Program-made: the position numbers and the translations under genes
Source: Candidatus Liptonbacteria bacterium
GTDB taxonomy: Bacteria > Patescibacteriota > Minisyncoccia > UBA6257 > 2-01-FULL-56-20
NCBI GenBank assembly: GCA_016182105.1
Contig: JACOXZ010000001.1
Location: 1 to 53,351 of the forward strand
DNA length: 53,351 nucleotides
Direction of reading: 5' to 3'
Shown here: piece by piece, positions 1 to 53,351 of the stretch
Layout: each line of letters starts with the position of its first letter
Position numbering within the stretch: the stretch's first letter is position 1
The notes under the pieces: generated by a model
Database searches by the model: none
Told to the model about the DNA's origin: nothing
The model's input: only the letters and a program-made list of their open reading frames with translations

Positions 1-118
1 CTTCCGCTACCACTCGAGCTCCCAGCGTGAGCTCTCATTGGCGATGCTCCCTCGCTCGCCCTGCGGGCACCCTGCCCGCTCGGTCGCATAGCCGCGCGGA
101 AGGAATAGCCGCTTGGTT

Positions 119-190
119 TCATTTGAGCATCTTGAACATTTTCTCGAGCGGCCAGGCATTTATAATATCCTTCTTTGCCCGCCACAGTCG
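119..190 (-). pseudogene. Relic second C-terminus of a PolX/PHP gene
   Basis: Minus strand 190->119 reads RLWRAKKDIINAWPLEKMFKMLK*. This resembles the end of the adjacent PolX (RRGWAKRGDIINAWPAQKMMSFLK). No start codon or upstream body. Confidence 0.6.
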
Positions 191-198
191 CTTACGCT

Positions 199-258
199 CC
201 TTAGACACCCTCGGTTTCTAAACGCCCCGCCATTGGCGGGGCTATTTCCTACGCGGGA
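199..258. repeat. Degenerate palindromic element related to the element at 13103-13172
   Basis: Contains GCCCCGCCATTGGCGGGGCTA and caccctc, and resembles the reverse complement of 13103-13172. Confidence 0.45.
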
Positions 259-309
259 GAGCCCTCCCGCTCTCTCCCGACCCCACTTCGTGCGGCTTGG
301 GCCATCCTC

Positions 310-2049
310 TTAATGACGGCTCTTTAAAAAGCTCATCATTTTCTGCGCTGGCCAAGCATTAATTATATCTCCCCGCTTGGCCCAGCCGCGACGAGCCTGG
401 GCAATGCCGTACTCTAAAAACGGGAAATGCGAGACGGAATGGGCGTCTGAATCAATGGACATTTTGACACCGGAGATAACGCACTTCTTGATATGCTCGT
501 CCTTGAGGTCTAAGCGGTCCGGAAAAGCGTCGATCTCAAGAACCGTGCCTGTCTGCTTCGCTTCTTTAATTATTGCTTCCATATCCACCTCATAAGGCTC
601 GCGGCGGTTGATTAAACGGCCGGTCGGGTGAAAAAGAATATCAACATAAGGGTTTTTTATTGCCTTCAAGATCCTTTTGGTCTGCTCCTCACGAAACAAA
701 TTGAAATAAGAATGAACCGAAACGCCGACAACATCAAGCTTAGCTAAAATTTCATCCGGCAAGTCTAAAGAACCGTCTTTTAAAATATCACATTCCGTGC
801 CTTTGAGAATTTTTATCTTTGACCCCATCTTTTTTTGAATCCGATCAATATCAGCCCACTGACGCCTAATTTTCTTCTCATCCAAACCGCCGGTCATCGC
901 GAGACGCTTTGTATGGTCAGTAATCGCTATATATTTCAAGCCCTGGCTCAAGGCCGCCTTGGCCATCTCTTCAATCGAATCCGAGCCGTCAGTCCAATCA
1001 GTCTGTATTTGGAGATCGCCTTCAATGTCGCCGTAGTTAATAAGCGAGGGTAAGGCGTGCTTTTTAGAGAGTTCGATCTCGCCGGTATTCTCGCGCATTT
1101 CAGGTTCTATATAATCCATACCTAAAGCTTCGTAGAGTTCTACTTCTCCCCGACCAGCCACCATTTTTTTACCGCGGAAGAGGCCGTATTCGTTAAGCTT
1201 CAGTTCTTTTTTGAGAGCTTCTTCGCGAAGGGCTATATTGTGATCTTTTGAGCCGGTAAAGTAATTCAAGGCTGCGCCGTATGACCGAGCTTCAACCACC
1301 CGAAGGTCAATATCAAGGCCGGATTTAATCTTTACAGCTGACTTGGTTTCGCCATGAGCGTAAACCCGTACCACCTCGGGCATTCCGACAAAATAATCCA
1401 TAATGGGCTTAGGGTTTTTCGAGATAACCAGAATATCCGCATCGCCAATAGTTTCTTTCCAACGCCTCACTGACCCAGCCACAGTTAACCGTTCCACTTC
1501 TTTTAAATTTTTTAATCGCTCCTCGATTTTTCGTATCTCGGGCAGTGCGAGTCCTAAAAGAAACCGGCTGCCAGACTTTTTTACAAATTCAATGCCTTTC
1601 AAAATATTTTCCTCGGTTTTTTGGCCGAAACCCTCGATATTCCTAACCTTCCCGGCCTTCGCAGATTTTTCTAAGTCCGCAAGAGTTTTTACGCCGAGCT
1701 TTTTATAAAGATTCAAGGCCATCTTGGGGCCAATACCCTCAACCTCGGTTATCTCATTGATCTTTACTGGGTATTTTTTTCGGAGACGCTCGAGGTCATT
1801 CACTTTACCGGTTTTAAAAAGCTCTTCGATTCTCTCGGCAATGCCCCTACCAACTCCTGGCAAATCTTCAAGGGCCTTGCGCCCGCCTTTTTTATAGATC
1901 TCCGCGAGCTCCTCTTCCATCCCCTCAAGGCCAAGAGCGGCTTTTTCATAAGCCCTCGGCTTAAACGCCACACCTTCAGCCGCGAGATATGCTGAAAATT
2001 CTTTTAGGGCCTTCACAATTTCCGCGTTTTTGATAGGTTTTATGACCAT
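310..2049 (-). CDS. polX: DNA polymerase/3'-5' exonuclease PolX (PolX core + PHP domain)
   Basis: HhH motifs (LPGVG, VEGIGPK), GSVRR..GDADIL nucleotidyltransferase motif, YFTGSKDHN, and PHP motifs TDH, HPTGR, DSDAH. Start set at ATG 2049 because an extended -10 (TGtTATAAT) lies at 2080-2072. The ORF track extends it to 2118. Confidence 0.95.
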   Translation of the reverse strand: MVIKPIKNAEIVKALKEFSAYLAAEGVAFKPRAYEKAALGLEGMEEELAEIYKKGGRKALEDLPGVGRGIAERIEELFKTGKVNDLERLRKKYPVKINEITEVEGIGPKMALNLYKKLGVKTLADLEKSAKAGKVRNIEGFGQKTEENILKGIEFVKKSGSRFLLGLALPEIRKIEERLKNLKEVERLTVAGSVRRWKETIGDADILVISKNPKPIMDYFVGMPEVVRVYAHGETKSAVKIKSGLDIDLRVVEARSYGAALNYFTGSKDHNIALREEALKKELKLNEYGLFRGKKMVAGRGEVELYEALGMDYIEPEMRENTGEIELSKKHALPSLINYGDIEGDLQIQTDWTDGSDSIEEMAKAALSQGLKYIAITDHTKRLAMTGGLDEKKIRRQWADIDRIQKKMGSKIKILKGTECDILKDGSLDLPDEILAKLDVVGVSVHSYFNLFREEQTKRILKAIKNPYVDILFHPTGRLINRREPYEVDMEAIIKEAKQTGTVLEIDAFPDRLDLKDEHIKKCVISGVKMSIDSDAHSVSHFPFLEYGIAQARRGWAKRGDIINAWPAQKMMSFLKSRH

Positions 2050-2149
2050 AACTTCTTCTTGTTCTTCTTGGATTATAACAATTTCCTTTGTAAATTGGGG
2101 TTTTGTTGAACTATCCACGGCTCATCCCCAAATAATCCAGTTTTTGGTG

Positions 2150-2178
2150 TTGACGCCGTTTTTACTATGCTTTATCTT
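2150..2178 (+). promoter_or_regulatory. Sigma70-type promoter for the candidate large ncRNA
   Basis: TTGACG (2150-2155), 17 nt spacer, TATCTT (2173-2178). Confidence 0.65.
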
Positions 2179-2203
2179 AAAATCAGTCTTTTGAAATCGA
2201 CGT

Positions 2204-2718
2204 GAGTGGTGGAAGTGTTTGCTGGGTCCGTAAGAACTCATCAGAACCCTCTTGGGAAGTCATTCCCTACGTGAGGCGCGAAGCCTAAGATTATATCAAG
2301 GGTCTCTCGCTAGAGGGTATACCAGCTCGCCTACTTGGATTGGCTGCTTTAAATGGCAATTATCCTAATGACCCGTATGGTCATCTGGGTAATGCCGGTT
2401 CTCAGCTGGTGCCTAGTCTTTTTTTCAGACGGACACGGAAAGGCGAAAGCCAAGTACTGACTCTGACTGACAAGGGAGACGAAACGGCTAAGTAGCGGCT
2501 TCAAAACCGCGAAAAGCCAATGAATGGCCAGGGCAAAATGTGGGTACGGTAAAATAGCTACCGGGGACAGCTATTTAAGCCCAGATGGGAAATACCGAAG
2601 GGAATTTGTTGCCGCAACAAAAGCGGCCGCTAATTCTTTGAGTTGCCTGCCCCTTCAACAAGGACGGGCAACATAACTTCGTTATTTCTATAACGCCCAT
2701 GGCAAACACCTACTACTC
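2204..2718 (+). ncRNA. Candidate large ornate structured non-coding RNA, class unassigned
   Basis: No ORF >=60 aa. The 5' end (2204-2226) pairs with the 3' end (2696-2718), including G-U pairs that fix the + orientation. More than 10 internal helices, a GAAA tetraloop and AGUA/GAA loop-E motifs. Flanked by a promoter and a terminator. Confidence 0.8.
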
Positions 2719-2724
2719 TCATCT

Positions 2725-2763
2725 AGACCCTGAAAACGCGTGAGCGTTACGGGGTCTTTTTTT
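2725..2763 (+). terminator. Rho-independent terminator after the ncRNA
   Basis: AGACCCTG...CGGGGTCT stem followed by a T run. Confidence 0.75.
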
Positions 2764-2774
2764 ATCCTCAAAAT

Positions 2775-4055
2775 TTAAAAAAGCGTTTTTTGCTTCGGCA
2801 AATCTTCAAAAATCTTTATTTTTCCGTATTCGCCGTCGTAGCCAGGCTCGATCTTGATCCCACCCACTCTTACGCGGCGAATGCCTTCGGCGACAACATC
2901 ATCAAGAGCGCCTAAATCCTCGACTCGAGCGTCAAGTAGAACACCAAATTCCGAACCAAAGACCTGAATAAATTTTTCATAACTCTGAAGTACTGCTTTA
3001 GTGCCCACTTTCTGACCCCTGGCTTCGGCTATAATTTCCTCAAGCGGCACGAGGTTTTTAAAGGGCGTGTAAAAAGGCGGTTTATAGCCCGCTCCTCTAT
3101 CAGCTAGACTTGCCACTCGATTCATCACGCCGATTGTGACTGGCCGTCCGCAAGACCTACATATCCCTTTTTGGGCAGCTGTCTCTTCTGGCGAATAAAC
3201 CACTTGGTGCTGGCGGTGGCCATCATAATGATATTTCCCTTCCTCGGGAAAAAACTCGATTGTAAAAGCCAGCTTAAGCTTGGCTCCACTATCTCTTTTT
3301 TCGCTAAGCGCCTTGGGCGAAGCGTTTTTGATCGCTTGGAAAATAGCGCGGTAAGAAAGCTCATCCCCCTCAAAGGCGTTCGCTTCCCTCCCAAGCTTTG
3401 GGAGCGAATGCGAATCCGAATTCGAGATCAACGCCACCTTATCGAGCTGGGAAAGGCGCCAATTCATTCCCGGGTCAGACGAGAGACCGGTTTCAATGGC
3501 AAAAATTTTTGGCGTGAGTTCTTCAAAACATTCTTCGAGCGAATCAAAACCGGATTGCGAACCGAAGACCGAAAACCACGGCGTCCAAGCGTGGGCCGGA
3601 ATGACGTAAGCTTCTTCCGAAATAGTACTCACAATTTTTAGGAGCTCTTTGGAGTCGAGTCCTAAAATCGGACGGCCATCGCTTTTCAAGTTGCCTATCC
3701 AGCCAAGTTGTATGTTAATCTGACGCACAACTTCGAAAGACGGCGCAAAAACCAAATTATGAACCTTGCGCACCCGACCGCCCTTGGAATAAATGCTCGA
3801 GATCTCGGCAGTTAGCATAAACCTCGTGGCTTTGAGATTTTTCTCTTCGGAATTTAGCACAAAAAGACCGGCCTCGGAGGCCGGCATGAGTTTGCGCTCG
3901 AGCTCTAAAAACCACTGGGGATGAGTGAAGTCGCCGGTACCTAAAACCCTAATGCCTTTTTTTCTCGCAGAGAGGTTAAGCTCTTCCAAAACCATCCGGC
4001 TTGAGGTGGCTCTTGAGTACTTAGAGTGAAGCTGAAGGTCAGCGATAAAGCGCAT
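2775..4055 (-). CDS. PHP-domain phosphoesterase / endonuclease Q-like protein with Zn ribbon
   Basis: DLQLHSKYSRATS, GTGDFTHP, PAHAWTPW, ETGLSSD, SNSDSHS, GKYHYDGHR, CxxC and PGYDGEYG motifs. Confidence 0.85.
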   Translation of the reverse strand: MRFIADLQLHSKYSRATSSRMVLEELNLSARKKGIRVLGTGDFTHPQWFLELERKLMPASEAGLFVLNSEEKNLKATRFMLTAEISSIYSKGGRVRKVHNLVFAPSFEVVRQINIQLGWIGNLKSDGRPILGLDSKELLKIVSTISEEAYVIPAHAWTPWFSVFGSQSGFDSLEECFEELTPKIFAIETGLSSDPGMNWRLSQLDKVALISNSDSHSLPKLGREANAFEGDELSYRAIFQAIKNASPKALSEKRDSGAKLKLAFTIEFFPEEGKYHYDGHRQHQVVYSPEETAAQKGICRSCGRPVTIGVMNRVASLADRGAGYKPPFYTPFKNLVPLEEIIAEARGQKVGTKAVLQSYEKFIQVFGSEFGVLLDARVEDLGALDDVVAEGIRRVRVGGIKIEPGYDGEYGKIKIFEDLPKQKTLF

Positions 4056-4698
4056 CGGTTGGCTTTGTGCCTTGAACTAGGGGGTCAGTTATGGTTTTTC
4101 TCGGCAAAACCAGTTCTGGAGCGAGGAGCAAGATAAAAGCTGAGGCCAAGGTGAGAATCGCGGCCGCAATAAAAACCGGCTGGAAACCAAAAAATTTGGC
4201 GGCTATCCCGCCTAAAAAACCGCTCACTCCCGCCGCGAGTCCGGCAACGGTCGAGTCAAGAGACCAGTCAAAGGAAACCCTTTCTTTATCTAAATGCCTT
4301 GAAAAAAGAGAGGACCACGAAGGAACGTAGAGGGCAAAACCAATGGCTTGGATAATTTGAACGAGATATAGCTGCCACACTCTATTTATAAGACCGAAAG
4401 AAAAAGCAGCGAGCGAAGCAGTAAAGAGGCCGATGATCAAGGCGTAGAAATCATCTTTTTCGCCGGGTTTTTTATCTAAAAAATTCGCTATCGGCAGCTG
4501 GAGAAGCGACTTCAAAATCCAGTAAATAGAAGCTGCGGCGCCTACCGTAACCAAGGTTGCGCCCTGAACTTTTTCGATCACAAAAATCGAAAATATCGGA
4601 CCGATGAGCCCCCAGCCAGTTAAAAGTGCGAGATCGGCAAAGATCAAATACTTAATCCAGCGGTTGATTTTGAGATTAACGGTGATTTTTATTTTCAT
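4039..4698 (-). CDS. MFS-type transporter, single ~6-TM half
   Basis: About six hydrophobic segments with an MFS-like loop (ANFLDKK) after TM2. 219 aa. Confidence 0.75.
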   Translation of the reverse strand: MKIKITVNLKINRWIKYLIFADLALLTGWGLIGPIFSIFVIEKVQGATLVTVGAAASIYWILKSLLQLPIANFLDKKPGEKDDFYALIIGLFTASLAAFSFGLINRVWQLYLVQIIQAIGFALYVPSWSSLFSRHLDKERVSFDWSLDSTVAGLAAGVSGFLGGIAAKFFGFQPVFIAAAILTLASAFILLLAPELVLPRKTITDPLVQGTKPTDALYR

Positions 4699-4759
4699 GC
4701 CAATTTTGCCTAACCGAGCACATAATATTTTAGTTTATGTGCTCGGTCAACCAAGCCCT

Positions 4760-7288
4760 TCATACCTCGGTTTGGAACTCGAGCTCCTCTCCACGGACCA
4801 CTACCTTAACCCGGCTCCCCCGAACAAATTCTTTCTTCAAGATCCCCTGAGCCAGTGGGTTTTTAACTTTGTCTTCTATAACCCGGCGAAGCGGCCTGGC
4901 GCCCGAAGCCGGATCATAGCCCCACTTGGCAACGAGTTTCACGACTTCGGAGTCAAAGGTAAGAGTGATGCCTTGCGAGGAAACAGTCTCGGCTAAATCT
5001 TTGAGGTTTAAAGCGGCGATTTTTTGAACATCAGGCGCGGATAAATCTTTAAAGATGATGATTTTCGAAAACCGGTTCAGGAGTTCAGGACGAAAAACAT
5101 CAGTGAGTTTGCGCTTCAAGTACTCCGCGATCTGGGTCATTGTCTGTCCCTGCTTTAAAGATTCGTTGATTATGTCTGAGTGGGCGTTTGAGGTGGCAAT
5201 CAAGATCGTGTTTTGAAAATCCACTACCCGGCCCAAGTTATCCGTGAGCCGGCCATCGTCAAAAACCTGAAGAAAGAGATTTAAAATGTCAGGATATGCT
5301 TTTTCAAACTCGTCAAGAAGAATAAGGCTATAGGGCTTTTGAAGCACGGCTTCAGTGAGGCTGCCCGTGATCTTGCCGTCTGGCGAGCCGATGAAGCGAT
5401 AAAAACTTTGCTTATCTTGATATTCGGTCATATCAAAACGGACCATTAAGTCTTTTGAACCGAACTGGATCCCGGCCAAGATCTTCGCTAATTCGGTCTT
5501 CCCGACCCCGGTTGGCCCCACAAAAAGAAAAGAAGCAATAGGGCCGCCGGGACGCGAAAGGCCGCTGCGGTACGCCCGCAAAGCATCGCTTACAGCCTTC
5601 ACAGGCTCATCCTGATCAATTAAACGTTCGTGGATAATAGCCTCGAGATTCAAAAGCTCTTTGGCTTCTGATTCTTTGGCTTCATGAATCGGGATATTAA
5701 CCTTTGCCTCGGCTGCTCTAATCACCGCGTCCGGCCCCAAGAACTTCTCGTCCCTACGGCTCGCCTCCACGACCGCGCTCTTCAAGAGCTCTTCAGCGCT
5801 TGCAGGTAAAAATTTATTCCTGAAGTATTTTTTGGCGAGCTTCACCGACTTTTTCACGGCGCCGAAACTAATCACCATTTTTGAATTCTTCTCTAAAATC
5901 AAGCTCTCATAGACCAGGAGTTTCTCGGCCTCCTCTTCGGTGATTTCCTCAACGCGAATGATTTCAAAAATTCCCACGAAATCGCTCCGCGGCTCCAAAT
6001 ATTCCTTGAATTCCCTGGGGTAGGTCGAGCCAATAAAAGGAAAAGAATTATTCATAATAATCGGCATTAAGGCGTCGGCCGCGGAAAGATAGGCTGTACC
6101 CGAGGTCTTCACTAAATTATGGATATCGGGGATGTAGAGGATGATATTGCCGGCAATATTTATCTCTTCCACAAGGGCTTGGAGACGGCTGTGGAGCTCG
6201 TGAGCGGCGGCGCCTGCGACAATGGTCGAAAGTTCCAAGGCCACCAATCGTCTGTCAAAAAGAGGTTTGGGTACGGCGTCTTTTATAATCTGGAAGGCCA
6301 AGCGAGCCACGAGCGTCTCCTTGCCGATCCCGGCTTCGCCAATTAAGAGGGCGTTCGGGTTCACTGGACGAGAAAGAGTGTCAACTAGACGCTCGTATTC
6401 TGTTTCATGGCCAACAAGAAAACCGATCGCTTGGCGCCTGGCTAAATCCGTAAAGTCCCGGCTAAAGCGATCAAGAATGGGCGTGGGTCTCGAAGTCCAG
6501 GCTCGGTTCATTATGCGGTGCCTAAGCTCCCTTTCTCTCTCAAACATAAAGCCGCCCAAGGAAGCGGGAAGACGCTTGAAGTGGGAAAATTGCCGTTTGG
6601 CGGTTGTAAAAATCAAGGCTTTGCCCAGGTCGCCGGAGACAATCCCGAAAATATTAAAAAGCCGCAGAACAAACTCGTCCTTCATAAGCGGCAGGACCGA
6701 AAATAGATCAGTTGGCCCGATAAAACGATGGCCATTGCTTAGGGCGTGTTCAAAAGCTGAAGTTATAAGGGTTTGGGCGGCTAAGAGAAGCGCTTCTTTT
6801 CTGATAAGTCCCCCTGGCTTCCGGCTCTTAGGCAAAAACTCTTCTAATTTTTGTTTGAACTCTTCGGGGTTCACGTCAAGACGTACTAGACCCTCTTTAA
6901 TGTCCGGCGACCTCGAAAGCTGCATCCCTAGTTCCAAGAAAAAACTCTGCTCCGTTAGACTGCTTCGATCAAAAGCTTTCTCGAGGCTCGAAAAAGCGCG
7001 AGGCGTAATGAAGCGCGCCGTGTTTACCTTCCCGCCTTTGGGGAGTTCGTTAAACGGCCTGTCAGCTTCGCGAAAATGGATAAAACGATCTATGAGAAAT
7101 AAAACCAGGAAAACTCCTAAGGCGCGAATCGGCCGAAGATCTGACACTAAAGAGGTGAGGGCTAAAGCCACCAAAACCAAATGACTAACGTAGCTTAAAA
7201 CTCTGACCAAAATACGGCCAAAAAAGGTCATCTTTAGCCGCGGTTCGACAAACGAAAGCTCGTACACTCTAGAAACCTCGGAGGGCAT
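4760..7288 (-). CDS. ClpA/B/C-family AAA+ ATPase with N-terminal transmembrane segments
   Basis: Two AAA modules (GEAGIGKE; GPTGVGKT...LLDEFEKA...FRPELLNR, GARPLRR) and two hydrophobic N-terminal helices. Confidence 0.9.
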   Translation of the reverse strand: MPSEVSRVYELSFVEPRLKMTFFGRILVRVLSYVSHLVLVALALTSLVSDLRPIRALGVFLVLFLIDRFIHFREADRPFNELPKGGKVNTARFITPRAFSSLEKAFDRSSLTEQSFFLELGMQLSRSPDIKEGLVRLDVNPEEFKQKLEEFLPKSRKPGGLIRKEALLLAAQTLITSAFEHALSNGHRFIGPTDLFSVLPLMKDEFVLRLFNIFGIVSGDLGKALIFTTAKRQFSHFKRLPASLGGFMFERERELRHRIMNRAWTSRPTPILDRFSRDFTDLARRQAIGFLVGHETEYERLVDTLSRPVNPNALLIGEAGIGKETLVARLAFQIIKDAVPKPLFDRRLVALELSTIVAGAAAHELHSRLQALVEEINIAGNIILYIPDIHNLVKTSGTAYLSAADALMPIIMNNSFPFIGSTYPREFKEYLEPRSDFVGIFEIIRVEEITEEEAEKLLVYESLILEKNSKMVISFGAVKKSVKLAKKYFRNKFLPASAEELLKSAVVEASRRDEKFLGPDAVIRAAEAKVNIPIHEAKESEAKELLNLEAIIHERLIDQDEPVKAVSDALRAYRSGLSRPGGPIASFLFVGPTGVGKTELAKILAGIQFGSKDLMVRFDMTEYQDKQSFYRFIGSPDGKITGSLTEAVLQKPYSLILLDEFEKAYPDILNLFLQVFDDGRLTDNLGRVVDFQNTILIATSNAHSDIINESLKQGQTMTQIAEYLKRKLTDVFRPELLNRFSKIIIFKDLSAPDVQKIAALNLKDLAETVSSQGITLTFDSEVVKLVAKWGYDPASGARPLRRVIEDKVKNPLAQGILKKEFVRGSRVKVVVRGEELEFQTEV

Positions 7289-7616
7289 AGATTAAAATTG
7301 TGGGCGGCAGAACGATCCAGAGTAAATAAAAACCTATAAAAATGAGCCCGAAAAAGCTGTAGACTATTAGGCTAAGGAAAATCCGGCCGGAGCGAAAAAT
7401 AACTCCCAAGATTCTCCCCACAATCGTGTAGTCTTTATAAAGCGGATGAAAAAAATACTTAAGCGTTATGCGAAGGGCAAAAGTCTGGTCCAGTCGTTCA
7501 TAGAAAATTATAACCCAGTGATTAAAAACCCTCACTGCGTCGTGATACCAGTGGTGAAAAAAATCAAAAATCCGATAAAAAAACCGCTGAATGAGATAGG
7601 TTAAGGCAAAGTTCAT
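7269..7616 (-). CDS. Small membrane protein coupled to the Clp ATPase gene
   Basis: 115 aa, aromatic and hydrophobic C-terminal helices, overlaps the Clp start. Confidence 0.75.
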   Translation of the reverse strand: MNFALTYLIQRFFYRIFDFFHHWYHDAVRVFNHWVIIFYERLDQTFALRITLKYFFHPLYKDYTIVGRILGVIFRSGRIFLSLIVYSFFGLIFIGFYLLWIVLPPTILIYALRGF

Positions 7617-7747
7617 CCCTCACTCTTCAGAGATCATGCATCTTTTTTCAAAGCATGATCTTACCTCACGAGCGACCTTGAAAAGAAACATTTTGTCTAT
7701 AGTACTCATTTTGATGACGCAGAGAAAATCTCTGAAGAGTGAGGGAT
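7615..7747. mobile_element. MITE-like element with 20-bp terminal inverted repeats at a start codon
   Basis: ATCCCTCACTCTTCAGAGAT (7615-7634) and its perfect reverse complement (7728-7747). Flanks are TCAT and TTAT. Confidence 0.75.
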
Positions 7748-7771
7748 TATACTACCATTATATCAGATAAC

Positions 7772-7806
7772 AAAAACCCGCTCCGCCATATCAGCAAAAC
7801 GGGTTT
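7772..7806 (-). terminator. Probable terminator of the 7810-8475 gene
   Basis: AAACCCG/CGGGTTT stem with an A run on the + strand just past the stop codon. Confidence 0.45.
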
Positions 7807-7809
7807 CGG

Positions 7810-8475
7810 CTACGTCTCTGGATTAACAGTCTTTTCGCTCTTCGTAACGGCAATGAGCATGAGAGTGTCGCCTTCCTTCACTCTGGCCCAATCAACCCCT
7901 TGTGGGATGTCAAGGTGACCAATCGTTTTCGCTAAAACCCACTCATAAGAAGGGAATCTCTTTCCTCTTTCTTTGTACACGATAAACCCTAGTCGGTCAT
8001 TAGCAACCACGAGATCGCCTGAACGAAGAGAGCGTTTTTTCTTTCCCGTTTCATCGCGGGTCTTACCGAGAAAAAACTTGCCGCTTCTTCGAGCGACAAT
8101 TGGTTCGAGCACGCACTCGGTCAATTGGTTGCCGATTAAAAGACTTAGTGATGCGCGCGACACTCTGAATTTGTAAACGCTCCACGGATACTTCATAAAG
8201 AAGAATGTCTCGTCTAGAGCGCCGCTTCCCAACTCAGAGACGACGACGTCCTGTTTTTGACTCGGGGTTTTCGGTTCTTTTTCTGATGGCGTTGTTTCCA
8301 ACTGCGATTCCTTCTTGTGCCAAACCCCGCCCATATAGCGCTCTCTGCCCATTTTTATGCGAATTGAGCTGAAAAGCGATTCGATCTCAACGCTCTCGAT
8401 CGTGGGATGTCTTGCTTGAAACCAACCGATCCAATCAATCAGTTGCTCCATTTTCTTACTGCCGAATAATGACAC
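7810..8475 (-). CDS. Hypothetical protein; C-terminus resembles a biotinyl/lipoyl (AccB-like) domain without the MK motif
   Basis: Strong SD AGGAGGTGA (8490-8482) before GTG. The pattern IVARRSGKFF...LRSGDLV..NDRLGFI...IGHL...VKEGDTLMLI parallels BCCP. Confidence 0.65.
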   Translation of the reverse strand: MSLFGSKKMEQLIDWIGWFQARHPTIESVEIESLFSSIRIKMGRERYMGGVWHKKESQLETTPSEKEPKTPSQKQDVVVSELGSGALDETFFFMKYPWSVYKFRVSRASLSLLIGNQLTECVLEPIVARRSGKFFLGKTRDETGKKKRSLRSGDLVVANDRLGFIVYKERGKRFPSYEWVLAKTIGHLDIPQGVDWARVKEGDTLMLIAVTKSEKTVNPET

Positions 8476-8543
8476 AATAATTCACCTCCTTTTTAAAAAA
8501 CTTCCCCCATCATACGGCGGGTGTGCGTGTTTGTAAAGAAAAC

Positions 8544-8572
8544 AAAAAAAGGGCCTAACGCGAACGTTAGGC
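8544..8572 (-). terminator. Rho-independent terminator
   Basis: GCCTAACG-TTCG-CGTTAGGC hairpin followed by T7 on the minus strand. Confidence 0.75.
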
Positions 8573-8600
8573 ACTTTCTATATAACAAGGTAAAAACTCT

Positions 8601-8903
8601 TTAAGCGAGTAATTTTTCTGCCCGCTCCCGGATCGTCTCCTCGATTTTCCCCCTGAAGAAATTCGCCGCGAAAGGGAGACGACCTACGAGTTCCACCTCG
8701 GACGGCTTCACGGTCAAGGTCCCGGACACGGAAAAACCAATAGCCGAGAAACTGAACTTGCCTCTCGAGCCGTTCCACTCTTCACAGAGATTGCTGATCT
8801 TGTAAGCGAATTCTGTCTTCACCTCTCCCAGCAAGCCCTTGATGCGCCTCAAGGCCTCGTCTTGGGAAAGACGATGAGGGATGGTCATGTTTAGCTTCGG
8901 CAA
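8601..8903 (-). CDS. Polyhydroxyalkanoic acid system family protein (PHA_gran_rgn-like)
   Basis: Pattern IPHRLSQDEALRRI...W.G....F......SG.L.V....V.L...LPF......KIE..I......LL. SD AAAGGAGGT upstream of TTG. Confidence 0.8.
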   Translation of the reverse strand: MPKLNMTIPHRLSQDEALRRIKGLLGEVKTEFAYKISNLCEEWNGSRGKFSFSAIGFSVSGTLTVKPSEVELVGRLPFAANFFRGKIEETIRERAEKLLA

Positions 8904-8996
8904 TTGTGTAACCTCCTTTCACTATCTATCTAGGATTAAAATTCAATTTTCTGACTATAAAAATACACCTAAAAATATATTTTGTCAATATATATG

Positions 8997-9070
8997 CGCC
9001 CTCGGGCAGACTCGAACTGCCAATCTTCGGCTTCGGAGGCCGACGTTCTATCCAGTTGAACTACGAGGGC
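8997..9070 (-). tRNA. tRNA-Arg(CCG)
   Basis: GCCCTCG/CGAGGGC acceptor stem, D arm TAGTTCAACTGGATAGAAC, anticodon arm TCGGC-CTCCGAA-GCCGA, T loop GTTCGAG. CCA is not encoded. Confidence 0.96.
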
Positions 9071-9076
9071 TAAACC

Positions 9077-10234
9077 CTACTTTAATATAAACTGATAGAT
9101 CTCGTAAACAGCGGCCAGAACAAAAACAGTGGCCAAAAAATTCAAAAAAATCTTCCCGCCTCTAGGCAAGCTCAAAACTCTTTGTCCTAAGGAAACAATT
9201 AGCCAATACTGAAGCCCTAAGAAAACGCCGCCCACCAAACTCACGACGGCCAAAAAATTATTCAGCCCTAAAAGCAAAAGAGTAATCGGCAAAAACAAAA
9301 CCAGGCTGAAGCTCAAATTCTTTGACCAGCCTCTTTCTTCAAGCGAACTTTTTATCTCAAGGCCGATCGGCACATAGGAGGTCCAGATTGCGAAAAGACC
9401 GAGAGAGCCCAGGATCCCAAGTTTCCATGAAGGCCAACCCTGGAGACCAGAGATCGCATCCGGTGTGATGGTTTCGGTTGAACCCAAAATCGCAAAAGCG
9501 AAAATAATATAGAGAAGGGCGGCTAAAAAAGTGCCGAATAAAAGCGCTCGAGCCGGAGGCCGCCCCACTAAAGTGGGGCGAGCCTCGCCTTTATCAGGGG
9601 CGGGCCGCGCACCCAAGGACTTGGTTTTTTTCGCGTACTCGTAAATCGGCTCGACTGCGGTCCAGGCCGCCAGGGCAAAAATAATAGGCGAGAAAGGAAG
9701 AAGGATATTTTTGAAATTAAAAGCTGGCACCCTCTCTAAAATCCCGTAAGTAGGTGCGGTAAAGAAAATAAAAAGAATAATTCCTCCCATAAAAACTGCG
9801 CCCAGGAGCTCCAGGGATATGAGCCGTCTCAAACTCAAAATTATGGGGAGCGAACTTATAAGCCAAAATAAAATAAATTCTCTTATACCGGCGCTAGGCA
9901 TTATCAGAGCTATAAACTCACGGGCTAAAATAAGGTAAACAACTAAGGTTAAAATCAGTCCACCGATAATAATTAAAAAAGCCGAGTAATATCCGGCTTG
10001 GCCAAAGTATTTTTTTATCAAACCAAGGAGCTTCACCCTGTCCCCGGCCTTTGCAAGAACCTGCCAGTATAAAAGATGGACTGAAAAGATTAGGCTCGAG
10101 ATTAAACCGATGTATAAAATACTGAGGAGCCAACCTGATTTGCTGAATATATAAGGAATAGCGAAAACTCCGGCACCAATGGTTGTGGCGGTAAGGAGCC
10201 CGACCTCCCAAACAAAGTTTTTAAAACGACTCAT
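9077..10234 (-). CDS. Aromatic amino acid permease family (HAAAP/APC) transporter
   Basis: TTIGAGVFAIPY..SKSGW N-terminal motif and ~11 TM helices. Carries an in-frame palindromic insertion near 9545-9612. Confidence 0.85.
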   Translation of the reverse strand: MSRFKNFVWEVGLLTATTIGAGVFAIPYIFSKSGWLLSILYIGLISSLIFSVHLLYWQVLAKAGDRVKLLGLIKKYFGQAGYYSAFLIIIGGLILTLVVYLILAREFIALIMPSAGIREFILFWLISSLPIILSLRRLISLELLGAVFMGGIILFIFFTAPTYGILERVPAFNFKNILLPFSPIIFALAAWTAVEPIYEYAKKTKSLGARPAPDKGEARPTLVGRPPARALLFGTFLAALLYIIFAFAILGSTETITPDAISGLQGWPSWKLGILGSLGLFAIWTSYVPIGLEIKSSLEERGWSKNLSFSLVLFLPITLLLLGLNNFLAVVSLVGGVFLGLQYWLIVSLGQRVLSLPRGGKIFLNFLATVFVLAAVYEIYQFILK

Positions 10235-10497
10235 TCGACCTCGTAGACCTCGTCCCCTTCCCGGACTTTTCCGCTCACCTTGATGCCGACTTCCTGGCCT
10301 TTTTTAGCTAACTCAATCGGCTTGTGCTCAAACTGCATTGAAGAAATCATCTCATCAAAATCAGTGGTCGCGCCTTTGAACTTCACTTTCGCGCCAACAT
10401 TGATCGTCTTATTAAATTTGACGATGGCTACGCTCAAATGACCGTAAAAGTGGGTGACCTCGCCAATTGGTTTTGGCTCTGAAGTTTTTTTGGGCAT
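10231..10497 (-). CDS. Small translation-factor domain II-like beta-barrel protein (peptidase U32 C-terminal-like)
   Basis: IGEVTHFY..LSVA...SMQ.EH..I..AKKGQEVGIKV..KVREGDEVY. Confidence 0.75.
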   Translation of the reverse strand: MPKKTSEPKPIGEVTHFYGHLSVAIVKFNKTINVGAKVKFKGATTDFDEMISSMQFEHKPIELAKKGQEVGIKVSGKVREGDEVYEVE

Positions 10498-10518
10498 AAA
10501 AATTTATTTAAATTTTAT

Positions 10519-11118
10519 TTACGACCTTTTACTTTCCTTTTCTTCACTTTGAATAAGTCCGATAACTTTATCAAGCAGATCTGTAGGGTCGCTCGAAAAA
10601 ATGATGTTCTTAGAACCGCGCCGCGCCTTCTCGATAATTTCAGGAATCATATCGGCCATGCCGCCGGTCCCGGTCAAAATCCCTTGCGGCTTTTTGTCTT
10701 CAAAGGCGATAGTAAATTCATTCAAAGTCCCCATCCGCCCGCAAAGGATGACGACCGCGTCAGCGGCCCTCGTTAAAAGGAGGTTCCGGCCAGCATAATC
10801 AAAACCGGTATAGACGATCAAGTCGTGGTAATCAAGCGGCAAGCGATAGACGGTCGAATGCTCTAATTTTGAGGTAGCCGGCGAAAAACCAATCACAATG
10901 CCTCCGGCTTCTTTCGCACCCTTGGCTGCCCAGTAAGGCAGGCCGGTTGTGGCCCCGGTTACCAAAATCATGTTGTGCTCGGCAATGAGGCGACCAAGCT
11001 CTTCGGCTTTTTCGAGAGTGCCCGGAACACAGTGCCCGGTTTCAGCCGCGCCAGAAACGCAGATTTTATATTTCAAATGGTAAAGTTCTTTCTCGTGACC
11101 GTGATTCTTTTTCGGCAC
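10519..11118 (-). CDS. LOG family (Rossmann-fold nucleotide-binding) protein
   Basis: LVTGATTGLP..AAKGA..AGG, RN.LL...ADA, G..GTLNEF motifs. Confidence 0.85.
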   Translation of the reverse strand: MPKKNHGHEKELYHLKYKICVSGAAETGHCVPGTLEKAEELGRLIAEHNMILVTGATTGLPYWAAKGAKEAGGIVIGFSPATSKLEHSTVYRLPLDYHDLIVYTGFDYAGRNLLLTRAADAVVILCGRMGTLNEFTIAFEDKKPQGILTGTGGMADMIPEIIEKARRGSKNIIFSSDPTDLLDKVIGLIQSEEKESKRS

Positions 11119-11139
11119 GAGTTAATTATAGCACACCCT

Positions 11140-12498
11140 TTAGAGCTCAAATTTATCGCCAAGCTTCGGAATCACGGTGTCCAAAGCTAATTCGTCCTGG
11201 ATTTTTTGCGCCAAAGCCTCGCTCGCTCCTTCTTCGCCCTGGACAACAAAAACTTTTTTGAGCGAATTTCTCATCGAGGAAAGCCAGTCAAGGAGCCGCG
11301 GCTGGTCAGCGTGAGCCGAATAGCCGCTGATCGAAATCCGGCGGCACCTTACAAGAACTTCTTCGCCTAAAATTTTAACCGAAGGGGCGCCTTCTAAAAT
11401 CTGTCGGCCTAAAGATTCTTTGGCTTGATAACCTACAAACAAAATCGCGCTCTTTGGATCTCCTATATACCTCTTCTCATGATGCAGGATTCTTCCGCCA
11501 TGCGACATTCCCGAACCAGCAATAATAACTTTAGGAGAAGGAACCGCGTTGATGCTCTTTGATTCATCGGTTGTGAGGGTGAAGTGAAGTCCTGAAAAGT
11601 TCAAGATGTCATCGCCTGATCGGACCAAGCGGTAGGTTTCCGCGTTAAAATAATTTTCATATTTTTTATAAACGACGGTGAGTTTGATGGCCAAAGGGCT
11701 ATCAATAAATACAGGCACCTTAGGAACCCGGCCCTGCTCGAAGAGCTCGTGGAGGTGGTACAAAAGTTCCTGAGTCCGCTCCATTGCAAAAGTCGGGATC
11801 ATGAGAACGCCTCCGGACTTCACCGTATCTTCAATCGCGTCTTCAAGTTGTTCTCGCCTTTTATCAATGCCTTCGTGAATTCGGTCGCCGTAAGTCGACT
11901 CGATCAAACAATAATCAGCTGAAGAGACTTTCTCGGTTCTTTGGATTATTGGGGCTGGGAAATTCCCTAAATCGCCAGAAAAAACAAGGGTTTTGCCTTC
12001 GGTTTTTATCTTTATAATCGCTGACCCTAAAATGTGTCCGGCATCTAAAAGCTCAACCTCAAAATCCTCAAAATTAAGTTTGCGGTGGTAGCTAAGCCCT
12101 GACCAGAGACTCATCGCGCCTTCAACATCGCGGCTCGTGCAAATTGGCGGCTTCCCCTCACGTTCAGCTTCCCTAGCCAAGATGTGTTCGGAGTCTAAAA
12201 GCAAAAGCTCGGCGAAATCGCGAGTGGCTGGTGTTGAGAAAATTTTACCGCGGAAGCCGTCTCTGAAAAGCTTGGGCAGGCGGCCGATATGATCAATGTG
12301 AGCATGGGTTATAAAAACCGCTTTTATTGTTTTAGGATCATAAGGGAAATCTTCAAAGTTATGACGCCCAGCATAATGACTGCCTTGATAAAGACCGCAG
12401 TCAATTAAAATTTTTTTCACCTCGTTTCCTTTTTTTGTTTCTAAAAGATAATTAGCTCCGGTCACGCTTTGCGCGCCGCCGTAAAAAGTCAAATTCAT
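11140..12498 (-). CDS. MBL-fold beta-CASP ribonuclease
   Basis: THAHIDHIG, AGHILGS, SGDLG, ESTYG, AGSGM..GGRI, SAHAD motifs. Confidence 0.93.
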   Translation of the reverse strand: MNLTFYGGAQSVTGANYLLETKKGNEVKKILIDCGLYQGSHYAGRHNFEDFPYDPKTIKAVFITHAHIDHIGRLPKLFRDGFRGKIFSTPATRDFAELLLLDSEHILAREAEREGKPPICTSRDVEGAMSLWSGLSYHRKLNFEDFEVELLDAGHILGSAIIKIKTEGKTLVFSGDLGNFPAPIIQRTEKVSSADYCLIESTYGDRIHEGIDKRREQLEDAIEDTVKSGGVLMIPTFAMERTQELLYHLHELFEQGRVPKVPVFIDSPLAIKLTVVYKKYENYFNAETYRLVRSGDDILNFSGLHFTLTTDESKSINAVPSPKVIIAGSGMSHGGRILHHEKRYIGDPKSAILFVGYQAKESLGRQILEGAPSVKILGEEVLVRCRRISISGYSAHADQPRLLDWLSSMRNSLKKVFVVQGEEGASEALAQKIQDELALDTVIPKLGDKFEL

Positions 12499-13082
12499 TC
12501 TGGTTTTTTACCGGTCAAGATTTTCAAGGCGAGCCGGAGACGATCCTCAAGTTTTTGATGATTGCTCCCAACTTTCTCTAATGCAATACGGACCTCATCA
12601 CGACGATAGCCTAAGCTACAAAGAGTTTCTATAAGATCAACGTCTGATTCTATCCTTTTAACTGTCTCTCCTGACTCATCTAAATGAACCTTGCTTTTAA
12701 GCTCAAGGATGATCCTCTCTCCGGTTTTCCGGCCAATGCCAGCAGCTCTAGTTAAAAGATCTGGCCGCTCTTCTTTTATTGCTGCGAGTAGATTTTTTAG
12801 TTCAGCCACATCCATAATGGAAATAGCTGATTTTGGTCCTACACCTGAGACAGAAATTAAGAGCTCAAAAAATTCGAGCTCTTGGGTATTTAAAAAACCG
12901 TAAAGCTCCAGGCCCTCTTCGCGGAGATAAAGATAGGAAAAGATTTTTAAACCGCTGCCTATGGGGGGCAGATTAGCGAGCGTCCGGCGATGAGTAAAAA
13001 CTTTTAATCCAAAACCACTGATTTCAAGAACTAAAAAATTATCACCAGTTTCTACAAGCTTACCAGTCAAACTGTAAAGCAT
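12495..13082 (-). CDS. ruvA: Holliday junction branch migration protein RuvA
   Basis: LYGF..QE.EFF..LISVSGVGPKSA, GIGRKTGERIILELK, L.SLGY. Start set at MLYSLTG (ATG 13082), 6 nt after TATAAT. Confidence 0.95.
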   Translation of the reverse strand: MLYSLTGKLVETGDNFLVLEISGFGLKVFTHRRTLANLPPIGSGLKIFSYLYLREEGLELYGFLNTQELEFFELLISVSGVGPKSAISIMDVAELKNLLAAIKEERPDLLTRAAGIGRKTGERIILELKSKVHLDESGETVKRIESDVDLIETLCSLGYRRDEVRIALEKVGSNHQKLEDRLRLALKILTGKKPE

Positions 13083-13102
13083 AGCCATATTATAAAGGTC
13101 AA

Positions 13103-13172
13103 CCCCATTAGAAATAAGCCCTGCCATGGCGGGGCTATCGCCCCCTTCTATGAGGGTGGATTTCTAAACGGG
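13103..13172. mobile_element. Short TIR element with internal hairpins
   Basis: Imperfect TIRs CCCCATTAGAAAT / ATTTCTAAACGGG, 4-bp direct flanks TCAA (13099-13102, 13173-13176), internal GCCCTGCCATGGCGGGGC hairpin. Confidence 0.6.
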
Positions 13173-13192
13173 TCAAGAAGAAAGTGACGGAA

Positions 13193-13221
13193 TTGACGGG
13201 AATAGTTTTTTATGATATAAT
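13193..13221 (+). promoter_or_regulatory. Strong sigma70 promoter
   Basis: TTGACG (13193-13198), 17 nt spacer, TATAAT (13216-13221) with extended TG. Confidence 0.75.
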
Positions 13222-13381
13222 ATATACAAAGAGGCAATTCGGCAAAAGATCCGGCAATCGGCAATTTTAATTCGGCAATTGCCGGATTCGTTTTTGCCGG
13301 ATTAGTTTTTGCCGTATATAGTAAAATCAAGCTTATCCGATAATGCGATAAAACCTACGTTTTAGCCAAAAAAGCTTGTAA

Positions 13382-13552
13382 AAAATGTTTAGCGCTAAAC
13401 ATTTTATTTTTTATTTTTATAAAAAACTAGGTTTTACGGGCAAATTTTGGTTTTTGTTGTTTTCAATGTTTAGCGCTAAACATTGCGCACGGAAAAATTG
13501 TTTAGCGCTAAACATCGTGTTAATCTGTAAAAAATGTTTAGCGCTAAACATT
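13382..13552. repeat. Cluster of four perfect palindromes with core TGTTTAGCGCTAAACA (fifth copy at 13836-13855)
   Basis: Copies at 13382-13405, 13464-13485, 13499-13514 and 13533-13552. Confidence 0.9.
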
Positions 13553-14001
13553 GTGCACAAAGAACAGGGAAAATAGGCGAAGAAAAAGCCTGTGAATTCT
13601 TAAAATCTAAAGGGTATCAAATAATCAAAAGAAACTACCAAAAACCATGGGGTGAAATAGATATTATCGCCTTCACACCAGACAAAACACTTGTATTTTT
13701 TGAGGTAAAAACCATACGGTCCCGCTATGCGGGATCTCGCGAAGCGAGACAATTTTATGATAATTGGGCGGATTCTCTCAAGCCAGAGGATAATTTAAGC
13801 CAAGCCAAGTTAAAAAAGATCCGTCGTTCAGCGCAAATGTTTAGCGCTAAACATTCCGATTTAATTTGTGAAGAAAAAGGTTGGCGTATAGATCTTCTTG
13901 CGTTGACCTTTCGACAGAACTTAGGATCAATCCTAAACGAGTCGAATGGATTGACAACAAATAAAGAAGATTGTATAATAAATCATTACCAAAATATATA
14001 A
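13534..14001 (+). CDS. yraN: YraN family (UPF0102) PD-(D/E)XK-like protein
   Basis: G..GE..A..FL..KGY.I..RN....WGEIDII......LVF.EVK motif. Contains palindromic insertions. Start is uncertain. Confidence 0.88.
   Translation: MFSAKHCAQRTGKIGEEKACEFLKSKGYQIIKRNYQKPWGEIDIIAFTPDKTLVFFEVKTIRSRYAGSREARQFYDNWADSLKPEDNLSQAKLKKIRRSAQMFSAKHSDLICEEKGWRIDLLALTFRQNLGSILNESNGLTTNKEDCIINHYQNI
13951..13979 (+). promoter_or_regulatory. Consensus sigma70 promoter inside the yraN 3' end, facing yebC-ruvC
   Basis: TTGACA, 17 nt spacer, TATAAT. Confidence 0.75.
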
Positions 14002-14022
14002 ATATATAATTACTAGGCTAGC

Positions 14023-14553
14023 ATGTCTGGTCACAGCAAGTGGACCCAGATCAAACATCAAAAAGGCGTTGCTGACCAAAAACGCGGGGAGTTGTTTTCT
14101 AAACTTTTAAACGCCGTCTCCGTTGCAGCTAAGGAAAATCCTAACCCTCAATTTAATCCTCGGCTCCGAGCAGCCATACTTAAGGCCAAAGAAAATAATG
14201 TGCCTCTAGAAAATATTGACCGGGCAATTAAGCGAGCTTTGGAAAGCCATAAAAATTTAGAAGAGTTTATTTTTGAGGCTTACGGGCCAGGCGGCGCGGC
14301 AATTTTGATCAAAGCTGTAAGTGACAATAAAAACAGAATTATTGCCGAAGTTAAAAAAATTTTAGGCGAATCTAACGGCAAGTGGGCAGAAGCGGGCAGT
14401 GTTATCTGGGCCTTTGAAAGAACTGCCGAGGGCTGGAAGGTAAAATTCAACCAGCCTTTAAATGAAGAGGGCAAGACCAAGCTTAAAGCGCTTCTTGAGG
14501 CTTTGCGTAATCAGGAAGACATCCAGGAAGTTTATGTGAATGCCGAACTTTAA
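14023..14553 (+). CDS. yebC: YebC/PmpR family protein (short form)
   Basis: MSGHSKWTQIKHQK, NPRLR.AI..AK..N.P..NI.RAI, EAYGPGG, DN.NR. Confidence 0.93.
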   Translation: MSGHSKWTQIKHQKGVADQKRGELFSKLLNAVSVAAKENPNPQFNPRLRAAILKAKENNVPLENIDRAIKRALESHKNLEEFIFEAYGPGGAAILIKAVSDNKNRIIAEVKKILGESNGKWAEAGSVIWAFERTAEGWKVKFNQPLNEEGKTKLKALLEALRNQEDIQEVYVNAEL

Positions 14554-14561
14554 CTTTAACA

Positions 14562-15038
14562 ATGACTATTTTGGGTATTGACCCTGGCTCGCGGCGGATC
14601 GGCTACGGTCTAATTCAAAAAAACTTAAATCAGCTAAAATTCTTAAGTGCCGGCATTTTGAAGATAAAAAGCCGAAATAGCTTTGAGGTCTTCGGGGAAA
14701 TTAAAGATCAAATGGACTTCTTAATTAAAAAATTTCAGCCAAAAATTATTGCGGTTGAAAAACTTTATTTGGTCCGTAACCAAAAGACTGCGATCGAAAC
14801 CGCGGAGGCCAGGGGCATAATCATTCTCTCCGCCACCGAACATCGCATAACCGTAAAGGAGTACTCCCCAAACGAGATTAAGGCCGGTGTTACCGGTTAT
14901 GGATTGGCCGACAAAAAAGCAGTGGCTAAAATGGTGCGCGCGACCCTAGCCGAACCCCGGCTAAATTTTATTGATGATGCGACTGACGCCTTGGCGGTTG
15001 CCATTCTTGCGAGCCAAAAGGGGGTTGACATGGAGTAA
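14562..15038 (+). CDS. ruvC: Crossover junction endodeoxyribonuclease RuvC
   Basis: ILGIDPG, AVEKL, ARG, Y.P.EIK..VTGYG.ADK, DDATDALAVA. Confidence 0.95.
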   Translation: MTILGIDPGSRRIGYGLIQKNLNQLKFLSAGILKIKSRNSFEVFGEIKDQMDFLIKKFQPKIIAVEKLYLVRNQKTAIETAEARGIIILSATEHRITVKEYSPNEIKAGVTGYGLADKKAVAKMVRATLAEPRLNFIDDATDALAVAILASQKGVDME

Positions 15039-15052
15039 GGCTTTCATATACT
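15025..15052 (+). promoter_or_regulatory. Sigma70-type promoter upstream of a small acidic ORF
   Basis: TTGACA, 16 nt spacer, TATACT. Confidence 0.55.
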
Positions 15053-15118
15053 GGTTGAAAATCGCAAAATCATTTGAGAAACTAATTGTTAAAAGGTCGG
15101 CTATTAAGGTGTGAGATT

Positions 15119-15289
15119 ATGATTACCGGCTTAAAAAATCCAAAACTAGCCTTGTGGCGATACCAAAATATCGACGAAGACGAGGCTCTCGAGAACCAAG
15201 AAGAAGATGGTTTTGAAGATGATGAATCAGAAGAAAACGACGAAGAAGACGGCGGTCTCGGGGAAGGCGACGGCAGTCTTGAAGAATAA
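15119..15289 (+). CDS. Small, highly acidic hypothetical protein (56 aa)
   Basis: ATG at 15119, D/E-rich tail, own promoter and a downstream hairpin (AAATTCCCC/GGGGAATTT, ~15313-15352). Confidence 0.5.
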   Translation: MITGLKNPKLALWRYQNIDEDEALENQEEDGFEDDESEENDEEDGGLGEGDGSLEE

Positions 15290-15377
15290 ATTTTATTAAT
15301 CTCTCATTTTGGAAATTCCCCCACCAGGACCTTGCGCCGATTGGGGGAATTTTATATTAAAATATAAGAGTAGGGCA

Positions 15378-17792
15378 ATGAAGCGGAGAAGGCGTTTTAA
15401 AAAAATATCTTTTTTAAAAAAATTGATTTGGTTTACAGCCGGCAGTTTTCTTATTGTTCTTCTTTTTGGTTTTCTTGTAATCTCATCTTTATCGCACGAT
15501 CTTCCCTCGATTAGCCAGATCTCTAATCGCCAGATTGTCGAGTCCACTAAAATTTACGACCGAACCGGCCAAGTACTTCTCTATGAGATCAGTAACGGCG
15601 AGAGGCGGACGGTCGTGGCCATCGAAGACATTCCCCAATATCTTAAAGATGCCACCATCGTTGTGGAGGATGAAAAATTTTATGAAGAGCCGGGTTTCAG
15701 TCCGCGGGGAATTCTCCGCGCCCTCTTTGTTAATCTCACTCACGGCCGGATTCTCCAGGGTGGATCCACTATAACTCAACAACTTGCGAGAAACGCCTTC
15801 CTTACTCCGGAGCAGACCGTGAGACGAAAAATTAAGGAATTTATTCTGGCAATTAAGCTCACCCGTTACTATACCAAGGATCAAATTCTTGCTCTTTACT
15901 TGAACGAGATACCCTATGGACCAACCATTTATGGCGTCGAGGCTGCGAGCCGCGCTTATTTTAATAAACCGGCAAGTGGGCTGTCTTTAGCTCAGAGCGC
16001 GATTCTTGCGGCGCTTCCTCGCGCGCCAAGTTATTATTCGCCGTGGGGAAGCCACAAAAAAGAATTGTTTCAACGTGAACAGTTTATTCTGAATAAAATG
16101 TTTAATTCGGGTAAAATCAGCAAAAGACAGTTAGAGGAAGCCCTAAAAACCAAAATAGCTTTTGAGCCCCAAGCGCAAACCATTAAAGCGCCTCATTTTG
16201 TCATTGCCGTTCAAGATACTTTGGTCCAGAAATACGGCGAGGATTTGGTAAGGAGCGGGGGGCTAAGGGTGCTTACCACACTCGACTGGAATCTTGAGCA
16301 GTTGGCCGAAAAAGTAGTGGCTGAGGGCAGTCTTAAGAATGAAAAGCTTTATCAAGGCAAAAATGCTGCCCTTGTAGCCCAAGACTCTAAAACCGGACAG
16401 ATTCTGGCTTTAGTTGGCTCGCGCGACTATTTTGACGCGGAAAATGAAGGTAATTTCAATGTAGCTACCCAGGGCCTTCGCCAACCCGGTTCAGCGCTAA
16501 AGCCCTTTGTTTATCTTACTGCCTTTAAAAAGGGCTATACGCCGAGCACAGTTGTTTTTGATGTGCCGACCAATTTTGACACAACTAACGATCCCCAAAA
16601 AAAATACGAGCCGCAAAATTTTGACGAAAAATTTCGAGGTCCGGTGAGCTTCAGGCAGGGGCTCGCGCAATCGTTAAACGTGCCCTCGGTCAAAGTCCTT
16701 TACCTCGCAGGCGTTCAAGATACCATCAAAACGCTCCATGATTTTGGTGTTACGACTTTAAACGAATACGGCCGCTACGGACTTTCTTTGGTTTTGGGGG
16801 GCGGCGAAGTAAAACTTGTTGATCTTGTAGGCGCTTATTCGGTTCTCTCTCAAGAGGGGATTTTGCATAAACAAACAATGATTCTCGAGGTCCGCGACAG
16901 CCGCGGCGAAATTCTGGAATCCTACAAAGACCAAAACCGCGAAGTCGTTGATCCGGAATATCCCCGGCTGGTGAATAGCATCCTCTCGGACGCTGAAGCA
17001 AGAAGCGGCCTCTATCAAAACAGTTTATACTTAACGGTTTTTCCGGACCACGATGTGGCCTTAAAGACAGGCACCTCAAACGACTACAGGGACGCCTGGA
17101 CAGTCGGCTACACGCCAACCATTACGGTAGGGGTCTGGGCCGGCAATAATGACAACTCGCCAATGGTGCGTCAGGGATCGAGTATTCTTGCAGCCCTCCC
17201 CATGTGGCATGAATTTATGGTTGAGGCCTTGCGCCTTGAGCCTCTGGATACTTTTAATAAGCCGGCGCCGCTTACGGTCCAGAAACCTATTTTAGCCGGC
17301 GATTACTCTTCATCTGGGGTTCATTCGCTTCTTTACTATATTAATCCAAAGGACCCCTTGGGACCGCCGCCCGTAAGTCCCGAGGACAATCTTCAATTCA
17401 AAAATTGGGAAACTCCAGTTTTAGAGTGGGTGAAAACGAATCTCCCAAATTTCCTAAGCTCTAACCAAGTAACCCCCTTCACAGATAATCAAAAAACCAA
17501 TCTTATTCGCTCCTCTGCGCCAAGAGTAAAAATCGAGGAGCCCTCTCTTGGTAGTTTTATTCAAGGCCAGATTTCCCTCCGGGCCGCGATTCAGGGCGAC
17601 GCATTGATTGCGCAGATTGGGATTTATTTTAATAACAAACTAATCCGCGAGCTTAAAAGTGATTTCGGTAATAGCTATTTCCTAAACCTCACCTTTGTGC
17701 CGCCTGATCCAGAGCTTCAGAATCTACTTATGGTCAAAGCTCTGGATCAAAACAATAAAACCGGCGAGGCGAGCGTTATTGTCTATAAGTAA
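15378..17792 (+). CDS. Class A penicillin-binding protein (transglycosylase/transpeptidase) with C-terminal Ig-like domain
   Basis: EDEKFY, GGSTITQQL, RKIKE, YLNEI (GT51). SALK, SLN and KTG transpeptidase motifs. Start set at MKRRRR. Confidence 0.93.
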   Translation: MKRRRRFKKISFLKKLIWFTAGSFLIVLLFGFLVISSLSHDLPSISQISNRQIVESTKIYDRTGQVLLYEISNGERRTVVAIEDIPQYLKDATIVVEDEKFYEEPGFSPRGILRALFVNLTHGRILQGGSTITQQLARNAFLTPEQTVRRKIKEFILAIKLTRYYTKDQILALYLNEIPYGPTIYGVEAASRAYFNKPASGLSLAQSAILAALPRAPSYYSPWGSHKKELFQREQFILNKMFNSGKISKRQLEEALKTKIAFEPQAQTIKAPHFVIAVQDTLVQKYGEDLVRSGGLRVLTTLDWNLEQLAEKVVAEGSLKNEKLYQGKNAALVAQDSKTGQILALVGSRDYFDAENEGNFNVATQGLRQPGSALKPFVYLTAFKKGYTPSTVVFDVPTNFDTTNDPQKKYEPQNFDEKFRGPVSFRQGLAQSLNVPSVKVLYLAGVQDTIKTLHDFGVTTLNEYGRYGLSLVLGGGEVKLVDLVGAYSVLSQEGILHKQTMILEVRDSRGEILESYKDQNREVVDPEYPRLVNSILSDAEARSGLYQNSLYLTVFPDHDVALKTGTSNDYRDAWTVGYTPTITVGVWAGNNDNSPMVRQGSSILAALPMWHEFMVEALRLEPLDTFNKPAPLTVQKPILAGDYSSSGVHSLLYYINPKDPLGPPPVSPEDNLQFKNWETPVLEWVKTNLPNFLSSNQVTPFTDNQKTNLIRSSAPRVKIEEPSLGSFIQGQISLRAAIQGDALIAQIGIYFNNKLIRELKSDFGNSYFLNLTFVPPDPELQNLLMVKALDQNNKTGEASVIVYK

Positions 17793-17798
17793 CTATTT

Positions 17799-18920
17799 CT
17801 AGGTCTTCAAAATTGGCATTAAGATATAAAGATAAAAAACGTCGCTTGGAGTCTTAAGAAGAGCGGGTTTGTTGTCTTCGCTGTTTAAGCCTAAAAAGAC
17901 CTCCCCTCCTCTTATGGCCTTGAGGCCATCAAGAAGGTGTCGCCAATTGAAGTTTGCCTCTTTAGCTTTGCCTTGAACTTTAGCTGTAAGAAAGTAGTGA
18001 TTTTCTCCAACTGTTTCATCAACCGACCAAACCTCAACGGTTTTTTTAGCTTCGGGCACCCGAATTTTTATTTCACTAAAACGGCTTCCGAAAATGCCGG
18101 CGAGTTTTAAGGCTGAAACCAATTCTTCTCTATTCACAACAATTTCTGAATCGAACTTCTTGGGGATAACCGCTGTATAATCAGGAAAGTTGCTGTCGAC
18201 TAAACGGGAAATAAATTCAAGATTTTCTGTTTTAAACAAAATCTGGTTTAGGTCGTGGTAAATTTTTAAAACTTCTCCTTCTTTTAAAATCCTTAGTAGT
18301 TCTTGGTTGGTTTTTAGAGGCACTAAAAGTTTAAAAGTGTTCTTGTGGTTGGTTTTAAATTGACTCGAGGGGATTGTTTTTTCGGCTAGGCGGAAGCTGT
18401 CTGTCGCCACAAGCTTAATATTCTCTAGAGAAAAATTAAAAAAGACGCTGTTTAGCTCTGGCCGAAGATCTGAAAATTGGGTGCCGACAACAACCTGGCT
18501 TAAAGCTTCTTTAAAAACTCCTGAGTCTATTTCTATAAATTCATTTTTGTTCTCATCTGAAATTTTGGGAATAATAGGAAAGTCTTCTGGAGCTAATCCT
18601 TGAATTAAAGCTTGGTAGTTGTCGGTTTTAATTTCAATACTGTTTTTATTTTTTTCAATATTTAAACGTTCGCTTTGAAGGTTGTTGATAAGATTTTGAA
18701 AAATTCCTAATGGAATAGTGGCATTTCCTTGTTCAATTATTTTTCCAGGTATCAAAAAACTTGCTGCGATCTCAAGATTGGTGGTGGTAAGTTTAATTCG
18801 ATTATCAGAAACATCAAAAAGAGAATGTTTTAATATTGGTAAATTTAAATTTTCTCCACTCGCGCCAGAAATTATTCCCAAACCCTCCTTTAAATTACTT
18901 CGAACAATTACTACTTTCAT
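17799..18920 (-). CDS. dnaN: DNA polymerase III beta clamp
   Basis: LPIL, TNLE, DFP, RPELN, VATDSFRLA, FPDY, LMPI. Lies downstream of dnaA. Confidence 0.96.
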   Translation of the reverse strand: MKVVIVRSNLKEGLGIISGASGENLNLPILKHSLFDVSDNRIKLTTTNLEIAASFLIPGKIIEQGNATIPLGIFQNLINNLQSERLNIEKNKNSIEIKTDNYQALIQGLAPEDFPIIPKISDENKNEFIEIDSGVFKEALSQVVVGTQFSDLRPELNSVFFNFSLENIKLVATDSFRLAEKTIPSSQFKTNHKNTFKLLVPLKTNQELLRILKEGEVLKIYHDLNQILFKTENLEFISRLVDSNFPDYTAVIPKKFDSEIVVNREELVSALKLAGIFGSRFSEIKIRVPEAKKTVEVWSVDETVGENHYFLTAKVQGKAKEANFNWRHLLDGLKAIRGGEVFLGLNSEDNKPALLKTPSDVFYLYILMPILKT

Positions 18921-19044
18921 TAATAATAAATAAAATTTATAGTTATTAGTTTATATATAAGTTTTTGTGGAAAAGTTTTTAGCGCTTTAATTTTACTTAT
19001 TAATAAAAAGAAAAATATTTTTTACCTGGGAATTTTTTGTGAGT
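18921..19044. other. Putative oriC (AT-rich dnaA-dnaN spacer)
   Basis: Very AT-rich, with DnaA box TTTTCCACA (reverse, 18966-18974). Further box-like sites upstream of dnaA (20502-20510, ~20702-20710). Confidence 0.55.
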
Positions 19045-20400
19045 TTAATCTTTATAAATCATATCCCGAATAAGAATAATTTTTTGATTTAAAGATGAAT
19101 TTTTATTTATTTCTTGGTTAATTTTATCATAAGCGTGAATGGCGGTCGTATGATCTCTCCCCAACTTTTCACCAATATACGGATATGACATTTCCAAAAT
19201 ATCACGAAGAAGGAAGGCCACAATCTGCCTCGGCTCAACCACTTGTTTTTTTCTAGACCTTCCTAAAATATTTTCAGTTGAGATGTTGTAAAACTCACTC
19301 ACCGCCTTTATTATCTGGGCGTCGCTTACCCTCCGAGATAGATTTTGAGCTGATTTTTCAATGATTTCCTGGGCGATTTTTTCAGTTATATCCACCCCTT
19401 TTCTTTCTTGATAAAAAAGGATTTTATTTAAGACCCCCTCAAGCTCTCTTATATTTTTCTTGATGCGGTTTGCGATAAGTTCGATAACCACCTGGTTTAA
19501 GTCGCGGTTCAGCCCCTGAAGTTTGCTTTTAATAATCGCCACCCGCACTTCGTATTCTGGATAGCCAATATCCACAATTAATCCCCCCCCAAAACGTGAG
19601 CGAAGCCGTTCCTCGAGGGTGGGGATGGCTTGCGGAGGGCGATCAGAGGAGATGATTATTTGTTTATTGCCCTCATACAGCGCGTTAAAGGTATGGAAAA
19701 ATTCTTCTTCAGTTTTTTCTTTGCCGCCGATAAACTGAATATCATCAATAATCAAAACATCGACATCGCGATATTTTTTCTTGATGTCCTCCATTCTCTT
19801 ATTTCTAATTCCCCAAACAATATCACTCGTAAATTTTTCCGAAGAAACATAGCGCGGCCTAAATTTGCCGGGATACTGAGCCCCCACAGCATTGCCGATG
19901 GCCTGAATGAGGTGAGTTTTTCCTAAGCCCACTCCACTGTAAACAAAAAAAGGATTGTATTTTAAGCCAAGTTCTTTGACAATAGACGAGGCGCCGGCAT
20001 AAGCCAGTTCATTTGAAGGGCCAACAATAAATGAATCCAAAGTGTAGCGTGGATTCAGGTTGGTTTCTGGATCGATTTTGAAATCAAGGCTGATGCGGTT
20101 TTCAAAACTCATTAGATCTTGGGCTAAGTCCTTTTTCGTGGCAGTTTTGGGATTACTGCTTACGACCACAAACTTCAGATTCTTTGCGCTGCTGTCAAAG
20201 TTTCTGATTATTCCCAAGAGGTTTTTTTGATATTTATTTTCAATCCACTCTTTGGCGAAGTTGTTGGGGAGGCCAATATAGAAAGTGCCGTCTTTTTTAT
20301 CGATAAGCCGGCTGTTTTTAAGCCAGGTAGCGAAGTTAGCTCTCGAGATTTGAACCTCCATTTCGCCTAAAATTGATTGCCAAAGTTGTTCTAACTCCAT
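19045..20400 (-). CDS. dnaA: Chromosomal replication initiator DnaA
   Basis: YNPFF..GVGLGKTHL, LIIDDIQF, EEFFHTFN, RLRSRF, RELEG, GRDHTT. Confidence 0.98.
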   Translation of the reverse strand: MELEQLWQSILGEMEVQISRANFATWLKNSRLIDKKDGTFYIGLPNNFAKEWIENKYQKNLLGIIRNFDSSAKNLKFVVVSSNPKTATKKDLAQDLMSFENRISLDFKIDPETNLNPRYTLDSFIVGPSNELAYAGASSIVKELGLKYNPFFVYSGVGLGKTHLIQAIGNAVGAQYPGKFRPRYVSSEKFTSDIVWGIRNKRMEDIKKKYRDVDVLIIDDIQFIGGKEKTEEEFFHTFNALYEGNKQIIISSDRPPQAIPTLEERLRSRFGGGLIVDIGYPEYEVRVAIIKSKLQGLNRDLNQVVIELIANRIKKNIRELEGVLNKILFYQERKGVDITEKIAQEIIEKSAQNLSRRVSDAQIIKAVSEFYNISTENILGRSRKKQVVEPRQIVAFLLRDILEMSYPYIGEKLGRDHTTAIHAYDKINQEINKNSSLNQKIILIRDMIYKD

Positions 20401-20477
20401 CGGCTTAATTGTATTTTCTATTTTACTCTAGTCAAACAAGGCCCAGCGGCTTAGGAATGGGGACGAACTGTTCACAA

Positions 20478-20607
20478 CCCCGTCACCTTAGAAAGATCGC
20501 GTTTTTCACAACGCTTTTTGCCAAAATATAGCTGTCGTATTTTTAATCTGATTTGCGAATGAAGGACGTCCACTCAAGAAAAACGGCTGGCGCTCACATC
20601 TTTCTAA
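20478..20607. mobile_element. Truncated copy of the 46545-46648 TIR element
   Basis: Left end CCCCGTCACCTTAGAAAGAT and internal CAAGAAAAACGRCTGGCGCTCACATCTTTCTAA are shared with 46545-46648. The right end is cut short. Confidence 0.7.
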
Positions 20608-20612
20608 ATTTA

Positions 20613-20692
20613 CCCCGTTACATCCAGAAGATTCTAGACTTCAGGTTGGAGAAGAATGACGTAATCGGATCAACAGTTGGGATGTAACGGGG
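20613..20692. mobile_element. Short element with 13-bp TIRs
   Basis: CCCCGTTACATCC (20613-20625) / GGATGTAACGGGG (20680-20692). Confidence 0.65.
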
Positions 20693-20734
20693 GTTAAAAT
20701 TTGTGTAAACGGAGAATAGTGATAGAATTGGGAA

Positions 20735-20869
20735 ATGTCGGTTACTTATCAACCTAAAAAGAGAAAGCGCAGCCGCACGCACGGCTTTAGAGCCCGGAAG
20801 CGAACTCCCGGCGGCCGCAAGGTTCTGAGCAAACGCAGGAACAAGGGCCGGAAAAAGCTTATTCCTTGA
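20735..20869 (+). CDS. rpmH: 50S ribosomal protein L34 (below the ORF track cutoff)
   Basis: Translates [44 protein letters not shown]. Canonical position divergent from dnaA. Confidence 0.96.
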
Positions 20870-20876
20870 AATTTTT

Positions 20877-21191
20877 GTGGTAAAGAAAAAATTTCGGTTT
20901 TCGGTCGCCGATTTTCCGAAGCGGGCGCCGGCAATTTTCTCTTGCAGCTCTTTTATTATGAAATTTCGAGACAATGGCCTTAGTCATAACCGCTTCGCCA
21001 TCTTGATTAGCAATCACTCGGAAAAATCGGCCGTCCGCCGCCATTTTTGGAAGAGACGGTTTCTTGATCAATTAAAAAGCTGGCCAGATTTGGGGAAAGA
21101 TTTTTTAGTCATTACCTCTTCTAAGATAAAAAGCTTTACACCTGATAATTTAAAAATAGAACTTCAAAAGGTTTTAGAAAAATTAAAATGA
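20877..21191 (+). CDS. rnpA: Ribonuclease P protein component
   Basis: RFAILIS...KSAVRRH..KR (RNR-like) motif, located between rpmH and yidC. Confidence 0.88.
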   Translation: MVKKKFRFSVADFPKRAPAIFSCSSFIMKFRDNGLSHNRFAILISNHSEKSAVRRHFWKRRFLDQLKSWPDLGKDFLVITSSKIKSFTPDNLKIELQKVLEKLK

Positions 21192-21904
21192 GTTATCTTT
21201 ACAATCTAATTCTTTATCAGCCGCTCTTGAACACGCTAATTTTTTTCTATCAGAAGATTTCTTTTAACGATCTTGGAATTGCGATCATTCTTCTCACTAT
21301 TTTAATTCGGCTGATCCTCTTCCCGATTTTCCAAAAAAGCGCGCGACATCAAATGGTTATGCAGAAGCTCCAGCCTAAGCTCAAAAAAATCCAGGAAGAC
21401 CACAAGCACGACCGCGAGCGCCAGGTTAAGGCGACCATGGAGCTTTACAAGGACCACAAAATCAATCCTTTTTCCGGATTTTTTCTTCTACTTGTTCAGC
21501 TGCCGGTCTTGATCGCGCTCTATCAAATTTTCTTAAATATTTCCAAACCCGAGGCTTTCGCCGGAAAATTTTACAGTTTCATTGAGGCCCCGGCCAACCT
21601 CGGGACGACTTTCTTGGGCTTGATTAATTTAAGCGAGAAGAGTATTCTAATGGTGGTTTTGGCAGCAATCGCCCAGTATTTTCAAGGCAAGCTCGCTCTC
21701 CCCAAAAATCAAAGTGAGAGTCAGGATAAGGCGGCGAAGCTCGGACGCCAGATGGCAATTATAGGGCCGATTATAACCATAGTTATATTCATCAATTTAC
21801 CATCAGCCGTCAGCCTCTACTGGCTTACCACTTCAATCTTTTCTGTTTTTCAACAAATGTTAATCAATCGTAAGTTAAATGGAAAATCAGAAAATATTCA
21901 TTAA
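21188..21904 (+). CDS. yidC: Membrane protein insertase YidC/Oxa1
   Basis: GIAIILLTILIRLILFP, LQP.LK.IQ, LYK...INP..G...LLVQLP, LYW. Confidence 0.95.
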   Translation: MSYLYNLILYQPLLNTLIFFYQKISFNDLGIAIILLTILIRLILFPIFQKSARHQMVMQKLQPKLKKIQEDHKHDRERQVKATMELYKDHKINPFSGFFLLLVQLPVLIALYQIFLNISKPEAFAGKFYSFIEAPANLGTTFLGLINLSEKSILMVVLAAIAQYFQGKLALPKNQSESQDKAAKLGRQMAIIGPIITIVIFINLPSAVSLYWLTTSIFSVFQQMLINRKLNGKSENIH

Positions 21905-22355
21905 AAAACTACTGGAACTCATGGGTTTTAAAGATTTTAGAGTAGAGGTGGAAGGCTCTCCAGAGCGCGGCCTAGTTTTTATTTACGATCAGCCCACGCT
22001 CATCAAAGAAAATCTGCCCGTGCTCGTTCAAGATTTTAACCATTTAACGAGGCTTCTCGCCAAACGTCTGAACCAGCCAGCAGTTTTTTTTGACGTCAAC
22101 AACTACCGCAAGGAGCGGGAAAATTTAATTGTTGAACTCGCGAGGGCCGCTGCCAAAAAGGTGATCGTGACCGGCGAGGATATTTCGCTCCCAGCCATGA
22201 ATTCTTATGAGCGGCGATTGGTTCACTCGGCCCTGGCAGTCCATCCCGAAGTTACAACCGAAAGCGTGGGCGCCCTCCGCGGTCGCTACGTGATAGTTAA
22301 GCTCATTCGCGAGAACGAGCCAGAAGCTCCGTCTGAACCCCCCCTGCTTAGTTAG
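21879..22355 (+). CDS. Jag/KhpB-like R3H-domain RNA-binding protein (short)
   Basis: DVNNYRKERE, L.AMNSYERRLVH, TESVG....RYVIV. Lies after yidC. Confidence 0.88.
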   Translation: MENQKIFIKKLLELMGFKDFRVEVEGSPERGLVFIYDQPTLIKENLPVLVQDFNHLTRLLAKRLNQPAVFFDVNNYRKERENLIVELARAAAKKVIVTGEDISLPAMNSYERRLVHSALAVHPEVTTESVGALRGRYVIVKLIRENEPEAPSEPPLLS

Positions 22356-23520
22356 AAAGGGAGATTGAGTAAAGACGATTATCGTAGCGATTTACAAAAT
22401 AGAGGCGACCGAGAAAGACCTTGAGATTATCGGCGTCAAAGTTTTTCGTAAGATCAGAGAAACGTATTTTCACACTGCCGTTAGTTAAATCTATTTCGTA
22501 GAAGTCGTCAGAGGTAAAGATTGCTTTCTTTTGGTAAGCATCGGGTAAAACAGTGGAAGAAAGTTTTTGTTGATCGCGCGGCACGGCGCAGTTTAATACA
22601 AAAGTTGAGGTTGAAATTTTTGCCCCGCCAAAAATGCACTTAGAAGGAAATGTTATAAAGTTCAATCGGTTAATAAGATTGCCATTTTTATCAACCAAAC
22701 TAAGTCGCCCCCCTTTGTTATTTAGATTACTTACAGACATAAGGCTTCGGCCGGTCGCTCTGTCCCACAAAAATTCAAGCCCGAGCTGATCTTGAATAAT
22801 GGTAGTAAGAGTATTTTTCTGGATATCAAAGAGCCAAGAACTGCTTTTCCAAAAAGCGCTGTTTTTTTCTTTAAGTAATATTTCTTGAGGACCGATCCAG
22901 AGTGGAATTATGTCCTCAACCCCCATTTTCAAGAGCTCTTGCGGTTTTGATTTAGGGTCTCCGATGTCAGTAATAGTAAGAAATTTAAAACCGGCTTTAA
23001 GGCTAAAATAAGCTATTTTATAGCTCGTCGGCGACCAGGAGGCTGATTCAAATTTTAAGTCCAGCGACTGCCAAGACTTTGTTTGGATATCGAAAATACT
23101 TATTTGCGGATCTTTGCGGTCGCCGAATATAGCGAGAATTTTCTGGCCGTCGTAAGAGAAAGAGGCGCTAATTAGATTTTGGATGGCAGTTGAGCTAAGT
23201 ATTGATGATCCGCTTTTTGTGATTTTAACGATCTGGCCATCCGGCTCTATAAGGGTAAGATTGTTTTGGCTGTCAAGAAAGTAGTCGCGAATTGGATTCT
23301 GGCTCGCGAGACTCAATTTTTGGCCGGGCGGAGGAGTAAGCGTTGGCGGCGTGGTTGGAGTAGGAGAAGTAGTGTCGGGTGGGAGATTCGCCTCGGGCGC
23401 AGTAGTTTCGGGGAGCCCTATCCCTTCTGGTGCGCTGCTTCGATAGCGCAAGAGATAGCCGATTCCTATGACCGCAACCATAATAACTAGAGCGCCGAAG
23501 ATAAAAAGAAAGCGTTTCAT
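22348..23520 (-). CDS. Hypothetical protein: N-terminal membrane anchor, Pro/Thr linker, probable beta-propeller
   Basis: SFSYDGQKIL and SWSPTSYKIAY propeller-like repeats. Confidence 0.75.
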   Translation of the reverse strand: MKRFLFIFGALVIMVAVIGIGYLLRYRSSAPEGIGLPETTAPEANLPPDTTSPTPTTPPTLTPPPGQKLSLASQNPIRDYFLDSQNNLTLIEPDGQIVKITKSGSSILSSTAIQNLISASFSYDGQKILAIFGDRKDPQISIFDIQTKSWQSLDLKFESASWSPTSYKIAYFSLKAGFKFLTITDIGDPKSKPQELLKMGVEDIIPLWIGPQEILLKEKNSAFWKSSSWLFDIQKNTLTTIIQDQLGLEFLWDRATGRSLMSVSNLNNKGGRLSLVDKNGNLINRLNFITFPSKCIFGGAKISTSTFVLNCAVPRDQQKLSSTVLPDAYQKKAIFTSDDFYEIDLTNGSVKIRFSDLTKNFDADNLKVFLGRLYFVNRYDNRLYSISLSN

Positions 23521-23538
23521 GTTTTTATGTTTTTGGAA

Positions 23539-24219
23539 CTAAATGCATTGGCATGTTGCAGCTCCACCCGAGCCTCGGCAGACTCCTGAACCAGGAGCGC
23601 ACGAAAGGGAGCTTACTCCGCCGCAATCAGCAGCTGTCACACAGCTTTGTCCCTGTGGCGTCGGGGGTGGCGGAGTAGGTTCGCTACACCCGCATACATT
23701 AACGGCAGCGCCGCTTCCTAGCGTTTGTGGCACACATACAGGGGTTTGATTCTGGCCGCAGAAAAGACTGGGGCAGTCACCGCTATCCTGGCATTCGTCA
23801 GTTCTTTCTTCTTGCTCTCCCCCTCTAAGCCTGTATTCTTCTCCGATCTTAAGACTTAAATCAGTTAGTTCCGGGTTTATGGTATTTAATATTATATAAG
23901 CGCCAGCCAAGAGAAGCAGGCCGAGGAGCGCCTGCTTGACCCATTCTTTACCTTCGTTTTGGCCACTGGGATTCCCAGCCGCTAAAGTATAGACAATCGC
24001 GCCGTAGACAATCGCCCCAAATGCAAGGAGTCCGGAAATACCGAGAGCAAGTAAGTAGATTTGATTCACAATCTCGCCAGGAGGAGTGTGGGTGCCCGGC
24101 GCCGGAGAAGTTATAAGTCTAGGATTAATTTCAACAGCCGAGACCTTGCCTTGGCCGCCCAGAAAAATATACGCCGATAATCCCAAAAGCAAAAAAGAAA
24201 ATATTAATATCTTCCTCAT
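23539..24219 (-). CDS. VirB2/TrbC-like pilin with Cys-rich C-terminal extension
   Basis: Signal peptide and LAFGAIVYGAIVY..AAGN.....GK..V..ALLGL...AGAY.ILNTINP.L pilin-like core, followed by two 6-Cys modules. Confidence 0.75.
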   Translation of the reverse strand: MRKILIFSFLLLGLSAYIFLGGQGKVSAVEINPRLITSPAPGTHTPPGEIVNQIYLLALGISGLLAFGAIVYGAIVYTLAAGNPSGQNEGKEWVKQALLGLLLLAGAYIILNTINPELTDLSLKIGEEYRLRGGEQEERTDECQDSGDCPSLFCGQNQTPVCVPQTLGSGAAVNVCGCSEPTPPPPTPQGQSCVTAADCGGVSSLSCAPGSGVCRGSGGAATCQCI

Positions 24220-24896
24220 TTTTTAAAAGTTAGGACTAGGTTTTTTCTCGCAAACTCTTGGATATTTTGAACGTTTCTTATAATGAGATCAACGTTAAAA
24301 ATGCTTCCCAAGGCGGGTTCAGAGCCAAAGTTTATATTAAGCTCGTCCTGGTTCTTAGTTGAACTTGCCTTTTGACCATTAACGCTCCATAAGAATGTTA
24401 GCCTTGAGGCAATCGGGACGTTAAAGAAAAACGGTTTACCTTTCATATCGAGCCGTTGGCTCGAGAAATTGTTATCTTTAAGCGGCAGCTCAATCACGGC
24501 TTCAGGGCTCACGATAGGAATCTCCACTGTTTTTATTAGTATATCGTTTTTGTAATTCGGAAACTGTACCCTAAGAGATTGAATTCCAGCTATAACATCT
24601 TTAGCTATGAATCGCACTGATTGAACGCCGACACTGTTGCTTATGAGTTCGTCGTCCAGATACCAATAAATTATCTGACGCGAGAGATCCGCTACTTTCC
24701 CGTTATCTACAACGAAAACCGAAGCCGCAATAGGCGACATCGCTGAAGGAAAGGCTTTTCCAGGGAAGTCAGAAGGAACATAGACTTTGGTGCTCCAAGT
24801 GATGAAGATTTGAGGTTCGGTTCGCTGGGCCCAAATTATTCCCGGACTTATTATTAATAAACTTAGAGCAAGGGCAAATAGATTAGCTTTTTTCAT
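24216..24896 (-). CDS. Secreted hypothetical protein, probably Ig-like
   Basis: Signal peptide, W..YVP..F.GKA.P motif, beta-rich. Confidence 0.7.
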   Translation of the reverse strand: MKKANLFALALSLLIISPGIIWAQRTEPQIFITWSTKVYVPSDFPGKAFPSAMSPIAASVFVVDNGKVADLSRQIIYWYLDDELISNSVGVQSVRFIAKDVIAGIQSLRVQFPNYKNDILIKTVEIPIVSPEAVIELPLKDNNFSSQRLDMKGKPFFFNVPIASRLTFLWSVNGQKASSTKNQDELNINFGSEPALGSIFNVDLIIRNVQNIQEFARKNLVLTFKK

Positions 24897-24902
24897 ACTG
24901 TT

Positions 24903-25475
24903 TTATACTGTGTTTTGGTTTGAATTTGACTCTGGGAATTCTTCCATTACCTCTTTTAATTTTTCCAGAGGTTCTTTAGGAACGCCAAAGGCTTCTTCCG
25001 AAACCTCGGTTTCGGCGCTCACTGCTTCGTCGGCAACGACTTCTCTTGCGCCAAGCGTTGCTTCTCTGGCTGCGAGCCTTTCGCCAGTAGCAACTGTGGT
25101 TCTCGCGCCGGCGGCAACAAGAGCAGCTGTTCCCGTAACTCCGGCTATTTTTGTGATAGCCCCGGCAGTCTTAGGATGATTAGCGAGATAAATAGTAACC
25201 ATTATAGTAGCTGTTTGGGCGAACGGAAGTCCTATGAGGTCAACTAAGCTGCCGGCTGAAAACCAAAGCCCCCTCACCCCTTTCATTATAAGCCATAATT
25301 GGATGAGAGCCCAAGCTAAAAAACTGAACGCTTTAGTTCCCAGGATAACAATCTGGCCGATTATAGGTATCCCAAAAATCAGCATTCCGAAAATGTCGCC
25401 AACGTCACTCAAAAAAACGATTATTATCATTAAAATCGCTTCTGGCAACTGAATTTTCTTTTCTTCCTCCTCCAT
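24903..25475 (-). CDS. Hypothetical membrane protein in the T4SS-like locus
   Basis: Hydrophobic N-terminal half and acidic tail. Confidence 0.7.
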   Translation of the reverse strand: MEEEEKKIQLPEAILMIIIVFLSDVGDIFGMLIFGIPIIGQIVILGTKAFSFLAWALIQLWLIMKGVRGLWFSAGSLVDLIGLPFAQTATIMVTIYLANHPKTAGAITKIAGVTGTAALVAAGARTTVATGERLAAREATLGAREVVADEAVSAETEVSEEAFGVPKEPLEKLKEVMEEFPESNSNQNTV

Positions 25476-25487
25476 TATTATTTAAAT

Positions 25488-27215
25488 TTAAACCTTAACC
25501 TCGCCCTTTTCCTCGAGAAGTTGTTCGGGGCTCGTGGTGATGACCTTGTCTTCAAAAAAAGAGGAAATATTTTGGATGGCCACATGCTGGCGGCCGGCAA
25601 AGAAAAGCCCGGTGCCCACCGCGGCTCCCAAAAGCAGATTCTTCTCCGCGTCGGTTAAGTTGAAAGCTTTGGCGACGACGTCAATCGTGGCCGGCGCTTG
25701 CTTCAAGAGGAGCTGGAGCGAGGAATTGGTGATAATCGGCCGGCCAAATGGCGAACGCAGGAAGTCCTCAACGTCTTGGGTGATGGTTGAGACGCCAAGA
25801 TAGTATTTTCTCGCCCGTTTTACTAAACCAAAGAGGAAACTCGCGCTGTCCTCGTATTTCATCATCCACCAGGCCTCGTCAATGATGAGCAGTCTTTTTT
25901 TGAGCCGAGCGCGGATCAGATTCCAGATGAAGTTCAAAATGATATACATTGCAATCGGCCGGAGCTCGTCTTCCAAATCGCGAATTGAGAAGACAATGAG
26001 ACGATTATTGATATCAATATCAGTAGGTTTGTTCAAAAATCCGGCAAAACTGCCTTTGGTGTATTTGTAAAGCCGTTCAGCCATTGCCCGGCCGCCCTCG
26101 ATGTTCCGAAGAACGGTTTCCAAATCTTCAAGAAGCGGGGCCGCCGCCTTAGAGAAGTCTTCGTTTGGGGTGATCTCCCGAGAGGCATAGGTTTCGGTGA
26201 TCGCCCGATCTAAAAGTGCGTCTTCCTCTACAGAGAGTTTGCCGAGCATGAGCTTCAAGAGCCCTGCCATATTCACGATGTGCGAGCGTAAGACATCGCC
26301 TGGGTTTTCGTTTTCCGGAACAAGCGGAATGTCAAAGGGATTGATGTGGTTTTCCGAGGAGAGAGAAATATTAAAGAAGCTGCCGCCAAAGCTGTCGGCC
26401 AAGCGCTGGTACTCGTTTTCCGGATCAATGATCAAAACATCCACGCCAAACATAAGCGTTCGGATAACTTCTAGTTTAGTGGCGTAGGATTTTCCCGAGC
26501 CTGACTTCGCAAAAACCACCTGGTTCGCGTTCTCTAAGGAGAAGCGGTCGAAAATTATGAGGTTATTGTTGTGGCGATTGATGCCGTACATAATGCCCTG
26601 GTTTGAGGTAAGGTCTTCGGAGACAAACGGAAAAAAGGAGGCCAAAGGCCCGGAATTCATAGGCGTTGTAATTGAGATCTCGTCCTGGGCCAAAGGCATA
26701 ATTGAAAGAATGCCTTGAAGCTGCTGGAAAAGAGCCGGCTTCATATAAATCAACTTCCCTTCCATAAGAGAATTTACCCTATGTTCAAGTTTGGAAAGTT
26801 CTTCTAGATTATCCGCGTAGATCGTTAGATAGACGCCGACCGAAAAAAGCTTTTCTTGGGATTGCTGGAGTGTGTCCCGCAGGGACTCCACGTCCTGAAG
26901 CGCGGTCTCAAGAAGCGGGTCGCGGACCAGGCCTTTCTCCTGCTGTTCCATAATTTGGGCTTCAAGCTGGCCGGTTTTTTTGCGCAGATTCTTGAGGGCC
27001 GTGCCAGTTTCCATCGGGTTTATAAAAATCGAAATATCAAAGAGATTCGGCAGGTTGATCAGAGGCTCGGACCAGCCGGTTGAAAGATAGCGGGGATAGG
27101 AAAGGATAAAAAGGTTTTTGGCCACCTTGTCCCCGATCTTTACGTAGTTCGAATTAACCTCAAGTCCTGCCGGCGCGATTATCTTCTTTATATTTTTGAA
27201 ATCACCGTTTGACAT
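25488..27215 (-). CDS. virB4: VirB4/TraC-like secretion ATPase
   Basis: AKSGSGKS Walker A, IIDPENEY, INPFD, IIDEAW Walker B, KRARKY, ITQ. Confidence 0.9.
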   Translation of the reverse strand: MSNGDFKNIKKIIAPAGLEVNSNYVKIGDKVAKNLFILSYPRYLSTGWSEPLINLPNLFDISIFINPMETGTALKNLRKKTGQLEAQIMEQQEKGLVRDPLLETALQDVESLRDTLQQSQEKLFSVGVYLTIYADNLEELSKLEHRVNSLMEGKLIYMKPALFQQLQGILSIMPLAQDEISITTPMNSGPLASFFPFVSEDLTSNQGIMYGINRHNNNLIIFDRFSLENANQVVFAKSGSGKSYATKLEVIRTLMFGVDVLIIDPENEYQRLADSFGGSFFNISLSSENHINPFDIPLVPENENPGDVLRSHIVNMAGLLKLMLGKLSVEEDALLDRAITETYASREITPNEDFSKAAAPLLEDLETVLRNIEGGRAMAERLYKYTKGSFAGFLNKPTDIDINNRLIVFSIRDLEDELRPIAMYIILNFIWNLIRARLKKRLLIIDEAWWMMKYEDSASFLFGLVKRARKYYLGVSTITQDVEDFLRSPFGRPIITNSSLQLLLKQAPATIDVVAKAFNLTDAEKNLLLGAAVGTGLFFAGRQHVAIQNISSFFEDKVITTSPEQLLEEKGEVKV

Positions 27216-27893
27216 TTATTGAATTTTGCTGGAGCCAACTGTTTGAATTGGAATCCCCTTTTTCTCGATGGTTTCCGGATTGTAGAAGTTGTAGTAGAGC
27301 TCGATTAACTGTTCGTCGTTCAAAACTTCAGCTTCGAGATCAATCGTTCGGAGCCCCTCAATAACTTGGGCGACCCGCTGTTTTAGCTGGCCCGAGTTTT
27401 GTTCAAAGCTTTGCTGTCTTTCGCGCTCCGCCTTTTCCTCGGCGGCCCCACCCTTTTTCTTCACGAATGGCAAAAATTTAGAGACGGTTTCTTTGGAAGG
27501 CAAAGAAACCGGCGCCCAAGGAACAACAATAAAAAAGGTTTTGGCCATAATATCATTTTCTTTCACAAACCCAGTGACGAATTCTTTATATTCGCCGATT
27601 TGACTCTGGAGCAGAGCCGACTCTTCTTTTTGCACCCGTTCTTCAAGGTCAGCCAGATATTTTTCAATATTGATTTTTCTTGAGTGAATGATGATCTGTA
27701 GAGGGAAGTCCAGGCTGTTCAAAAAATTTTGATAGGAAGAGGTGATGACATTCTGCTCGTTTTCCGATTTCAGGGCGAAGTTCAAGCCGCTGACCATCAA
27801 GACCTGCCTCATAGCCCCGCCTTTTAAGATCACCGTGCTCTCGTGGATATCCTCGATTGTGACTAAGTCTTGAGTGTTAGCTAAATTGGCCAT
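27216..27893 (-). CDS. TraC/VirB4 N-terminal-like T4SS protein
   Basis: NFALKS..EQ..I...YQNFLNSL.FP.QI.I.SR motif, directly upstream of the VirB4 gene. Confidence 0.75.
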   Translation of the reverse strand: MANLANTQDLVTIEDIHESTVILKGGAMRQVLMVSGLNFALKSENEQNVITSSYQNFLNSLDFPLQIIIHSRKINIEKYLADLEERVQKEESALLQSQIGEYKEFVTGFVKENDIMAKTFFIVVPWAPVSLPSKETVSKFLPFVKKKGGAAEEKAERERQQSFEQNSGQLKQRVAQVIEGLRTIDLEAEVLNDEQLIELYYNFYNPETIEKKGIPIQTVGSSKIQ

Positions 27894-27901
27894 TTTAACA
27901 T

Positions 27902-28411
27902 CTAGCGATAATCAATTCTCCGGCCGGCTTGGCGCTCCCCGGTTTTGCGGCTGAAGATTTCGTATTTTTCTGCTTTCAGCGATTCAATGAGGCCTGCCGG
28001 CGACATCGCTTTTTTGCCTGTCTGGAGATTCTGCCAGACATTTTTTAGGCCTGTTCCCGAGACGATGTTCTCGAGGGATAATTTGCCTTGGGCGAGCGAC
28101 TTCAAGGCTGACTCGTCTTTGGCAAGTTTCGGATTTTCCGGCTGCCAGACGTATCTTTGGGGCTGCCAGTAGAAGTGCATGGCTGAAAAAATAACCTTGA
28201 CAAGCGGCCGGCCGTTGATCTTCACAAAGGCCAGGGCAAAACTAGAGCCCACAAGAAACACGGTGATTATGGCCCAGATTGCGGGTTTGAGCATAAAGAA
28301 GAGAAGAAAGCTGGTAGCGGCTGAGCCGCCTATAAAAAGGAATTGACGGATAGTGAGAGGTCCGACAATTTTATCTTCGGTTTCTATAAATTGTGGGACT
28401 TGGAATTGCAT
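27902..28411 (-). CDS. PrgI family (VirB3-like) protein
   Basis: MQFQVPQFIETEDKIVGPLT.RQF, two TM helices, K.NGRP. Confidence 0.85.
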   Translation of the reverse strand: MQFQVPQFIETEDKIVGPLTIRQFLFIGGSAATSFLLFFMLKPAIWAIITVFLVGSSFALAFVKINGRPLVKVIFSAMHFYWQPQRYVWQPENPKLAKDESALKSLAQGKLSLENIVSGTGLKNVWQNLQTGKKAMSPAGLIESLKAEKYEIFSRKTGERQAGRRIDYR

Positions 28412-28429
28412 TTTAACGAAGAATTTTCA

Positions 28430-29494
28430 CTACCCGGCATTGTGATTATTTTTTAGATCGACAGTATTCGAGTCATCAGGCGGCGCTGGCGAAGGCTGCG
28501 GAGCCGGCGCCCTAAAAGGTTCGCTAGGCCGAGGAGGCGGGGATGGGGGCTTAGGCATCGATGCTTTAATGGTCAAGGCCTCGCGTTTTAGTTCTTCTTC
28601 GGAGATTACTTTGGGCGCGAAGATAATTTCCTTTTGGGACTTTCGGCTAAAGAGCGATTTTAGCCATCCCCAAAAACCCCGCCTTTTTTTCTGAATCGGC
28701 ATTGGCGTCATATTTATTTTTATTTCTTCTGCTCGGATATTTACTTCCTTGACCGGTTGAGGCGGAGAGGGCAGTTCTTGCTCCGGCGACATTAAGGGGG
28801 TTCGGAGGTTTGTTTCTCCGCCGATCTCGAGTCGCGCTGGCCGCATAGGAGGCGTAAACTTTTCTCCAACCTCCTCGAATTTAGGCAAAGGCGCTTCTAG
28901 CTTGAAACCAGAGGCGGGTTTGCCCGGCTCAGATTCGGCTTCCTCATGAAGAATAATCGGTTCTTCTTTAAAGGTTTCGCTCGGTTCTCTTGGCGGACTC
29001 GTCGGCGAGGGGATAGCTTGACCAGTTGGCGCTGGCGGCGGCGCCTGCGGCTGCTTTATCTCCTCGATCATTTTAGGCGGGGAACCAAAGGTTTCCAGGG
29101 GTTTTTTGATTTCACTCAAGATCCTTGGCGCTGGTCCCGACTCAATTTCCGGCTCTGGAAGGGGCGTGAAGTTGCGTTCTAGGTCATCTCGGATCGAGGA
29201 GAAAATTTTTCTGTTTATCTCGTCGGCAATAGAGGCGGCGAGGCGAGGATTATTAAGTTCAAGCGCCTCATTGATCTCTCGTCCTAAATCTTCAGTATGG
29301 ATGAATCCAAAAAGGACGAGGCCAGTCAATTGTTTGACCATCAGCACCCTCTCTTCGTCGATTAAGCGGTGATTTTGGCAGACGCGTTCAATGATTTGGT
29401 GATTTGCCTCCCGTTCGAGCATATTTTGAATACTCTGCGGCAGAGAGTTAAAGCGCTTAAATAGTTCTCGTTCTGTGATTAAAGAGTAGTCCAT
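28430..29494 (-). CDS. Hypothetical protein with helical N-terminus and Pro-rich disordered C-terminus
   Basis: 354-aa ORF co-oriented inside the operon. Confidence 0.75.
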   Translation of the reverse strand: MDYSLITERELFKRFNSLPQSIQNMLEREANHQIIERVCQNHRLIDEERVLMVKQLTGLVLFGFIHTEDLGREINEALELNNPRLAASIADEINRKIFSSIRDDLERNFTPLPEPEIESGPAPRILSEIKKPLETFGSPPKMIEEIKQPQAPPPAPTGQAIPSPTSPPREPSETFKEEPIILHEEAESEPGKPASGFKLEAPLPKFEEVGEKFTPPMRPARLEIGGETNLRTPLMSPEQELPSPPQPVKEVNIRAEEIKINMTPMPIQKKRRGFWGWLKSLFSRKSQKEIIFAPKVISEEELKREALTIKASMPKPPSPPPRPSEPFRAPAPQPSPAPPDDSNTVDLKNNHNAG

Positions 29495-29495
29495 T

Positions 29496-31046
29496 CTACG
29501 GTGTTGATGGTGTTGGCGGCGGCGTTGGTGCGGGTGTTGGCGTTGGTGTGGGAGCTCCTCCTTCCCCCTCTATTTCAAGACCCACCGCTTTTGCCTGTGC
29601 TTTGGTCAGTTTTGTTGTCTTCTTCTTAAATCCTTTTTTCGCGCCTTCGTATACGCTTCCTAAAATACCCGGACTTGTTTTTGCCGCTGTTCCGAATGCT
29701 GAAATGTCTTTAAACACTTCCTTAGGCATAAGCGTCTTCGAGGTGGCTTGGGCCGCCGTTCGGAGCGGGGCACCGACGGTATGAGCAGCTTTTCGGAACG
29801 GATAGGTGAGTTTCTGAAGTCCTGCCTTAAAGCCCTTAGCTTCTGGCGACGGCCGTTCCGGCGCCGGTTTCGGTCCGTGGGTTGCAAAGCGTGCTGCAGC
29901 TCCGCCGCCCTTTCTTCCGGCCCAGCCGCCAAGGGCTTTGGCGGCGCCAGTAGCCGCTCCCATGGCCACCGCGGCCCCTGTCATGCCCAATTTATTCGCC
30001 GCAAAAAGCCCGCCGATCATAATGCCAACGATGATGAGCTGTTCTAGTACGTCTTGGACGATCGGGGCTAACACGCCTGTAAGAGCGCTTACGATCGAAT
30101 CCCAGGTGCTATTCCCGGCCTGGTAAGTGGCTAACTCCGGCCCGCCTAATATTTCGCCCATATTCCGCGATGCTTGAATGCCAAGATAAAGGAAAAATAG
30201 TACAAGCGGGGCGAAAAAAGCCCAGCGCAGGAAATTGCTCCACCATTTGTCCCAGTTGTGACTGAACTTGGGGAATATCCAGAGTAGCCAGACAAAAGGC
30301 ATAAGAATAAGAAGGATGCCTATAAATATATAGCGAATAATAAGCATGACTATTACCGCAAGAAGAGTGATTACGATAACGATAAGAGATAAAACCACGA
30401 AGACGAGCGAGGTGATTGGGGTAAGCAGTTTTCCTATATCAGCCCCTAATGCGGCAATACCCTGGAGTTTATTGGTGTCATCGCTATTAATCTGGTTAAT
30501 GGCCACAAGGCCCTTTTGAGGATTAAAAGCTCCGGCAATCGCGCTTGCAAAACTGCTGAAACCGCTCGTCCCTGCCGGACTTACCCTGTCGAGAAGAAAA
30601 AAGGTGAGCTGATCGGAGAAATTCAGTATCGCGCCCGCAATCACCATGCTGAAGTTTACAAGAAGTGCGGCAACAATGAGTTTCCAGAGGAGTTTTTTGA
30701 TCCCGTGAGTTTGGCTTCTAAGTATTGTGGCTATGGCAATCACAATGATGGCCACGACAAAACCTAAATTGGCAATTGAAAGGGCTATCTGGAAGCCGAT
30801 CCTCACTGGAGGAGACGTAGCTATGTGAGTGTTCATATTGAGGATGACTCCGATTGCCCAGGCCTCGACAGCAACCCCGAGCCCAACGATATAAGAAATA
30901 ATGTAGGTGATGCCAAAGACGATTTTGCCTATGACGGTGTAGGCAATGTCTTCAATGATGTTGGCGTGGGCAAGTTTAGGCGCGAGCCCGATAAATAGAA
31001 CTCCTATAACGAGAAACAACAGTATTTTCTTAAATTTCTTTTCCAT
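29496..31046 (-). CDS. VirB6/TrbL-like polytopic membrane protein
   Basis: Signal peptide, L.KLI.AALLVNFS, R...I..L.I..P.......FP......W.KW...F..WAFFAP, and an Ala/Gly-rich tail. Confidence 0.7.
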   Translation of the reverse strand: MEKKFKKILLFLVIGVLFIGLAPKLAHANIIEDIAYTVIGKIVFGITYIISYIVGLGVAVEAWAIGVILNMNTHIATSPPVRIGFQIALSIANLGFVVAIIVIAIATILRSQTHGIKKLLWKLIVAALLVNFSMVIAGAILNFSDQLTFFLLDRVSPAGTSGFSSFASAIAGAFNPQKGLVAINQINSDDTNKLQGIAALGADIGKLLTPITSLVFVVLSLIVIVITLLAVIVMLIIRYIFIGILLILMPFVWLLWIFPKFSHNWDKWWSNFLRWAFFAPLVLFFLYLGIQASRNMGEILGGPELATYQAGNSTWDSIVSALTGVLAPIVQDVLEQLIIVGIMIGGLFAANKLGMTGAAVAMGAATGAAKALGGWAGRKGGGAAARFATHGPKPAPERPSPEAKGFKAGLQKLTYPFRKAAHTVGAPLRTAAQATSKTLMPKEVFKDISAFGTAAKTSPGILGSVYEGAKKGFKKKTTKLTKAQAKAVGLEIEGEGGAPTPTPTPAPTPPPTPSTP

Positions 31047-31060
31047 TTAAAAACAGCTAT

Positions 31061-33817
31061 TTAAATATTGAAGGCTTCGCATGTATTTAGTAGGTCTTGT
31101 GCATTGTCAAAGTCGTTTATAATACGCGGATCTGAAAGTTGAGTTTGATATTGATTAAGTAAGTCCGCGCTCGCTTGACCTGTGCCGTACGTCGCGTAGA
31201 GGGTAGTTATTAGAGCATCGTAGTCTGCGGCTGGGTCATTTAAAGCGTTGTTTATGAAGGCCAAAAGGCTGCTATCTTGGGACCGAAGGTTTGCTTGTTG
31301 TACCAGCCACTGGTCATAAAGAGGAGTCCAGTATGCTAATAATAGTGCGGCTTGCTGTTCATATTGATCAGCCCTAGGATCGATTTTGCTTTGGCAGACA
31401 GAAATGGCTTGTCTTAAAACTTGAATCGTAGAACTTGCAGCAATTAGCAATTGGTCGAGTACGCCAATAGAAGCCTGGTTGTTGCTCAAAATCTTGTTAG
31501 CTTCCGAAGTAAAGGCGGTTTTAGGGTCATAAGGGCATACGTCAAGTAGCGCCTGTGCTTGGGCAGGGCCGTCGATAATACTTGGATTTGAAAGTTGATT
31601 TAGATATGTCTCGAGTAAAGCCGTGCTCGTTTGGACCGTGCCGTACGTCGTGTGAAGGTCATTTATTTTAGTAAGGTAGTAGTCTGGCGGGAGTGGGTCA
31701 GGCGGCGAATTTAAGGCGTTGTCTATGAAGATCTCGAGACTATCAACTTGGGACTGAAGGTTTGTTAGTTGTACCAACCACTGGTTATAAAGGTTAGTCC
31801 AGTAAGACAGCAATCGCGCTACTTTCTCTCTGTACAAATCGCCCTGCGGGCCGGCTACGGATACACAGCCAAGAGCCGCTTTTCTTAAAATTTCAAGCGT
31901 AGAACTTGCAATAGGCAGCAATTGGTTCAGCATATCAATAGAAGCCTGGTTATTATTCAAGATTTGGTAAGCTTCTTGAGTGAATGCGCCCTTGGGGTCG
32001 GTGATGACATTGCTTCCAGTCGTGCCGTACGTGGCAGTTGGATCGGCTAACCCCGTTTGGCCGCTAAGGAGAAGTTTGTTTAAGAATGAGTTTACAAGAG
32101 CAGCCACGAGACCGACTATATCTTGGGCGTTTACGATACGGTGAATAGGCGCTCCCAGGGCGCTATCAACGACTCTTCCGAGCGCCACGCCGGGGGTGGT
32201 GTTTTGCCATCCGTCCTTGGTGCAGGTTCTAAAAGTGCCAGTCGTGGGATTCAGAGATTTTTTTAGATAGTCCTCGCCAATTACATCTGCGGCAGCGATA
32301 GCGTCAGTTTCTAGATAAGGGGGTGGAAGGGTGTTTGTATCTATTATTTCAGTCATTGTATGCCTTTGGGGGCTGGCGCAGACCTTGGTTGAGAGAAATC
32401 CTTGGCTGCCTTGGGATTCTGAATCAGCGGAAGCCTTTGATTTTTCAGACTGCCTTAGAGCCACATCGCTTACCTGGATCATGCTTCCAAAGAAATTATT
32501 GTTTGGCTGGATAGCAGTGGTATAGGCCAGCCAGCTGCCGTTTTGAAAGCTGTCGTGGAAGGCTTCGACGTTTGAAATAATTCGATCCAAGGTGCAGGAA
32601 AGCTGTTGGGTAGGTATTTCAATAGACGGCTGGAGAGCGAGTTTAAGGAGCGGCTGAAACGGCTCACAGACGCCTGGCAGGATTTTATAGATAGCGGAAG
32701 CTGCAGCGTCCTTCGCTTGTTCTGTAATAAAAGCCTTCCAGTTTTGTATAAACTGCGGTTTGCCTCCGCCCTGGATCCATTTTATTGTCTGCTGGACCAG
32801 CTGGTGGATCAACTGGTTTTTAAGAAGTTCAACCGCTATTTTTTTTAAATACTCCCAGACCATCCGAGCCCAAAGCACCGGATCGAAAACGATATCCCCG
32901 AATCCTAAAAAGGCGTGAGCTTGTTTTATTGTGAAGAGTCCGATAAAACCCGCTATAAGTTTATTTTGTTTTTCTAAAGAAAACTGTTTTAAGGAAGAAA
33001 GTTTTTTAAATTCTTGTTCAAGGTTTTGTACTGCTTTGAAATAATTTTGTTCCTGTGATTGGATAAGCATAGCTATTTTTAGTGGGTCTTCTGTTTCATC
33101 AAGGAGAGCCAAACCGTTTCTTTGATGAGCAAGAAGAGTTAGAAAACTTTTATGAAAATCTAGAGCTATGCTCGGGACCGAGATTTTTTCCAAACCAAGA
33201 TTAACTTTCTGAACCGCAGTCTTCAGAGAGCCTAAGGTCCTAGGTGAAATTCCCTGGTCCAATTCGGTTGGCAGCTGCGCTTGAAGACCCCCCCAGTTAT
33301 CTTGGAATATTTTACCTAAAGATTCGCTGTAGGCGAGAACATCATCAGCTGAATAATTATTAATAACCTTAACTTTGTCTTGCGGAATTGAGATTTTCCA
33401 TCTCTCGGCTATTAACTTTTTAAGATCTCCATTATTAATGTTTATCGTGCCAAGCAGTTTATCTGTGTCCGGGGCGACTATGGAAGTTTGGCCATCCTGG
33501 TCTTGCGGGCCTTCGGGGTTTAAGGCTACAAGTTCGCGGGCAAGATTGTCAGCCAAGTTGCTTGTTAAGTTGTTCGAGCTATTTTCCGAAAGATCTGCAG
33601 CTGCTAATCTTTGGGATAAATCTTCGGAATGAGGAATTGGTTCGACAAAGGCGCTTTTTCCTAAATTCGGAAGTTGATTTTGAGCCGTTTGTTTTTCGAG
33701 ATCCTCACGATTTAAATTAACGTTTGAAATTTTGGGGCTTGCGAAAAATAAAATCGAGGAGCTTGCAATAGCTGCTAAAATCAGAAAAGAGGCTACAAGC
33801 TTTTTGTGGCTAATCAC
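31061..33817 (-). CDS. Large exported hypothetical protein with a tandem ~157-aa C-terminal repeat
   Basis: N-terminal TM. Repeat units begin at DPK (31999 and 31528). Confidence 0.8.
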   Translation of the reverse strand: MISHKKLVASFLILAAIASSSILFFASPKISNVNLNREDLEKQTAQNQLPNLGKSAFVEPIPHSEDLSQRLAAADLSENSSNNLTSNLADNLARELVALNPEGPQDQDGQTSIVAPDTDKLLGTININNGDLKKLIAERWKISIPQDKVKVINNYSADDVLAYSESLGKIFQDNWGGLQAQLPTELDQGISPRTLGSLKTAVQKVNLGLEKISVPSIALDFHKSFLTLLAHQRNGLALLDETEDPLKIAMLIQSQEQNYFKAVQNLEQEFKKLSSLKQFSLEKQNKLIAGFIGLFTIKQAHAFLGFGDIVFDPVLWARMVWEYLKKIAVELLKNQLIHQLVQQTIKWIQGGGKPQFIQNWKAFITEQAKDAAASAIYKILPGVCEPFQPLLKLALQPSIEIPTQQLSCTLDRIISNVEAFHDSFQNGSWLAYTTAIQPNNNFFGSMIQVSDVALRQSEKSKASADSESQGSQGFLSTKVCASPQRHTMTEIIDTNTLPPPYLETDAIAAADVIGEDYLKKSLNPTTGTFRTCTKDGWQNTTPGVALGRVVDSALGAPIHRIVNAQDIVGLVAALVNSFLNKLLLSGQTGLADPTATYGTTGSNVITDPKGAFTQEAYQILNNNQASIDMLNQLLPIASSTLEILRKAALGCVSVAGPQGDLYREKVARLLSYWTNLYNQWLVQLTNLQSQVDSLEIFIDNALNSPPDPLPPDYYLTKINDLHTTYGTVQTSTALLETYLNQLSNPSIIDGPAQAQALLDVCPYDPKTAFTSEANKILSNNQASIGVLDQLLIAASSTIQVLRQAISVCQSKIDPRADQYEQQAALLLAYWTPLYDQWLVQQANLRSQDSSLLAFINNALNDPAADYDALITTLYATYGTGQASADLLNQYQTQLSDPRIINDFDNAQDLLNTCEAFNI

Positions 33818-33869
33818 ACTTACATTATATATTATAGAGGGTGGCTAAGAAACCTGAAAATATCCCCAC

Positions 33870-34754
33870 TTAGTCTTGAGGTTGAAATACTGCTGACATT
33901 TTCACGATTTCTTCCAAGTTAAGATCTTGAGGTCGAAGATTAGGCGCGATGGAAAGCTTTTTCAGTTTTTTCTCGACCTCGAGCCGAGGCATTTTGAGCG
34001 CCGCCACTAAGTTATTAGCTACTGTTTTTCTCGGCTGCTGGAAGAGAATTTTTACGATTTTATAGTACTTATTCTCTGCGGCGAGTAATCCTTTTTTATT
34101 CTTTTTATTCTTACTACGATTATACCGCAATTGCGGTATAATCGTAGTATTGGGCCGTCGTGTTTTTAGCTGGATAATTGCGGAATCAACTTTTGGCAAA
34201 GGCTCAAAATCCGTTTTCGGAATGAAACCAATAATTTTCGGCTCGGCCCAGAACTGGATAATGGCCGCGAGACGGTTCATCTTGGGCGGCACGGCGCAGA
34301 TTCTTTGAGCCACTTCTTTTTGGAGGGTTAAGACGCAAAGTTCGGGTTTATTTTCGAGTTCGGAAATGTTCCGGAGGAGCCGACCAGTCAAGTAATAGGG
34401 AATGTTGCCTACAATCTTATAGCTTATAGCTTTTAGCTGATAGGCGAGGCCAGGAAGTAGTTTCAGCGCATCGCCCGTCTTAATCTCGATCTCGCAATTT
34501 TTTCTAGAAGTTAAGAGCTCTAAGTTAGAAGCTAGTCGGGGGTCTTTTTCTATCGAGATGATTTTTATCCCATCTTCAGAGTTTTTTTGTTTTCTTTCTA
34601 AAAGCTTTAAGCTATAAGCTATTAGCTCGAGAGTAAGTTCGCCGTGGCCCGCGCCGATCTCGATCGCGATGTCGCCTGCGCGTAGGTCGAGTGCGCCAAC
34701 GATTTTTTTTATCGCCGATTTATTTTTGAGGAAATGCTGACCGAGGAGATTCAC
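33870..34754 (-). CDS. rsmA: 16S rRNA m6,2A dimethyltransferase RsmA/KsgA
   Basis: LGQHFL, EIGAGHGELT, IEKD, GDAL, GNIPYY, QKEVA.RI, PKVDSA. Confidence 0.95.
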   Translation of the reverse strand: MNLLGQHFLKNKSAIKKIVGALDLRAGDIAIEIGAGHGELTLELIAYSLKLLERKQKNSEDGIKIISIEKDPRLASNLELLTSRKNCEIEIKTGDALKLLPGLAYQLKAISYKIVGNIPYYLTGRLLRNISELENKPELCVLTLQKEVAQRICAVPPKMNRLAAIIQFWAEPKIIGFIPKTDFEPLPKVDSAIIQLKTRRPNTTIIPQLRYNRSKNKKNKKGLLAAENKYYKIVKILFQQPRKTVANNLVAALKMPRLEVEKKLKKLSIAPNLRPQDLNLEEIVKMSAVFQPQD

Positions 34755-35266
34755 ACAATTGAAACCGCAGTCTTCTGCGGATAAAGATTGCGGTATGTTT
34801 TTAGCCCCACAAAAGCGGCGAGGGGTAAGGCGAGGGTGATCAGGTTGATGTAGAAGTGAAGATAAATTCCGTCAATGTACCATCCAAGGAGACCGGGACA
34901 GGGAGCGCAGCTGCTTTGAAGCGTTTGTCCGATGCGGGCGGCGTGCTCCAGGACGTGATAACCCTGCAGGTAGAAGCCTGAGAGAAACAAAATTCTGAAG
35001 AACTGGTTCTTCAGGCCGACGCCCGATTTTTTTTCGAAGTAGCGCATTTTGAAACACGGATATGCTAAGAGAAGAAAGTACAAAAGGTTGAATATAAAAT
35101 GATTCCATTCCAGATCGGCGAAAAAAAGAATGCCGTGACTTTCCTTAATCGGGAAGTTGAGCACCGCGTGCTGATAAAATTGCGCGATATGTTCGATGAA
35201 GTGCGCGAATTGGAGGAGCAACGCCGCCAGGAATACTGCAGAGGAACGTTTTGCGGTAATGTCCAT
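34751..35266 (-). CDS. Hypothetical ~4-TM membrane protein with His motifs
   Basis: Q.AHFIEH, EWNHF, QGYHVLEH and YLHF motifs within hydrophobic helices. Confidence 0.75.
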   Translation of the reverse strand: MDITAKRSSAVFLAALLLQFAHFIEHIAQFYQHAVLNFPIKESHGILFFADLEWNHFIFNLLYFLLLAYPCFKMRYFEKKSGVGLKNQFFRILFLSGFYLQGYHVLEHAARIGQTLQSSCAPCPGLLGWYIDGIYLHFYINLITLALPLAAFVGLKTYRNLYPQKTAVSIV

Positions 35267-37431
35267 TAAGGTTCTTTTATTGTAATCCGCTGATTCGCTT
35301 TTGTCTTAACGATTTTTTGTACTATTCCGCTAGGCCATTCTACGGTTACGCGGTCGATTTCGGCGCTCGCGCCGAGTCCGAATATGGACTCGAGAGAGTT
35401 TTGAGAGGCGTAACTACCGCCGGAATGTATTGCCCTGAACTGTTTTTTTACCACGCCGTTTTCTTTATATTCAATATAGATTTTCGCGCCTATTGCTGAT
35501 TTATTGCTTTTTGCCCCGATCAATTTTATTTTTATCCAATGGTTCGTTCCGCCGTTTGAAATGAAGAGAAAAGTTGGTCCGGGCCGGTATTCCTTGGCAA
35601 GTCCAAGTACGAGGTAATTTAGTCCCAAGGGCAGCTTTGGCACGTTGGGATCTCCGCTATCGAATCCGCCGGCATTCGTCATGATGATATCGTTATAGCC
35701 GTCGCTGTTGAAATCAGCGATTGCGAGTCCGCGGCCGTTTTGATACGTGCTTTGATCGCTTTGGCTGGTTAAATCCCGGACGCCGACTAAATCGGAAATG
35801 TCTACCATTTTCCCGTCACCAACATTTTGGAGCAGATGTCCGGTACCGCTGAAATTTATGTAGAGGTTAATGCCGCTGCGGAGCAGTGAGCCGATCCACA
35901 TTATGTCGTTTTTTCCGTCGTTGTTGTAATCGAAAATGAGAGCGCCGAAACCGAAATCGCCGAGTTCAAGTCCAACTGGCTTTGGCGACGCGATAGTTCC
36001 TTTCGAGAGCGTGTCCGGCGGAAACCAGCGGATATTGGGAATCAAATCTCTCCAGTCTACGTGAACTTCTTGACTGACGTTTTTGTAAAAATTATCCTGG
36101 CTGAGCCACAGGCCGTTATAAAACGTTCCGCGATTCGGGGGGTTCAAGATGTCGTACATCTCCGTTTCCGTATCGCTTTGCGGGCGGTATCGGGACCCGA
36201 ACGCCGATCCTAAGTTTGTAGCGAAAATATCTTCACTGCCGTCACCGTTCACATCCCCCGCCGCTATTCCCATCCACGCTCCGGATATGCCGAAGTTATT
36301 TTCATCGCTTACGTCTTTGAAATGGAAGCTCCCTAAGTTTTTGTACATACGTATGCGCCCAGGTATGTCATCGCCGGTTATTAAATCCGGCAATCCGTTT
36401 TTGTTGTTGTAGATGAATGAAGCGGCGAGCGTGTTGTTGCCGTCGGAATCGCCCACCACTCTGCCTTTTGAATCCACAATATTTTTATCCCAGGAATATA
36501 GTTTCTCTCCGTTTCTTTGATACACATAGTCGGGTTTTCCCGCGACGCCGGATTCTTTGGTTACGTCCATGAACGTCCCGTCCCCGTTGTTTTTATATAA
36601 AACATTTTCTTCTCCCGCAAAATGCGGCGTGGTAAATCCTACGAAATCGAAATCGGAATAATTTGCGACGAATAGATCTATGAACCCGTCGTTGTTGACG
36701 TCTCCCCATACCGCCGAAGTACCGTTCCCTCCGTGCGTGAGTCCGGCGGACATAGTTACGTTCTTGAAGTGGGGGATACCGTTTTTATCGTTGCCAACAT
36801 TACTGAAGAGAGTAACGCCGCCTTCGGCGGGGAAGTTATATTTGCCGTCCGTCTTATCAGTGTAGAAAAATGATGGCGGGGTAACCCTTTTGCCGAATCC
36901 TATCGGCGTCTCACCATAAGCGCTGTAGAAGGCTCCTTTCGTAGCGTTCGTGACAACTACATCTTCCCGGCCGTCGTTATCGTAGTCGGCAACCGCGCAT
37001 CCCACCCCGAGTTTGCCGATATTTCTGATCCCGGCCTTGTCGGTTACCTCCTCGAAAATAGGCAGGCCCAAAGAATCGTTGCCCTTGTTTAGAAAAAGCC
37101 TGTTCCCGAAATCCTTATCTTTAATTCCGTTCAACACCCCAAGAGACGTGTTGAAGGCGCCGAGTCCCGGTATGAATATATCCGGCAGGCCGTCGCCGTT
37201 CGCGTCAATGACGCAGACGCCGGATGATGTGAAGGTATCCACGTAAGAGGACCACGTTTTATGTTGCAGTGCCTGAGACGCGTCGCGGTAGGCATACGCT
37301 TTCAAGTTACTCGCGATATTCTTTTCGGGACCTTTTTCGGAACTCGAACGGTACATCATCGATGAGGCCCACACTGCCGTCAAAAGTATTGCCGCGAGTA
37401 TTAATATTTTTTTGGCGATGGGGTGGTCCAC
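35266..37431 (-). CDS. CRTAC1-family protein (FG-GAP repeats + ASPIC/UnbV domain)
   Basis: Repeated DxNxDGxxD loops and C-terminal N.SAIGAKI...SGGSYASQN.....FGLG......V.V.WPSG. Confidence 0.9.
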   Translation of the reverse strand: MDHPIAKKILILAAILLTAVWASSMMYRSSSEKGPEKNIASNLKAYAYRDASQALQHKTWSSYVDTFTSSGVCVIDANGDGLPDIFIPGLGAFNTSLGVLNGIKDKDFGNRLFLNKGNDSLGLPIFEEVTDKAGIRNIGKLGVGCAVADYDNDGREDVVVTNATKGAFYSAYGETPIGFGKRVTPPSFFYTDKTDGKYNFPAEGGVTLFSNVGNDKNGIPHFKNVTMSAGLTHGGNGTSAVWGDVNNDGFIDLFVANYSDFDFVGFTTPHFAGEENVLYKNNGDGTFMDVTKESGVAGKPDYVYQRNGEKLYSWDKNIVDSKGRVVGDSDGNNTLAASFIYNNKNGLPDLITGDDIPGRIRMYKNLGSFHFKDVSDENNFGISGAWMGIAAGDVNGDGSEDIFATNLGSAFGSRYRPQSDTETEMYDILNPPNRGTFYNGLWLSQDNFYKNVSQEVHVDWRDLIPNIRWFPPDTLSKGTIASPKPVGLELGDFGFGALIFDYNNDGKNDIMWIGSLLRSGINLYINFSGTGHLLQNVGDGKMVDISDLVGVRDLTSQSDQSTYQNGRGLAIADFNSDGYNDIIMTNAGGFDSGDPNVPKLPLGLNYLVLGLAKEYRPGPTFLFISNGGTNHWIKIKLIGAKSNKSAIGAKIYIEYKENGVVKKQFRAIHSGGSYASQNSLESIFGLGASAEIDRVTVEWPSGIVQKIVKTKANQRITIKEP

Positions 37432-37438
37432 GGGTCCC

Positions 37439-39286
37439 TTAGTCTAGGGTGATATATCTCTCCTCGCTGTCGGAGAAAACTTTTTCTTCTGAGATCAAAC
37501 TCTCGAAGCGGATAAGCTCCTGCGGTAACTCAGAGATGAACCGCGAAGGGATATCATAGAAGCTCAAGTGAAGTTCTTTCTTCGCGCGCGTCATCGCAAC
37601 GTACATGAGTCGTCGCTCTTCTTCAAGTTCAGTTTCGTCTTTTAGCGAGCGGGCATGGGGGAGGAGTCCTTCCGAGCAGCCAATCACAAAAACTTGATCA
37701 AACTCAAGGCCTTTAGCGAGGTGAATGGTCATCAGATTCACGGCATATTGCGAAGGGCTTATTGCTGATTGTTTTTTATTACTTGCCCTTTGCGCTTTGC
37801 TACTCACAATAACATCAGTTGGCTGGAGCAGGCTTACTTGTTCCAAAAAGGCTGATAAATCCCCGAATTTTGAAGCAAAAGTCATTAGCTCAGCTATGTT
37901 TTCTTTGCGTTCCGCGGCATTTATAAAGTTTTTTTCGAGATAGCCAAAATAATCAGAAGCTTTAATAAAAAACTGAATTAGCTTCAAAGGCGAGAGATCC
38001 GTTCTTCTTAATAAATTTTCCCGAAGTTCCGAGAATTTAGTTCTAGAAAACGTCTTAGCTAAACGGTCGCGGCTTATTTCTTCCTCAGGGTTCAATGTCA
38101 AGCGGAGGGCGGCTAAGACGTCTTTTATCTCCCTACGCTCATAGAATCTTACTCCGCCGAAGATTTGATAGGGAATGTTTTCTTCTAAGAGCGCTTGTTC
38201 AATCGGCCGCGATTGGGCATTGGTGCGGTAGAGGATGGCGGTCGTATAATTTCTAATTTCTAATTTCGAATTTCTAATTTGCTCGATAACCAGCGCCGCC
38301 TCTTCCTCTTCGCTGCCTGCTTCGGAAATTTTTATTGGGCCGCCTTTCTGATTTTTCGTCCAGAGATTCTTCGGTTTTTGGTATTTATTGTTTTGGATAA
38401 GCGTTGAAGCCGCAGTGATAATATTTTGAGTTGAGCGATAGTTTTCTTCGAGAAGCGCGACACGCGAGCCCGGCCAGTCACGCTCAAAGTTCAAAAAAAT
38501 ATCCAGGTTTGCGTAGCGCCAGCCGTAGATCATCTGCTGGTCGTCGCCGACCACGCTCAAGTTTCCGATTTTGCCGGCAAGAAGTTTTACGAGTTCGTAT
38601 TGCTTGTTATTCAGATCTTGATATTCGTCGATCAGCAAATAAGGGAATCGGCGTTCGTATTCTTGAAGTACAACTGGATGAGATTTGAAAATTTTAACCA
38701 CCTTTTCGATCAGATCGTCAAAATCAAAGGCATTGTTTTTCGCGAGATCGCTTTCGTAACGTCTAAAAACTTGAACAATCGTTTTATCTTCCGGACTCTC
38801 GGATTTTCTTAACTCGTTCAGGGCGATTTTGCCGTTTTTGATTTCCGAAATTTTTTGGCTGAAGTATGCCGGTCCTAAATCAGGATTTTTTATTCCGGCG
38901 GCTTTCACGATTTTTCGGAGAAGACCGATAGAGTCCTGATCGTCAAAGATCACGAAGCGGGAATTTCGTTCTAAGAGCCCGGCTTCTTCGCGGAGAATTT
39001 TGGCGCCTAAAGAGTGAAAAGTGCTGATAAGAGGCCTCGGGCTTTGGGCTAAGGGTTTCTCGATTCTTAAGAGCATTTCTCTCGCGGCTTTGTTGGTAAA
39101 AGTCAAGGCGCAGATTTTATCCGCCCTCACTCCTTTTTCGATTAAATAGATGAGTCGGCTGGTCAAGGTCCGGGTTTTACCAGTGCCGGCGCCAGCCACG
39201 ATCAAGAGTGGTTTATTCGGCGCCTCTACAGCTGATTGTTGTTGTGGATTCAGGTCTTTCTGGTCAAATTGGTTCAATTTCCTCAT
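37439..39286 (-). CDS. pcrA: UvrD/PcrA superfamily 1 helicase
   Basis: AGAGTGKT, TFTNKAA, IDEYQD, VGDDQQ.IY.WR, NYRST, LYRTN, TIH.AKGLEF, EEERRL.YVA.TRA. Confidence 0.95.
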   Translation of the reverse strand: MRKLNQFDQKDLNPQQQSAVEAPNKPLLIVAGAGTGKTRTLTSRLIYLIEKGVRADKICALTFTNKAAREMLLRIEKPLAQSPRPLISTFHSLGAKILREEAGLLERNSRFVIFDDQDSIGLLRKIVKAAGIKNPDLGPAYFSQKISEIKNGKIALNELRKSESPEDKTIVQVFRRYESDLAKNNAFDFDDLIEKVVKIFKSHPVVLQEYERRFPYLLIDEYQDLNNKQYELVKLLAGKIGNLSVVGDDQQMIYGWRYANLDIFLNFERDWPGSRVALLEENYRSTQNIITAASTLIQNNKYQKPKNLWTKNQKGGPIKISEAGSEEEEAALVIEQIRNSKLEIRNYTTAILYRTNAQSRPIEQALLEENIPYQIFGGVRFYERREIKDVLAALRLTLNPEEEISRDRLAKTFSRTKFSELRENLLRRTDLSPLKLIQFFIKASDYFGYLEKNFINAAERKENIAELMTFASKFGDLSAFLEQVSLLQPTDVIVSSKAQRASNKKQSAISPSQYAVNLMTIHLAKGLEFDQVFVIGCSEGLLPHARSLKDETELEEERRLMYVAMTRAKKELHLSFYDIPSRFISELPQELIRFESLISEEKVFSDSEERYITLD

Positions 39287-39345
39287 TATGCTATAATCCA
39301 GCTATTAGTAACATTTTAGTCCATTTGAATAATGCCAAGAAGCCA

Positions 39346-40344
39346 ATGACATTGGCTGTTTTTTTCGTTTTAGGTTTCTCTTTAATAGGCACTCTTTCCT
39401 TGCGGTCAAAAGCCGATCAAGGAGACGTTTTTGGCGGACCAGTTCTCTTCCCATCATTTACGCCTTCTGCTTCTTTAAACCAACTCGCCCTTCTTACGAG
39501 CCAGGGTGGGGTCCTCACCCAGCCGCGGCCAGCTGACTGGAGCGAGAATTCTTACGAGCCAGGACTCTCAGCCGCGACTTTGGCCGATTTAAGTCAGCCC
39601 ATCGGGCTTTTTAACGCTAGAGGAGGCATTTTGAATTACAAAGTTAAAAAAGGCGACACTCTCTCGGGTATTGCACTGGAGTTCGGCATCTCTGTCCAGA
39701 CAGTCATAAATGCCAATCCCGAAGTTCGGGCTAGGAGTCTTCAGATTGGCCAGGAGCTAAAAATTCTTCCTGCTTCCGGTATTGTCTACGACGTCAAGGA
39801 CGGCGACACACCAGAATCAATTGCTGAAACTTTCGGCATAGACCTACTCGAGATTCAAGATTTTAACCGATCAGTTGATTTCTCCTCCCTTGCGCCAGGC
39901 GTCTCCCTGGTCATTCCCGGCGCGGTACGGCTTAGCGCTTCTTATCAAAGCGGGAATCTCCCGAATCTCGGCGGCTATTTCGCCGATCCAGCAGTTGGCT
40001 TCAATTGGGGCCAACTCCATCCTTATAATGCCGTTGATATCGCGAATACCTGTGGCACAAAGGTTCAAGCAGCCGCCGAAGGGCTAGTGATTCCTGATGA
40101 GCGTTACGGCGACGGCATCTCCGGTTGGAATTCCGGCTACGGCCATTTCGTGCTTATTGAGCATCCGAACGGCACGCAAACGCGCTACAGCCATTTAGAT
40201 AAAGTTCTTGTCTCAATCGGCAACTATGTGAGTCAAGGCGAGGACATCGGCACTATGGGGAATACGGGTAATGTCCACGGTCCAACTGGCTGTCACCTCC
40301 ACTTCGAAGTCTACGGCGCCCAGAATCCGTTTGCTAGGCAGTAG
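39346..40344 (+). CDS. LysM x2 + M23 peptidase
   Basis: YKVKKGDTLSGIA and YDVKDGDT LysM motifs; H..VD, YSHL, HLHFE. Start is ATG 39346 or TTG 39325, downstream of TGCTATAAT (39289-39297). Confidence 0.9.
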   Translation: MTLAVFFVLGFSLIGTLSLRSKADQGDVFGGPVLFPSFTPSASLNQLALLTSQGGVLTQPRPADWSENSYEPGLSAATLADLSQPIGLFNARGGILNYKVKKGDTLSGIALEFGISVQTVINANPEVRARSLQIGQELKILPASGIVYDVKDGDTPESIAETFGIDLLEIQDFNRSVDFSSLAPGVSLVIPGAVRLSASYQSGNLPNLGGYFADPAVGFNWGQLHPYNAVDIANTCGTKVQAAAEGLVIPDERYGDGISGWNSGYGHFVLIEHPNGTQTRYSHLDKVLVSIGNYVSQGEDIGTMGNTGNVHGPTGCHLHFEVYGAQNPFARQ

Positions 40345-40348
40345 AAAT

Positions 40349-41956
40349 TTAGATTTCTTCTCTTAATCTATAACTAAAGGCCTCGGCCAAATGCTCGGCA
40401 GAGGTTTTTTCTTTCTGCTCGAGGTCGGCGATGGTGCGGCTGGTTTTAAGAAGTCTAAAATAGCCGCGGGGCGAGAGTCGGGTTTTGTCCAAAGTTTCTA
40501 GGAAATCTTCGGCGGCCTTATCCAGATTTACCAATTCCTCGGTTTGCTTCGAGCTCATCTCGGCATTGGTTTGTCCGCCGAAGGCGTGCGCCCGAGGCCC
40601 ATCCGCCTTTGGCGGAGATCCGCCTCTGGCGGAGATCTTTTTGAAACGTTCTTTCTGGAGTACCCTAGCAGATTCAACCTGTTTTTTAATACCCGGGCTT
40701 TCAGGATTTCCGATTCTTTTTCGCCTTAACTCTTTTAGATCAATCCTCGGTACTTTGATTTGAAGGTCAATGCGGTCAAGCAAGGGCCCGGAAATCTTCT
40801 TCTGATAGCGGATGACTTCATAAGCGCCGCAGCGGCACTCTTTCTCCGGGTCGCCCCAGTAGCCGCAAGGACAAGGATTCATTGCCGCTATAAGAGAAAA
40901 ACGGCTAGGAAAAGTTAGGGTATTTTTGGCTCGGGCCACCCTCACCATTCCGGATTCCATCGGTTGTCGAAGGGCCTCAAGGATATTTTTTTGAAACTCC
41001 GGCAGTTCATCTAGGAAGAGAACGCCGCGGTGAGCAAGACTGATCTCGCCGGGTTTGGGATCTCCTCCGCCGCCAACAATTGCGATTACCGAGGCAGTCT
41101 GGTGCGGCGCGCGGAAAGGCCGGTTTTTGATAAGTCCGCCTGGAGCGAGGCCGGCTGCGCTATAAATCTTCGTAATTTCAATAGCCTCTTCGCGGGAGAG
41201 CCCCGGGAGAATCCCGGTTAAGGCTTGGGCTAAGAGGCTTTTCCCAACTCCCGGAGGCCCGATCATAAGCAGATTGTGGCCGCCTGCAGCCGCAATGACT
41301 AAGGCCCTTTTCGCATGTTCTTGGCCTTTAATTTCCGAAAAGTCCACGAGAGAATTTACCACTCCTTCTTCTTTGTTTTTAAAAACAGCCGGCTCGATAC
41401 TTCGCCGACCCTCGAGAAAATCAATGGCTTCAGTAAGATTTTGAAGAGGGATTATTTTTAAATCTTTTATCGCGGCGGCTTCAGCCGCGTTTTCTTTGGG
41501 CAAGAGCAAAAATTTAAAGCTAGCTTCACGAGCCATCTCGCTAATATTGAGCGCGCCATTTATTGGACGGAGCCGTCCGTCCAGGGCCAGCTCGCCCGCG
41601 AAAACTTTGTCGCTGGTTTCAAAGTCTTTAATTTGTTTTGTGGCCAAAAGATAGCCTAAGGCGATTGCGAGGTCATACTGCGAGCCGGCTTTTTTAATAT
41701 CCGCAGGCGCGAGATTTACGGTGATTTTCCTGTTCTCTCTATTAGGAGGCTTTGCGCCGCTGTTTTTTAAGGCCGAGTTAACTCTTTCCTTGGCTTCGCT
41801 TACGGCTTTGTCCGCGAGGCCGACAATATTAAAAGCATGGAGACCGACATTCAGGTCAATCTCTACTTCAATTAGTTTGGCTTTAATGCCCTCAAGCTCG
41901 GCCGAGTGGACCTTAGCGAGATTTTTAAGCACGAGTGATCTTGAATTTGTCGCCAA
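40349..41956 (-). CDS. comM: YifB/ComM Mg-chelatase-like AAA ATPase
   Basis: IVGL.D.AV.EA.ERV, NLAPAD..K.G..YDL, GPPGVGKS, PFRAPH, GE.SLAH.GVLFLDE, NPCPCG. Confidence 0.92.
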   Translation of the reverse strand: MATNSRSLVLKNLAKVHSAELEGIKAKLIEVEIDLNVGLHAFNIVGLADKAVSEAKERVNSALKNSGAKPPNRENRKITVNLAPADIKKAGSQYDLAIALGYLLATKQIKDFETSDKVFAGELALDGRLRPINGALNISEMAREASFKFLLLPKENAAEAAAIKDLKIIPLQNLTEAIDFLEGRRSIEPAVFKNKEEGVVNSLVDFSEIKGQEHAKRALVIAAAGGHNLLMIGPPGVGKSLLAQALTGILPGLSREEAIEITKIYSAAGLAPGGLIKNRPFRAPHQTASVIAIVGGGGDPKPGEISLAHRGVLFLDELPEFQKNILEALRQPMESGMVRVARAKNTLTFPSRFSLIAAMNPCPCGYWGDPEKECRCGAYEVIRYQKKISGPLLDRIDLQIKVPRIDLKELRRKRIGNPESPGIKKQVESARVLQKERFKKISARGGSPPKADGPRAHAFGGQTNAEMSSKQTEELVNLDKAAEDFLETLDKTRLSPRGYFRLLKTSRTIADLEQKEKTSAEHLAEAFSYRLREEI

Positions 41957-42299
41957 TCTTCTTCAGGGTATTTTTGATTTTGCACTTCTGACAAAGCCTG
42001 GAGGCTGGCACAATCGAAAGAACTTTGCCGAAAATTTCGCTCTGACACTGTTCGCAAATCCCGTATTTGCCGGTTTTGATTTTGTTTAAAGCGAGATCAA
42101 TATCGTTAATTCGATCTTTAAATACCCGACTTATAGCTAAGCGGTTGCCGATCTCTTCAGCCTCGTCAGATTCTTCGTCAAAGTGATCCGTGTCATCGCC
42201 AAAATCTTCCGGTTGGCTTTGGGCTTTGGCTTCTTTAAGGAGCCTGACCTTTTCTTTCTCCAGTTTTTCCTGATATTTTTTAAGCTCTTCCTTGGTCAT
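41925..42299 (-). CDS. TraR/DksA C4-type zinc finger protein
   Basis: Coiled coil with acidic tip, followed by AL.KI..G.YGICEQC...I......VP...LC.KC. Confidence 0.88.
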   Translation of the reverse strand: MTKEELKKYQEKLEKEKVRLLKEAKAQSQPEDFGDDTDHFDEESDEAEEIGNRLAISRVFKDRINDIDLALNKIKTGKYGICEQCQSEIFGKVLSIVPASRLCQKCKIKNTLKKIGDKFKITRA

Positions 42300-42417
42300 C
42301 CCGTTAGAAGCAGATCGCGATCTAGGCGAGTCTGCGGTTTAATTTTATTCATTGTAATGACTATATATTTATTGATATTTGGAGTTTTTGCAACGCGATC
42401 GCGGCTTCTAACGGGAT
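42298..42417. mobile_element. MITE-like element at the dksA-like start codon
   Basis: ATCCCGTTAGAAGC / GCTTCTAACGGGAT TIRs with TCAT direct repeats (42296-42299, 42417-42420). Confidence 0.75.
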
Positions 42418-42483
42418 CATGTCTAGCCCCATAATAGTCCTGGAAAGCGGTCATAGCAAGAGAGCGGGCTTGATTTACGTTCT

Positions 42484-44181
42484 TTACTTGAAAACCCTTA
42501 CGGTTTCAAGGTACCAATTATTTACTTGTTGAAAACGGTTGGCTGATTCAGCTATTGAACCGCTCGCGAGCCCCATAAGACCTTTTTTGGTTATATAAAG
42601 GTAGTTCGGCGAGTATAGAAAAACGGCCGGATAATCAAGAGTAATGATTTTTTGGAGTTCGCTGAATTGATTTTTCCGCTTTTCCGGATCCAGATTTTGG
42701 CGTATAGCTTCAATAAGTTCATCAGCCTTTTTGTTGTTGTAAAGGCTTAAGTTAAGGCCGGGAGAAAATCTGCCGGAAGAATGCCAGAAAGAAAATAGAT
42801 CTGAGTTTTCGTTTAAGACATTGCCAAAAAGCAAGGCCTCGTAATCTCGGTTTTTAATTACAGTCTCCACAATTTCTTCTGGTGAGAGGACGACCAAGTT
42901 TATCTTAAATCCGATCTCTTCCCAGGCTGATTTTAAGATATTGGCCGTTTTTAAAAGGAAAGGTACTTGAGGAATAACTAAATTAAATCCGAGTTCAATT
43001 TCACTGTTCTTTATTTTTTTAGAGCGAAAGCCACTCGAGGATGATTTCTGCCAAAGAGCTTTCTCTAAAATATCACTAGCCAATTGGACTCGTGAAAGCG
43101 AAGAAGTGGAAACTAAATCTTCTAGGGCTTCCGGATCAAAATAAGCCGCCCCTTTGGGGATGGGATGAGAGAGCATCTCAGCCTCGCCCTCAAAAGTTTC
43201 TCGGATAAGCTTTTCTTTGGGAGCGGTTAGCGTCAAGGTCCTCCTTACCTCAAGTTCTTTAAAACTTAGATTTCGGCTTTGGTTTAGAAAAACCGCATAA
43301 TAGCTCGGCAAGCTAAACTTAATAACCTGATGCGGACGTTTCAGTCCCCCAAGCTCCTCTGTCCGAAGAGTTATAAAGCCGTCGACTTCGCCGCTCGAGA
43401 AGGCTAGGACTAGCTCCTCGGTCTTCCGGAAAAAGCGAAAACTGAATTTTTTAATGAAGGCTGGACCCAGAACGTAGTTCGGATTGGCCTTAAGCTCGTA
43501 GAGAGTGATAAAGCCGCCGCTTTCCTTGTCATAAGATTCAAATTGATAAGGTCCGCTCCCTACAGGACTTAAGTTATAGTCCGAGAGCCGCCAGTTAGCT
43601 CCTGGAATTTCGCCAAAAATATGCCGAGGCAGGGGACGGAGGTTCTTCAGATTTTCCGCAAAAAAAGAGTAAGGACTTGCTAGGCTAAACTCAAGTTCGA
43701 GTTCGCTTATGCGGGAGGCAAGCACCCCCTGCCAGCTTAAAAAAAAAGGCGAATTGGTATTAGGGTCCTGAATTTTCTGAACGGTAAAGAGGATGTCATC
43801 GCTTAGGAGCGGCCTCTGGTCCGACCACTTTAAGTTTTCTTTAAGTCTCACCTTCCAGATCCGACCATCTTTCCCGGATTCGATCTTACTTGCGAGGTCC
43901 TCGAGTCGGCTGAAGACTAATCTTACAAGACCTTTATCAATTTCGCCGATTGCGAGAACCGGGTTTATGTAGGCTGGCTGGCCAACTATTGCTTCAATAT
44001 ATTTTCCGCCAGGAGCCGGGATTTCTATGGTTGCCCCCGCAATAAAGATAGCGGTTAAGCCGCTCGAACTTAGGACAAAGAAAAAGGCGGCAAACCAAAA
44101 AACTCGGCGCTCCGCCTCTTTAAGGTTCAGGTATATTTTTTTTAAATTACCCACTTCAGGAGACGAGCTGAATAATGGCAA
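42484..44181 (-). CDS. Peptide ABC transporter substrate-binding protein (family 5) with N-terminal anchor
   Basis: G.P.YINPVL, W.D..P...DD..FT, PVGSGPY, FWHS, NLS.Y.N...D.LIE. Confidence 0.88.
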   Translation of the reverse strand: MPLFSSSPEVGNLKKIYLNLKEAERRVFWFAAFFFVLSSSGLTAIFIAGATIEIPAPGGKYIEAIVGQPAYINPVLAIGEIDKGLVRLVFSRLEDLASKIESGKDGRIWKVRLKENLKWSDQRPLLSDDILFTVQKIQDPNTNSPFFLSWQGVLASRISELELEFSLASPYSFFAENLKNLRPLPRHIFGEIPGANWRLSDYNLSPVGSGPYQFESYDKESGGFITLYELKANPNYVLGPAFIKKFSFRFFRKTEELVLAFSSGEVDGFITLRTEELGGLKRPHQVIKFSLPSYYAVFLNQSRNLSFKELEVRRTLTLTAPKEKLIRETFEGEAEMLSHPIPKGAAYFDPEALEDLVSTSSLSRVQLASDILEKALWQKSSSSGFRSKKIKNSEIELGFNLVIPQVPFLLKTANILKSAWEEIGFKINLVVLSPEEIVETVIKNRDYEALLFGNVLNENSDLFSFWHSSGRFSPGLNLSLYNNKKADELIEAIRQNLDPEKRKNQFSELQKIITLDYPAVFLYSPNYLYITKKGLMGLASGSIAESANRFQQVNNWYLETVRVFK

Positions 44182-44365
44182 TTATCATAAAAAGGGCGGC
44201 GAGGAGGATTGTGCTTCGAAAAATTATTTTTTCGAGTCCCCGGCGCGTTTGATAAAAGCCGCCTTCGCCGCCAAAAATGCCGGAGAGTCCCGCAGATCTT
44301 TCCTGAAGCAAAATCAAGATAACCAAGACGATCGAGATGATTAGTTGGAGGATGGTAAGTATCAT
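44156..44365 (-). CDS. secG: Preprotein translocase subunit SecG
   Basis: LILLQ.R.AGLSG.FGG......TRRG.EK flanked by two TM helices. Confidence 0.9.
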   Translation of the reverse strand: MILTILQLIISIVLVILILLQERSAGLSGIFGGEGGFYQTRRGLEKIIFRSTILLAALFMIIAIIQLVS

Positions 44366-44485
44366 CCCGTTAGAGATAGGAAACGCCCTGCGTTTCCGTT
44401 GATGTCACGCAAGACCTTTAACTGATGTAAATACATGGTTACAAAACTTGATGTAGTTTATAAGATGGGGCATCTCTAACGGGAT
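44364..44485. mobile_element. MITE-like element at the secG start / upstream stop junction
   Basis: ATCCCGTTAGAGAT / ATCTCTAACGGGAT TIRs, (A)TCAT direct flanks, near-identical to 44834-44956. Confidence 0.85.
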
Positions 44486-44835
44486 CATTTAATTAAAAGG
44501 TGGAAGGCAAAATTCACTGCTCCTACGACGAGGGAGGCGAAAACCAAAGCAGGAACGGTTTCAATCGTAAGATTTTTAGTGAGGATGTCAAGAATATAGA
44601 TCACAATCGCGTTTACGAAAAAGAGTCCTAGTCCCAAGGTCAAAATAATAATCGGTCCCAAAATTAATTTAAGCACCGGTTTTAAGACGAAATTTAACCC
44701 CGTTAGAATCAAAGCAATCACAGCTACTTTTTTAAGATCAGAAGTCAGTTTAAAGCCTTGAATAAAATAGGCCGCTGCCATAAGCGATAGGCCATTTGCC
44801 AAAACCGCGCCAATCACCTTTATTAACCACTTCAT
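44485..44835 (-). CDS. Phage holin family (YvlD-like) 4-TM membrane protein
   Basis: LN..LKP.LKLI..P...LTLGL..F.VNA motif. Confidence 0.85.
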   Translation of the reverse strand: MKWLIKVIGAVLANGLSLMAAAYFIQGFKLTSDLKKVAVIALILTGLNFVLKPVLKLILGPIIILTLGLGLFFVNAIVIYILDILTKNLTIETVPALVFASLVVGAVNFAFHLLIK

Positions 44836-44956
44836 CCCGTTAGAGATAGGAAACGCTTTGCGTTTCCGTTGATGTCACGCAAGACCTTTGACTGATGTAA
44901 ACGCATGATTACAAAACTGGATGTTTAATTCATAGATGGTTAATCTCTAACGGGAT
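44834..44956. mobile_element. MITE-like element at the holin-family gene start
   Basis: Same TIRs as 44364-44485, with TTCAT direct flanks (44831-44835, 44956-44960). Confidence 0.85.
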
Positions 44957-44983
44957 TCATATCCTAATTTTACCTCTTTTTTG

Positions 44984-46516
44984 TTAAAGGAGTTTCTCAA
45001 GCAGGCTTTCGCCGGTCATCTCCTTAGGCTTCTCAAGATCCATCAGTTCGAGAATAGTTGGCGCGACATCAGAGATTATGCCAGCAGTTTCATTTTCGAG
45101 ATTCTCTTGGTTCGGAAACTTACGGCCCTTGAACTCTCCACCCACAAGATAAAAAGGCACCGGATGCGGGTCGTGCTTCGTCTCGACTCTCGAAGTCATA
45201 GGGTTCAAGACTTGTTCGAGATTGCCATGATCGGCAGTGAAGATTATGGTGGTATTGGGACCAGAAGCCACTTTTAAGAGCCGGCCGATCTCTCCATCAA
45301 TTAGTTTGACTACCGTTAAAGCCGCCTCGTAGTTGCCAGTGTGCGCGATTACGTCGGGATTCGCGTAATTGGCTAAGATAAAATCAAAAGACTGGTTTTC
45401 TAGGCCCTGGAGAATTCGGTCAGTGATCGCTGGGGCCATCATCTCCGGGTGTTTTTCAGGATGAGGAGTGGAAATCGAGGGAATGAGTACGCGATACTCG
45501 TTTTTAAAAGGCGGCTCGCGGTAGCCATTAAAAAAATAAGTGACATGGGCATATTTATAGGTTTCAGCAATTCTGATTTGATTTTTGCCTGCTTCGGAGA
45601 GCGCGAAACCCAAGGGTTTTTCTATAGCTTCTGGTTCGAAAGCTGCTGGTACGGCTGATTTTTCTTCGTAGCGAGTCATTGTTACTACGTAAAGATTTCT
45701 CAATTTTTTGGTTTGGAATTTAGAAAAGTCTTTATGGGTAAAAACTGAGTTTAATTCCTTAACGCCGTCTTCACGGAAGTTAAAGAAAATTAAAGAATCA
45801 TTATCTTCAATATTTTTTCCGCCCGTAAAGCGATAAGGGGGTAGAAATTCTTCGCTTGATCCCTGATTTAGCCCCTCGTTTATGATTTTTTGGGGATTAT
45901 CTACTAATTCCCCGCCCTCGCCAACCATGGCAAGATATGCCCGCTCAATGAGCTGCCAGTTTTCTTCTCTGTCCATGGCATAATACCGGCCTGTTAGACT
46001 CCCCAGTTTTTCTTGGGGTACATCATTCAAGAATTTTCCAATGGAGCGGGGAGGGCTGTCTTTTCCGTCAGCAAAAAGGTGAAGTTTTAGCCTCTTCATC
46101 CCCTCAATTTCGGCCATTTTAAGTAGCGCTTTTAAGTGTGGAAGCGAGGCATGGATATTGCCGTCGGTTAAAAGGCCAATCAGATTCACGCTTGAGTTAT
46201 TTTTTCGGGCATGGTCAAAAGCGGCCCTTAGCACGGAATTATTGAAAAGACTGCCATCTCTCACAGCCAGGGTAATTCTAGGGAAATATTGATAAATCAC
46301 TTTACCAGCGCCAAGCGTAAGATGCCCCACTTCGCTATTGCCTACCTCGCCCCAAGGCAGGCCAACGCTTATGCCCGCAGCCTGAAGGCTGGTTAAAGGG
46401 AAATTTTCCTCAAGCCACTTCAAATTTGGCGGACTCGCTACATATATGGGGTTTGACTCATCTTTCCGGCCAAGCCCCCAGCCGTCTAAAACAACCAAAA
46501 GTACGGTTTTTTTCAT
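44984..46516 (-). CDS. gpmI: 2,3-bisphosphoglycerate-independent phosphoglycerate mutase
   Basis: LDGWG, GNSEVGH, GRYYAMDR, NFR.D, AET.KYAHVTYFFNG, N.D..AH, TADHGN. Confidence 0.96.
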   Translation of the reverse strand: MKKTVLLVVLDGWGLGRKDESNPIYVASPPNLKWLEENFPLTSLQAAGISVGLPWGEVGNSEVGHLTLGAGKVIYQYFPRITLAVRDGSLFNNSVLRAAFDHARKNNSSVNLIGLLTDGNIHASLPHLKALLKMAEIEGMKRLKLHLFADGKDSPPRSIGKFLNDVPQEKLGSLTGRYYAMDREENWQLIERAYLAMVGEGGELVDNPQKIINEGLNQGSSEEFLPPYRFTGGKNIEDNDSLIFFNFREDGVKELNSVFTHKDFSKFQTKKLRNLYVVTMTRYEEKSAVPAAFEPEAIEKPLGFALSEAGKNQIRIAETYKYAHVTYFFNGYREPPFKNEYRVLIPSISTPHPEKHPEMMAPAITDRILQGLENQSFDFILANYANPDVIAHTGNYEAALTVVKLIDGEIGRLLKVASGPNTTIIFTADHGNLEQVLNPMTSRVETKHDPHPVPFYLVGGEFKGRKFPNQENLENETAGIISDVAPTILELMDLEKPKEMTGESLLEKLL

Positions 46517-46544
46517 TCTTTTACATTTTAAAGGATTTTTTAGG

Positions 46545-46648
46545 CCCCGTCACCTTAGAAAGACTTCATCAAGAATTTAGTTTTTTACGAATATTGAGCG
46601 TATTACCAAGAAAAACGACTGGCGCTCACATCTTTCTAAGGTGCGGGG
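46545..46648. mobile_element. MITE-like element with 4-bp target duplication
   Basis: CCCCGTCACCTTAGAAAGA / TCTTTCTAAGGTGCGGGG TIRs, with TAGG on both sides (46541-46544, 46649-46652). Confidence 0.8.
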
Positions 46649-46654
46649 TAGGTA

Positions 46655-46683
46655 TTGACTAAAAAAGGACTCGGGACTATACT
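46655..46683 (+). promoter_or_regulatory. Sigma70 promoter of rny
   Basis: TTGACT, 17 nt spacer, TATACT. Confidence 0.7.
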
Positions 46684-46780
46684 TGGTACTATTAAAGAGT
46701 CAATAAAATTCTTAAAGTAAAATTCCTAGAGAATTCAAAAACTAATTTCTAGTCCATGAAGAATTTAGGAAAAAATTATT

Positions 46781-48307
46781 ATGGAGAATTCGTTCCCGAC
46801 GCTTTTTGCGGTCGGGTTATTTTTAGGTTTAGTCATCGGTTACTTCGGGAGGCGAGCGTGGGTGAGCCGGCAGGCGAGCTCAATTGAAGAAAAAGTAAAA
46901 TCGCGACTCGAGGAGGCGGAGAAGAAATCGAAGAGCGTTCTGCTAGAAGCGGAAGATAAAGCCAGCTCTATTTTGGCTGAAGCCAAAAAAGAAGAAAAAG
47001 AAGCCAAAGTTCAACTCGAGGGTCTTCAGGATCGGCTCTTGCGCCGGGAAGAAACTTTAGACAAAAAACTTTCGGCTCTTACGGCTGACGAGGCGAGGCT
47101 TCGAGAGAAAAGCGAAGAGCTCAAGAAGAAGGAAGAGGATTTGAAGGAAATCAGGCGCGAGGCCGAGGCACGACTCGAGAAAATAAGCGGATTAACCAAG
47201 GAGGCGGCGCGCGAAGAACTTTTTTCTCAGCTTAAAGAAGACTGGAGCGGAGACCTCGCGGCCTTGCTCCAGAAGATGAGTAAAGAAAGACTTGAGGAGA
47301 CCGAAAAGAAGGGACTCGAGATCATTACTATGAGTCTAGAGCGCTATGCCCGTTCGCATGTCTCCGAGATCACCACTTCGGTTTTTCATCTTTCAGACGA
47401 GGAGCTTAAGGGTAAAATAATCGGCCGAGAGGGCCGGAACATTAGGGCGCTTGAGAGAGCGACTGGCGTTGAGCTTGTGATCGATGAAACACCGGATTCG
47501 ATCGCGATTTCCTCGTTTGATCCTTACCGACGGGAGGTAGCCCGAATGGCTCTTGAAAAATTAATTAAAGACGGCCGGATTCAGCCGGCAAAGATTGAAG
47601 AAAAAGTTGAGGAAGCCAAAACCGAGCTTAATAAAAGAATTTTAGAAATTGGGGAAGGAGCCGCAAACGATGTCGGGATTTACGATCTACCTAAAGAGAT
47701 CCTACAACTTTTGGGCCGTCTCCATTTTCGGACGAGCTACGGCCAGAATGTCCTTACACACTCAATTGAAATGGCCTATCTATCTCAAATGATGGCCGGA
47801 GAGTTGGGGCTCAAGGTTGAGGTTGCTAAAAAAGGCGCGCTCCTCCATGACATTGGTAAAGCTATTGACCATGAAGTTGAAGGCACCCACGTTGAGCTTG
47901 GCCGAAAGATCTTAAAAAAATACGGCCTCCCCGAAGAGGTAATTCAGGCCATGCAATCCCACCACAGTGATTATCCCTACGCCACCCCCGAAGCTTATGT
48001 GGTTACCGCGGCAGATGTACTTTCCGCGGCCAGACCCGGCGCGAGAAGGGACACTCTTGAGCATTACATTAAGCGTTTGGGGGATCTTGAGAAAATTGCT
48101 GAGGGGTTCCCCGGAGTTCGGCAGGCCTACGCTATCTCAGCCGGCCGCGAACTTCGAGTTTTTGTTATTCCGGAGAAGGTTGATGACTTTCGGGCCCTCG
48201 AGCTAGCTCGTGAAATTGCGAACCGTATCCAATCCGAGGTAAAATATCCCGGCGAGATTAAAGTTAACGTCATCCGCGAAGTGCGGGCAGTGGAATACGC
48301 CCGCTAA
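46781..48307 (+). CDS. rny: Ribonuclease Y
   Basis: TM anchor, coiled coil, KH motif KGKIIGREGRNIR, HD motif LLHDIGK, SAARPGAR. Confidence 0.97.
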   Translation: MENSFPTLFAVGLFLGLVIGYFGRRAWVSRQASSIEEKVKSRLEEAEKKSKSVLLEAEDKASSILAEAKKEEKEAKVQLEGLQDRLLRREETLDKKLSALTADEARLREKSEELKKKEEDLKEIRREAEARLEKISGLTKEAAREELFSQLKEDWSGDLAALLQKMSKERLEETEKKGLEIITMSLERYARSHVSEITTSVFHLSDEELKGKIIGREGRNIRALERATGVELVIDETPDSIAISSFDPYRREVARMALEKLIKDGRIQPAKIEEKVEEAKTELNKRILEIGEGAANDVGIYDLPKEILQLLGRLHFRTSYGQNVLTHSIEMAYLSQMMAGELGLKVEVAKKGALLHDIGKAIDHEVEGTHVELGRKILKKYGLPEEVIQAMQSHHSDYPYATPEAYVVTAADVLSAARPGARRDTLEHYIKRLGDLEKIAEGFPGVRQAYAISAGRELRVFVIPEKVDDFRALELAREIANRIQSEVKYPGEIKVNVIREVRAVEYAR

Positions 48308-48317
48308 TTAATTTTTT

Positions 48318-50363
48318 ATGTTTCTAAAACTTTCACGTTTCTTTCTCCATACTTCGCTTTTCAGCGTTGTTATTGTAATGACCTCGACTTTTTTCCCTTT
48401 TATCGGCGGGAAATATTATTTTTTTAGAGTTTCTGTGGAGCTGGCCCTTATTTTTTTTATTCTTTGGTGGGCTTTTGAGACTAAAGCCGGGGAGATAAAA
48501 GAGCGTTTAGAAAGACTTTTTAGCCAGCCTCTTTTTATTGCTGTTTCTATTTTTGTTTTGATTTATCTCCTAGCCTCGATTTTTGCGAATGACACCCACG
48601 CCGCATTCTGGTCAAATTACGAACGAGGGGAGGGCGGTTTTCAGATGATTCATTACTATATTTTCTTTGTTCTACTACTTCTTGCTTTTGATAAAAAGGA
48701 AAATTGGCTTACGGTTTTCAGGTTTTCTTTGGCGGCGGCTATTCTCATGATTCTTTACGGCGTAGCCGCGAATTTTTCTATTCGAGGATTTATCTCGCCT
48801 TACCAAGGCAATATTCCTCCCACAGCCTGGGGCAAGCTTACCGTAACCCGTTTTCAAGGGAGTCTCGGCAATCCGGCATATGTCGCTCCCTATTTGATGT
48901 TTACGCTTTTTTATACTTTATATCTTTGGGCTAATCGGGCTTGGAAAAATAAGATAGTTCAGGGTTTAATCTACGGTGGTTTGGGAGTAATATTTTTTTT
49001 CTTTTTTATTATAAGTCAGACCAGAGGCGCCTTCGTTGGATTAATCGCTGCCACTATTGTTTTTTTGGCAAGTCTCGTTTTCTTTAATTCTAAATTAAAA
49101 AAATTACTACTTGTCGTCTTAGCGGCCTTTATTGTCGTAGGTGGACTTTTATTTTACTATCGCGAAGCTCCAATCGTTAAAAGTCTGCCGGGGAGCAGGG
49201 TTCTGGAACTTAGCCTGTCTGAGACCGCTTTCAAAACAAGATTCTGGACGTGGAATACCGCTTGGCGGGGTTTTAAAGAAAGGCCGATTTTGGGGTGGGG
49301 ACCGGAAAATTTCAGCACTGTTTTTGATAAATATTTTGATCCACGTCACTATGTTCCTGGCAAGAATACTGAAACCTGGTTTGACCGAGCGCACAGCGTT
49401 ATTTTCGATTACTTGACCGAAACCGGCTTATTAGGCTTATTGAGCTTCCTCGGTTTATTTTTTGTCTTTTACATCTCATTTATAAAAAAATTTATACTTA
49501 AAAAGAAAGATTTCCATCACTTACATTTAAATGGCGTTCAAAAAGGTCTACTTACGTCTTTGCCAATTGCCTACCTCATTCAAGGTATAGCTCTTTTTGA
49601 TGTTTTGCCAATCTACTTAAATCTTTTTCTCTTTCTCGCTTTTTCCGGCTTCGTCCTTTCCTCATATTTTTCAAAAGAGGGTAAGGAATTAATTAGCCAA
49701 TCTAAAGAAAAAATTAAAAACTTACCGGAAGTTTTTAAAAAAGTAATAGCGATTGTTGTCGCGGCTGTAATTCTAGCCGTAGCCTATTACGGGTCGTATC
49801 TTCCACTTCGTAAGTCGCAAATGTTTATTTCCGCCTTAAATAGCGATCGCAAGATACAATCTCTCGATGAGTTTAAAAAAGTTTTTTCAGCTCCTCTCGA
49901 TGTCCCATCGCCGATTGGCCAAGAAGAGCTGGTGCGAAATTTGGGTAATGTAATTTTGAATTTAGTGAGCCAGAGCGGCGGCAGTCGGCCAGAAGTTGCC
50001 GGGGAGCTCATTAAGTATCTCGAAAGTTATTTTGATCCCGTTATTGAACGCGGCCGAGGGATGAGCTTTGAGCAGGATCTTTATATTCTCGGAGCTTTAA
50101 ATGAGCTGGCCTTTATTCAGACTAAGCAAACTCAATACTTAGTATCAGCCAAGCGCTATTTTTCGAAAGCGCTTGAACTTGGTCCAAAGCGGCCCCAAGC
50201 GCTCTACGGTATGTTTGATATTTATCGTATTGAAGGCAATACCGAAGAAGCCAAGATTATTGGGGAACAAATTTTAACTCAGTGGCCAGACGATAATCGG
50301 ACCAGAGATGCGCTTCAACAATTTTTGAGTGAGCAGTCCAAGGCATTGACGAAACCGAAGTAG
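48318..50363 (+). CDS. O-antigen ligase family membrane protein with C-terminal TPR-like region
   Basis: R..GSLGNP, SQTRGA, R...W..A...FKERP.LGWG.ENF, DRAH, many TM helices. Confidence 0.88.
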   Translation: MFLKLSRFFLHTSLFSVVIVMTSTFFPFIGGKYYFFRVSVELALIFFILWWAFETKAGEIKERLERLFSQPLFIAVSIFVLIYLLASIFANDTHAAFWSNYERGEGGFQMIHYYIFFVLLLLAFDKKENWLTVFRFSLAAAILMILYGVAANFSIRGFISPYQGNIPPTAWGKLTVTRFQGSLGNPAYVAPYLMFTLFYTLYLWANRAWKNKIVQGLIYGGLGVIFFFFFIISQTRGAFVGLIAATIVFLASLVFFNSKLKKLLLVVLAAFIVVGGLLFYYREAPIVKSLPGSRVLELSLSETAFKTRFWTWNTAWRGFKERPILGWGPENFSTVFDKYFDPRHYVPGKNTETWFDRAHSVIFDYLTETGLLGLLSFLGLFFVFYISFIKKFILKKKDFHHLHLNGVQKGLLTSLPIAYLIQGIALFDVLPIYLNLFLFLAFSGFVLSSYFSKEGKELISQSKEKIKNLPEVFKKVIAIVVAAVILAVAYYGSYLPLRKSQMFISALNSDRKIQSLDEFKKVFSAPLDVPSPIGQEELVRNLGNVILNLVSQSGGSRPEVAGELIKYLESYFDPVIERGRGMSFEQDLYILGALNELAFIQTKQTQYLVSAKRYFSKALELGPKRPQALYGMFDIYRIEGNTEEAKIIGEQILTQWPDDNRTRDALQQFLSEQSKALTKPK

Positions 50364-50375
50364 GGTGGTATTAAG

Positions 50376-52535
50376 ATGGGGATGAAAAAAGCCTTAATCT
50401 TCGGCGTCACTGGTCAGGACGGAAGTTATCTTGCTGAGTTTCTTCTTAGTAAGGGTTATGATGTTCATGGCGTGATTCGTCGGGCATCAACTTTTAACAC
50501 CGGCCGAATTGAGCATATCTATCAAGACCCCCACGTTAGCGATATCCGGCTGCATCTTCATCATGGAGACTTAACTGATGCGAGCACGGTTAGAAAACTG
50601 ATTTATAAAATTCAGCCAGACGAGATTTACAACCTCGGCGCCCAATCGCATGTTCGGGTGAGCTTCGACATTCCAGAGTATACGGCTAATATCACGGGCT
50701 TAGGAACCTTAAGAATTCTCGAGGCCATTAAAGATTATGAAGCTCACGCTGGCAAGAAAATCCGATTCTATCAAGCCTCGAGTTCGGAAATGTTTGGAGC
50801 TGCCCCGCCGCCCCAGAATGAGAATACCCCTTTTTACCCAAGGAGTCCTTACGGCGTGGCCAAAGTTTTCGCTTATCACACCGCTCGCAATTATCGAGAG
50901 GCCTATGGAATTTTTTCGGTAAACGGCATTCTTTTTAATCACGAAACGGTGGCGTCATTTATGCCAGTGTTTTGCAGAAATAAAGGCGAAGAATTTGATA
51001 TAAAACCCATCAGAGAAATTGTAGAGTTTGATGAAAGCATTCTTCGTTATCAATCAAAGCCGGTTTCCGATATTCAAGTATGGGGAAAAGACGGCTGGGT
51101 AGATGTTCATTATGCCTCTGCTTACCCGCATAACATTGAAGACGAAAACAAAAATCCGCGCTTCATCAATGCGCGAATCGGAGCGTATATGGCAACTTCC
51201 AGCCACGTTGCATTTATGGATAATGGAGAAGAAAAAAGAACAGCAGATATTCAAGTAAGCGACAGGATGGAAATGATAAATTTGCCGGATTCCACGCAAA
51301 AAAGCCGCATTTCTGAGGAAGAAGCCGAACTTATGGGCATGATGGTCGGCGACGGTTCATACACTCATGCCAAGCGTGGAATCGGAGTACACGGCAAGTT
51401 TACTAATTCATCTCCTGAAATCCGGGAACATTTTGATTTATTGTGGCGTAAAGTTACAGGCGGCAGCACGCGATATTACCCCACCAAGTCTGGTTTTAAG
51501 CCGGAAAATGTGGTAGGTCAACTCGTTTTGAACGGGGGCAGCGAGTGGTTGCGTCAGCTTGATATGTATAATCACGACAGAACAAAGCGGGTTCCCAAAT
51601 CCATTTTGAATGCCTCCAAACAGATTGTGCTGGCATTTCTGCGCGGCTATAACGTGACCGACGGATTGAAATCCAATCTCTGCGTGTATGAATTCCGAAA
51701 TTTCAAAACCAATTCGGCTACGCTGGCGATGGGTTTGTGGTACCTGATTGAGCAAACAACAGGGCAGGACGTAAACCTTACTATAGAAACCAAGGACGAC
51801 GGAAGAATATTCTATTCTTTAAACATGCTTTCCACGGTTGATAATGGAGAGAAAGAAGCAGAGGTCAGAGAACTTGTCGCGACGGGTATTTCGCAACGGG
51901 GAATACATCAGATGAGCGGAATTTCACGTACATTTATCCGAAAAATTCAGCATGGCGGTTCTCATGTTGCCGTTCATCATTTGCGCAAAGATTCTCTTGA
52001 GGTGAAAAAAATTATTGAAATACCTCATTATGACGGCTGGTTCTATGATTTAGAAACTTCGTCCGGGGAGTTTCATTGCGGCGTGGGAAGAATTCATGTT
52101 CATAATTCGCCTCGCCGAGGAGAGACTTTTGTGACGAGAAAGGTCACTCGTGGTATCGCGAGGATTAAGGCCGGGCTCGATAAGAAAATTTATCTAGGAA
52201 ATCTTGAGGCTAAGCGAGACTGGGGTTATGCGCCGGAGTATGTCGAGGCCATGTGGCTAATGCTTCAACAGCCGGAGGCGGATGACTACGTTCTCGGAAC
52301 TGGAGAGAGCCATTCCGTCAAAGAATTTGTGGAAGCGGCTTTCACCCACGCTGGTCTTGATTGGAGAGAATATGTTCAAAATGATCCGCGTTACTACAGG
52401 CCGATTGAGGTTGAGATTCTTGTCGCTGACCCCAGGAAAGCAAAGGAAAAACTCGGCTGGGAAGCCAAAACGAAGTTTCATGAGCTCGTGAAAATTATGG
52501 TGGATGCTGACCTCGAAACTGCGCAGGGGCAATGA
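50376..52535 (+). CDS. gmd: GDP-mannose 4,6-dehydratase with intein (start possibly 50382)
   Basis: [42 protein letters not shown]|intein|[16 protein letters not shown]. Confidence 0.95.
50946..52106 (+). mobile_element. Intein (387 aa) with LAGLIDADG homing endonuclease
   Basis: Interrupts NHE/SPRR. Block B TSSH, LAGLIDADG-like LMGMMVGDG and [10 protein letters not shown], block F FYDLET, C-terminal HN then Ser+1. First residue is Thr. Confidence 0.92.
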
Positions 52536-53351
52536 AAAAAGATTCCCGCATTTACATCGCCGGGCATCGCGGGCTGGTGGGTTCAGCCATTGTTCGTCGT
52601 CTTGAGTCTGCTGGCTATACTAATCTCATCGTTCCTACCCATGCGGAGCTTGATCTGCTTGACGCGGCAGCAACCCGAGATTTTTTCGAAGAAACTAAAC
52701 CCGAGTATGTGTTCGGCGCAGCGGCGAAAGTCGGCGGAATTTTGGCGAACGACACATACCCCGCGCAATTCATCTACGAAAACTTGGCCATACAAAACAA
52801 TCTTATTCATAACGCCCAACTCGTGAAGGTGAAGAAGTTCTTGTTTCTCGGCAGTTCGTGCGTTTATCCCCGCGCTTGCCCCCAGCCGATTCGTGAAGAG
52901 TATTTACTGACAAGCGAACTTGAGCCCACGAATAAAGCATATGCGATCGCGAAAATCGCGGGCATTGCGACCTGTCAGTCGTACAATCGTCAATACGGCA
53001 CGACGAAGTTTGTCGCGGTGATGCCCTCTAACGTATATGGCGCGAACGATAATTTTGATCTCCAAACTTCACATGTGATCCCGGCGCTTATCCGTAAGTT
53101 CCATGAAGCGAAGGTTGCGAAACGACCAACGGTTACGCTGTGGGGAACGGGTGCGCCGCGACGGGAGTTTCTTCATATCGAAGACCTCGCGGATGCATGT
53201 CTTTTTGTCATGAATCATGACGGGGCGCCAGATCTTTTAAACATCGGCACCGGGAGCGATATGACCGTCAAAGAGCTCGGCGAGATGATCCGGCGCATTG
53301 TCGGATTTGAAGGAGAGGTAGCGTGGGATGCATCGAAACCCGACGGCACCC
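52532..53351 (+). CDS. fcl: GDP-L-fucose synthase (partial, runs off the window)
   Basis: ATG 52532 overlaps the gmd stop. Translates [20 protein letters not shown]...AAKVGGI.AN..YPA.FI...LGSSCVYP...YAIAK...[11 protein letters not shown]. Confidence 0.93.

Follow-up and report, generated by a model that had tools for sequence, protein, structure and literature searches.

What is encoded in the 725 bases (2050-2774) that separate two protein genes of Candidatus Liptonbacteria bacterium (GCA_016182105.1, contig JACOXZ010000001.1), a member of a groundwater lineage whose genome amounts to 588 kb, and that hold no usable reading frame? On one side of this region in the window, by which we mean the whole stretch of 53,351 nucleotides analysed, lies polX, which codes for a family X DNA polymerase with a PHP domain (310-2118, minus strand; Pfam DNA_pol_B_thumb, HHH_8, HHH_5 and PHP). 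The true start of this gene is likely to be the ATG at 2047-2049, with non-coding sequence from 2050 onward, because the polX proteins of relatives align only from query residues 19-31 on, apart from three partial matches. An earlier note on this DNA had placed a large structured RNA between polX and a gene for a PHP nuclease. The polX assignment holds, and the second gene (2775-4055, minus strand, convergent with the proposed RNA) is better described as a homologue of endonuclease Q (EndoQ), given its match to PfuEndoQ (PDB 5zb8) over residues 5-423 with an E-value of 2.3e-51. The same protein matches TIGR00375 (E 2.7e-52) with 178 bits, which is under the model cut-off of 326.6, and gave no match in a Pfam search.

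The region between these genes is non-coding, as had been proposed. Stop codons occur throughout all six frames of 2119-2774, and the longest table-11 ORFs in this stretch reach just 50-51 amino acids. An alternative genetic code (table 25) would open a 107-aa frame at 2353-2676. We rejected this reading, since the frame is broken by indels in relatives that are not multiples of three (-1, +1, -1, -2, +1 and +16 bases in contigs of run X5, +29 in X6 and +22 in X7); it is opposed as well by the EndoQ gene, which ends on TGA where its homologues end. A decayed gene was likewise rejected: the MFS and ClpB genes, which are those preceding polX in relatives, are intact at 4039-7288, tblastn matches in 2000-2900 are noise (best E 0.17), and the ORFs adjoining EndoQ orthologues match just the EndoQ C-terminus.

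The plus strand of this region is strongly folded. For positions 2185-2765 the minimum free energy (MFE) is -214.4 kcal/mol, compared with a mean of -173.8 (sd 6.7) for dinucleotide-shuffled controls, which corresponds to a z score of -6.07, and 0 of 100 shuffles fold as well; the structure anticipated from the letters thus withstands its shuffling control. Across 19 other 581-nt windows of the same DNA, z scores range from -1.89 to +0.91, versus -6.16 at the RNA locus, and the RNase P RNA and tmRNA of the same genome score -5.92 and -4.70, respectively.

In the predicted plus-strand fold, six domains are closed by an 18-bp helix, P1, whose two strands (2204-2223 and 2701-2718; pair probability 0.91-0.99) enclose a body of 515 nt, and most helices have pair probabilities above 0.9. 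A repeat search also found this helix as the inverted repeat 2203-2222/2702-2721, and both segments of it that the earlier note had drawn (2204-2212/2710-2718 and 2215-2223/2701-2709) are present in the MFE structure with pair probabilities of about 0.8 or more. Domain 1 (2246-2318) is a helix, 2246-2252/2312-2318, around two hairpins (0.89-0.97). Domain 2 (2321-2410) is a long hairpin built from 2321-2327/2404-2410, 2337-2344/2394-2401, 2359-2365/2387-2393 and 2368-2373/2379-2384 (0.78-0.99), and domain 3 (2416-2480) is an irregular long hairpin with a GGC-GAAA-GCC tip and a GAAA/AAGUA internal loop beneath it (0.97-1.0). Domain 4, together with the most conserved block of the RNA (2472-2518), combines the helices GGCU/AGCC (2486-2489/2515-2518) and GCGG/CCGC (2495-2498/2507-2510) with an AAGUA/GAAA internal loop; the inner helix has a probability of 0.79, and the outer one is an alternative taken from the earlier note and used in our search model, R1. 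Domain 5 (2541-2583) is a hairpin in the MFE structure, formed by 2541-2545/2579-2583 and 2552-2559/2569-2576 with probabilities of just 0.56-0.58, and domain 6 (2588-2689) is a stem, 2588-2600/2677-2689, carrying hairpins 2601-2637 and 2642-2672 (0.90-1.0).

The internal helices that had been read by eye fared unevenly. Those at 2246-2252/2312-2318, 2254-2258/2263-2267, 2321-2327/2404-2410, 2359-2365/2387-2393, 2368-2373/2379-2384, 2442-2451 (GGC-GAAA-GCC), 2611-2615/2623-2627 and 2642-2649/2665-2672 are in the MFE structure at about 0.8 or more, the two helices of domain 5 appear in it at the lower probabilities just given, and AGGC/GCCT, TGGG/CCCA and CGTTAT/ATAACG fall outside it, the last being replaced by the domain 6 stem (0.90-0.95). 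A candidate pseudoknot, 2302-2308/2474-2480, is a perfect 7-mer complement that competes with the helix 2416-2424/2472-2480 (0.97).

The plus strand also carries an intrinsic terminator (2725-2764), a nested hairpin with a GUGA loop at 2725-2757 (pair probability 0.95-0.98) followed by a run of seven U residues. A simple terminator scanner missed this element, as the nested stem makes the loop longer than the scanner allows. At the upstream end, the sigma-70-like promoter candidate TTGACG-17-TATCTT is indeed present at 2150-2178 of the plus strand (9 of 12 matches), but promoter-like sites occur here at chance level (one in 900 nt compared with a shuffle mean of 1.2), and the site by itself does not amount to evidence of a promoter. 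The sole change to it among those listed for relatives' contigs is at spacer position 2156.

Expression of the RNA is only hinted at. In a metatranscriptome run from another study (X15), a 207-nt contig, aligned as two opposed, overlapping pieces, covers 2472-2600 with 4 differences; it stems from an RNA library, carries neither strand nor end information, and does not prove transcription. Neither the flanking genes nor the rest of the RNA is covered in that run, which counts neither way. Five further RNA runs (X16-X20) each yielded about 3 of 65 sampled words, which we did not use as evidence.

We infer that the plus strand is the functional one. It is more stable than its complement (-192.8 kcal/mol, z -4.78) by 21.6 kcal/mol, and the G-U pairs within P1 (2208-2714 and 2211-2711) become C-A mismatches on the minus strand, as had been noted. 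Furthermore, three G-U pairs flanked on both sides by strand-symmetric pairs occur on the plus strand, compared with none on the minus strand, and the GAAA and GUGA tetraloops are legible only on the plus strand. The rival that survives best holds that the minus strand functions instead, as a structured intercistronic region or polX 5' leader in a clpB-mfs-endoQ-polX transcript, where it would control polX processing, stability or translation after an insertion (described below) severed the old upstream genes. ClpB, MFS, EndoQ and polX do all lie on the minus strand, no sigma-70-like polX promoter was found on that strand in 2000-2900, and the terminator hairpin, which on the minus strand follows EndoQ, lacks a U run there, making read-through plausible. 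The minus-strand fold is itself far better than shuffles. Apart from its lower stability, its weaker z score and the mismatches in P1, however, the minus strand reads the tetraloops as UUUC and UCAC, loses the motif of the AGUA/GAA loops, and leaves the U7 terminator that faces the plus direction with no role. Moreover, 85 nt (155 nt if polX starts at 2049) lie between the folded body and the polX start, and no fold reaches the start codon. We consider a minus-strand function unlikely.

Near relatives offer another view of the plus-strand RNA. The locus is found in public-run contigs from three other studies at about 91-93% identity, and X7 contigs span both junctions, from polX into the RNA (2027-2258) and from the RNA into EndoQ (2524-2789). 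Differences within the RNA region number 46 of 532 positions in X5, 28 of 423 in X6 and 67 of 739 in X7 (6.6-9.1%), compared with 111 of 891, 77 of 490 and 45 of 376 (12.0-15.7%) for the flanking polX and EndoQ coding DNA, although this comparison is rough, as the contig pieces were filtered at 80% likeness and possibly represent several organisms. Because the RNA region diverges less than the flanking coding DNA, it appears to be under purifying selection in these relatives. In one contig of X5, position 1977 is followed directly by 2802, with the intervening 824 nt missing; its 48-nt side is at 80% likeness, and it probably belongs to another organism.

The positions of these changes were counted on the structure predicted from the reference plus strand, which biases the count, and the numbers cover the changes listed, with a further 198 substitution rows and 41 indel rows outside them. 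On this basis, 14 of 26 substitution sites are unpaired, compared with 34% of all bases (binomial p 0.03). Of the 12 listed changes that fall on paired positions, the plus-strand pair survives as G-U in 7 and is lost in 5, and 4 of these 5 would be wobble pairs on the minus strand, which suits the minus-strand reading. The variants do not settle the strand, since, with both strands counted, the new state would pair at 7 of the 12 sites on the plus strand and at 6 of the 12 on the minus strand. Five isolated indels among those listed fall within loops or bulges or immediately next to them, and the other seven rebuild the distal part of hairpin 2642-2672, including its small inner helix (2652-2655/2660-2663).

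These changes are spread unevenly over the domains. For domain 1, contigs of X6 and X7 have 29 and 22 additional bases within 2216-2360 and 2229-2327, respectively, together with just 3 and 1 substitutions. In domain 2, 2380 G>A and 2393 U>C of X5 break plus-strand pairs among the changes listed, where compensation elsewhere is possible. Domain 3 has three changes that keep pairs (2427 A>G, 2431 G>A and 2451 C>U) and two that break them on the plus strand (2459 G>C and 2462 U>C). The X15 contig has no differences at 2472-2509, and none of the four runs has a substitution between 2467 and 2562 among the changes listed. In domain 5, 2579 G>A is present in all four runs and turns a U-G pair into U-A, and the loop at 2560-2568 varies through substitutions and a 2-nt deletion while its stem is unchanged among the changes listed. 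Domain 6 retains its pairs as G-U after 2596 C>U, 2604 A>G and 2632 A>G, and its hairpin 2642-2672 has 16 additional bases in X5, distal to an 8-bp basal stem.

The history of the locus is that of an arrival. The RNA region and the EndoQ gene form a 1.9-kb insertion in a ClpB-MFS-polX array that is unbroken in relatives, and this insertion is missing from 28 of 28 polX loci in 27 relatives. In these organisms the MFS gene is directly upstream of polX, and the upstream proteins of 16 polX loci match 4054-4770; the window itself has a fragment-sized MFS transporter gene at 4039-4698 (minus strand; Pfam MFS_1). This speaks against the picture of an RNA kept in a reduced genome of the candidate phyla radiation (CPR), since the RNA is not an old retained gene and lies within the insertion.

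Searches with nhmmer, blastn and models found no homologue of the RNA beyond one genus-level clade. There was no homologue in 124 genomes of the family, 400 genomes of the order or a 150-genome sample of the phylum, nor in phages, plasmids or viral contigs, the last of which also gave 0 matches to three core patterns. An exact 20-mer of the conserved core had 0 matches in genome contigs and 0 in metagenome contigs. Two R1 matches, in genomes G240 (24.6 bits) and G548 (25.6 bits), were put down to chance, as they lie inside ORFs of 284 and 583 amino acids and contain many non-canonical pairs, and a 22-nt BLAST match in G193 (E 0.004 among 400 genomes) was judged in the same way.

At the homologous loci searched, neither gene that flanks the RNA is a conserved neighbour of it, a possibility that had been raised for polX and the PHP gene. 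No RNA-like sequence lies beside seven EndoQ orthologues in relatives, and no RNA homologue was found in 160 loci around EndoQ and polX homologues among the matches listed, a sample that may miss closer relatives. At the 80 closest EndoQ loci across GTDB among these matches, the best R1 matches had 12.5 and 11.3 bits (E 2.8 and 5.5), and neither nhmmer nor blastn gave a match. At 80 metagenome loci with homologues of the polX N-terminus (at most 62% identity, among the matches listed), R1 reached 10.9 bits (E 5.4), and blastn gave one 15-nt match. We rejected the RNA as a partner of EndoQ or polX, given that it was not found at the homologous loci searched. The RNA probably occurs only within one genus-level clade, whose members live in groundwater and lakes, and an RNA with a basic role in the cell would usually be distributed more widely.

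Such a distribution, and residence in an insertion that relatives lack, is what one might expect if the RNA were that of a foreign or selfish element or its remnant (phage, plasmid or decayed intron-like), which arrived with endoQ and whose structure is real without serving the host. ROOL and GOLLD RNAs are often prophage-borne, which also speaks for this view. The locus itself argues otherwise: repeat searches around 2119-4038 found no convincing direct or inverted repeats bounding the insertion; the ORF list and Pfam show no integrase, reverse transcriptase or other mobile gene beside the RNA; no prophage context was seen there; and the nearest tRNA gene (8997-9070) is 6 kb away. The lack of matches in phages, plasmids and viral contigs, and of any Rfam intron match, stands against this view as well, as does the absence of the RNA from all 80 closest EndoQ loci listed and all 7 in relatives, and divergence below that of flanking coding DNA points to selection that is still at work in a genome of 588 kb. 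We find a selfish origin of this kind rather doubtful. More improbable still is a non-functional spacer left behind by the insertion, with the fold as a by-product of chance or composition. Such a spacer would be consistent with the very narrow distribution, but it has to contend with a z score of -6.1 where the genomic background spans -1.9 to +0.9, with divergence lower than that of neighbouring coding DNA across three other studies, with isolated indels listed in or beside loops and bulges while others rebuild one hairpin tip, and with 725 non-coding bases retained in a genome of this size.

The novelty of the RNA was examined with a scan of the locus against 4227 Rfam families, none of which scored above 18 bits even when filters were relaxed and E-values up to 10 admitted. 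The RNase P GAGGAAAGUC core is missing, as the earlier reading had it: the RNase P RNA model (RF00010), including its P4 core, has no match at the RNA locus, and its sole match in the genome is elsewhere (C21:31952-32303, 93 bits). The tRNA-like ends of tmRNA are absent too, as ARAGORN finds neither a tRNA nor a tmRNA in 2000-2900, and the genome's tmRNA (RF00023) is located at C4:7973-8294 (137 bits). The claim that group II domain V is missing agrees with the lack of any Rfam intron family at E up to 10; the sole candidate hairpin, 2642-2672, is the one with 16 additional bases in one relative, and domain V is of fixed length. An Rfam RT-3 match (10 bits, E 3) was rejected, since 2579 G>A (in all four runs) and 2563 G>U disrupt the pairing that it requires, whereas the alternative pairing of the MFE structure is kept under both changes. 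Models of SRP RNA (RF00169 and RF01854) match neither the locus nor any other part of the genome.

Like type A RNase P RNA, the locus RNA has a long terminal helix that closes a multi-domain fold, with a similar z score (-6.1 versus -5.9 for RNase P RNA), and its core shares with the genome's RNase P RNA a 17-nt near-match that includes an exact 11-mer, a marginal likeness reached by 7 of 200 shuffles. Nevertheless, that the RNA belongs to a known family (RNase P-like, SRP or 6S RNA) but has diverged too far to be caught by Rfam models, a view to which this likeness and the missing SRP RNA lend themselves, is the least probable reading and a very poor prospect, because RNase P RNA and tmRNA are each encoded elsewhere in the genome, the 20 relatives searched, which lack the locus RNA, likewise yielded no SRP RNA, so that the locus RNA is no lineage substitute, and an essential housekeeping RNA is not expected in a genus-specific insertion.

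On balance we lean, with slightly better than even confidence, towards the view that positions 2186-2764 (approximately, plus strand) are a stand-alone gene for a structured non-coding RNA of about 575 nt, belonging to a family outside Rfam. Transcription would start a few bases past the -10 element at 2173-2178 and stop at the hairpin and U7 terminator at 2725-2764. P1 would then join both ends of the transcript, with six domains radiating from it, two of which would carry AGUA/GAA-type internal loops adjoining GNRA-type loops. With no gene downstream on its strand, the RNA is not expected to be a cis regulator. Rather, it would act in trans as a stable, compactly folded molecule that either scaffolds a protein partner or assembles with itself in the manner of the ornate RNAs ROOL, GOLLD and OLE. 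It would have arrived within the 1.9-kb insertion that also carries the endonuclease Q gene, and would be held by purifying selection in the genus-level clade. A bolder proposal, to which we give somewhat less than an even chance, is that the RNA represents the first of a new class of large, compactly folded RNAs in ultra-small groundwater bacteria, horizontally acquired and selected as an RNA machine or scaffold in its own right, which may for instance self-assemble or dock a protein or tRNA via its two sarcin-ricin-like loops.

To our knowledge, very few known bacterial RNAs exceed 500 nt in length, rRNA aside. If real, a new large RNA in a 588-kb genome with little spare room would make a good target for structure determination, and a useful case for the roles of large RNAs in episymbiotic bacteria with reduced genomes. 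Its value is limited for now by a narrow clade, which restricts covariation analysis, and by neighbours that give no functional clue. A literature search of articles apart from their supplementary files turned up no description of a large structured RNA in CPR bacteria or of one beside endonuclease Q.

How does this RNA compare with known systems? It resembles structured 5' leaders and intercistronic elements in being strongly folded between two co-directional genes. Unlike riboswitch-like cis regulators, it has no Rfam riboswitch or leader match, and its better-folding strand is opposite to the genes and has its own terminator. The closed body of 515 nt is also much larger than commonly known riboswitch aptamers. 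A second likeness is to the sarcin-ricin or loop E motif, seen in two internal loops that set AGUA against GAA(A) (2438-2456 and 2490-2514), each beside a short helix and loop, the second of which is inside the most conserved block; we take such loops to be platforms for RNA-RNA or RNA-protein contacts. This is a likeness of sequence pattern only, and the strand order of the first loop is opposite to that of the rRNA sarcin-ricin loop.

The closest comparison is with the large ornate RNAs. The earlier assignment to the ROOL/OLE size class, as a strongly structured non-coding RNA, proved sound (about 575 nt, compared with 574 positions in the ROOL model and 616 in that of OLE). ROOL (RF03087) and OLE (RF01071) have no match genome-wide at E up to 1; at the locus, ROOL has none at E up to 10 and OLE has none either, the control genomes being without ROOL and offering no positive control for OLE. 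GOLLD, which was presumably included among the 4227 families, has no row in the scans of the locus. The locus RNA matches neither model and was found in just one genus-level clade of a small-genome groundwater lineage. ROOL, GOLLD and OLE reportedly form homo-oligomeric RNA-only complexes as seen by cryo-EM (PMC12286853). Like these three, the locus RNA is non-coding and multi-domain, and it appears to be the product of a stand-alone gene.

The roughly 575-nt stretch between polX (310-2118) and the gene for an endonuclease Q (EndoQ) homologue (2775-4055), both on the - strand, is a non-coding, strongly folded element that carries a terminator, is under selection, and lies inside a recent insertion. 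The earlier note described an ORF-free spacer here, and stop codons indeed run throughout all six frames of the intergenic stretch, where the longest table-11 ORFs reach 50-51 amino acids. As listed, the polX ORF begins with a GTG at 2118. Because most alignments to relatives begin only at query residues 19-31, the true start is probably the ATG at 2049 (residue 24; codon 2047-2049), in which case the non-coding stretch spans 2050-2774.

On the + strand, the predicted structure is closed by P1, an 18-bp helix joining both ends of the RNA (2204-2212 with 2710-2718 and 2215-2223 with 2701-2709; pair probability 0.91-0.99). Six predicted domains lie inside P1, at 2246-2318, 2321-2410, 2416-2480, 2486-2518, 2541-2583 and 2588-2689, and most of their helices have a pair probability above 0.9. 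An intrinsic terminator, as had been proposed, is formed by a nested + strand hairpin at 2725-2757 (pair probability 0.95-0.98) followed by seven U residues. Most helices in the earlier note recur in the minimum free energy (MFE) structure, but CGTTAT/ATAACG, AGGC/GCCT and TGGG/CCCA do not, and the pseudoknot suggested there would have to displace a helix whose probability is 0.97. In two internal loops AGUA faces GAA(A), the second of them within the most conserved block; from the sequence pattern, we take them to be sarcin-ricin/loop-E-like.

Several features bear on which strand is the functional one. The + strand is 21.6 kcal/mol more stable than the - strand (MFE -192.8, z -4.78) and has the better z-score. 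P1 holds two internal G-U pairs, and on the + strand three G-U pairs have strand-symmetric neighbours to either side, versus none on the - strand. The terminator is functional on the + strand only, the seven-U run being absent from the other, and GAAA and GUGA tetraloops as well as the AGUA/GAA loops are likewise recognizable on the + strand only. On balance we favour the + strand, which we judge roughly three times as likely as its complement. Against it, a site resembling the promoter claimed earlier is present at 2150-2178 (+ strand), but such sites occur once per 900 nt in shuffled sequence, which is chance level, and the listed variants are about even between strands, the new state pairing at 7 of 12 changed sites on + and 6 of 12 on -. 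All flanking genes (ClpB, MFS, EndoQ and polX) are on the - strand, and therefore read-through would yield - strand RNA as well. The last two points would suit an RNA element of polX read from the - strand, either intercistronic or a leader, an alternative that runs against the stability, terminator and loop features and that we consider unlikely, if worth keeping in mind. A groundwater metatranscriptome from another study (X15), the one RNA run of six that is counted here, contains one 207-nt contig that is identical to 2472-2509 and, in the opposite orientation, aligns to 2486-2600 with 4 differences. Self-primed cDNA would give fold-back artefacts of this sort, and a contig in an RNA library is proof of neither transcription nor strand.

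The gene context suggests how the element arrived. Orthologues of polX were found in 27 of 40 relatives (E up to 1e-30), with another gene directly upstream at those loci; among 25 upstream proteins extracted, 16 match the MFS gene of the window and 4 its ClpB gene. No ORF-free gap of at least 150 nt lies beside polX at any of 28 loci from relatives with polX. Since polX in relatives adjoins MFS or ClpB genes without such a gap, 2119-4038 (the RNA region plus endoQ) is inserted sequence that interrupts an otherwise conserved ClpB-MFS-polX array. The neighbour called a PHP nuclease in the earlier note was right in kind, its product matching endonuclease Q from end to end (PDB 5zb8, E 2.3e-51). 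RNA-like sequence was found neither beside EndoQ in the 7 of 40 relatives that have it nor at EndoQ loci across GTDB among the closest 80 of the matches listed, and so the candidate RNA appears not to be a general companion of EndoQ. A shared insertion would fit an RNA left behind by the element with which endoQ arrived; those EndoQ loci and the conservation described next weigh on the other side, and we regard this reading as doubtful. Two further observations concern EndoQ. The source genome has a second, separate copy of its C-terminal domain (residues 363-419, 44% identity) within a different gene close to the end of a contig (C18:1999-2181), and the orthologue of one same-order relative (G030:C42:765-1967) carries three in-frame TGA codons, which may reflect an altered genetic code or a gene that is no longer intact.

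Parts of the candidate stretch are present in 20 public runs from 12 studies, four of which runs were compared in detail using contig pieces of at least 80% likeness. DNA contigs from lake water (X5) and groundwater (X6, X7), from three other studies, span polX, the entire RNA region and endoQ, and X7 contigs cross both junctions (polX-RNA, 2027-2258; RNA-EndoQ, 2524-2789). In the pieces listed, the RNA region differs at 46/532 (X5), 28/423 (X6) and 67/739 (X7) positions and flanking coding DNA at 111/891, 77/490 and 45/376, or 6.6-9.1% versus 12.0-15.7%, where only pieces of at least 80% likeness count and may derive from more than one organism. A further 82 pieces, 198 substitution entries and 41 indel entries lie outside this comparison. 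With less divergence than the genes beside it, this non-coding region is under purifying selection. One X5 contig joins 1977 to 2802, omitting 824 nt that include the entire RNA region; its shorter side, of 48 nt, is only 80% alike, and the contig's probable source is therefore a different organism sharing conserved polX and EndoQ motifs. In the compared runs, the region of the C-terminal EndoQ motif (2812-2855) attracts very deep coverage contributed by many organisms.

Unpaired positions take 14 of the 26 substitution sites listed in the body while making up 34% of bases (binomial p 0.03). Among 12 listed changes at paired sites, seven keep the + strand pair through G-U or a G-U to A-U change (2427, 2431, 2451, 2579, 2596, 2604, 2632) and five break it, barring compensation among unlisted variants (2380, 2393, 2459, 2462, 2695). 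Five of 12 listed indels are isolated, each in or directly beside a loop or bulge, and the other seven rebuild the distal part of one hairpin (2642-2672), its small inner helix included, with 16 added bases in X5. X6 has 29 extra bases within 2216-2360 and only 3 substitutions there, X7 22 within 2229-2327 and only 1; none of the listed indels is divisible by three. The pattern is not a covariation test, but it resembles that of an RNA whose structure is conserved while its stem tips vary.

The fold of 2185-2765 on the + strand has an MFE of -214.4 kcal/mol, compared with -173.8 (sd 6.7) in dinucleotide shuffles (z -6.07), and 0 of 100 shuffles fold as well, bearing out the strong folding claimed previously. 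Nineteen other 581-nt windows from the same 53 kb range from z -1.89 to +0.91, versus -6.16 for the candidate, and the RNase P RNA and tmRNA of the source genome reach -5.92 and -4.70. Given these comparisons, the fold signal is real and matches that of bona fide structured RNAs in the same cell; a chance fold we hold to be very improbable.

No Rfam family was recognized at the locus. An Rfam scan of the window at gathering score returned solely a tRNA (8997-9070), a scan of the locus with lax filters (E up to 10) gave noise of 10-18 bits, ARAGORN found no tRNA or tmRNA there, and ROOL and OLE models had no match in the whole source genome, where covariance models place tmRNA at C4:7973-8294 (137 bits) and RNase P RNA at C21:31952-32303 (93 bits). 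The latter falls slightly below the Rfam gathering score of 100, despite full-model coverage and E 1.1e-29, and would escape standard annotation at that threshold. A weak full-length alignment to RT-3 (10 bits, E 3) does not stand up to the variants seen in relatives, and a 17-nt near-match to the RNase P RNA was equalled in 7 of 200 shuffles. The candidate is thus outside every family tested, and that it is a very divergent member of one is most improbable.

BLAST found no match in 40 relatives and a single 22-nt chance match among 400 genomes of the order; the GTDB genus consists of this genome alone. A covariance model of the core (R1, 2414-2530), which may miss distant homologues because it was built on a single sequence, matched none of 124 other family genomes and gave one marginal match in 150 genomes each of the order and the phylum, both inside long ORFs. 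Searches with an exact core 20-mer (all GTDB species genomes; a metagenome collection), blastn (phages and plasmids) and three exact patterns (viral contigs) returned no matches.

Other non-coding loci of this genome merit mention. SRP (4.5S) RNA was not detected with RF00169 (E up to 10) or RF01854 (E up to 1), and RF00169 matched none of 21 genomes (this one and 20 relatives) from nine families of the order while control genomes were positive; the SRP RNA of the lineage is either too divergent for the model or missing. A repeat family unrelated to the candidate links ORF-poor gaps L220 (C15:3092-3693), L224 (C5:21184-21743), L226 (C6:10011-10581), L214 (C19:9735-10741) and L219 (C15:13504-14106): L220 shares 72.5% identity over 262 nt with L224 and 85.7% over 70 nt with L226, L214, L219 and L224 have shorter exact matches in common, and Rfam (E up to 0.1) had no match in L214, L220 or L224. 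Two ORF-poor loci of about 1 kb, L213 (C26:18715-19765) and L215 (C11:1-977), fold with z -9.0 and -12.0 and gave no Rfam or tRNA match; L213 has long palindromes with 20-nt arms repeated twice and L215 perfect arms of 23 and 18 nt, and such perfect or near-perfect palindromes alone may explain the z-scores.

We infer a transcript of about 575 nt, read from the + strand as a gene of its own; as nothing follows it on that strand, it would act in trans. The candidate is a new family within a known kind, the large structured bacterial ncRNAs of unknown function, and a literature search covering papers without their supplementary files turned up none described from these bacteria. ROOL, GOLLD and OLE RNAs are reported to form homo-oligomers (PMC12286853). 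By analogy, the closed multi-domain fold of the candidate, with its two loops of a protein- or RNA-docking type, may point to a scaffold or self-assembling RNA of the ROOL/GOLLD/OLE sort.

Follow-up and report, generated by a model that had tools for sequence, protein, structure and literature searches.

Elements adjoining start codons in the window

The window, which is the whole stretch of 53,351 nucleotides that was analysed, lies on contig JACOXZ010000001.1 of Candidatus Liptonbacteria bacterium (GCA_016182105.1; genome 588,305 bp; assembly 94% complete) and carries three elements, at 42299-42416, 44365-44484 and 44835-44955, all on the minus strand, which have perfect 10-bp inverted ends in common. 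Each of them adjoins the ATG of a minus-strand gene, with the duplicated TGA(A) on both flanks. Their coordinates had been given correctly to within 1-2 bases in a preliminary description of this DNA, which took the flanking repeat to be ATGA(A). That repeat is indeed seen, but what is truly duplicated is TGNN, over 4 nt and in some cases 3 nt, and the A of the rebuilt ATG belongs to the element as its own last base, outside the duplication.

Copy 1 (42299-42416, minus strand; 118 bp when its terminal bases, T at 42416 and A at 42299, are counted) is a non-coding derivative of subfamily A and, read in gene orientation, consists of T(42416)-CCCGTTAGA...TCTAACGGG(42415-42300)-A(42299), the A at 42299 being the first base of the host ATG. 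Its 3' flank, ATGACC, is the start of a gene on the minus strand (41925-42299) encoding a 124-aa protein that has a C-terminal CxxC..CxxC motif and matches no Pfam family at E <= 1e-5. The upstream duplicate ATGA (42417-42420, minus strand), whose TGA (42419-42417) represents a target duplication of 3 nt, opens a 19-codon uORF. Copy 1 could be aligned over its full length with 17 other subfamily A copies, its RNA was predicted to fold with -38.3 kcal/mol (z -5.15), and one predicted sigma-70 site is located upstream of it (42459-42431).

Copies 2 and 3 belong to subfamily B, share 92% identity across 93 nt, and are deletion derivatives of the nuclease-coding element described below. Copy 2 (44365-44484, minus strand) measures 120 bp with its T at 44484 and its A at 44365, and its core (44483-44366) lies between AAATGA upstream and ATGATA downstream, the latter being the start of secG (44156-44365, minus strand; 69 aa; PF03840, 55.6 bits). 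The TGA (44487-44485) of its upstream duplicate ATGA (44485-44488, minus strand) is the present stop of the holin-like gene, and the ATG opens a 27-aa uORF. Copy 3 (44835-44955, minus strand) measures 121 bp with its T at 44955 and its A at 44835, and its core (44954-44836) is followed downstream by ATGAAG, the start of the same holin-like gene (44485-44835, minus strand), which encodes a 116-aa Phage_holin_4_2 membrane protein (PF04020, 64.1 bits). The upstream duplicate ATGAA (44960-44956, minus strand), with TGAA at 44959-44956 as the 4-nt target duplication and a -10-like TAAAAT 6 nt upstream, opens the short frame MNPVRD*. Both this frame and the 27-aa MIPLEM... frame at copy 2 are present as previously described. 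The predicted RNA folds were -43.1 kcal/mol (z -5.07) for copy 2 and -40.0 kcal/mol (z -3.52) for copy 3. An Rfam search gave no match in the elements and one weak unrelated match (DUF805b, 18.7 bits) in a binding-protein gene, and a sigma-70 scan found 5 sites versus 4.2 expected, none of them within the elements.

The window also contains a copy of a second start-codon family at 7616-7746 on the minus strand, where it occupies the ATG of a gene on that strand; its tips are T-CCC...GGG-A, as in the main family. It had been described as related; it does adjoin an ATG, as do all 10 genome copies of its kind, but it represents a separate family with 18-nt inverted ends CCCTCACTCTTCAGAGAT and an upstream flank of ATAAT instead of ATGA. 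The CCCC..TTAGAAA-ended elements near 13103, 20478 and 46545 are likewise present but belong to separate families with duplications of TCAA and TAGG, and none of these three lies on a start codon.

Empty sites were found at two of the three window loci in contigs of related strains, and a related genus had the same three genes with no elements, so that a lack of empty alleles, which would have spoken against the earlier suggestion, is not the case. In a related-strain contig (88% identity) without copy 3, position 44835 is joined to 44979 with 16 letters between, which equals the window sequence minus the element and one ATGAA, with one base differing in the retained 16 nt. The secG copy was absent in two metagenome runs (93% identity) and in a third. 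This copy had been thought to have split an ATGA overlap; however, the site in near relatives is TAA followed by an 8-nt spacer and ATG, or TAATG, and in the related genus it is GTGA.

Copy number, target sites and orientation in the genome

Counted over both strands, the 588,305-bp genome contained 91 exact matches to the end 9-mer, compared with about 4.5 expected, and a reversed control pattern gave no match across 101 genomes of the same family. A census of end pairs with at most 1 mismatch and 40-400 bp apart yielded 52 rows, of which 41 were kept by curation. The 11 dropped rows were 2 from other families (C1:20614 and C21:14723), 3 in which a solo 9-mer had been paired by chance (C1:44699, C7:16853 and C19:58742), and 6 partial combinations of two nested elements on contig C20, the inner copies of both of which fall among the dropped rows. 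Most copies were 98-122 bp in length, 40 were gene-less, and 39 of the 41 had T..A termini. An exact 4-nt duplication (TGNN), the variable fourth base of which (A, G or T) agrees on both sides, was present in 26/41, a 3-nt duplication (TGA) in 7/41, and the upstream ATG was kept in 32/41. Perfect ends of 9-10 bp characterise the window copies and the 41 genome copies alike. The family thus has the terminal inverted repeats, target duplication and small non-coding multi-copy form (41 copies in 588 kb) of MITEs (miniature inverted-repeat transposable elements), and the subfamily A copies, being alike along their whole length, were evidently amplified as units.

Thirty-six of the 41 elements were directly on an ATG followed by an ORF of at least 60 codons (actual ORFs, 67-798 codons). 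The enrichment at start codons, for which a genome-wide census had been proposed, is therefore confirmed, a distribution regardless of gene starts was not found, and together with the empty alleles this bears out the earlier suggestion of a non-autonomous inverted-repeat family at translation starts. The 36 different host genes include those for L24, L23, S13, L13, L9 (five ribosomal proteins), FtsZ, HisRS, SSB, PolA, SecG, Fmt and TsaE. Among the occupied starts, 35/36 were of the ATGA type (Fisher p = 7e-12 against other ATG starts, with our crude longest-ORF gene calls and with copies counted as independent). Insertions of the ATGAR type were at starts in 32/32 cases, compared with 34.5% expected (binomial p = 1.6e-15) when all ATGAR sites outside gene interiors, again by crude gene calls, are taken as equally tolerated. 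The free ATGAR sites, 269 intergenic and 20 stop-only, held no ATGAR-type copy, and the youngest, near-identical copies of subfamily A were all at gene starts. These distributions suggest that the insertion step itself may account, at least in part, for the landing on start codons. The orientation relative to the gene was uniform in 27 of the 28 orientable copies (A, 17/18; B, 8/8; D, 2/2); the six copies of subfamily C have only their ends in common and, because their middles are unrelated, cannot be oriented.

Targeting of the transcription starts of leaderless genes was also considered as a general cause and was rejected because occupied sites were not enriched in a TANNNT box 5-9 nt upstream, which was found at 7/32 occupied starts, 109/390 unoccupied ATG starts and 275/4658 internal ATGs. 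Upstream profiles gave no indication of an extended target motif or a Shine-Dalgarno signal, being similar between occupied and unoccupied starts, with a G-rich box in neither.

The nuclease-coding element and the frame through the short copies

The preliminary description had pointed to the absence of a transposase from the window and had proposed a search for an autonomous partner. This gap is filled by a same-ended element elsewhere in the genome, a 275-bp copy at C25:3721-3995; its enzyme, however, is not a recognised transposase but an 85-aa GIY-YIG nuclease (PF01541, 54.4 bits), the sole gene of the element and a putative mobilising enzyme. Its frame is that of the host ATG, and the ORF ends on a TGA, formed by the last A of the element and the duplicated TGA, that overlaps the rebuilt host ATG. 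Alignment revealed that subfamily B copies are this element minus 155 bp, copy 2 differing from it by one internal gap of that size. The 275-bp element contains an internal inverted repeat, and the subterminal hairpin of copy 2, GGAAACGC-CCT-GCGTTTCC (44379-44397), evident in the sequence, fold and alignment, is the fused arms of this repeat bracketing the deleted part of the nuclease gene. The short frame MNPVRD at copy 3 is the N-terminus of the nuclease read from the host ATG and not a random uORF. For subfamily B, a longer coding parent with the same ends is thus in hand. For subfamilies A, C and D, none was found, the 15 examined candidate places having GAG-, GAT- or TA-type subterminal sequences and one candidate place of 261 bp having no ORF.

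Among 15 full-length copies from the same family, the ORF was intact in 14, its stop was on the TGA at +1 in 13, and its start was at the host ATG in 2. The nuclease is a single-domain protein of 84-94 aa, matched by PF01541 over nearly its whole length with 53-55 bits, and its residues of catalytic type (Y, G, R, H and E) do not vary. The predicted structure (pLDDT 85) has the GIY-YIG fold and matches UPF0213 and Slx1, the nearest solved chains (UPF0213 1zg2, E = 6e-9), whereas the matches to I-TevI were weak both in sequence (TIGR01453, 21.9 bits versus a cut-off of 56) and in fold (1mk0, E = 1.6); an NCBIfam search with the nuclease gave nothing above cut-off. At the best 80 nuclease loci, from many phyla, the same ends were present in 78, 72 of them without mismatch, with a unit of 271-312 bp. 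Among these 80 loci, 53 had T..A ends, of which 52 adjoined an ATG (ATGA in 48), and a host ORF was present at 47.

Ordinary MITEs that were moved in trans by a DDE-type transposase, with the GIY-YIG gene as a passenger and the start-codon pattern resulting from selection alone, insertions at other places killing the cell or being soon lost from a compact genome, would also show inverted ends and a 3-4-nt duplication, the classic signature of DDE transposition. Such a transposase could be lost or, as the assembly is 94% complete, unassembled, and with 86.5% of the genome coding by crude calls, most insertion sites would be lethal. However, a profile search of the assembly for six transposase families (Y1_Tnp, DDE_Tnp_1, rve, DDE_3, Transposase_mut and OrfB_IS605) gave no match, and the units bounded by the common ends at 78 of the best 80 nuclease genes have no space for a second gene. 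The vacant ATGAR sites away from starts and the placement of the youngest copies also argue against selection alone, and a symmetric mechanism would not yield the nearly uniform orientation described above. We consider this explanation to be unlikely.

Even less probable is that the elements represent a host regulatory leader, that is, a hairpin RNA module by which a set of genes is controlled in translation or stability and which was spread by duplication. The strong predicted hairpins, with the A and U of AUG paired at the foot of the stem, and the fixed position and orientation before the gene could be understood in this manner; however, the host genes have no common theme, the same genes in related strains and genera lack the element, target duplications are found, the middles vary freely to the extent that subfamily C is united by its ends alone, the parent form codes for a nuclease, and the elements have no Rfam match.

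The frame that begins at the old ATG was compared with the other two in 29 short copies. It contained 45 stops in total, as opposed to 103 and 89 in the other frames, and was wholly open in 11/29 copies, as opposed to 0 and 1. It was in register with the TGA in 16/29, and open, in-register members were present in each of subfamilies A, B, C and D. Stops or an out-of-register frame were found in 18/29 copies, among them each of the three window copies when read from the upstream ATG, indicating that the persistence of a copy needs no restart. The short copies had no conserved ORF beyond this left-over frame.

Taken together, the window copies can be best understood as internally deleted, gene-less and MITE-like derivatives of a mobile nuclease unit of about 275 bp that has a built-in translation restart, a reading to which we assign a probability of about 0.7. 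The unit, with perfect 10-bp inverted ends TCCCGTTAGA / TCTAACGGGA and an 85-94-aa UPF0213/Slx1-like and Ssn-like GIY-YIG nuclease as its sole gene, occupies A|TGNN of a start codon in a single orientation, with 4 nt (sometimes 3 nt) duplicated, and its last A and the duplicated TG rebuild the host ATG. The old ATG, together with the initiation signals of the host, opens the frame of the element, which closes at the TGA of GGG-A-TGA overlapping the rebuilt ATG. Ribosomes may initiate at the old site, translate the element into either the nuclease or some 40 aa of left-over peptide, melt the terminal hairpin in passing, terminate on AUGA and reinitiate on the host gene. Termination and restart at AUGA would explain why insertion is tolerated even in essential genes, and initiation at the old start of the host would spare the nuclease gene the need for its own promoter and ribosome-binding site. 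It had been supposed that the elements may rewire translation, but the evidence favours such a restart, sparing the host gene, over regulatory rewiring.

Removal or bypass of the element at the RNA level, either by excision at the stem's base in the manner of an intron or by ribosome hopping between the AUGAA repeats, would also regain the original start, and it accords with the direct repeats at the base of a stable predicted stem and with the tolerance in essential genes. Known ribosome bypass sites have a stop or rare codon after the take-off site. The upstream AUG here is followed by neither, no self-cleaving or intron family was matched in Rfam, the middles of the subfamilies are unrelated, and plain termination and restart accords with a frame that is open, in register and closed by UGA; we find this explanation barely credible.

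As for the mobility of the nuclease unit, the nuclease may move the element, probably by cutting a hairpin or cruciform formed by its ends. Against such a role, GIY-YIG enzymes act by hydrolysis, and none is known to serve an insertion-sequence family. It is possible, and we propose it only tentatively, that the 275-bp unit mobilises itself and represents a new class of transposon, in which a bare structure-specific GIY-YIG nuclease performs both excision and insertion of a hairpin-ended element with no DDE, HUH or recombinase enzyme taking part, and in which the insertion itself recognises translation-start DNA, with no selection filter being required for the start-codon pattern.

Implications and relation to known systems

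About 6% of the genes of this genome (36 of about 607 by crude calls), or 46 genes when the second family is counted, bear a mobile hairpin on the start codon. The occupation of ribosomal protein genes, ftsZ and polA challenges the view of start codons as untouchable positions, and a restart from a stop overlapping the start could be a simple trick that makes an insertion nearly harmless. If the 85-94-aa nuclease does mobilise the element, this would be a transposon of a new kind and of extremely small size, present across Patescibacteria and several other phyla; if the possible new class is real, it would be the smallest autonomous mobile DNA known, borrowing the start codon of the host and returning the ribosome through the AUGA restart. 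The carriers of the element family are ultra-small groundwater bacteria. For the annotation of ultra-small bacterial genomes, the elements displace predicted starts and give spurious small ORFs. A nuclease with a conserved 10-bp site at hairpin ends and a landing pad that spares host translation could also be of interest to tool builders.

In the openly accessible full-text literature, no description of start-codon-inserting MITEs or GIY-YIG mini-elements was found. Several known systems nevertheless resemble the elements in part. Correia elements (CREE/NEMIS) of Neisseria and ERIC are inverted-repeat elements of 100-150 bp with target duplications and many copies, which are co-transcribed and form RNA hairpins. 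The present elements are similar to these MITEs in their inverted repeats, duplications and multi-copy state. Correia and ERIC elements, however, derive from DDE insertion sequences, duplicate TA or similar, and occur at varied distances from genes and in both orientations, whereas here the start codon itself is occupied, in a single orientation, with the ATG rebuilt and a GIY-YIG parent. The GIY-YIG homing endonucleases I-TevI and T4 Seg, whose genes are free-standing, possess a DNA-binding domain and spread to a single cognate site through recombination of homologous flanks; the unit described here is likewise a selfish one with essentially one nuclease gene, but it has a bare catalytic domain, inverted ends and target duplications, and it occupies dozens of unrelated genes. 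Rickettsia palindromic elements are inserted within genes, in frame, and are incorporated into the host protein. The present elements are comparable as small palindromic mobile repeats surviving where they are translated with a host gene, but they leave the host protein unaltered by ending on a stop that overlaps the rebuilt start.

In REP/REPIN with RAYT and in IS200/IS605, hairpin repeats are tied to a small enzyme gene, and insertion is oriented by a short target word. Hairpin repeats, one small enzyme gene and strand- or orientation-specific insertion are shared with the present system, whereas those systems have a Y1 HUH transposase and no target duplication, in contrast to the clear duplication here, and PF01797 (Y1_Tnp) and PF01385 (OrfB_IS605) had no match in the genome.

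A further resemblance is to the Ssn nucleases, which are accompanied by NTS/SRM hairpin repeats (Chenal et al, 2025; PMC11893778). Ssn, a GIY-YIG protein of about 94 aa with a single domain, is presented there as modulating natural transformation. Its gene has hairpin-forming repeats on either side, and many copies of these repeats lie elsewhere in the genome with no gene; the resemblance of its gene architecture to insertion sequences is remarked by the authors, and REP/REPIN-RAYT and IS200/IS605 are cited in the Discussion. The text contains no occurrence of "start codon", "MITE" or "Patescibacteria", the available supplements contain no Patescibacteria, and the repeats are not reported there as inverted ends with target duplications or as lying at start codons. 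They are hairpins of about 30 bp with another consensus, the NTS consensus printed in the article differing by eye from the present repeats. The Ssn clade corresponds to CDD cd10448; the best solved relatives of the present nuclease are UPF0213 proteins and Slx1. The present system is similar to Ssn in having a single-domain GIY-YIG protein of 84-94 aa, and its layout may be comparable, with inverted ends on both sides of the gene, an internal inverted repeat and 40 gene-less copies in the genome.

Start-codon elements in the window and its genome

The preliminary description had flagged three repeats in the window, and these were confirmed to be real: they share inverted ends, and each adjoins the ATG of a minus-strand gene, here called its host gene. 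Copy 1 (42299-42416) lies on the gene for a 124-aa zinc-ribbon-like protein, copy 2 (44365-44484) on secG, and copy 3 (44835-44955) on the gene for a Phage_holin_4_2 family membrane protein. Read in gene orientation, each consists of an upstream ATGA(A), T, CCCGTTAGA, about 100 nt, TCTAACGGG and the ATG of the real gene. Long hairpins were predicted for the RNA of all three copies (-38 to -43 kcal/mol, z -3.5 to -5.2), with the host AUG contributing its A and U to the base pairs of the closing stem.

To place these copies in their genome, we used the whole assembly (588 kb, 28 contigs, labelled C, 94% complete), in which the end 9-mer occurs 91 times; curation of 52 candidate end pairs dropped 11 rows and retained 41 elements. 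The inverted ends are 10 bp long with T...A tips, which are present in 39 of the 41 copies. C...G-tipped variants at two loci of other genomes (L017 and L030) are followed by GTG in place of ATG and are still preceded by ATGAA; therefore, it is the element that supplies the first base of the rebuilt start codon, and the target that is duplicated is TGNN. The target duplication is 4 nt in 26 of the 41 copies, the class of copy 3, and only TGA in 7, the class of copies 1 and 2.

As a result of the census, the enrichment at start codons over other ATGA sites was found to be genome-wide, with 36 of the 41 elements adjoining an ATG that opens 67-798 codons. All 36 host genes are distinct and include those for ribosomal proteins L24, L23, S13, L13 and L9, FtsZ, HisRS, SSB, DNA polymerase I, SecG, Fmt, TsaE, a PilB-type ATPase and HtrA. 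When genes were called crudely as the longest ORFs (607 genes, 86.5% coding) and copies were taken as independent, 35 of 197 ATGA starts were occupied compared with 1 of the 228 ATG starts of other kinds (Fisher p = 7e-12). The ATGAR sites left unoccupied comprise 1860 within genes, 269 between genes, 20 that coincide with a stop codon only and 120 starts, and the ATGAR-type insertions were at starts in 32 of 32 cases, compared with 34.5% expected even if all gene-internal insertions were lethal (binomial p = 1.6e-15, on the same gene calls and assumption of independence). Orientation relative to the host gene was identical in 17/18, 8/8 and 2/2 copies of subfamilies A, B and D (copy 1 is of type A and copies 2 and 3 of type B); the six copies of subfamily C have only 16-nt ends in common and cannot be oriented. 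The presence of elements on start codons is thus real and highly non-random, and the core reading of an inverted-repeat family at translation starts was supported.

In a second start-codon family, of about 129 bp, the inverted ends are 18 nt long (CCCTCACTCTTCAGAGAT) and carry the T-CCC...GGG-A tips of the first. Its copies are at 7616-7746 in the window and at C2:25509-25637, C6:10455-10580, C8:9433-9561, C15:10091-10217, C20:30718-30846, C21:22111-22239, C21:35943-36071, C21:64319 and C26:1799-1925, and all 10 adjoin an ATG on one side, so that the two families together occupy 46 gene starts. The window copy had been described as related to the other three, which holds for its tips and its position at an ATG; by its 18-nt ends, it belongs to a separate family. 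Away from start codons, a CCCCG-TCACCTTAGAAAGA family with inverted ends of about 19 nt is present at 46545-46657 and 20478-20607, with about 15 more ends on other contigs; its flanks are TAGG at 46545 and, at the other sites, mostly TCAA/TTGA. Two more small hairpin elements, whose ends are related, are present at 13104-13175 (CCCCATTAGAAAT, TCAA duplication) and 20614-20691 (CCCCGTTACATCC). The window also contains, at 13377-13855, a 27-nt repeat present five times within 480 bp and built around the palindrome TGTTTAGCGCTAAACA (family D3), which looks like an operator array, and, at 31089-31999, two pairs of 122-136-nt direct repeats (D1 and D2; 71-75% identity, about 456-471 nt apart), probably an internal duplication in a gene.

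A nuclease-encoding full-length form

The preliminary description had regarded the family as non-autonomous, and a partner with identical ends was identified on contig C25. This 275-bp copy (C25:3721-3995) has B-type ends, is located on the fmt start and matches Pfam GIY-YIG (54.4 bits). From the upstream host ATG, it reads in frame MNPVRD, a stop, two codons and an 85-aa ORF, whose TGA stop is formed by the last A of the element and the duplicated TGA. Copies 2 and 3 correspond to this element with one 155-bp gap. The gap coincides exactly with the stretch that the two arms of an internal inverted repeat enclose, and the arms now form a GGAAACGC...GCGTTTCC hairpin. The three window copies are most likely what internal deletion has left of a very small mobile unit that encodes a nuclease and resides on start codons. 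In two composites, C20:11715-11931 and C20:33677-33861, both on start codons, an element with AAAT-type ends is nested in a B copy, replacing the loop of the GGAAACGC hairpin exactly, with AT on each side. Two other GIY-YIG mini-genes, an intact one of 98 aa with a 20-nt inverted repeat (C21:2004-2300; locus L043, 1417-1713) and a decayed 46-aa fragment with a 13-nt one (CCCCCACACTAAT; C21:61140-61272; locus L046, 1474-1606), have inverted repeats that differ from those of the main family.

Among the 101 genomes of the taxonomic family, short copies were found in 52 and end pairs 235-295 bp apart in 16. An intact ORF of 84-94 aa was present in 14 of the 15 full-length elements examined; its stop is a TGA at +1 in 13 of the 15, and it starts at the host ATG in 2 (MNPVRD/G...) and at an internal ATG 10-22 nt in for 12. 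Each of the other proteins shares 42-65% identity with the first; Y, G, R, H and E are invariant at the expected catalytic positions, and the predicted fold (pLDDT 85) resembles UPF0213 proteins and the structure-specific nuclease Slx1. Relatives of the nuclease were found at more than 583 loci in species-representative genomes, the best 80 of which come from many Patescibacteria lineages, Omnitrophota, Planctomycetota, Bdellovibrionales, Elusimicrobiota, Desulfobacteraceae, Proteobacteria and one Woesearchaeota MAG, the last being a copy on a contig labelled as archaeal. Among these best 80, 78 are bounded by the same inverted ends at a spacing of 271-312 bp (72 without mismatch), a host ORF follows in 47 and an exact 4-nt duplication is present in 33; the 53 with T..A tips adjoin ATG in 52 cases and ATGA in 48. 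C...G tips with other flanks (TTTAC duplications or GTAAA downstream) were observed in 18 of the 78 nuclease-coding copies (L098-L177), suggesting a second target class. The ends are much better conserved than the protein, and most ORFs begin inside the left end; therefore, this conservation is at the DNA level, as would be expected if the ends were recognised by machinery of the element itself. In a related genome, the same inverted ends enclose a complete tRNA-Thr(CGT) gene (locus L097, 384-455; G016:C12:765-866), and an element in another genome (G293:C12:4275-4380) looks tRNA-bearing; the ends may carry cargo besides the nuclease.

Mobility and host gene expression

Empty alleles were found at copies 2 and 3 by aligning public groundwater and lake metagenome contigs to window positions 42000-45300. 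In a contig of a related strain (88% identical), 44835 and 44979 are separated by 16 letters, which corresponds to this genome minus copy 3 and one ATGAA, with one base different in the retained 16 nt. In contigs of two runs (93% identical), 10 letters separate 44365 from 44487, and the holin-like gene stops with TAA 8 nt before the secG ATG; in a third run the junction is a TAATG overlap. In one genome of another genus of the family, the three genes are adjacent without elements. The summed contig depth over the element ends was 10-25 times that of the flanks, indicating that the ends are highly repeated in those communities. Furthermore, the A copies of the window's own genome align at full length, several being near-identical, indicating propagation in the short form rather than independent decay of each copy at its site.

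No Shine-Dalgarno signal was found upstream of starts across the genome, and a TANNNT -10-like box 5-9 nt upstream is present at 28% of ATG starts compared with 6% of internal ATGs, which suggests that leaderless mRNAs are common. An insertion leaves the old ATG, with its context, upstream of the element. This ATG can be recognised in 29 short copies; its frame contains 45 stops, compared with 103 and 89 in the two remaining frames, and is fully open in 11 copies, compared with 0 and 1. The frame ends on a TGA overlapping the rebuilt ATG in 16 of the 29; open, in-register members occur in subfamilies A, B, C and D. Termination-restart at AUGA is a known coupling device in operons. The open frame and the strong ATGA preference fit such a device, in which ribosomes would begin at the old ATG, end at AUGA and restart on the host gene. 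Restart is not obligatory: the upstream ATGs of copies 1, 2 and 3 open 19, 27 and 6 codons, and although copy 1 has an open in-register frame, its entry is an ATG at 42454.

On the side of selection, restart of this kind would explain why only start-codon insertions should be harmless. Targeting of start codons at insertion is favoured by the observation that no copy, not even one of the youngest, is found at the available intergenic ATGAR sites, and likewise by the one-way orientation of the gene-less copies. Targeting of leaderless transcription starts was rejected, the box being present at 7/32 occupied compared with 109/390 unoccupied starts.

Comparison with known systems

No conventional transposase was found with six Pfam transposase families in the 94%-complete assembly. 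GIY-YIG enzymes are hydrolases, and if the nuclease moves the element, the joining step would therefore need host functions; the Slx1-like enzyme may cut the base of a hairpin or cruciform formed by the ends. A full-text search of openly available literature found no description of elements that insert at start codons in this way. The closest published system identified is Ssn, a single-domain GIY-YIG nuclease of 94 aa that acts specifically on single-stranded DNA; its description makes no mention of start codons, target duplications, MITEs or Patescibacteria (PMC11893778). The ssn gene is flanked by hairpin repeats that are also scattered through the genome, and its authors remark on the likeness to insertion sequences (PMC11893778).
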